Source: a virus (lineage: Duplodnaviria > Heunggongvirae > Uroviricota > Caudoviricetes). Taken from it: a stretch of DNA of 29,513 nucleotides. The notes under the pieces were generated by a model. It saw only the letters and a program-made list of their open reading frames with translations. It did not search any database and was not told the DNA's origin. Below, one piece after another: positions 1 to 29,513 of this stretch (within the stretch, counting starts at the first letter, position 1; every line of letters starts with the position of its first letter). Where the stretch lies: positions 1-29,513 of the IMG/VR virus record IMGVR_UViG_3300042879_005260; one strand, 5' to 3'. A program made the translations under genes and the position numbers.

Positions 1-2
1 CT

Positions 3-1571
3 TTAGGTCTTAAAATCCCTGGTAAAAGAAGTTCTATAACTCTTGTTGACTTTTCAGTTACGGTACCGGTATTTGGTGATACTTTTGATATTAGATATGC
101 TCCTATATTAAAATTTGGAACCCAAGTCATTGGTGGTGGTCAAACTTTTGAAACTTTAGATGATATTGATTTTTCATCACCATTTAGTGCAGGCGGAATA
201 CCAAATAGATTAATTTTACCTAATATAAATGCTAACAACCAAATAACAAGTTATACCTTAGTTAAAAGAGAGATAGTTAGTAATGGTGTTACAAAAATAT
301 ATAGAAGGTCTATTGGTACTAATGATGCGGTACCTTTTTTAGAAGTTGTTTTACCAGATACAAATGTGGTTTCAATTGATTCCATAATAATTAAAGACGG
401 TACTACTTTTACTGCAACGCCAACAACATCGGAATTTTTAGATGAAGCAATAAGGTGGTATGAAGTAGATTCCTTAGCGGAAGATAAAATTTTTATTCCA
501 GATACAAATAGAACTACCGATAACAACGGTATTACACCTGGTAAATGGAAATCAGTTACTAGGAAATTTTTAAAAGAATATACCGATACTGGTTTTTGTA
601 AATTAACATTTGGTTCAGGATTTTCTGACACCCAGTATTTAGAAGCCTACACTAAAGACTCTTATGTTTTACAAATCGCTAATTATTTTAACAGCACCGC
701 ATTAGGTGAAATACCAAAACCAAATACTACTATGTTTGTTAGATATCGTATCGGTGGTGGTGCGGGTGCAAATATCGGTTCCAATGTTATAAATGCAGTT
801 GGTTTTGTGGAGATGATTGTTAATGGCCCAAATGCGACTAATAATCAATTTGTTAGGTCGTCACTAAGGGTTAATAACCCAGTACCAGCTTTCGGTGGTT
901 CAGATGATCCAACTTTAGAAGAAATAAGATACATAACAAAATACAACTTCGCATCACAAAACAGGGCGGTAACGATTAAAGATTATATTGCAACAATATT
1001 TAAAATGCCTGGTAAATACGGTGTTCCTTTTAGGATGCAAGTTGCAGAAAATAGAAATAAAATAGAATTTGCAATATTAGGTTTAGATTCAGCTGGTAAG
1101 TTAAACAACTCATCAACCAATACACTAAAAGAAAATATGGCTTCTTGGTTGGCGGAATATCGAATGATAAATGACTACGTTTTAGTTCGAGATGGTAGAA
1201 TCATAAATTTAGCTTTAGATATTGATCTTTACACCGATAAAGCACTAAATCAAGGTGAGATTATAAATAATGTTATCAACACCGTTAAAAATTATTTCTC
1301 AATACAAAAGTGGCAAATGGGTGACAATATTTTTATGGCAAATTTAGTAGAAGATATTAATAATGTTGCCGGCGTTTTAAACGTTATGGATATTAAAGTT
1401 TATAATAAAGTTTCTGGTGTTTATTCCTCGAATGTTACCTCACAAGCCTATATTGATGAAACAACCAGGCAAATTGATTTAACAGCTGATTATGCTTTAT
1501 TTGGTGAGTTTGACACAATGTTTGAAATTAAATTTCCTGAAACTGATATTCGTGTAAGAACTAAATCTTAA
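3..1571 (+). CDS. Baseplate wedge subunit, T4 gp6-like (5'-truncated)
   Basis: The frame is open from position 3 (LGLKIPGKRSS...), so the track start at 366 is internal. YNFASQNRAVTIKDY matches the gp6/baseplate-J 'QNRAVT..DY' motif, and VRYRIGGGAGAN is also typical of this family. Confidence 0.85.
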   Translation, partial: LGLKIPGKRSSITLVDFSVTVPVFGDTFDIRYAPILKFGTQVIGGGQTFETLDDIDFSSPFSAGGIPNRLILPNINANNQITSYTLVKREIVSNGVTKIYRRSIGTNDAVPFLEVVLPDTNVVSIDSIIIKDGTTFTATPTTSEFLDEAIRWYEVDSLAEDKIFIPDTNRTTDNNGITPGKWKSVTRKFLKEYTDTGFCKLTFGSGFSDTQYLEAYTKDSYVLQIANYFNSTALGEIPKPNTTMFVRYRIGGGAGANIGSNVINAVGFVEMIVNGPNATNNQFVRSSLRVNNPVPAFGGSDDPTLEEIRYITKYNFASQNRAVTIKDYIATIFKMPGKYGVPFRMQVAENRNKIEFAILGLDSAGKLNNSSTNTLKENMASWLAEYRMINDYVLVRDGRIINLALDIDLYTDKALNQGEIINNVINTVKNYFSIQKWQMGDNIFMANLVEDINNVAGVLNVMDIKVYNKVSGVYSSNVTSQAYIDETTRQIDLTADYALFGEFDTMFEIKFPETDIRVRTKS

Positions 1572-3343
1572 TGGAAAATAATAATTATGCAAATATAATA
1601 GGTAGTAAAAGATTTAAAACCGCAACTAATTCTAATACTAATTTACAAGTAGAATTAACCAACAATCAAAAACCTTTAAACGAATACGACTTTATAGAGA
1701 TTGTTGACCAAGAAACGGTATTTCAAGAAGAAAGGGAAGCTTCTAAAAAATATCGTATAAACGGTAAATTAAGTATTTATACAAGTAATGAACTAACAAC
1801 TGGTGCGACAACAAGTTATTGGGATCCACTTTTCTATGGTTATGGTAGAAACAATTTTAAACCGTCACCAGCTAATTGGGTTATGCAAATTTTATATCCA
1901 GTTGAAAAAAATTATGATTTAATTGTTGGAAACGCCGAAGCATATAGAGGGTTAGATTATTTAACAATTGGGTCGACTTTAATAAATAATGATCAAAAAT
2001 ATACAATATCTGGACAACAAAAACACAATTTAAATATTGGTGATTTTATTTATTTATATAGTAATAACAATATAAATCCCATACAAGGGTTTCATGAAGT
2101 TTTGGAGTTAGGTATTGAAAATAAAAACTTAACAACAGATATAACCTTAAACACAATAAGTAGTGGGCCAATAATAGGTAGTGGTTCATTTCTTAGAGTT
2201 GTTAATGTTTCATTTGATGATGTTGCGTTTAACAATGCCGCAAACATTGTTAACATAGCAGCTACCGATATTAGTGGTTCAACAACTGGTAGTTACTTAC
2301 CTGGTGAAACAAAATATACAATGGTTACCACAAATGGGCCACATAATTTGTTAAAAAATAATTTTGTTGATATAAGAGTACCTATTGTTAACAAGATTAA
2401 TGGATTATGGCATGTTTATAACATTATTAGCCCAAATAAATTTATAATAAGATTAAATTGTTCAAACACAAAAGGACAACTTATTGGGTTTAGCCAAACG
2501 CCAAAATGGCGAAAACTTGACGCGACACCATCAGAATATTATGTTAGAAGTTTTGAAGTCTTAACCACAAATGATTATGATGTCTATCCATGTGCTTTCG
2601 CGGAAACAATTTATAAAACAGGGGTTATAAATGAAACTTTTCTTTTTCAATTCAACCAAGATATAAATGTTAAAAAATTATTAAATCATAATAATGCAGA
2701 AATATCTGAATTATATTATGGAATTATAAAAAGATCAGGTGATAAACCATATCCCTGGGGTAATGTAACAAGCCATTGGGATTTTAACAGAAACACTGCG
2801 AATTCAACAAATTTTATCGAAAGAATTTCAAAAGCAAAAAACAACACAATAGGTACCATTGAAAAATTATCAGCCAGAACTGAAACAATAATAAACAATG
2901 AAGTTGTTACATTTCCTGGTAGTAAATATATTGGAGATTTTATTGAATATAACAGTTTAGAAATAACCGAAAAAATATCTGCCGAAGTTATTAACAGAAT
3001 TGCCTTAGTAAACAGTGTCGATGGTTACTATTATAAACCTTTTAAAAGGTTAGAAATTAGAAAATATTCAAATGTTATAGAATATGCACAACCAAATGAG
3101 GCGGTTATAAATTTACCGGCCGATTTTGTAACTTATACCGATGGCACCATTGCTTGGCGTGATTTACTACCTATAGGGTTTTATCAGGATTTTACCAATG
3201 GTGTTGAGTATCCGTTTCTTAATGATGCTCATTATTTTTATTTTAACCATAATTTGTTTGTTAGAAGGCAAAACCCAGTAAATATTGTAACACCAACTGA
3301 AGACATAAACATCGATCCAAATAATTTAAACGTAGAATGTTAA
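1571..3343 (+). CDS. Putative baseplate/tail structural protein with two 'T..HNL..G/N.FV' beta-module motifs
   Basis: 590-aa ORF coupled to the wedge gene by a TAATG overlap. It contains YTISGQQKHNLNIGDFIYL and YTMVTTNGPHNLLKNNFVDI, which resemble E1-FCCH-like modules of virion proteins. Function is inferred from operon context. Confidence 0.55.
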   Translation: MENNNYANIIGSKRFKTATNSNTNLQVELTNNQKPLNEYDFIEIVDQETVFQEEREASKKYRINGKLSIYTSNELTTGATTSYWDPLFYGYGRNNFKPSPANWVMQILYPVEKNYDLIVGNAEAYRGLDYLTIGSTLINNDQKYTISGQQKHNLNIGDFIYLYSNNNINPIQGFHEVLELGIENKNLTTDITLNTISSGPIIGSGSFLRVVNVSFDDVAFNNAANIVNIAATDISGSTTGSYLPGETKYTMVTTNGPHNLLKNNFVDIRVPIVNKINGLWHVYNIISPNKFIIRLNCSNTKGQLIGFSQTPKWRKLDATPSEYYVRSFEVLTTNDYDVYPCAFAETIYKTGVINETFLFQFNQDINVKKLLNHNNAEISELYYGIIKRSGDKPYPWGNVTSHWDFNRNTANSTNFIERISKAKNNTIGTIEKLSARTETIINNEVVTFPGSKYIGDFIEYNSLEITEKISAEVINRIALVNSVDGYYYKPFKRLEIRKYSNVIEYAQPNEAVINLPADFVTYTDGTIAWRDLLPIGFYQDFTNGVEYPFLNDAHYFYFNHNLFVRRQNPVNIVTPTEDINIDPNNLNVEC

Positions 3344-4077
3344 TTAAGTATCAAATACAAAATAGTTTTATTAAAACCACTGGAAATACAATAGTAGTAA
3401 GTGGTGGTACTTTTACTGAGGATTATAAATCAATTGTTATACCTATCGGTATGACTTTTTTACCTGTTGATTATGCTGAGGACGTGAATAAAGTTATAGA
3501 GACTGAAGTTAAAAAAGCTATTAACCCTTATTTTGATGCTGAAACAACAAAATATATATACCCAGATAAAGATTTAACCATTGAGTTTAGATTCTGGGAC
3601 AGTGTTGGGTTTTTTAGTGATTACGTTTCAGCTGGTTTTAATGAAACTGATATTAGAATAAGGAGGAAAGGGTTTAAAAATAGTTTTTTTAGGTTATATT
3701 TTTATGATAGTAATGATACAGAAAATAGCGAATTATTGTTTACCGAAGATTTAGATGTGGGAGAAACTAAAAAACCCAAAATAGATTTTAATGAACTTTA
3801 TTGGTTACGTAATGATGATTTTTTTATAAAAAATAACACAAATAGAACTGTCTATATGGAAGCAAAGTTTTTTAACGCAAAAATAGGCAAGATATTAACT
3901 TTTATAAATTTACCACTACAATATGGGCAAATAGATATTTCAGATTATGTTAACAATTTAAATTGGCGACGAGTACCCATAGTAATCAAAAACCCAAAAT
4001 TAAATACGGGATACTATAATTTCTCACCTAACAACGGCAGTAATAATATACTTTTAACACAATTGGTTATTGATTGA
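3337..4077 (+). CDS. Hypothetical protein, probably structural
   Basis: 246-aa ORF overlapping both neighbours inside the structural operon. Confidence 0.5.
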   Translation: MLIKYQIQNSFIKTTGNTIVVSGGTFTEDYKSIVIPIGMTFLPVDYAEDVNKVIETEVKKAINPYFDAETTKYIYPDKDLTIEFRFWDSVGFFSDYVSAGFNETDIRIRRKGFKNSFFRLYFYDSNDTENSELLFTEDLDVGETKKPKIDFNELYWLRNDDFFIKNNTNRTVYMEAKFFNAKIGKILTFINLPLQYGQIDISDYVNNLNWRRVPIVIKNPKLNTGYYNFSPNNGSNNILLTQLVID

Positions 4078-5663
4078 TGGAAATAATTAAAAAAAAATAT
4101 CGTTACCATAATTTAAGTGCTGAAACATTTAATTTCCCTATTTTTATAACACAAAATTTATTTAATACGGGGATTTATACCGATGTTGCGAATATAAACA
4201 ATGATGTTATTACTGGTTTTACATCTTCTTGGGATTTATCTTATGATGGAAGTTTACAAAAAAACTGTAAAACAACAAATAAATGCCAGGTAACACCAAC
4301 AATAACTAACGTAACAAGTTATAACGGTAACGACGGCAGTATTGTTATAAACGTAACAAATTTAAATACACCAGATTGTCCAGGCCCATTAGAAATAGAA
4401 TGGTTAGGCCCTAATTTTAATAGCACTGGTAGTTATAATATTAATAACCTTTATTCTGGTAATTATACGTTAAAAATAATAGACGCAGATTGTAATAGAA
4501 CTTTTAAAAGTTATTATATACAACAACCACCTGCTTTAGATAGTGATTTATTAGTTGATAACAGCCAAGTTAACGCAACAAACAATATATGTAACGGTTC
4601 TGCAACGGTGACGGTCACTGGTGGTGCACCACCTTATACATATGCTTGGTATTCAGCCGGTACAACAACACCAATAATCAGTACAAACTCTCAAATAACA
4701 AATATTTGTTTGGGTAGTAGTTATTATGTAGTTGTCACTGATTCTGACGGTACGATTGTGACTGAGTTTTTCACCTTGGAATTACCAGAACCTTTATCTG
4801 GCAGAACAATTTCAAAAACAGATATCGACTGCCAAGGTACCCCTGGTGAGATAGAAGTTGAAGGTTTTGGTGGTGTCGTCGGTACAGGATATACCTATCA
4901 ATTGTTGTCTGGTACGCCAGCAGTACCAATAGACCAAAACATTACTGGTATTTTTAATAATATAACACAAATAAACAGTGCATATATTGTTAGAATTATA
5001 GACGCTGTGGGACAGCAATTTGATTTATACGTTTCAATAACACAACCGATACCCGCGATAACAATAACAATTAATAGCACTAGTAATGCCCAAACAGATG
5101 GTTTTGATGGTGACACACCAACAGACCCAGACGGGCAATTTACTTTTAGTGTTATTGGTGGTGGAGGTATAACACAAAATAATTCTGTTGTTTATAATGT
5201 TTCTGCAGACCCGGTTTTTGATACAGGTTGTGGGTATACAATCGAGAATTCCTCTGTCGGTGGCGGTGGGTATGCTTTGGCAAATTCAACCACTTTATAT
5301 GCTTTATCTAGTGGTTGGTATGAAGTTGTTGCGTCAGATTTAGAATGTGAAACCACAATAAAAAATTGCGTAAACCATAGTTATACATCAAGTGTTGGAA
5401 TTACTAGCATAGGTGGAGGTAAATTACGAGCCAGTATATCAAATCCAACTGGATATAATTTTTATTTAATAAAATGGTCAGACGGTCAAAATTATGTTTG
5501 CCCAGGGGTTTTAACTGGTAGCCCTTGCGGAAGTCAAATATTAGATAGTAACCCACACGCCTCTGGAAGTCAAATTGTTTTAGAGGTAATTTGGGTTGAC
5601 TCAGCGGACCCCACCAATGACGCTAAATGGCGTACTTTTAAAAGAATATTTAAAATTCCTTAA
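4077..5663 (+). CDS. SprB-repeat-containing (Ig-like) virion/adhesin protein
   Basis: About four degenerate SprB-like units, e.g. VTSYNGNDGSIVINVT...NLYSGNYTLKIIDADC and CNGSATVTVTGGAPPYTYAW...YYVVVTDSDG. The ATG at 4077 overlaps the upstream TGA; the track start at 4074 is a TTG. Confidence 0.7.
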   Translation: MEIIKKKYRYHNLSAETFNFPIFITQNLFNTGIYTDVANINNDVITGFTSSWDLSYDGSLQKNCKTTNKCQVTPTITNVTSYNGNDGSIVINVTNLNTPDCPGPLEIEWLGPNFNSTGSYNINNLYSGNYTLKIIDADCNRTFKSYYIQQPPALDSDLLVDNSQVNATNNICNGSATVTVTGGAPPYTYAWYSAGTTTPIISTNSQITNICLGSSYYVVVTDSDGTIVTEFFTLELPEPLSGRTISKTDIDCQGTPGEIEVEGFGGVVGTGYTYQLLSGTPAVPIDQNITGIFNNITQINSAYIVRIIDAVGQQFDLYVSITQPIPAITITINSTSNAQTDGFDGDTPTDPDGQFTFSVIGGGGITQNNSVVYNVSADPVFDTGCGYTIENSSVGGGGYALANSTTLYALSSGWYEVVASDLECETTIKNCVNHSYTSSVGITSIGGGKLRASISNPTGYNFYLIKWSDGQNYVCPGVLTGSPCGSQILDSNPHASGSQIVLEVIWVDSADPTNDAKWRTFKRIFKIP

Positions 5664-5665
5664 TT

Positions 5666-6097
5666 ATGATAACTGGTACAACTTCGAACAGACTTTCTGA
5701 AATATCAAGATATAGTACAACAGAACCTTATAAGGTAGGCGTAAATGGTGTTACAAACATTACTTATAATACCAACGGTTCTATTAACCAAATATTTTAT
5801 ACATTAGATAGTGTAAATTATATAACAACAATAGTAACCGATAACAATAACACTGTTACTTCCTTACCAACAACGTTTCAATATTTTGTAAATAACGATG
5901 TTACTCAAAATATAAATGCAATAAAAGAAGAAGCAAAAATGGGCATGATTTTTCCACCAAAAATAAATAATCAACTATTTATTGAAAGATTCAGTTTAGC
6001 TATTTTTGAAAAACATTCCAGATTGTCAACAATAAAAAATATTGGTAGTTTGGAAGAATACAGGAATGGTTATTACAATGTGATTAAAAGTATTTAA
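5666..6097 (+). CDS. Hypothetical protein, probably structural
   Basis: 143-aa ORF tightly packed in the operon. Confidence 0.5.
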   Translation: MITGTTSNRLSEISRYSTTEPYKVGVNGVTNITYNTNGSINQIFYTLDSVNYITTIVTDNNNTVTSLPTTFQYFVNNDVTQNINAIKEEAKMGMIFPPKINNQLFIERFSLAIFEKHSRLSTIKNIGSLEEYRNGYYNVIKSI

Positions 6098-6109
6098 AAA
6101 AAAATAAAA

Positions 6110-7006
6110 ATGGCTAGTGGAAATTACGGAACAATAAGAGCGGCAACTGTCTCACCAAGCGATATGGAAATATACTATACTTATTCACCATCAAGAGATA
6201 TTGCCCCAACATTACCTTTACAATCATTATCACCATCACAAGTTATATCAAGATTTAATGATCCAAACCCAAATGCGAATGGTGTCGCTTTATTTGATGG
6301 TTTATATAATTTACAATTACCTGTTTCTAATTTTTCAACTAAAGGTATTTACAATATCGTTATAAAACCAAGAGAAATTAAAACAGTAATTACTGCTTGT
6401 GGTGTTTTAGCGGCTTTCCCAGATGTTAGGGGAATAGTTTTAGACGCAACACAATTAGGCGTACAAGATGTTACTTCTTTAATTGGTTATCGTGTTGAAT
6501 ATTATGATACCACAGGAAATAGAATACCTAATTTTTTTAGAATTATAACTTCAGCAAATCGTACTGAAGTGGTAAACGCTAATATTTCTACAACAACACA
6601 AACATCAGTTAGATATCGTTTTAACAACAGTTCTAATTTAGTTTTCTGTACCTTAACACCTAGTTCCGCACCAACAGTGGTGCCTAACCAATTTCCAAAT
6701 ATAGGAACACCGGGTCAGGCAATATCTATCAGTAACACTTTTTTTAACCCAATTTTAATAGAATTAGAAATGGTTGAATACGATACTGAAACATTGGCTT
6801 ATGGTATTTTTGGTAATCAAACAAAATCTATCCAAGACGGTAAGTACACTATTTATGATTTCCAAAATAATATATACAAACAATATAATCTTTATGAAAT
6901 ACAAGATCAATTTACCAATGAACCACTTTATGAAGTTAGAGAAGAAGTTGCTACAATTGATTTTACTAAAGATTTTAATACTATAACAAACTTATCAACA
7001 ACGTAA
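6110..7006 (+). CDS. Putative baseplate structural protein
   Basis: 298-aa ORF with an A-rich leader, coupled by TAATG to the next gene. The sequence is beta-rich and globular-looking. Confidence 0.5.
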   Translation: MASGNYGTIRAATVSPSDMEIYYTYSPSRDIAPTLPLQSLSPSQVISRFNDPNPNANGVALFDGLYNLQLPVSNFSTKGIYNIVIKPREIKTVITACGVLAAFPDVRGIVLDATQLGVQDVTSLIGYRVEYYDTTGNRIPNFFRIITSANRTEVVNANISTTTQTSVRYRFNNSSNLVFCTLTPSSAPTVVPNQFPNIGTPGQAISISNTFFNPILIELEMVEYDTETLAYGIFGNQTKSIQDGKYTIYDFQNNIYKQYNLYEIQDQFTNEPLYEVREEVATIDFTKDFNTITNLSTT

Positions 7007-9963
7007 TGGCAAGAATTAAAGTAGTACCAAGAAGTTTAACAGAAGCCTATAAAAAAAGAGAAGGTGATTTTTCACCAAATCTTGTAGGCTTACAGTTTAC
7101 TGACCCTAATGCTTTTTTTACTTTTGGTAACTTTCAAATTACAACAAACTTAGAAAGTAGATTAGTTAAAGATTTTGTACTAGGTGGTGAATGGTCTAAT
7201 TACTACAATTTAACAAATTTAAATTTAACTGAAGAAGATTCAGAAAATTTTTTGTCAAATGAAATATTTGTTAGATTAAATTTTAACCCAAATAGAATAG
7301 ATAGGTATGTTTATTTTGGTAGTTTTTATGAATATGCAAGGGTTACCGTAGAAAGTATAATTACAAAATGGAAAGGAGGTGTTTATTTAAACCCGACGTT
7401 AAATTCTAATGTACCTTTAAATACAGTTTTAAGTTTTAATTTTAACAGTGGTAACGACACAAGTACTTTTGTTATACCAAAATCAATCGTTAGTAATCCT
7501 TTTCAACTTATTTTAGATGAAGATTTAACACCACCAGGAACTGGTGAAATATATAATTTAAACTATAGTTTTAATAAATACGTAATAAAATCCGATAGTG
7601 GTACATATGATGTTATTGGTTATACTGCTTCAACAACCACAAATCCTTATATACAAGTAACAACAAAAGGAAATCCGTTCCCAAGTTTAACAGCTTCTAC
7701 TTTTGGTGGTTTAAGTTATTTATTAAGACCTAACGATTTAGAAGTTGAATTGTTTTTTAACGAATTAAATGATTTTGAAAGAATACTTTTAAATAGGTTA
7801 ACAACACCAATATACACTTCTACTTTTGATGTTCCTGTAGAATCTGACGGTGTTACTTTTACGTCTACTAAAACATTAACTTGGCCAACTACTGATGGGT
7901 ATAATATTGACATTAATACTCGTGATTATTCTTTATATCTTGAAAATTTACTTGAAATGGCCTCAACTTTTGACGCCAATAAAACTGATTTAGTATCAAG
8001 AAGGTTTGTTTCAGAATCTATACATGAGTTTGATACCAACGGAGGCGGTGACCCAGTTTATGGTATGAAAGTAACTAAATTGTTAAAAATTTATGGTCGT
8101 GAATTTGATGAAGTTAAAAAATATATTGACGGTATTTCTTTTGCAAATGTTGTAACTTACGATAAATTAGACAACACATCCGATGAATTAATTAAAATAT
8201 TGGCAAAAAATTTAGGTTTTGATGTTTTATTAACTGTAACAACTAATGATTTTGACCTTAAACAACAAATTTTAACAACAAACGCAACAAGTTTTAGTGG
8301 TTATTCTAAAAGTTTATCCGCAAAAGAATTAGATGTTGAATTATGGCGACGATTAGTTATAAACGCATGGTGGTTATACAAATCTAAAGGTACAAGAAAG
8401 GTAATTGAATTTTTACTAAACTTATTTAAAATACCAGAGTGTATGGTTTCTCTGGATGAATACGTTTATTTAGCTTCTAACAGGTTAGACACAACTAACG
8501 TATTTGATGAGTTACAAAAAATATATAACGATCCGACATTTTCTTTTTTAGACGTAAACCCTATACCCATGGACGACGTAGGGTTTCCTTTGCCTTTAAC
8601 AGAAACAATTGATAATTATTTTCAAAATGACGGTTATTGGTATAACAATGGTAATGAGAAAACTGAAGGTAACAATCCACATTACGGGCCTTACGATATA
8701 GGAACCAAATATTTAAACCAATTTAAATGTTTCGTACCAAATTTTAATGATTTTATAACTGGTTTAACAACCGTAACCACAATAAAAAATAGTTTTACTG
8801 ATTTTGATAAAGGTAATTTTACCGTTGGAACTTTGCCAACATATCCTAATTACGGTACATTAGTTAGTAATGCCACTATAATCGAAGCGGGCCTTGTTAC
8901 TTATGGTGATGTTGAAGGCCCAAATCTACCTGTATCTTCAGATGATAACGATTCATTAAAAATTAAATTTAAACCAGGTAACGGTTCAGAAAATTGTAAC
9001 CCTTGTACTTATAATTTATCATACAATGAAAATGGTTTTGTTTACATAACAGAAACAAACAAACCTTTAGACGATACTAGGTGTTGCCAACATTATGTAG
9101 ATCCAGATGGTTTATGTTATTGGTGCCCACAAACTGTTACGGAGGTTTGTACGCCACAAGAATACATTGATTTATTTTCGGAAAGTCAAATAGAAGCTTA
9201 TGCAGAAAGTTTAGGATGGGATTTAAATAGTAATAAAGCCGCGGAAGATTTTGTATTAGAAATATTAACACCTTTTTTTACTGAAAATGGTTGTTTAGTG
9301 GTAGATACCACAAATATCGAAAATGTCATAACAATAAGAAATAATCAATGTTGCCAGTCTAAGGGTGGTAACTTAGTTGAATATGAAGGTTCTTACTATT
9401 GCGTTAAGTCCCTTGAAGACCCTTGTAATAATTACGAAGAGGTATCACATGTTTATACTATTGATGGGCAATTAATGTCAGAAACTTGTTGTATTTCTTT
9501 AGGTTTTAACTGGAATGGTAGTCTATTAGAACCTAGTAAAATAAACATATACAATGAAAGTGGGCAAATAGTAGGATCGTTTACCGATAACGTTGCTCAA
9601 CAATATGTAACATCTATAACGAACAGTAAATTTTATTGTTCGGCTTGTCCACAAAACATTAAAGAAAGTGCCGATGGTTTACTTGCTTACAATCCAGAGA
9701 CTGAAACAACAACAGCGTTAAGTCAAACATGTTGTATTGATTTTGGTTTTACATATGATAGTGCTAGTGGTAAATGTTTAAAATGCCCAACACCTTCTTT
9801 ATCACAATCAGGGCCTGTACTTGAGGTTGTGTTCCCACCGAATACTAATGTAGAAGAATGTTGTACATCTCTTGGTTTTTATTATTATGACGCGGAGACA
9901 ACAAACAATGGTAATATACCAATAACAGATCAAACGGCTGAAACGGCCCCAACATCTGGTTAA
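7006..9963 (+). CDS. Baseplate wedge protein (gp7/P2 gpI-like core) with C-terminal Cys-rich repeats
   Basis: LWRRLVINAWWLYKSKGTRKVIEFLLNLF matches the 'KGT..IE.LL' motif of gpI/gp7-like wedge proteins. The C-terminal third carries CC...CxxCP repeats. Confidence 0.6.
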   Translation: MARIKVVPRSLTEAYKKREGDFSPNLVGLQFTDPNAFFTFGNFQITTNLESRLVKDFVLGGEWSNYYNLTNLNLTEEDSENFLSNEIFVRLNFNPNRIDRYVYFGSFYEYARVTVESIITKWKGGVYLNPTLNSNVPLNTVLSFNFNSGNDTSTFVIPKSIVSNPFQLILDEDLTPPGTGEIYNLNYSFNKYVIKSDSGTYDVIGYTASTTTNPYIQVTTKGNPFPSLTASTFGGLSYLLRPNDLEVELFFNELNDFERILLNRLTTPIYTSTFDVPVESDGVTFTSTKTLTWPTTDGYNIDINTRDYSLYLENLLEMASTFDANKTDLVSRRFVSESIHEFDTNGGGDPVYGMKVTKLLKIYGREFDEVKKYIDGISFANVVTYDKLDNTSDELIKILAKNLGFDVLLTVTTNDFDLKQQILTTNATSFSGYSKSLSAKELDVELWRRLVINAWWLYKSKGTRKVIEFLLNLFKIPECMVSLDEYVYLASNRLDTTNVFDELQKIYNDPTFSFLDVNPIPMDDVGFPLPLTETIDNYFQNDGYWYNNGNEKTEGNNPHYGPYDIGTKYLNQFKCFVPNFNDFITGLTTVTTIKNSFTDFDKGNFTVGTLPTYPNYGTLVSNATIIEAGLVTYGDVEGPNLPVSSDDNDSLKIKFKPGNGSENCNPCTYNLSYNENGFVYITETNKPLDDTRCCQHYVDPDGLCYWCPQTVTEVCTPQEYIDLFSESQIEAYAESLGWDLNSNKAAEDFVLEILTPFFTENGCLVVDTTNIENVITIRNNQCCQSKGGNLVEYEGSYYCVKSLEDPCNNYEEVSHVYTIDGQLMSETCCISLGFNWNGSLLEPSKINIYNESGQIVGSFTDNVAQQYVTSITNSKFYCSACPQNIKESADGLLAYNPETETTTALSQTCCIDFGFTYDSASGKCLKCPTPSLSQSGPVLEVVFPPNTNVEECCTSLGFYYYDAETTNNGNIPITDQTAETAPTSG

Positions 9964-12212
9964 TAAAAAAAATAAATGTTTAATGGCAGCTAAATGTTGG
10001 GTATGTCCTAATTTTAATAGTGAAGATTTAATAATTAATAACGGTGTAATTACTTATGCCGGCCAAAACCTTTCACAAACTTGTTGTCAATCCTATGCGG
10101 GGGTAACTAATCAAACAACTACTTACCTGAATGGCATATGTACATTGAGCCAACAATCACAAGAAATAAATTTTGGATCTACAGACGTTATTTATATAAC
10201 TCAGAACGGTGAAATTTATAAACGTAATCTTAGTTCTGTTTTGAATACAACATCAATTGGCGGTAATTATTTTAATTTTATTGGTACTAAAACGTTTTTA
10301 TTTAATTTACCACCACAATTTGCACCTATCTATGACAGTACACTTGGTTGGCGATTTATGTCACTTACATTTAGTAGTAGTAGACTTTATATTTTAAACC
10401 AGTTAGGTACACAATTACTTATTTACAACATAACTTTAAATCCTTTCACCTATTCATTAGTTGGTACAATTAATAAACCAACAAACATTGACAGGTTATA
10501 CGGATTAAGTATTAGCGGTAATGATTTATATTCAGTCGCTATAATTGGTTCAACAAGAAAATTAATAAAACTAAATGGATATCAATCACCTGTTGCAAAC
10601 GGTAATTTAACTTATACCGAAGAATTTTCTCTGGTAAAAGCAACAACAAATACTTTAATTAATTCAAACGAAGAAATACGTTACATATCCATAACAAATA
10701 GTCAACCAAAAAAATTAATAACAATAACAAAATTATCTAATCAATTTTTTATAAATCAATATAATTTTGACAACCAATATATTGATAACGTTAACTATTT
10801 TAACATTGAAAAAGGTGGATTAGAGTTTAGAAAACAATTACTTTTTAACGTTAATATAGATGTTAATAGTATTATAAATAATACAAATATAACTTCTTTA
10901 ATTAACCATAACAGTGGATCACTATATAAAATCACAACCAGTGGTGTAGATTCTGGTTCTTTAGGTTCATATAGTGAAATTTATGAAGTACCGGCCAATA
11001 ATCTAAATGGTTTTATAAACGAAACCAATTCCTATATTATCGGTTCTTCACAATTAACAATAACAAATAAATTTGACGTGGATCCAAACGCTCCATCTTG
11101 TTATATAGACACAAATGGTAATCCGGTTTTAGGGCCACAACCTTGTTAAATCATTTTTAAAAATATAATAACATGCCATTAATAGGAAGTACAAATATAA
11201 TAGGTAGCACAAATATTTCAAAAGACGATAATATTTCTAATTGTTTCTCTAGTGGAGTAGGATTTACTATAACACAAAGCGGTGAAATACTATTTCAAGG
11301 TAAGTCGATAAGAAACGGTAATTGTTGTACTGTTAACAGTTTGTCACAATATACGGGCCCAGGCACTTATACATATATAGATAATAAATGTTATTTAAAC
11401 TACACACCACCAACGCAAACTTGTCCTGGCGGTGGTCAAGTTACTTGTATTGATTCAAACGGATTTAATACTTGGAATAACATTTATACATCTGAATTTG
11501 GCCAAAGTTTATCAGTTACCAACCCAACATTATTTGCTAACTTACAAGATTTAACAAATAATTCAGGATCATTTTCGGTTTATTTTGATACCGGTGGATT
11601 ACTTGATGAAATATGTTGTGCGAGTTTAAACTACACATTTACCAACGGTATATGTCAGTGTGATGTCAGTGTGGTTGATGAACCCAAAAATCCATTTTGT
11701 TTTGGCACTTTAGAAGATTTTGTCGATATCGCGAATGAATCTTTTTTTGTTAATAATTTTATTTTTATTGGGTTATCTATTGGGTTATCTAATACAGATA
11801 GTTTATTTGTAAAAAATAATTTAACGTCGTCAGATCAAAACGATAGAAATACGGCCAGAACTTTATTAAGTAATGCTTTAGCTTCTAACGGTGGCGTTTA
11901 TTTAAATGTTGGTTCTACAACCGGAAATCTAACTAGCCCATCTGAAGCTGAATGTAATAGAATATCAGGTTCTTTTTGGGATGGTACTAACTGTTTATGC
12001 CAACAACCAACTAGCGAACCACCAACTTCAGATGTTTGTAATTTAACTGATGTAAAAATAATAAATGTATATTTAAATAATAATCCAGTACAAATCGTTG
12101 TCCCAAAAGATTATAATACAACAACAAACCCTACATTATTAACGCAAGAATGTTGTTTAAAATTAAAAAATGAAAACAATTTAAATTGGTTTTGGTCACA
12201 AAGTTATTGTTA
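9064..12212 (+). repeat. About ten degenerate Cys-rich protein repeats spread over three genes
   Basis: Units: DTRCC..LCYWCP; NQCC..YYC; SETCC..FYCSACP; SQTCC..GKCLKCP; EECC..|KCWVCP; SQTCC..GIC; GNCC..NKC; EICC..GICQC; EAEC..TNCLC; QECC..SYC. Confidence 0.75.
9983..11149 (+). CDS. Putative tail protein: N-terminal Cys repeat plus probable beta-propeller-like domain
   Basis: Starts MAAKCWVCP...LSQTCC. Repeated short beta-strand blades follow (VIYITQNGEIYKRNL, RLYILNQLGTQLLIYNI, LYGLSISGNDLYSV). Confidence 0.5.
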   Translation: MAAKCWVCPNFNSEDLIINNGVITYAGQNLSQTCCQSYAGVTNQTTTYLNGICTLSQQSQEINFGSTDVIYITQNGEIYKRNLSSVLNTTSIGGNYFNFIGTKTFLFNLPPQFAPIYDSTLGWRFMSLTFSSSRLYILNQLGTQLLIYNITLNPFTYSLVGTINKPTNIDRLYGLSISGNDLYSVAIIGSTRKLIKLNGYQSPVANGNLTYTEEFSLVKATTNTLINSNEEIRYISITNSQPKKLITITKLSNQFFINQYNFDNQYIDNVNYFNIEKGGLEFRKQLLFNVNIDVNSIINNTNITSLINHNSGSLYKITTSGVDSGSLGSYSEIYEVPANNLNGFINETNSYIIGSSQLTITNKFDVDPNAPSCYIDTNGNPVLGPQPC

Positions 12213-12672
12213 CGCAAACGAAACAACCACGAATCAATGTTTACCTACAACTTTTACATTAAACGAAAGTAAAATAGAATTACAACCTTGTGAAAGTGAT
12301 ATTGAACTTTATATGTGGGTTTATGTTAAAACACCAGAAAACGCGGTCTCATTACCTAACACACCAGAATTAGAACCAGATATCATTGTAGATGAAAACA
12401 ACACCGAAAACACGATAACGATACCAGGTGATATTATACCTTTTCCAGACTTTAACAACAATACCACACCTCTCCCCGATTTAGGTACGACAGTGCCAAC
12501 TTTAGCTGGTGATACAAATATAGTACCGATACCGCCACCTAATAGTGGCACATCACCAACAAACCCAACTACTACAATACCATCTGGCACCGATACTTCA
12601 TTACCTGATGGGGCTATTAATGATATTATTTTTGGCCAACAAAAATCACGAACAGGATTATGTCAAATTTAA
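11173..12672 (+). CDS. Putative tail protein with Cys-rich repeats and a Pro/Thr-rich linker
   Basis: Contains four more CC/C...C units (NGNCC, DEICC, EAEC, TQECC) and a P/T/N-rich low-complexity stretch near the C-terminus. Confidence 0.5.
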   Translation: MPLIGSTNIIGSTNISKDDNISNCFSSGVGFTITQSGEILFQGKSIRNGNCCTVNSLSQYTGPGTYTYIDNKCYLNYTPPTQTCPGGGQVTCIDSNGFNTWNNIYTSEFGQSLSVTNPTLFANLQDLTNNSGSFSVYFDTGGLLDEICCASLNYTFTNGICQCDVSVVDEPKNPFCFGTLEDFVDIANESFFVNNFIFIGLSIGLSNTDSLFVKNNLTSSDQNDRNTARTLLSNALASNGGVYLNVGSTTGNLTSPSEAECNRISGSFWDGTNCLCQQPTSEPPTSDVCNLTDVKIINVYLNNNPVQIVVPKDYNTTTNPTLLTQECCLKLKNENNLNWFWSQSYCYANETTTNQCLPTTFTLNESKIELQPCESDIELYMWVYVKTPENAVSLPNTPELEPDIIVDENNTENTITIPGDIIPFPDFNNNTTPLPDLGTTVPTLAGDTNIVPIPPPNSGTSPTNPTTTIPSGTDTSLPDGAINDIIFGQQKSRTGLCQI

Positions 12673-12682
12673 CAATTTTGAA

Positions 12683-12690
12683 TATTTATA
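12683..12690 (+). promoter_or_regulatory. Candidate late-promoter motif TATTTATA
   Basis: Intergenic, 3 nt before the ATG at 12694. The same octamer occurs upstream of the gene at 18889. Confidence 0.35.
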
Positions 12691-12693
12691 AAC

Positions 12694-13866
12694 ATGGCAA
12701 ATGAAATTGGTATAATTAACTGTTATGATAATTTAAATCCGATAACGGCTAGAATAAATTTATCTGAACCTGATTTAAATAGTGTTTTAACACAAGTAAA
12801 CACTTATAATTCAAGTGTTAATAATTTTAACAATTGGATACAATTAAAGGCAACATTACCACCTTCGACTGATACCGTTAATTTTGATATTAACTTACAA
12901 ATAGATACCGGTTTAAATTGTTGTTGTCAATATGAAATCTACGTCGATAAGATATCAATAATATGTAGTGGAAATACAGAATCACCGATTGTTAATGATA
13001 TAAAATGCCCAGGTTATGGAATAACAAAAGTTATTGATAATAAAAAATCTTGGGTTTATAATCCAGGTATTGCGGAAATAGGTATTTCTGAGTACGATAA
13101 CATAGAAAGAGCAGATGGTAGTTTTGGTTTAATAAGTGGTGAAGGTACAATAAATAGAATTTTCGCACCTAGCCCTGACGCTGAAATACCTTGGCGTTAT
13201 ACTAATTATTTTTTACAATCAAGTGTCTACGAAAAACACAGTAATCTAACCTTAAACTCTAAAGAGTTATGGTTGATTTTTAATATGTGTGCTGACTGCC
13301 CAATTAGTGGTACAAGTTTAACTTGTCCAACAGGATATACTTTGTCAGCCAATACCAATTTTTGTTATAGTGGTGTTTCGGTAACCACGGCTACGACCGT
13401 AGTAACAGTTTCTTATTTAAGTCTATTAGAACTTGAAAACTATAAAAAACAGTTTCAAAGTTTTTGGACGCCATTTTTGGAACAATTTATACCAGCAACA
13501 ACTATATGGGTTGCGGGTGAAAGATGGTGTAACGACCCTTGTACCGTTATTGATACTTGTGCTTTTGATTTAACTGAAAGTGAACTATCTTTTGTAACAA
13601 TTCAAGAAACAACAAACACTTCAAATAACACAAACATAGTTACAAGTTACGCGAGTCCAGAAGTGTTTTCGTCAACAGCAACGTCAGCACCTTCTGGTGG
13701 TTATAGTGGACAATTACCTACTAATTCTAACGCCAATACTATAACAATTTTAGATTTAGGTAATACAAGTTCCACACCAAATACCGTGACTGAAGAAGAT
13801 TCTAATATTGACATGTTGTCATATCAGAGTAGATTTACAACACCTAACACTATAACACAATTTTAA
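12694..13866 (+). CDS. Putative baseplate/tail protein (possible C-terminal part of the wedge protein)
   Basis: 390-aa ORF containing FQSFWTPFLEQFIPATTIWVAGE, which resembles the 'L....PA' C-terminal motif of gpI/gp7-like wedge proteins. Confidence 0.45.
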   Translation: MANEIGIINCYDNLNPITARINLSEPDLNSVLTQVNTYNSSVNNFNNWIQLKATLPPSTDTVNFDINLQIDTGLNCCCQYEIYVDKISIICSGNTESPIVNDIKCPGYGITKVIDNKKSWVYNPGIAEIGISEYDNIERADGSFGLISGEGTINRIFAPSPDAEIPWRYTNYFLQSSVYEKHSNLTLNSKELWLIFNMCADCPISGTSLTCPTGYTLSANTNFCYSGVSVTTATTVVTVSYLSLLELENYKKQFQSFWTPFLEQFIPATTIWVAGERWCNDPCTVIDTCAFDLTESELSFVTIQETTNTSNNTNIVTSYASPEVFSSTATSAPSGGYSGQLPTNSNANTITILDLGNTSSTPNTVTEEDSNIDMLSYQSRFTTPNTITQF

Positions 13867-13877
13867 ATAAAAAATAA

Positions 13878-15608
13878 ATGGGTTTCCTATGTTTAAATAC
13901 TAAAAATAAGCAAAATGTACCGTTAGAGACACAAGAGGCTGAAATTGTTTTACGTGATATCGGCTTAAGTAATGTTTATAATGTCAACACAGAGGTAAAC
14001 TTATGTTTAGAATCTTTTATTGGCCCACAATATTATACAAGTGGTATTACAAAACTAAACACCTTAACACCTAATACGGCCTGTACAACAGGTTTTGTTT
14101 ACAATGTTTTAAATTTTTTAACATGCCCTACTGGATATACTATATCCGCAGGCACTACTTTTTGTTACTATGTTAGTGGTAGTACTACCGCAACAACTAC
14201 CGCAACAACAAACGTTATTATAACTGATTTGGCTAATTACAATTTAGATTACACACCGAATTTTAATTTTAAATTTATTTTTACTGGTGATACAAGTTTC
14301 ACATCTTACACTGGTAATTTTTGTTATAAAATATTTCCTAAACAGTTTTTTAAAGATAGCTCACCTATAAGTCCATTATTACCCGGACAAGAGTTTATTA
14401 ATAAATGCATACCTTTTAATGAAATTACAGGGTTAACAGTTACACAAAGTTTTTCCGCGTTTAATAACATATCTAAAAATTGGAACGAATATCTCGTTAG
14501 GCCTTACTATACATTTAATTCGAAAACCTGTAACCCAGGACAAAGTTTTAACACTTGGAATTCTACCAACCAAACAAACTTATTTAACAACAATACTGAT
14601 TATTATTTTGCAACAACCATAAACCCACCAACACCTGTTTTGAGTGGGCCAGCAGAAGGCCCTAGACAGGAATATAATTTTCTCCAAGACGTTTTATTGG
14701 CCAATGGTTTACCAGGGCCACAAGGCCCACAGGCAATAAACAATCAGTTAAATTATTTTTTACTTCGTGAATTACCTGTTAGTCAAAACATAATGTTATT
14801 TCTTAACGGTGTTAAATTAACCGAAGGAAGTGATTATATTTTAATATATTATAATGGGTTATTAAGCCCACCAGTTGTTGAAATTAATATAGCACCTATA
14901 AAATCAACAGATTGGTTAGTTGCTAATTATTTGGTTGGGCCACCAAACCCGTTAGGTGGTGCTTTAAATCAATGGTTTGTGGATACTTTATTAGTTACAA
15001 CAATAACTACAGATACAAACCCAGGTTATGTTTTGGCAATGAATTACAATACAATAACTGGAAATCAAGAAATGTATTTAACTCAACCCATAGACCCAGA
15101 TAATGCGGTTTTCTTAACCGTAAATGGTGTACAAATGGTTGAGGGACAACAATTTTTTAAAAGCACTTCTATCGACAATATGTTGATTTTTGATAACACA
15201 TATACAAACCCAATTGTTATTGGTGACGTTGTTTCGGTTTTCACGGTATCAAAAAACGCAGTACTAACAAGTAATGATTATGGCGAAATACCAACAAATC
15301 AATTTACCATAAACTGGACAGTACCAACCACAATACCAACAAACGTAACTTCTAATTTTAAAGTCGAAGTCGCGTTAAAAAGTGATTCAGGATACACTTC
15401 AGTTTATTACCAAAAAACATTACCATTTATAAGTGGTGTTGGTGATTATTCAACAACCATAACTTCAATAGCCTTAAATAATAATTATAGGTTTAGAGTG
15501 ATTAATGAAGCTGTATATGCCGCTTATTTAAATAATAAAATAAAAACTTGTGCACATTCCGAAGGATTTTTTAGCACAACTAGTAGATTAATTAATAATA
15601 CTTATTAA
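13878..15608 (+). CDS. Virion structural protein with 'LNGV.L.EG.DY' modules and a C-terminal FN3-like domain
   Basis: Contains MLFLNGVKLTEGSDY and FLTVNGVQMVEGQQF. The C-terminal FTINWTVP...FKVEVA...NNNYRFRVIN fits a fibronectin type III pattern. Confidence 0.55.
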   Translation: MGFLCLNTKNKQNVPLETQEAEIVLRDIGLSNVYNVNTEVNLCLESFIGPQYYTSGITKLNTLTPNTACTTGFVYNVLNFLTCPTGYTISAGTTFCYYVSGSTTATTTATTNVIITDLANYNLDYTPNFNFKFIFTGDTSFTSYTGNFCYKIFPKQFFKDSSPISPLLPGQEFINKCIPFNEITGLTVTQSFSAFNNISKNWNEYLVRPYYTFNSKTCNPGQSFNTWNSTNQTNLFNNNTDYYFATTINPPTPVLSGPAEGPRQEYNFLQDVLLANGLPGPQGPQAINNQLNYFLLRELPVSQNIMLFLNGVKLTEGSDYILIYYNGLLSPPVVEINIAPIKSTDWLVANYLVGPPNPLGGALNQWFVDTLLVTTITTDTNPGYVLAMNYNTITGNQEMYLTQPIDPDNAVFLTVNGVQMVEGQQFFKSTSIDNMLIFDNTYTNPIVIGDVVSVFTVSKNAVLTSNDYGEIPTNQFTINWTVPTTIPTNVTSNFKVEVALKSDSGYTSVYYQKTLPFISGVGDYSTTITSIALNNNYRFRVINEAVYAAYLNNKIKTCAHSEGFFSTTSRLINNTY

Positions 15609-18600
15609 TGGCAAATAAATCTATAAGGTTACGAACAACACCGGGAGAAAACAAAAACATTACTGTTAATATTAATCAGGATTTTGATTTTCTTGAGGTT
15701 TTAAGTTTAAGAATTACACAAGAGAATGTTTATCAAACCTTTTGTGCGAATTACGGTGCGGTTGTTGGCCGTGTAATTGCTAATAGAGGATTCGGTATCC
15801 CAAATGCAAAAGTTTCTATTTTTATACCTGTCACAGATGAAGACCAAAGAAACGCTTTAATAAATAGCTTATACCCCTTTAAACAACCAACAGATAAAAA
15901 TTCAGAGGGTATTAGATATAATTTATTACCAAGCCAATCTAATTGTAATTTAAATAGAATTGTAGGAACCTTTCCAACAAAAGAAGAAGTTTTAGATAAT
16001 GATTTAGTTTTAGAAGTTTTTGAAAAGTATTATAAATACACAACAAAAACAAATGCGGCTGGTGATTTTATGTTATTCGGCGTACCAATAGGGCAGCAAA
16101 CATTACATATAGATGTTGACCTTAGTGATATTGGTGTCGCAAGTGTTAGACCTTATGATTTAATTGCTGAAGGTTCACCTGAAAAATTGTTTGATTCCAG
16201 TACTGAATTTAAACCTTCAATTAATTTGGATGTTTTACCACAGATTAAAAGTACAAATATATCATTAGATGTAATACCTTTTTGGGGTGACACTGATACT
16301 TGTACCGTTGGGATAACAAGAGCAGATTTTGATACTGGCCTTGATTTAAAATATAGTTCTTTATTTTTTGGCTCAATATTTACTGACTCTGGTAGAATGT
16401 CGTTAGGTAAAAATTGTAACCCAAGAAATGACATGGGTGATCAAAATAAATTAAGAACTGGCCCAGGAAGAATAAACATAATTAGAGCTAGTGAAATAAA
16501 TCCAATAAAATGGACGGAAGAGTTTAAAATACAACCAATAAAATTAGAAACTTTTGATATTGAAGGCGGTCAATTAATAGACGAGGATGGTACTTTTTCT
16601 TTCGTGTTACCAATGAATATCTGCCACGTTGTAACCAATGAGTTTGGTGAATTAGTACCATCACCCGACCCTAGCATTGGTATTGCAACAAAAGGAATGT
16701 ATCGTTTTGCGGTTAAATTTTCTGAAGGTAATGAAAATCAAAAATTTAAAACCGGTACTATGTTTTTTCCGAGTTTAGGTAAAGATTTTGGGGGTACTGA
16801 AGGTATTGTGGATACGGGTAAGATCGAAGACGCAAACGGCACACAAGACCAAAGATTTACTGATGATATTACACAATATAATTACGGCCAAGTAGATTCA
16901 CAATCTATTGTTGTATCACCAGAATTCGATGGTTTAACTGAATACACAAATTCTAGAATAAATTTAGATTTTCATCTTTTTGAATGGAAACAAGTTTATA
17001 CCATAGCTCATTATATAAAAAAATATAAAAAAGGCCAAAATAGATTTAGTTTCGTAGGTATTAAAAACACCGATGTTACTGACGATAATAATTTATTCCC
17101 TTATACAAATGCAATATTTAAATTTGATATATTATATTTTTTACTTGCCGCAGGTATAGATGTTTTTGCCTTTTTATTGAGGCTTTTAATCACATTGATA
17201 TCACTTTGTTTTGGCTTTTGTTTTCGTGTAGAAGTAACAATACCAGTAATTAACAAAGTAGTACCGATTATTGGTTTTTGTATTAGTATTTGCCCTTTTA
17301 ATTGGTTAGGTAAATTAATTGGTACTATAAATTTACCGGGTGAGGGTTGTGGTCCAGGGGGTTCCGATTTAGTACCAATAAATTTAAAAAATTGTAACAG
17401 CACAAGTGTTGGATGTGGAGGCAGACCAAAATTTATAACATTAAAAGTAGGTATCGGAAACGCTATGTGTGGTAAGTTAGCTTCATCAGCTTGTAATTGC
17501 CAAAACGGTTCCACAAGTAGTTTTTTACCCGCACAAGACCCTAATGATTTTGTGGACAGTAATTCTTGTTTAACCGCACTTAAAGAATGGGAATGTTGTG
17601 CTAAATTATTAGTAGCAGAAAATAGAAGTGTTATTAGACGAGTTTTTGCTGATTCTTGGATTATTGGTACCGCTTATTTATTTCAATTTAAATATAAAAC
17701 AAAATTTAAAAGACGTACCGGAGAGGTTAGAAAAGAAAAATTTTGTGGACCAGGTGCGGATCAAAATGGTGCTGACGGTTATAAAAACGTTAGTTGTTGT
17801 TTAGACACTAAGAGTACTAAATGTAATAAATGTTTGTTACGAGGCCCTGGTTTAAGTAATGACCCTGGTTTTATACAATGGGTTTTTGACGATCCAGTTA
17901 GAATACCAATCTTTTTAGGTGGTGGTTCAGTGGGCTTCTCGTTACTTGTAGCACAATACCTTTTAACAAATCCAAATCCAGATTACCAAACAAGTATGCA
18001 CAATGGAGCGGTAGAGGCGGGTAAAGTTGGTTCCGTAGATGTTGATGATGTTATTTATTGTAACACTTTAATGTCGACAAAAATAGTTTCATTAGGTAGA
18101 ATTGAAATGTGTCCAGATATATTAACTGACATTGAAAACGCAATAATAAATAGTTCGACCTTAGACCCGTTAACCCAAAACCCTAATTTTTATACAGGTA
18201 CTTATTTTGAACGTGGTTGGGATAGTAATTTATGGGTAAACTCAATGAAAGAATCTTCTTACGAAGATCCAACTGATGTCTTAAAATATTTAGCTTTAAC
18301 ATCAGATTGTAGTTTACGAGGATTATTTACAACACAACAAGGTTGTCATGAATATGAGTTATTACCAGAAAACTATTTTTTTATTAAAGAAGTTTCTAAA
18401 ATATATAATGACGTTATTTTGAGTGATATAAATAATGACGGTATTGAAAATTTTTCACCGTTTAGCGAGGACAATCCAATAGCTAATTCACCAAAAATAG
18501 ATGATGACCCAACCGCTTCTAACGCTTATAGTGGTTTTGAGGTTACATTAGATTTAGCTAACAGATTTAGTCCTTGTGGTGGTAGAAACGGTAATTGTTA

Positions 18601-18838
18601 CTCCTTACATAATTGGGATGGTGGATTGGCATGGCCTGATATGGGGTCAACAGTACCTGGTGATTATTCTGAAATATCAGCAAATAGTTCAGCGTTTGAT
18701 ACTATAACAGACGCTAATAATAGAAACAATAAAAACACAAGGTCAAACATACCTTATTACTATTTCGGTTTAATACCTGGTAAAACATCCATAGTTAAAT
18801 TACGTAAAAAATACTTTACAAATAAGGAATTAGTATAA
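15608..18838 (+). CDS. Large structural protein: N-terminal carboxypeptidase-regulatory-like (transthyretin-fold) domain, central hydrophobic and Cys-rich region
   Basis: GRVIANRGFGIPNAKVSIF...TKTNAAGDFMLFGVPIGQQTLHIDVD fits a CarboxypepD_reg-like pattern. A long hydrophobic segment is encoded at about 17120-17315. Confidence 0.55.
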   Translation: MANKSIRLRTTPGENKNITVNINQDFDFLEVLSLRITQENVYQTFCANYGAVVGRVIANRGFGIPNAKVSIFIPVTDEDQRNALINSLYPFKQPTDKNSEGIRYNLLPSQSNCNLNRIVGTFPTKEEVLDNDLVLEVFEKYYKYTTKTNAAGDFMLFGVPIGQQTLHIDVDLSDIGVASVRPYDLIAEGSPEKLFDSSTEFKPSINLDVLPQIKSTNISLDVIPFWGDTDTCTVGITRADFDTGLDLKYSSLFFGSIFTDSGRMSLGKNCNPRNDMGDQNKLRTGPGRINIIRASEINPIKWTEEFKIQPIKLETFDIEGGQLIDEDGTFSFVLPMNICHVVTNEFGELVPSPDPSIGIATKGMYRFAVKFSEGNENQKFKTGTMFFPSLGKDFGGTEGIVDTGKIEDANGTQDQRFTDDITQYNYGQVDSQSIVVSPEFDGLTEYTNSRINLDFHLFEWKQVYTIAHYIKKYKKGQNRFSFVGIKNTDVTDDNNLFPYTNAIFKFDILYFLLAAGIDVFAFLLRLLITLISLCFGFCFRVEVTIPVINKVVPIIGFCISICPFNWLGKLIGTINLPGEGCGPGGSDLVPINLKNCNSTSVGCGGRPKFITLKVGIGNAMCGKLASSACNCQNGSTSSFLPAQDPNDFVDSNSCLTALKEWECCAKLLVAENRSVIRRVFADSWIIGTAYLFQFKYKTKFKRRTGEVRKEKFCGPGADQNGADGYKNVSCCLDTKSTKCNKCLLRGPGLSNDPGFIQWVFDDPVRIPIFLGGGSVGFSLLVAQYLLTNPNPDYQTSMHNGAVEAGKVGSVDVDDVIYCNTLMSTKIVSLGRIEMCPDILTDIENAIINSSTLDPLTQNPNFYTGTYFERGWDSNLWVNSMKESSYEDPTDVLKYLALTSDCSLRGLFTTQQGCHEYELLPENYFFIKEVSKIYNDVILSDINNDGIENFSPFSEDNPIANSPKIDDDPTASNAYSGFEVTLDLANRFSPCGGRNGNCYSLHNWDGGLAWPDMGSTVPGDYSEISANSSAFDTITDANNRNNKNTRSNIPYYYFGLIPGKTSIVKLRKKYFTNKELV

Positions 18839-18866
18839 TAATTAAATAAAAAAAATAATAATTAGA

Positions 18867-18874
18867 TATTTATA
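18867..18874 (+). promoter_or_regulatory. Candidate late-promoter motif TATTTATA
   Basis: GATATTTATA in the 50-nt intergenic gap before the GTG at 18889. Confidence 0.4.
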
Positions 18875-18888
18875 AAAAAAAATAAAAA

Positions 18889-20979
18889 GTGAGTTATATA
18901 GATAAAAATTCCAGTACTGTCATTTCAGCAAGATTAACTGATGAAGGTAAACGATTACTTTCTTTGGGTTTATTGACTTTTGATACATTTAGATTAGGTG
19001 ATTCAAACATTGATTATACTACACTTGGTTCTAGTTACAATATTAGTTTAGAAAATATTATTAGAGCCAAAGCAGACAATCCTGATATTAAAACACCGAT
19101 TAAGCCAACACCTAACGCAACAACAACTTACTCATCAATACCAACGCTAAGCCCAGTAATTTTAAATACATTAATTACTGCACCTAAATTAGGGTTTTTT
19201 GAATATGGTAGTGGTACTACAATACAATATACTGCAAGTACTGACACTGTTTGTCATGTGCTTCAAGCAGATACCGTAATACCAGTAACAGGGATGACTG
19301 GTAGCAATACCGTACCTGTTAAACAAGGACCAACATATGGGTTAAATAGTTATGAACCAAAAATTGGTGATATCATGATGGTTAAAATGAGTAATAACGA
19401 GTTAAGTATACAAGGAGCTCCTGCGGTTGTAGATTTAACAACACCAGTACCTTACTTGTGGTACCAAGTCCAAGGAACATCAGGTACTTTATCTACAAAT
19501 AATTTACTAGTTACCGTTGATAGAAATTTTGCAAATTTTTCAGGTTATAGTACTAGTAATAATGCAAATGTAATATTTTATCCATTAGGAACCGGTGGCA
19601 CCCAAAATAGTTTATTTAGTAGTGGTGGTTTTTTTAGTGGTGGTTGTGTTTGGAATATGAATAATGTCTGGAGTCAACCAATGCCTGGTGTAAATCCTGC
19701 AACATATGAAATATTTAACAATTACGGATCAGAAACCTACATAGGTTCAAAAGAATATTTTGGTTACACATCAGAAATTGCATACCAATATACCGCGAAT
19801 ACGGCTTGTAATTTAGTACCAGCAATTAGTATTATACATTACACCAACGTAGATTCTTGTGCTAATACAAGTGAGTTAAAATACGGGCAAAAACTTTATA
19901 TTGACAACGCAACATCTGTTTCACCAAAATTAATAATGCCAACTTTAATGTGGCATAAAAATTTAACGGGTACAACAATAGGCCAAACTTTTACGGCCGA
20001 TACAAGTGCTCAATTATTTGTTAAACTTTCTGGACAAAACACAACAGTATCTTATTACAATTTAGTAGATGGTTACGGTAATAAGGTTGGTAGGGTTTTC
20101 CCTAATTTACAGATTTTTACTATTGATGACCAAGAATTGGTAGCAGCACTTTCATATAAATCAAACAGAAATTGGACGTTACCGACCATACAAGGCCAAA
20201 CAATAGTAAGTACTGACGGTGTTGTAGATTCAACAGAAAATCTTTTTGTGACATATCTTTTAGAAAGTAGTTCAGGTTATACAACAGGATTACATTGTCA
20301 AAACATTATTTGTATTAACTATTTAAATAACGATAATAGTACTTTAGATTGTAAACCAACAGATACATCCAATTCCGCACTTTTAACCAAAAGAGCTGTT
20401 AATGTTAATTTACCTCTGGGTCAACTACCGTATATGAATTTAGGTGGTGGTCAAGGTTGGTACGCAGACAAATTTTATTTATTAGTACAAAAACAAAGTT
20501 TAGGTACAAATCCAAACCCAAGTTCTTGGGTTAAAATAGACTACACTTCACAAATAAACGGGCATACGGCGGGTACTAGAATTACACCATCAAACTTAGA
20601 GGCAACAACTTTCACCGTTACAAATACAGCTTACAATAGTTCAGGTAGTACTTATAATTTAAACGATTTCATTAAAATACCACAAGTTGCACAAAATGAA
20701 TATTTAAATTTTGGTGACGAAAGATTTTTTTATGGCAATATAGAAGCAATCGGTTCTAGTAACAAATACAGAACCAAATTTTCTTTTACGGTACCACCAA
20801 ACATTTTTAACACATCCACAAACCCTACTTGGACCACAAATGCCAATCAAAACGTTAGAATAGATGAGATCGGTGTTTATGATGTTAATAAAAAATTAGT
20901 CGCAATTGGTAAAACCAACAACCCTATTGAAAAAGTACCAAATTCAACAATAATAATTGAAATAGCTTTTGATATATAA
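18889..20979 (+). CDS. Baseplate/tail-collar-like structural protein
   Basis: GTG start after an A-rich leader. N-terminal RLTDEGKRLL and C-terminal IDEIGVYDVNKKLVAIGK resemble the two halves of the tail-collar fibre (DUF3751-like) domain. Confidence 0.55.
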   Translation: MSYIDKNSSTVISARLTDEGKRLLSLGLLTFDTFRLGDSNIDYTTLGSSYNISLENIIRAKADNPDIKTPIKPTPNATTTYSSIPTLSPVILNTLITAPKLGFFEYGSGTTIQYTASTDTVCHVLQADTVIPVTGMTGSNTVPVKQGPTYGLNSYEPKIGDIMMVKMSNNELSIQGAPAVVDLTTPVPYLWYQVQGTSGTLSTNNLLVTVDRNFANFSGYSTSNNANVIFYPLGTGGTQNSLFSSGGFFSGGCVWNMNNVWSQPMPGVNPATYEIFNNYGSETYIGSKEYFGYTSEIAYQYTANTACNLVPAISIIHYTNVDSCANTSELKYGQKLYIDNATSVSPKLIMPTLMWHKNLTGTTIGQTFTADTSAQLFVKLSGQNTTVSYYNLVDGYGNKVGRVFPNLQIFTIDDQELVAALSYKSNRNWTLPTIQGQTIVSTDGVVDSTENLFVTYLLESSSGYTTGLHCQNIICINYLNNDNSTLDCKPTDTSNSALLTKRAVNVNLPLGQLPYMNLGGGQGWYADKFYLLVQKQSLGTNPNPSSWVKIDYTSQINGHTAGTRITPSNLEATTFTVTNTAYNSSGSTYNLNDFIKIPQVAQNEYLNFGDERFFYGNIEAIGSSNKYRTKFSFTVPPNIFNTSTNPTWTTNANQNVRIDEIGVYDVNKKLVAIGKTNNPIEKVPNSTIIIEIAFDI

Positions 20980-21209
20980 TGGCATTTTTAGGTGGTAACA
21001 ATAACGAATTAATTTTAGTACTAACCCAAAAAGGCCTAAAAACATTATCTGAAAAGGGTTTAGAAAATACAATTGTATCTTATAATTTTTATGATGACGA
21101 ACTTAATTATGTTGTAGATGCATACCCTTCATTAGAGGTCGATATTTGTGGTAGTAATAAAACAATAACAAATAATAATATAATTTTAAGAAACGAACTA
21201 AAACCATAA
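20979..21209 (+). CDS. Small paralog carrying only the N-terminal 'LTxxG' module
   Basis: LTQKGLKTLSEKGLENTIVSYNFYD aligns with the N-termini of the genes at 18889 and 21212. Coupled by TAATG. Confidence 0.55.
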   Translation: MAFLGGNNNELILVLTQKGLKTLSEKGLENTIVSYNFYDDELNYVVDAYPSLEVDICGSNKTITNNNIILRNELKP

Positions 21210-21211
21210 CG

Positions 21212-22318
21212 ATGTCAACAATAACAACAACATTAACAGAATCTGGTTACAAAAAATTAATAACATCTGGTTTATTAAATAGTATAGTTGCTTATGATTT
21301 TTCTGATAACACTCATATATACACAAATACTGCTGAAGAAAGTTTAATTTTACCATTAATAGGTTCACATAACCAAGTAACAAGTTCAAAAGCCACAGCT
21401 TCTGATTACAGAGGAGTGTTTCCAACAACACCAACACCAACACAAGTGGTTGAGGTCACCAGTAGGAAAAGAATTACTTTTACTAATAATAGTTGTAGTA
21501 CACCATTTGAAGAGGCTGATTTAGTCTTAAATATAAATGTATCCAGATGGTTTAACGCTTTAAACGCCTTAACAACATATAGCACAACAATGTCACCTGG
21601 TTTAAATTTAAACTTAATTTCATATGTTACGGCTTATAAAGAAACTTTAAATACCGCAACGCAACAATACGGTGTTTCAGAAGTTTTAAATAATTTACTT
21701 TTATCTTGGAAATTAAATACTTCACAAGATGAAGAAAATATCGGCTTTTTAAGCCCAATATTTGTTACTTTAAATGGAACCCAAAAAGAACAAAAATATG
21801 AAAGAATAAATAATGGTTCACCATTTGCTTTACTTTTTGTTACAAATGAAATAAACGGCTTAAACGTTAATAATACTGGGCTTAATTTTTCTTTTGCACC
21901 AACCTGGGGTTATTACGCGAATAATGCTTTTGTATCAGCTAAAGTACTTGAAAATTTACCAAACTTAGATAGTTTTGACACCGTTTATCCTGCCGCTAAA
22001 GTCGGTAACAATATTTATACGTTAAGAACCATAACACCTTATCCAACAACGGAAGGATTAATTGGTTATGCAATTAATATGTTTAATGTCGATGGTAGTG
22101 GGGAAACTTTATTAAGTGGCTTAATCAGTGCGGGTAAATTGTTTTTCAAAACATACGTCACCAATAACAACTCAGTTTATAGCCTACCAATTTCATTAAC
22201 TGTTAATGTCGCTAATAATAGTATTAACAGTATACAAAATACAATAGGTGGTCATGTTACTTTAAATTTTATTTATGACGAAAATGACACATCGACAAAC
22301 TCAATAATCTATATCTAA
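21212..22318 (+). CDS. Structural protein with N-terminal 'LTxxG' module
   Basis: Starts with LTESGYKKLITSGLLNSIVAYDFSD; the remainder is T/N-rich and beta-like. Confidence 0.5.
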   Translation: MSTITTTLTESGYKKLITSGLLNSIVAYDFSDNTHIYTNTAEESLILPLIGSHNQVTSSKATASDYRGVFPTTPTPTQVVEVTSRKRITFTNNSCSTPFEEADLVLNINVSRWFNALNALTTYSTTMSPGLNLNLISYVTAYKETLNTATQQYGVSEVLNNLLLSWKLNTSQDEENIGFLSPIFVTLNGTQKEQKYERINNGSPFALLFVTNEINGLNVNNTGLNFSFAPTWGYYANNAFVSAKVLENLPNLDSFDTVYPAAKVGNNIYTLRTITPYPTTEGLIGYAINMFNVDGSGETLLSGLISAGKLFFKTYVTNNNSVYSLPISLTVNVANNSINSIQNTIGGHVTLNFIYDENDTSTNSIIYI

Positions 22319-22328
22319 AAATTAAATT

Positions 22329-22580
22329 ATGCCAATATTATTTCCTACAATACCAAGTACAAAACTTACTTATAGAATATATGATGATTTAATAACAACT
22401 AGTACACCACCAGCAATACCTAACATTGATTTTTTTCTGACTTGTACACAAAAAAACTTTTATTTAAAAGAAAATAATACAGTATCACAAGTTACGATAG
22501 ACTTTTTAGGTAATGATTCCGCTTATAAAATCAACGGAATATATAAAACGCTACCACAATCACAAACAAGTGCTAGATAA
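22329..22580 (+). CDS. Small hypothetical protein
   Basis: 83-aa ORF with an A-rich leader, filling the gap within the operon. Confidence 0.45.
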   Translation: MPILFPTIPSTKLTYRIYDDLITTSTPPAIPNIDFFLTCTQKNFYLKENNTVSQVTIDFLGNDSAYKINGIYKTLPQSQTSAR

Positions 22581-22615
22581 ACCGAAATAATTAAAAAAAA
22601 TAAAAAAAATAAAAA

Positions 22616-23824
22616 ATGCCTTTACCAGTAACAAACGTATATCAAAAAGAAGAAACTAATATTTCTTCTGTTTACACCATGGCACCTGGACAATTTATTA
22701 CTTACTATAAGTTACCCGCTTATAATGATGCTAATTTTAATACAAGTACACTTAGTCATCTTTGGGGTAATTTATCGTTAAGAACTTTGGGTGATTACAA
22801 TGTAATTAATCAATCATACGGTAACGGTGGTTGGTTAAATACCGCTTTAGCCGGCCTAATCGAATCTTTTTATACTTCTGGTGCCATAGCTTTTGTTGTT
22901 GATAATGAAAGATATCGTAATAGAATTTACGGCCAAAATGTCGCAATGACAATACCGATAAATTCTTCATTTTCTGGATCTACTTCAGGGTTTAGTGCAA
23001 CAACTCTCTATAGTTCTTTTGTTTATTCTCCAGCGAACCTAAATAAAAGCACAACCTCAATTTGTGCTGGATGTATCGTTGATACGTACTCAAGTGAGGC
23101 TTCAGTTACTTGGACTAACGACCAAGGTATTGGTTTTAAATACACACCAGGAACTAACCCAAATACTAATAACACTAAATACCCTTATTTTGAAAGTGGT
23201 GTTGTTTATTTAATGTCAGATAAAGTTTATAACACGTTTTCTGGAGCAACAGGTTCTAGTAATAGTTGGAGTTATCTGTATAACCAAACAAATAAATACG
23301 CTAATGGAGCTAGGCAAATCAGTACTGATCCAAGTAACACTCAATATTTAGGTACCGGTGGTTATGATAGAATAGCCGGAGTTCTTTTTTTGAATTCTGG
23401 TTTAGGTTTTATTTTTGATAAACAATTGGTACAAGCTTTCGATACAACAAAATTAAATGGTGATTGGACGACAGTTACTGGTGCAACAACAACATCTGGA
23501 TTTACAAATTTTGTTGCGGCGGATTATGATTTGGCGGAATTCCTAAATGTTAACATTGTCGCAGGGCCTAACGATTGGGTCAGCTCAACTAATTCATCTT
23601 ACATAGGTACCAATCAAGATTGCGGTATTGCGATTTCCACAATAACGTTACACGACCAAAATGGTGAATGTCTAGCGATAGCAAAACCAGATAAGGCTAT
23701 TATAAAAGAAGAAGGTGAATCTTTAGTTTTAGATTTAAAATTACCGATATCTGGGCCTTTGGCTGAAAGTTTAGCAACTACAGTGGGTAGAACCGATTGT
23801 AATGTTAGTGGTATACCTTGTTAA
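22616..23824 (+). CDS. Structural protein with C-terminal tail-collar-like module
   Basis: C-terminal ISTITLHDQNGECLAIAKPDKAIIK aligns with the C-terminus of the 18889 protein. Confidence 0.5.
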   Translation: MPLPVTNVYQKEETNISSVYTMAPGQFITYYKLPAYNDANFNTSTLSHLWGNLSLRTLGDYNVINQSYGNGGWLNTALAGLIESFYTSGAIAFVVDNERYRNRIYGQNVAMTIPINSSFSGSTSGFSATTLYSSFVYSPANLNKSTTSICAGCIVDTYSSEASVTWTNDQGIGFKYTPGTNPNTNNTKYPYFESGVVYLMSDKVYNTFSGATGSSNSWSYLYNQTNKYANGARQISTDPSNTQYLGTGGYDRIAGVLFLNSGLGFIFDKQLVQAFDTTKLNGDWTTVTGATTTSGFTNFVAADYDLAEFLNVNIVAGPNDWVSSTNSSYIGTNQDCGIAISTITLHDQNGECLAIAKPDKAIIKEEGESLVLDLKLPISGPLAESLATTVGRTDCNVSGIPC

Positions 23825-23849
23825 TAATAAATTATAAAAATGTTTTTTT

Positions 23850-24518
23850 ATGTCACAAATAGAAAGTAAAAAGATTGAAAAATCTTATGTTATGGGCTTA
23901 GATATTTCTACTCGAACAATTGGTATGGCTTTATTTGAACAAAGTGGTAAATTACTGGAATTAACACACATCACACCTAAAATAAAACCACAACCAGAGA
24001 ATAAACTAGAAGAAATGTTTAGAAAGGTTGATGCTTTTGAAAAAGTCTTAACCAGATACGTTGAATTAGATATCCAAAAAGTTATTATTGAAGAACCGTT
24101 ACTTAATAGTAATAATGTAAGAACGGTTGCAACACTTTTAAAATTTAATGGTATGATATCTAAAATAGTTGAAGAAGTTTTGGGTGTTATTCCAGATTTT
24201 ATTTCTTCTTACGACGCTCGTGCTTTTGCCTTTCCAGAATTGATGGCGATTAGAACAGTTGATAAAAAAGGACAACCATATAAAGAAAAAGAATTGAAAG
24301 ATAAAAAACCAGTTCTTTTTGGTGGTTATTCTTGGGATGTTGATAAAAAACAAGTTATCTGGGAAAAGGTTGCTGACCGTGAACCCCAGATAGTTTGGGA
24401 GTATGATAAGAATATGAGACTTAAAAAGGAAAACTTCGATATGAGTGATGCCTATGCAGTTTGCCTTGCAGCCATGAACCTTGATAAAATTAAAAATCAA
24501 GAAAAAAACCAAAAATAA
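23850..24518 (+). CDS. ruvC: RuvC-like Holliday junction resolvase
   Basis: RNase H-fold catalytic motifs GLDISTRTIG, IIEEP and DMSDAYAV. Confidence 0.8.
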   Translation: MSQIESKKIEKSYVMGLDISTRTIGMALFEQSGKLLELTHITPKIKPQPENKLEEMFRKVDAFEKVLTRYVELDIQKVIIEEPLLNSNNVRTVATLLKFNGMISKIVEEVLGVIPDFISSYDARAFAFPELMAIRTVDKKGQPYKEKELKDKKPVLFGGYSWDVDKKQVIWEKVADREPQIVWEYDKNMRLKKENFDMSDAYAVCLAAMNLDKIKNQEKNQK

Positions 24519-24550
24519 CCAGCATAAAAGCCCCTACCATTTTTACATAA

Positions 24551-24581
24551 TTTACTAAAACATTTATTTTTCTTATATTTG
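24551..24581 (+). promoter_or_regulatory. Bacteroidota-type sigma70 promoter upstream of primase
   Basis: TATATTTG at 24574-24581 matches the -7 element TAnnTTTG. TTTA at 24551 is a one-mismatch -33 TTTG at plausible spacing. Confidence 0.55.
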
Positions 24582-24585
24582 GCTC

Positions 24586-25560
24586 ATGGGGCAAATTGAA
24601 TCCACTTTATTATTGGATGTTGTAAAAGAAATTTTAGGACAACCTCGAAAAGAAAATAAAACCAAAAATCAATATTCGTTTGATTGTCCGGTTTGTTCTG
24701 CCGAAAAAGATATGCCCGATGGTGATGGTAAGGGTAACATGGAGGTTAATTTAAATAAAGGTGTTTACAATTGCTGGAGTTGTGGGGGCACACATAAAAC
24801 ACATGGTTCTATTGGGAAATTAATTACAAAATTTGGTCGAAAGGAACATAAGAAAAAACTAAAACAATTAGGTATTGTTTTAAGTGAAACCAAAACCAAA
24901 AAGAAAGAAATCCAAGAAATCAGAGAAATTCATTTACCTGAAGAGTTTCAACTTTTTGAGACCAGCAATAAAAACGATTTAATTTATAAAGAATCTTGGA
25001 ATTATTTAACCAAAGAAAGAGGTTTACTACCTGAAACCATTTATAAACATAAAATGGGTTTTGTTAAAATTGGTGAATATAGTCATAGAATTATTTTACC
25101 TTCGTATGATATTGAGGATAAATTAAATTATTTTACAGCAAGAACTTGGTTAAAACATAGAAAACCAAAATATAAAAATCCTGAATTACCAAGAGAAGAA
25201 ATTATTTTTAATGAAAAATTAGTTAATTGGGATTCTACTATATATATTGTTGAAGGACCTTTTGACCACATTGTGGTTTACAATTCAATACCAATGTTGG
25301 GAAAAGATTTACACCCTAAATTATACGATTCATTGATGAAGAAAGCTAATGCTTGGGTTGTTGTTTTATTAGATGATGATGCATGGGATAGAGCAAAACA
25401 AATATACAGTCAATTGAATGTTGGTCGATTACACGGTAAGGTTAAGATAATAAAAATGGCAGACGGTTACGATATTTCACAAGTAAATGAAGAATTTGGT
25501 CGTCAGGGTGTAATCGATGTTTTATCTTCTTCTTTTAAAATTAAAGAAAGTAATATTTAA
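24586..25560 (+). CDS. DNA primase (DnaG-like: Zn finger + TOPRIM)
   Basis: Zinc finger CPVC...YNCWSC, YLTKERGL, TOPRIM motifs IVEGPFD and LLDDDA. Confidence 0.88.
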   Translation: MGQIESTLLLDVVKEILGQPRKENKTKNQYSFDCPVCSAEKDMPDGDGKGNMEVNLNKGVYNCWSCGGTHKTHGSIGKLITKFGRKEHKKKLKQLGIVLSETKTKKKEIQEIREIHLPEEFQLFETSNKNDLIYKESWNYLTKERGLLPETIYKHKMGFVKIGEYSHRIILPSYDIEDKLNYFTARTWLKHRKPKYKNPELPREEIIFNEKLVNWDSTIYIVEGPFDHIVVYNSIPMLGKDLHPKLYDSLMKKANAWVVVLLDDDAWDRAKQIYSQLNVGRLHGKVKIIKMADGYDISQVNEEFGRQGVIDVLSSSFKIKESNI

Positions 25561-25564
25561 AAAA

Positions 25565-26320
25565 ATGTCAAAAAAAAGGGAATCCAAAGTTTATCTTGAA
25601 CCAGTAGAACATGTTTACATACATAAGTTCACGAAAGAAAAATTTAAAAGTGTTACAACAGTTTTATCTATGTTGGAACCAAAATTTAATGCAGAAGAAA
25701 TTGCCCTCGCAATTCAAAACCAAGACCCAACCAAAAAGAAAGAACAGTATCAAAACATGTCACAAGAAGAAATTCTTGCAGAATGGAAACGAATCAATGA
25801 TGAAGCAAATGAATACGGTACTGAAATTCATGAAATTATGGAACGTTATTTATTGGCCGATAAAATTTATATCCCAAAAAATGATTATGAACGTGAACTT
25901 ATCTTAAAGTTTCAAGAAATTGATCCAATGACAACTGGTACCATTTATCCTGAAACAATACTATTTTCTGAAAAACATAAATTGGCGGGCACAGCTGATA
26001 TAGTTGAGATGTGTGATGATCATTTTAATATTTGGGATTGGAAAACTAATAAAAAATTTAATTACATTTCTAAATACGGTCATTGGTTAAATAAACCTGT
26101 TTCACACTTATCGGACTGTCAGTATAGTGTTTATTCTCTACAATTATCGATTTATGCCTACTTGCTTCAATTGGAGACTAAGAAAAAGGTTGGAAGGATG
26201 GGTGTGTTTTATCTTAACCCAGAAACTGACAAATTTGAATTAATCCCTGTTATATATTTAGGTAGAGAAGCTAAAGATGTACTGGATTATTGGTTAGAAA
26301 TTAATAACAAAAATAAATAA
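25565..26320 (+). CDS. PD-(D/E)xK superfamily exonuclease (Cas4/RecB-like)
   Basis: Motifs SVTTVL, YGTEIHEIME, LAGTADIV...IWDWKT and YSLQLSIYAYLL. The ATG at 25565, just after the primase stop, is preferred over the overlapping start at 25517. Confidence 0.85.
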   Translation: MSKKRESKVYLEPVEHVYIHKFTKEKFKSVTTVLSMLEPKFNAEEIALAIQNQDPTKKKEQYQNMSQEEILAEWKRINDEANEYGTEIHEIMERYLLADKIYIPKNDYERELILKFQEIDPMTTGTIYPETILFSEKHKLAGTADIVEMCDDHFNIWDWKTNKKFNYISKYGHWLNKPVSHLSDCQYSVYSLQLSIYAYLLQLETKKKVGRMGVFYLNPETDKFELIPVIYLGREAKDVLDYWLEINNKNK

Positions 26321-26327
26321 AAAAACT

Positions 26328-26636
26328 ATGCAACAATTAAACGAAACAACTTACGACGAAATGATTAACGAGAATAAATTAACTGTGGTTAAATTCTTTG
26401 GAGTCTGGTGCGGTCCCTGCAAGGTACTTGCTCCGGCATTAGAAAGTATTGTTGGTAACTATCCAGATGTTAATTTTGGTGAAGTAGATATCGACCAAAA
26501 CATCTCACTAGCTCAAAAAGAAGGTATTCGTGGTGTACCTGCTGTTATCTTTTATAAAAATGGAAATGTTTTAGATAGATTATCTGGTTTACAACCTTTA
26601 CTAAATTATGTTAATAAAATAGAATCTTTGAAATAA
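26328..26636 (+). CDS. trxA: Thioredoxin
   Basis: 102 aa with VKFFGVWCGPCK active site and GIRGVPAVIFYKNG. Confidence 0.93.
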   Translation: MQQLNETTYDEMINENKLTVVKFFGVWCGPCKVLAPALESIVGNYPDVNFGEVDIDQNISLAQKEGIRGVPAVIFYKNGNVLDRLSGLQPLLNYVNKIESLK

Positions 26637-26637
26637 C

Positions 26638-26663
26638 AAAAACCCCCTTAACAAGGGGTTTTT
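26638..26663. terminator. Bidirectional intrinsic terminator
   Basis: AAAAACCCC-CTTAACAA-GGGGTTTTT hairpin between convergent genes, with a U-tract on both strands. Confidence 0.8.
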
Positions 26664-27211
26664 AATTTAAACTCTATTGAGAGACGGTTATACCCCATCC
26701 AACCCCTTTTAATTACCCAACAATACTCCAGTTCTGATTGTGGTATAAATTTATCTTTTAATTGAACTCCAATATTTGATGTTATGATTTTTTTCAAGAT
26801 ATCATCACCAATATATTGTTGTAATTCTTCTATAAATTTATTATATTTTTCTTTACCTAAACTAACATCACCGTTACCTAAATATTTGGTTACGTTATCA
26901 ATATCCCTTTGACGAGTTACTTTAATAATTGGTTCTGAATATAAAACCCAATTTTTTAAATACTTGGAATCGTATTTTTTAATTTCTATTTTTTCGTTTT
27001 CTTTTGTAATAGCATCGTATTTCTCAAAAATAGAATCTGAGGTTGGTATAAATTTATTTGCTTTAAAATCTAAAAAAGCTATTTTTTGAAAATTATTACG
27101 GCCAAAACCTGCCCAAACAATTTTGGGTGATTTAGAATTATGTTTCCACCCCTTTTCTTCACATATCAATTTTTCAAAAGTAATTCCTGTTTTATTTCTT
27201 ACTTGCTCCAT
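26648..27211 (-). CDS. Putative PD-(D/E)xK endonuclease-like protein
   Basis: 187 aa, basic. GITFEKLI helix followed by KYDAITKENEKIEIKK, a D-x(n)-E-x-K arrangement. The only real minus-strand gene in the window. Confidence 0.5.
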   Translation of the reverse strand: MEQVRNKTGITFEKLICEEKGWKHNSKSPKIVWAGFGRNNFQKIAFLDFKANKFIPTSDSIFEKYDAITKENEKIEIKKYDSKYLKNWVLYSEPIIKVTRQRDIDNVTKYLGNGDVSLGKEKYNKFIEELQQYIGDDILKKIITSNIGVQLKDKFIPQSELEYCWVIKRGWMGYNRLSIEFKLKTPC

Positions 27212-27218
27212 TTACTGA

Positions 27219-27259
27219 TTCACTTATTTCACTTATACTTACAAGAGTAAGATAAAGTG
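27219..27259. repeat. Tandem 9-mer and imperfect inverted repeat in the divergent intergenic region
   Basis: TTCACTTAT x2 (27219-27236), overlapping the imperfect hairpin CACTTAT-A-CTTAC-AAGA-GTAAG-ATAA-A-GTG (27230-27259). Confidence 0.5.
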
Positions 27260-27284
27260 CTCAATAAGTAAAATAATTAAAAAT

Positions 27285-28445
27285 ATGGCCGACAAGAAAA
27301 GTGTTGTTTTTGAAACAAAATTAACCCCAGAAGAAACTTTGGAGATAACAAATAGATTAATGGGTTTTTATGATAATCTAGATACTATTCAAGATTATTT
27401 TTTGGCAAGAAAAAAAGAAAAGGTTGAAAATATTGACCATGAAAAATATGCAGATATGATGTTTAGTGATTTTAACATGGAACCAAAAGATATGCAATTT
27501 TCAATCGAAGTTATCGATGGTAAATTGTTTAATCCGGCAGTTCAAATTATAACCTCACTACCGCTAGAATCTCAGATTGGGCGTCAAGTCACTTTGGGTG
27601 TTAGAGAAACAAACACTAACAAATGGATTGGTTTTATTAGATTAGCTTCACCAGTTTTATCCATTAAACCTAGAAATGACCTTTTTGAAGGTATGAAAGT
27701 AACGGCAAATGAAGTTAATAAGTTTATGATTAACGGTGCGATTATCGTACCAGCACAACCTTTTGGGTATAACTATCTTGGTGGTAAACTTTTAAGTTTA
27801 ATTTGTTGTTCTCATGAAATTAGGGAATTATTGAAGGAAAAGTATGGTGACAAAATTGATACCGTTTTTATGGAAACAACATCACTTTATGGTGATATCA
27901 AAGGTATGAGCCAATATGATGGTTTAAAACCTTTTATAAAGTACGGTAGTATGACTGAATCCGATATTTTTCTATTCCCAGGTGATGAGGTATATGATAG
28001 TATTAGATCTTTTATGCGTCAACATTATGGAAATCCTGAATGGGGTGGTTCAATTGTTGACCCAGGTCCATCGGGCCCAAAGATGAGAGAATTTAATAAA
28101 ATACTTTCAATTTTAAAAAACCATTTAAAAGTACAAAATCCTTTAAAGTTTAAAGAGTTTTCAGACTTTACCCAAAGTCATATGAAAGCGAAAACCAAAA
28201 AAAGATATTATTATTGTACTTATGGTTATGAGAATGTCTTTCAATATATCGCAAGTAACGGTGAAATTGAGTTGGTTAAAAAAGATAATTATGATAGATA
28301 TTATTTAACCAATTTGATTGAGTGGTGGAAAAATAAAGCACAAAATAGATTTCAAAAACTAAAAGATGAGTCGAAAAATAGAACTGAACTTGAAATTTAT
28401 ACACCTGAAACTATTGAAGGTGGTAAAATTGATATGATAAGATAA
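27285..28445 (+). CDS. DUF4338 / DruA-like protein (GNAT/Mom-like fold inferred)
   Basis: Motifs WIGFIRLASP, VPAQPFGYNYLGGKLLSLICCSHE and ETTSLYG...SQYDGLKPF, recognised from phage DUF4338 homologs. Confidence 0.7.
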   Translation: MADKKSVVFETKLTPEETLEITNRLMGFYDNLDTIQDYFLARKKEKVENIDHEKYADMMFSDFNMEPKDMQFSIEVIDGKLFNPAVQIITSLPLESQIGRQVTLGVRETNTNKWIGFIRLASPVLSIKPRNDLFEGMKVTANEVNKFMINGAIIVPAQPFGYNYLGGKLLSLICCSHEIRELLKEKYGDKIDTVFMETTSLYGDIKGMSQYDGLKPFIKYGSMTESDIFLFPGDEVYDSIRSFMRQHYGNPEWGGSIVDPGPSGPKMREFNKILSILKNHLKVQNPLKFKEFSDFTQSHMKAKTKKRYYYCTYGYENVFQYIASNGEIELVKKDNYDRYYLTNLIEWWKNKAQNRFQKLKDESKNRTELEIYTPETIEGGKIDMIR

Positions 28446-28705
28446 TGGAATTAGAGATTAAAATAGGTGATACTTTAAAATGGAAAGACTTCAAGGAAGT
28501 ACATACCGTTTTAGATATTGACCCACCAAAAGAAAAGAGCATCCGTTGGGTTACTTTATTAAGAGGTGAGGATGATGTTTTAATAGATAAATGGTCAGTA
28601 AATTACCACTATTTAAAAACATTATTAGATGAAGGTAGTATTAGTGTTAATGGTGCGTTTATATTACAAAAAAATATTAAAGAACATAATTTAAATGTAC
28701 GTTGA
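28445..28705 (+). CDS. Small hypothetical protein
   Basis: 86 aa, coupled by TAATG. The start IKIGDTLKW is SH3/KOW-like. Confidence 0.5.
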   Translation: MELEIKIGDTLKWKDFKEVHTVLDIDPPKEKSIRWVTLLRGEDDVLIDKWSVNYHYLKTLLDEGSISVNGAFILQKNIKEHNLNVR

Positions 28706-29312
28706 AATTTCTCCTAGACAATCAGGTAAAAGTAGTAGGTTAATAGAAGCTGTAATAGATTATTTAAGAAATAATTGTGGTAATAAAGTTGCCATTGTAA
28801 CACCAAATATAGCTAGAGGTAAAAATTTAAAAGAAAAAATTGGTAGATTATTTTTTAATACTTTAAGTCAAAATTTTGTAGGTAGTGATGATAAATTTAA
28901 ACTTTTAATTAATGACCACTATTTAGGTTCTATTATTGTTACAACAGATGTTAGGCCAACATTTGGTAGTAATATAGACTATTATTTTTTTGATGATTTC
29001 TCATCAATGGAACCACAAAAAATTTTATTAAACAATAATATAATTACCAATGGTTACTATTGTACGACACCCTGTCAAAAAAAATCGACAATCAATATGA
29101 TAACCAATCATTGTTTAAATAATAACATTAATATTAAATTTTTTAACCCTTGGACTGAAGTTAGGCTTAGGGAACAAGAAGGTTTTGAAATTTATACTAG
29201 AGAATACGTTCTTAATGAATGGGCATCATACATGGAAACAATAGGTATTAACGTCTTGGGGCCAGAAGAAAATTGGATATTAAAGTGGGTTAAAAAACAT
29301 AGTTTTGTTTAA
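28695..29312 (+). CDS. Stand-alone P-loop domain resembling the terminase large-subunit ATPase
   Basis: PRQSGKS Walker A, VAIVTPN, YYFFDDF Walker B-like, and CTTP motif III-like. Confidence 0.55.
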   Translation: MYVEISPRQSGKSSRLIEAVIDYLRNNCGNKVAIVTPNIARGKNLKEKIGRLFFNTLSQNFVGSDDKFKLLINDHYLGSIIVTTDVRPTFGSNIDYYFFDDFSSMEPQKILLNNNIITNGYYCTTPCQKKSTINMITNHCLNNNINIKFFNPWTEVRLREQEGFEIYTREYVLNEWASYMETIGINVLGPEENWILKWVKKHSFV

Positions 29313-29313
29313 G

Positions 29314-29513
29314 ATGAAATATCAGTTTCAAATAAAAGAAGTTAATCGGGTTATTGCGACAGATTTTATTCAAGAAAGACATTATTCAAAAGTAATGCCA
29401 AAATTAACCAAACATTGGTTGGGTTGCTTTCTGGATGAAGAGTTGGTGGGTGTTATAACATTAGGTTGGGGAACACAACCATTACAAACAATTAAAAAAT
29501 TATTTCCTGATTT
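29314..29513 (+). CDS. Mom-like adenine-modification (GNAT) protein, 3'-truncated
   Basis: Manual translation: MKYQFQIKEVNRVIATDFIQERHYSKVMPKLTKHWLGCFLDEELVGVITLGWGTQPLQTIKKLFPD. This matches the Mom-family N-terminal pattern A..FI...HYS...P...G.F...LVGV..G. Confidence 0.7.
   Translation, partial: MKYQFQIKEVNRVIATDFIQERHYSKVMPKLTKHWLGCFLDEELVGVITLGWGTQPLQTIKKLFPD

Follow-up and report, generated by a model that had tools for sequence, protein, structure and literature searches.

Two adjacent genes of a tailed phage (Caudoviricetes) that belongs to a group of large uncultured phages, here called A and B, were found as a single gene in several relatives, and comparison of the homologs identifies their separation as a real, derived gene fission that falls inside a four-cysteine module. 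The DNA analyzed, hereafter the window, comprises 29,513 nt (positions 1 to 29,513 of the IMG/VR record IMGVR_UViG_3300042879_005260). The initial annotation, made from the window alone, had already proposed that one ancestral protein was split, and the fused homologs, the tree, and the phase of the modules all agree with it. We give a probability of about 0.65 to the whole explanation that we prefer, namely, a single fission followed by separate translation, re-docking of the two products, and probably a disulfide between them.

The layout of the junction is the one first described: gene A ends in PTSG and a TAA (9961 to 9963), a second TAA follows directly (9964 to 9966), and after the A-rich spacer gene B starts at an ATG (9983) in the +1 frame relative to A, its protein beginning with MAAKCWVCP. 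The intact repeat before the cut was also recovered, with its CC at residues 909 and 910 of A and CLKC at 924 to 927, and the last CC of A lies at residues 952 and 953 (nt 9859 to 9864). The N-terminal body of A is conserved (residues ca. 1 to 660) and contains a KSKGTR motif. In B, residues ca. 60 to 388 make up a beta-rich domain that evolves rapidly, looks like a propeller on visual inspection, and is confined to the split clade and its fused sisters. The source genome is a contig of 122.6 kb with A-rich leaders before its genes, and a Shine-Dalgarno motif was found before none of its 155 genes, B included, so that the leader of B is ordinary for this genome. No promoter or terminator above chance was detected at the junction. 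The coordinates are collected in Table 1.

Table 1. Positions in the window of the genes and modules around the junction between A and B
Feature	Position	Strand	Description
Baseplate wedge subunit, upstream	3..1571	+	83% identical to the L073 protein matching phrog_219
Gene A	7006..9963	+	985 aa; N-terminal body, four whole 4-Cys modules, first three quarters of module 5
Module 4, intact	9646..9777	+	C881..C909 C910..C924
Module 5, chain-A part	9784..9888	+	C1 (C927), helix with C952-C953, first hairpin strand GFYYY
New C-terminal tail of A	9889..9960	+	8 residues DA.TTNNG, then 16 residues to PTSG
Stop TAA and A-rich leader	9961..9982	+	spacer of 19 nt (9964-9982)
Gene B	9983..11149	+	388 aa
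B N-terminus MAAKCWVCP	9983..10009	+	second hairpin strand, module 5 C4 (C5, nt 9995-97), module 6 C1 (C8)
Module 6, whole, chain B	10004..10141	+	C8..C34 C35..C53
Genes C (11173-12672) and D (12694-13866)	11173..13866	+	one ORF in many relatives

Three Logan contigs (L078 to L080) reproduce the junction without any difference across 450 nt; their runs possibly come from the same sample as the window. A JGI contig (L082) matches it fully across 230 nt, and another JGI assembly (L070) carries it with four SNPs in 450 nt. Besides, two diverged phages (one represented by L001, L071, and L072 and the other by L069), with A proteins 71 to 72% identical to that of the window, are cut in the same loop of module 5, and in both of them B begins with MAEKCWVCP. 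Around the cut, the spacers measure 7 and 12 nt versus 19 in the window, the tails of A after the YYY strand 22 and 14 aa versus 24, and the frame offset from A to B is +1 and 0 versus +1; A ends in TLN or GRT, with a single stop each. Common to all the split phages are the cut loop, the motif YYYDA.TTNNG before it, and MA(A/E)KCWVCP after it. Within the tail of A, the eight residues DA.TTNNG are kept in the split clade and those that follow diverge freely. What is conserved, as judged from these alignments, is the loop holding the cut and not the exact letters of the break. The proposal that the break lay exactly between SG and KC did not hold, given that fused relatives never carry SG before KC in that repeat (the preceding residues are TSS, GLN, EVS, LVN, or TQE). 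Similarly, the double stop plus leader had been taken as unlike a single-base assembly error; the junction is indeed no artifact, but the double stop is lineage specific and carries no weight. The double stop, like the SG that precedes it, is a coincidence peculiar to the window lineage. An 8-nt direct repeat around the new ATG (9973 to 9980 and 9991 to 9998) was rejected as a duplication scar, being absent in L001 and L069.

In six relatives (P0003 to P0007 and P0029; loci L002, L004, and L073), A and B make up a single ORF of 1,346 to 1,397 aa that holds both parts collinear and without loss. Its A part is 49 to 68% identical to A of the window (62 to 68% in the fused sisters). Thus, alignment to homologs returned the region as one ORF in relatives, and the KCxxCP motif, which the initial annotation had allowed might never be fused to an upstream CC half, is fused to it there. 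In trees constructed from the N-terminal 670 residues of A, with the repeats excluded, the three split rows formed one clade (100/100) nested among the fused ones. The latter grouped together in none of 200 bootstrap trees, and the AU test was against forcing them to do so (P = 0.0375). An intact module 5 was seen in more than 50 relatives of greater distance, and in the three split lineages both pieces are full ORFs with synonymous changes and conserved residues. One fission event is the simplest reading of the split clade.

The position of A in the genome, downstream of gp25-like and wedge-subunit genes, is that of a baseplate operon (in L073, the phrog_219 wedge subunit comes after the gp25 gene), and from this gene order we infer that A and B are virion parts belonging to the baseplate. 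A KGT motif in the helical region of A aligns with that of P2 gpI, a match that is not significant (probability of 0.6%, E value of 0.1), and for the model of the N-terminal part (pLDDT of 69.6) the sole resemblance was to beta-barrels in general (Z of 5.6 or less). Neither A nor B had sequence matches in PHROGs, Pfam, PDB sequences, or cultured phages, and literature searches turned up neither this protein family nor its fission. The same operon encodes an Ig-like repeat protein (4074 to 5663) with Hoc-like PHROG matches and weak SprB matches in relatives. Near this Cys-rich structural operon, the window contains a thioredoxin (26328 to 26636; PF00085, E value of 1.8e-23), which might conceivably take part in handling virion disulfides, and a glutaredoxin-sized ORF is located at position 45455 of the genome. 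The window also encodes a DruA (Druantia) family protein (27285 to 28445; PF14236, E value of 1.2e-13).

We favor a module that runs from a first cysteine (C1) through an adjacent pair (CC) to a closing one (C4), with the cut inside it, in an insertion-tolerant hairpin loop. Natural variants favor this phasing over a CxxC plus CC unit. Arrays that end early retain a CC and one further Cys (P0018, P0037, P0039, P0064, and P0071), tandem-duplicated units copy CP..CC..C, and the final lone C4 of the array is kept in 60 of 61 sequences. Modules 2 and 3 are joined by Cx7C, and in P0038 a Gly/Thr-rich linker of 42 residues separates C4 from the next C1, a connection that is CxxC elsewhere. In the AlphaFold2 model of this region in a fused sister (pLDDT of 88.5), each module shows strands, a CC-bearing helix, and two closing strands, which in module 5 correspond to a helix at 74 to 80 and strands at 84 to 87 (YYY) and 93 to 96 (KCW), with the cut between the two strands. 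Structural alignments of the array model gave 57 to 98 and 100 to 149 as units. The distance from CC to C4 in module 5 ranges from 11 to 30 residues among fused relatives, from which it follows that the loop already tolerated insertions. The array had no match in PDB, BFVD, Pfam, or PHROGs; Foldseek searches of its fold against PDB and BFVD returned nothing significant (E values above 0.2), and the best values obtained elsewhere (VIA-align Z of 3.5 and atlas TM of 0.41, to unnamed phage proteins) are not proof of a new fold.

Among the split lineages, the A half of module 5 has 64% identity, versus 66% for the intact module 4, and eight of the first nine residues of B are identical, with three synonymous codon changes, although the comparison is small (three diverged split lineages, 9 and 22 residues). 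The codon of C5 in B varies synonymously (TGT/TGC), about 36% of the identical codons in A differ synonymously between the split lineages, and the tail of A beyond TTNNG has turned over. Co-folding of A (residues 881 to 985) with B (2 to 58) scored 0.34 (the best of three controls, 0.02). Of 80 solved complexes, 58 reached that mark, as did 2 of 110 mismatches, but only 7 of the 80 did so with 0.60 or under, as did both mismatches. At least 80% of the contacts were shared among the runs, and the partner pLDDT was at least 73. However, halves of split genes tend to pass, and the alignments included fused relatives cut at the loop, for which reasons co-folding adds little. Taken as indirect evidence, the conservation of the halves, along with the weak co-folding signal, makes it plausible that module 5 is rebuilt between chains, and we consider that A and B quite likely re-associate in this manner.

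Alternatively, module 5 could be a tolerated ruin, with B held by other baseplate contacts or set free, and its halves could persist through packing against their own neighbors or owing to the short time since the split. Clean fissions recur across the operon (see below), so chain continuity is often dispensable, and B diverges faster than A (49% versus 80%), as a ruin would allow. Nevertheless, the four Cys and both strands have been kept despite the synonymous turnover of codons and the replacement of the tail, and a Cys left without a partner at residue 5 would readily be lost, which makes this scenario unlikely in either form.

Improbable too, in our view, is a different delimitation of the unit, as a metal site formed by CxxC and the following CC, in which the cut would fall between modules and leave both chains self-contained, with no inter-chain rebuilding needed. 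Under this delimitation A would end with a full set (C924, C927, C952, and C953) and B would begin with another (C5, C8, C34, and C35). CxxC does start the array in nearly all relatives, and phage proteins fold in a reducing cytoplasm. However, its spacing varies among relatives (2, 7 between modules 2 and 3, or 42 residues in P0038), which disfavors a metal knuckle, and the fixed spacing that a CxxC zinc knuckle would combine with a second Cys pair was not found among them. Moreover, where an array is truncated, and in the last module too, a single conserved Cys comes last, after the CC; the model sets the YYY and KCW strands side by side, as in the last module, and the units returned by the structural alignments are also at odds with a metal site. 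As for the chemistry of the C1..CC..C4 module that we favor, adjacent Cys on a helix point different ways, which is easier to reconcile with two separate disulfides than with a single metal ion; we put a disulfide rather than a metal at roughly even odds.

Frameshifting, read-through, or ribosome bypass might still yield a fused product, but we consider this very improbable. The B frame is open back to 9926 in the window and the spacer contains an A-run, but this run comes after the stops, and in L001 the B frame is closed five codons upstream. Offsets and spacers change across the three lineages (+1, +1, and 0; 19, 7, and 12 nt), take-off and landing codons have no match, ATG GC is kept three codons before C5, and RNA structure at the junction was not beyond that of shuffles (z of −0.99, 0.54, and 0.34) nor conserved. 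Of the signs of programmed recoding (frameshift, read-through, or a bypass of the T4 gene 60 type), neither a conserved offset nor slippery or matched codons nor a stimulatory structure was found. That the loop is also broken in the two diverged phages, but with spacers of different length and, in one case, in another frame, excludes conserved recoding as well as assembly error; an assembly or sequencing artifact has next to no chance of being the explanation, with the same junction in five other assemblies and a homologous one in the diverged phages, where A is 71 to 72% identical. A split intein or mobile-element split was rejected, as the spacer has only 7 to 19 nt, the tails 14 to 24 aa, and B starts directly in host sequence.

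Other genes, and other modules of A, are cut in this operon. In an independent clade (P0042, P0045, and P0047; 100/99), A ends just after C1 and a strand of module 3, and the next gene starts a few residues before the CC of this module (L087:10484-10497 and L088:10526-10531). On sequence grounds, this is an independent clean fission inside a module, between C1 and CC, at a different turn. A stops within module 1 in P0035, where a 444-aa gene follows after 3 nt, and likewise in P0044; in L007 the cut lies before module 1. C575 of A is conserved in 109 of 114 relatives, and C664 is an extra first Cys of the array; the two may pair, and the L007 cut falls between their positions with Cys kept on both chains. 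C and D form a single ORF in L005, L006, L008, and L014 to L017 and are separate in the window, L073, and L004. The D leader carries a TATTTATA motif that is present before 26 of 155 ORFs and missing from the leader of B. The D homolog is itself split in other loci (L007:14473-14500, L010:16386-16413, L087:13595-13616, and L088:13515-13542), always at one point, just after a Cys-containing segment and with a ATATTTAT leader. In the distant L050 and L068, the motifs of A and D appear in one ORF (2,523 and 2,314 aa). Judging from these loci, the operon is a fission hot spot, which makes the cut between A and B less singular and the module more interesting.

The peptide YTKSLYE followed by a stop ends pieces of varied length in distant relatives (L007:11395, L023:12418, L026:12510 and 12845, L034:12656, and L053:12014; P0044, P0083, P0091, and P0092); it is absent from the genome of the window. 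It is written with different synonymous codons, indicating that it is kept at the protein level, and it might serve split pieces as a docking tag at the C terminus.

The ancestral gene would have encoded a baseplate-region protein made of a conserved body, six four-Cys modules, and a terminal beta-rich domain. In module 5, the variable hairpin loop would have gained a stop and a start once, in the common ancestor of the small split clade. This cut would have moved the C4 strand to the N terminus of B, and A and B would share a transcript but be translated as separate chains. As the virion assembles, the first strand of B (KCWV) would dock on the remaining helix and strand of A, restoring the hairpin. 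C5 of B would then pair with one Cys of the CC of A, probably as a disulfide in the oxidized particle, and thereby tether the terminal domain of B to A. A four-residue strand is a small interface, and B may be held mostly through other contacts in the baseplate. More tentatively, C1-CC-C4 might be an undescribed disulfide split clasp, cuttable at two turns and with halves that re-lock covalently, which would enable the repeated splits of this family.

A comparable case is NrdA of Aeromonas phage Aeh1, an enzyme broken into nrdA-a and nrdA-b by a mobile endonuclease gene, whose pieces are made separately, gain new essential tails, and reassemble (PMC3045599). In both cases a phage gene is broken inside a functional unit, with reassembly demonstrated in Aeh1 and proposed for A and B. 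In contrast, A and B would form a structural protein, with a spacer of 7 to 19 nt and no mobile element, most of the new tail of A is unconserved, and the link between them would be a donated Cys-bearing strand. In Agrobacterium phage Milano, Cys-rich baseplate and receptor-binding proteins are joined by intra- and inter-chain disulfides (PMC10811340), a precedent for inter-chain bonds in a baseplate such as the one only proposed for A and B; unlike here, the bonds join distinct proteins and not halves of one module, and no sequence or fold link of A or B to Milano was found. Baseplate wedge proteins of the P2 gpI and T4 gp7 type resemble A in its place after gp25-like and wedge-subunit genes, and the nonsignificant KGT alignment is with P2 gpI, but A is far larger and bears the Cys-module array.

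In this family, a viral structural protein has been cut within one of its folded modules, cleanly and with a resolved polarity, and a module of the same type was cut independently a second time. This shows how the limits between chains can shift in phage baseplates while every part is retained. Should a disulfide lock the two halves together, the module, of 45 residues, would amount to a small, naturally occurring split-domain connector.
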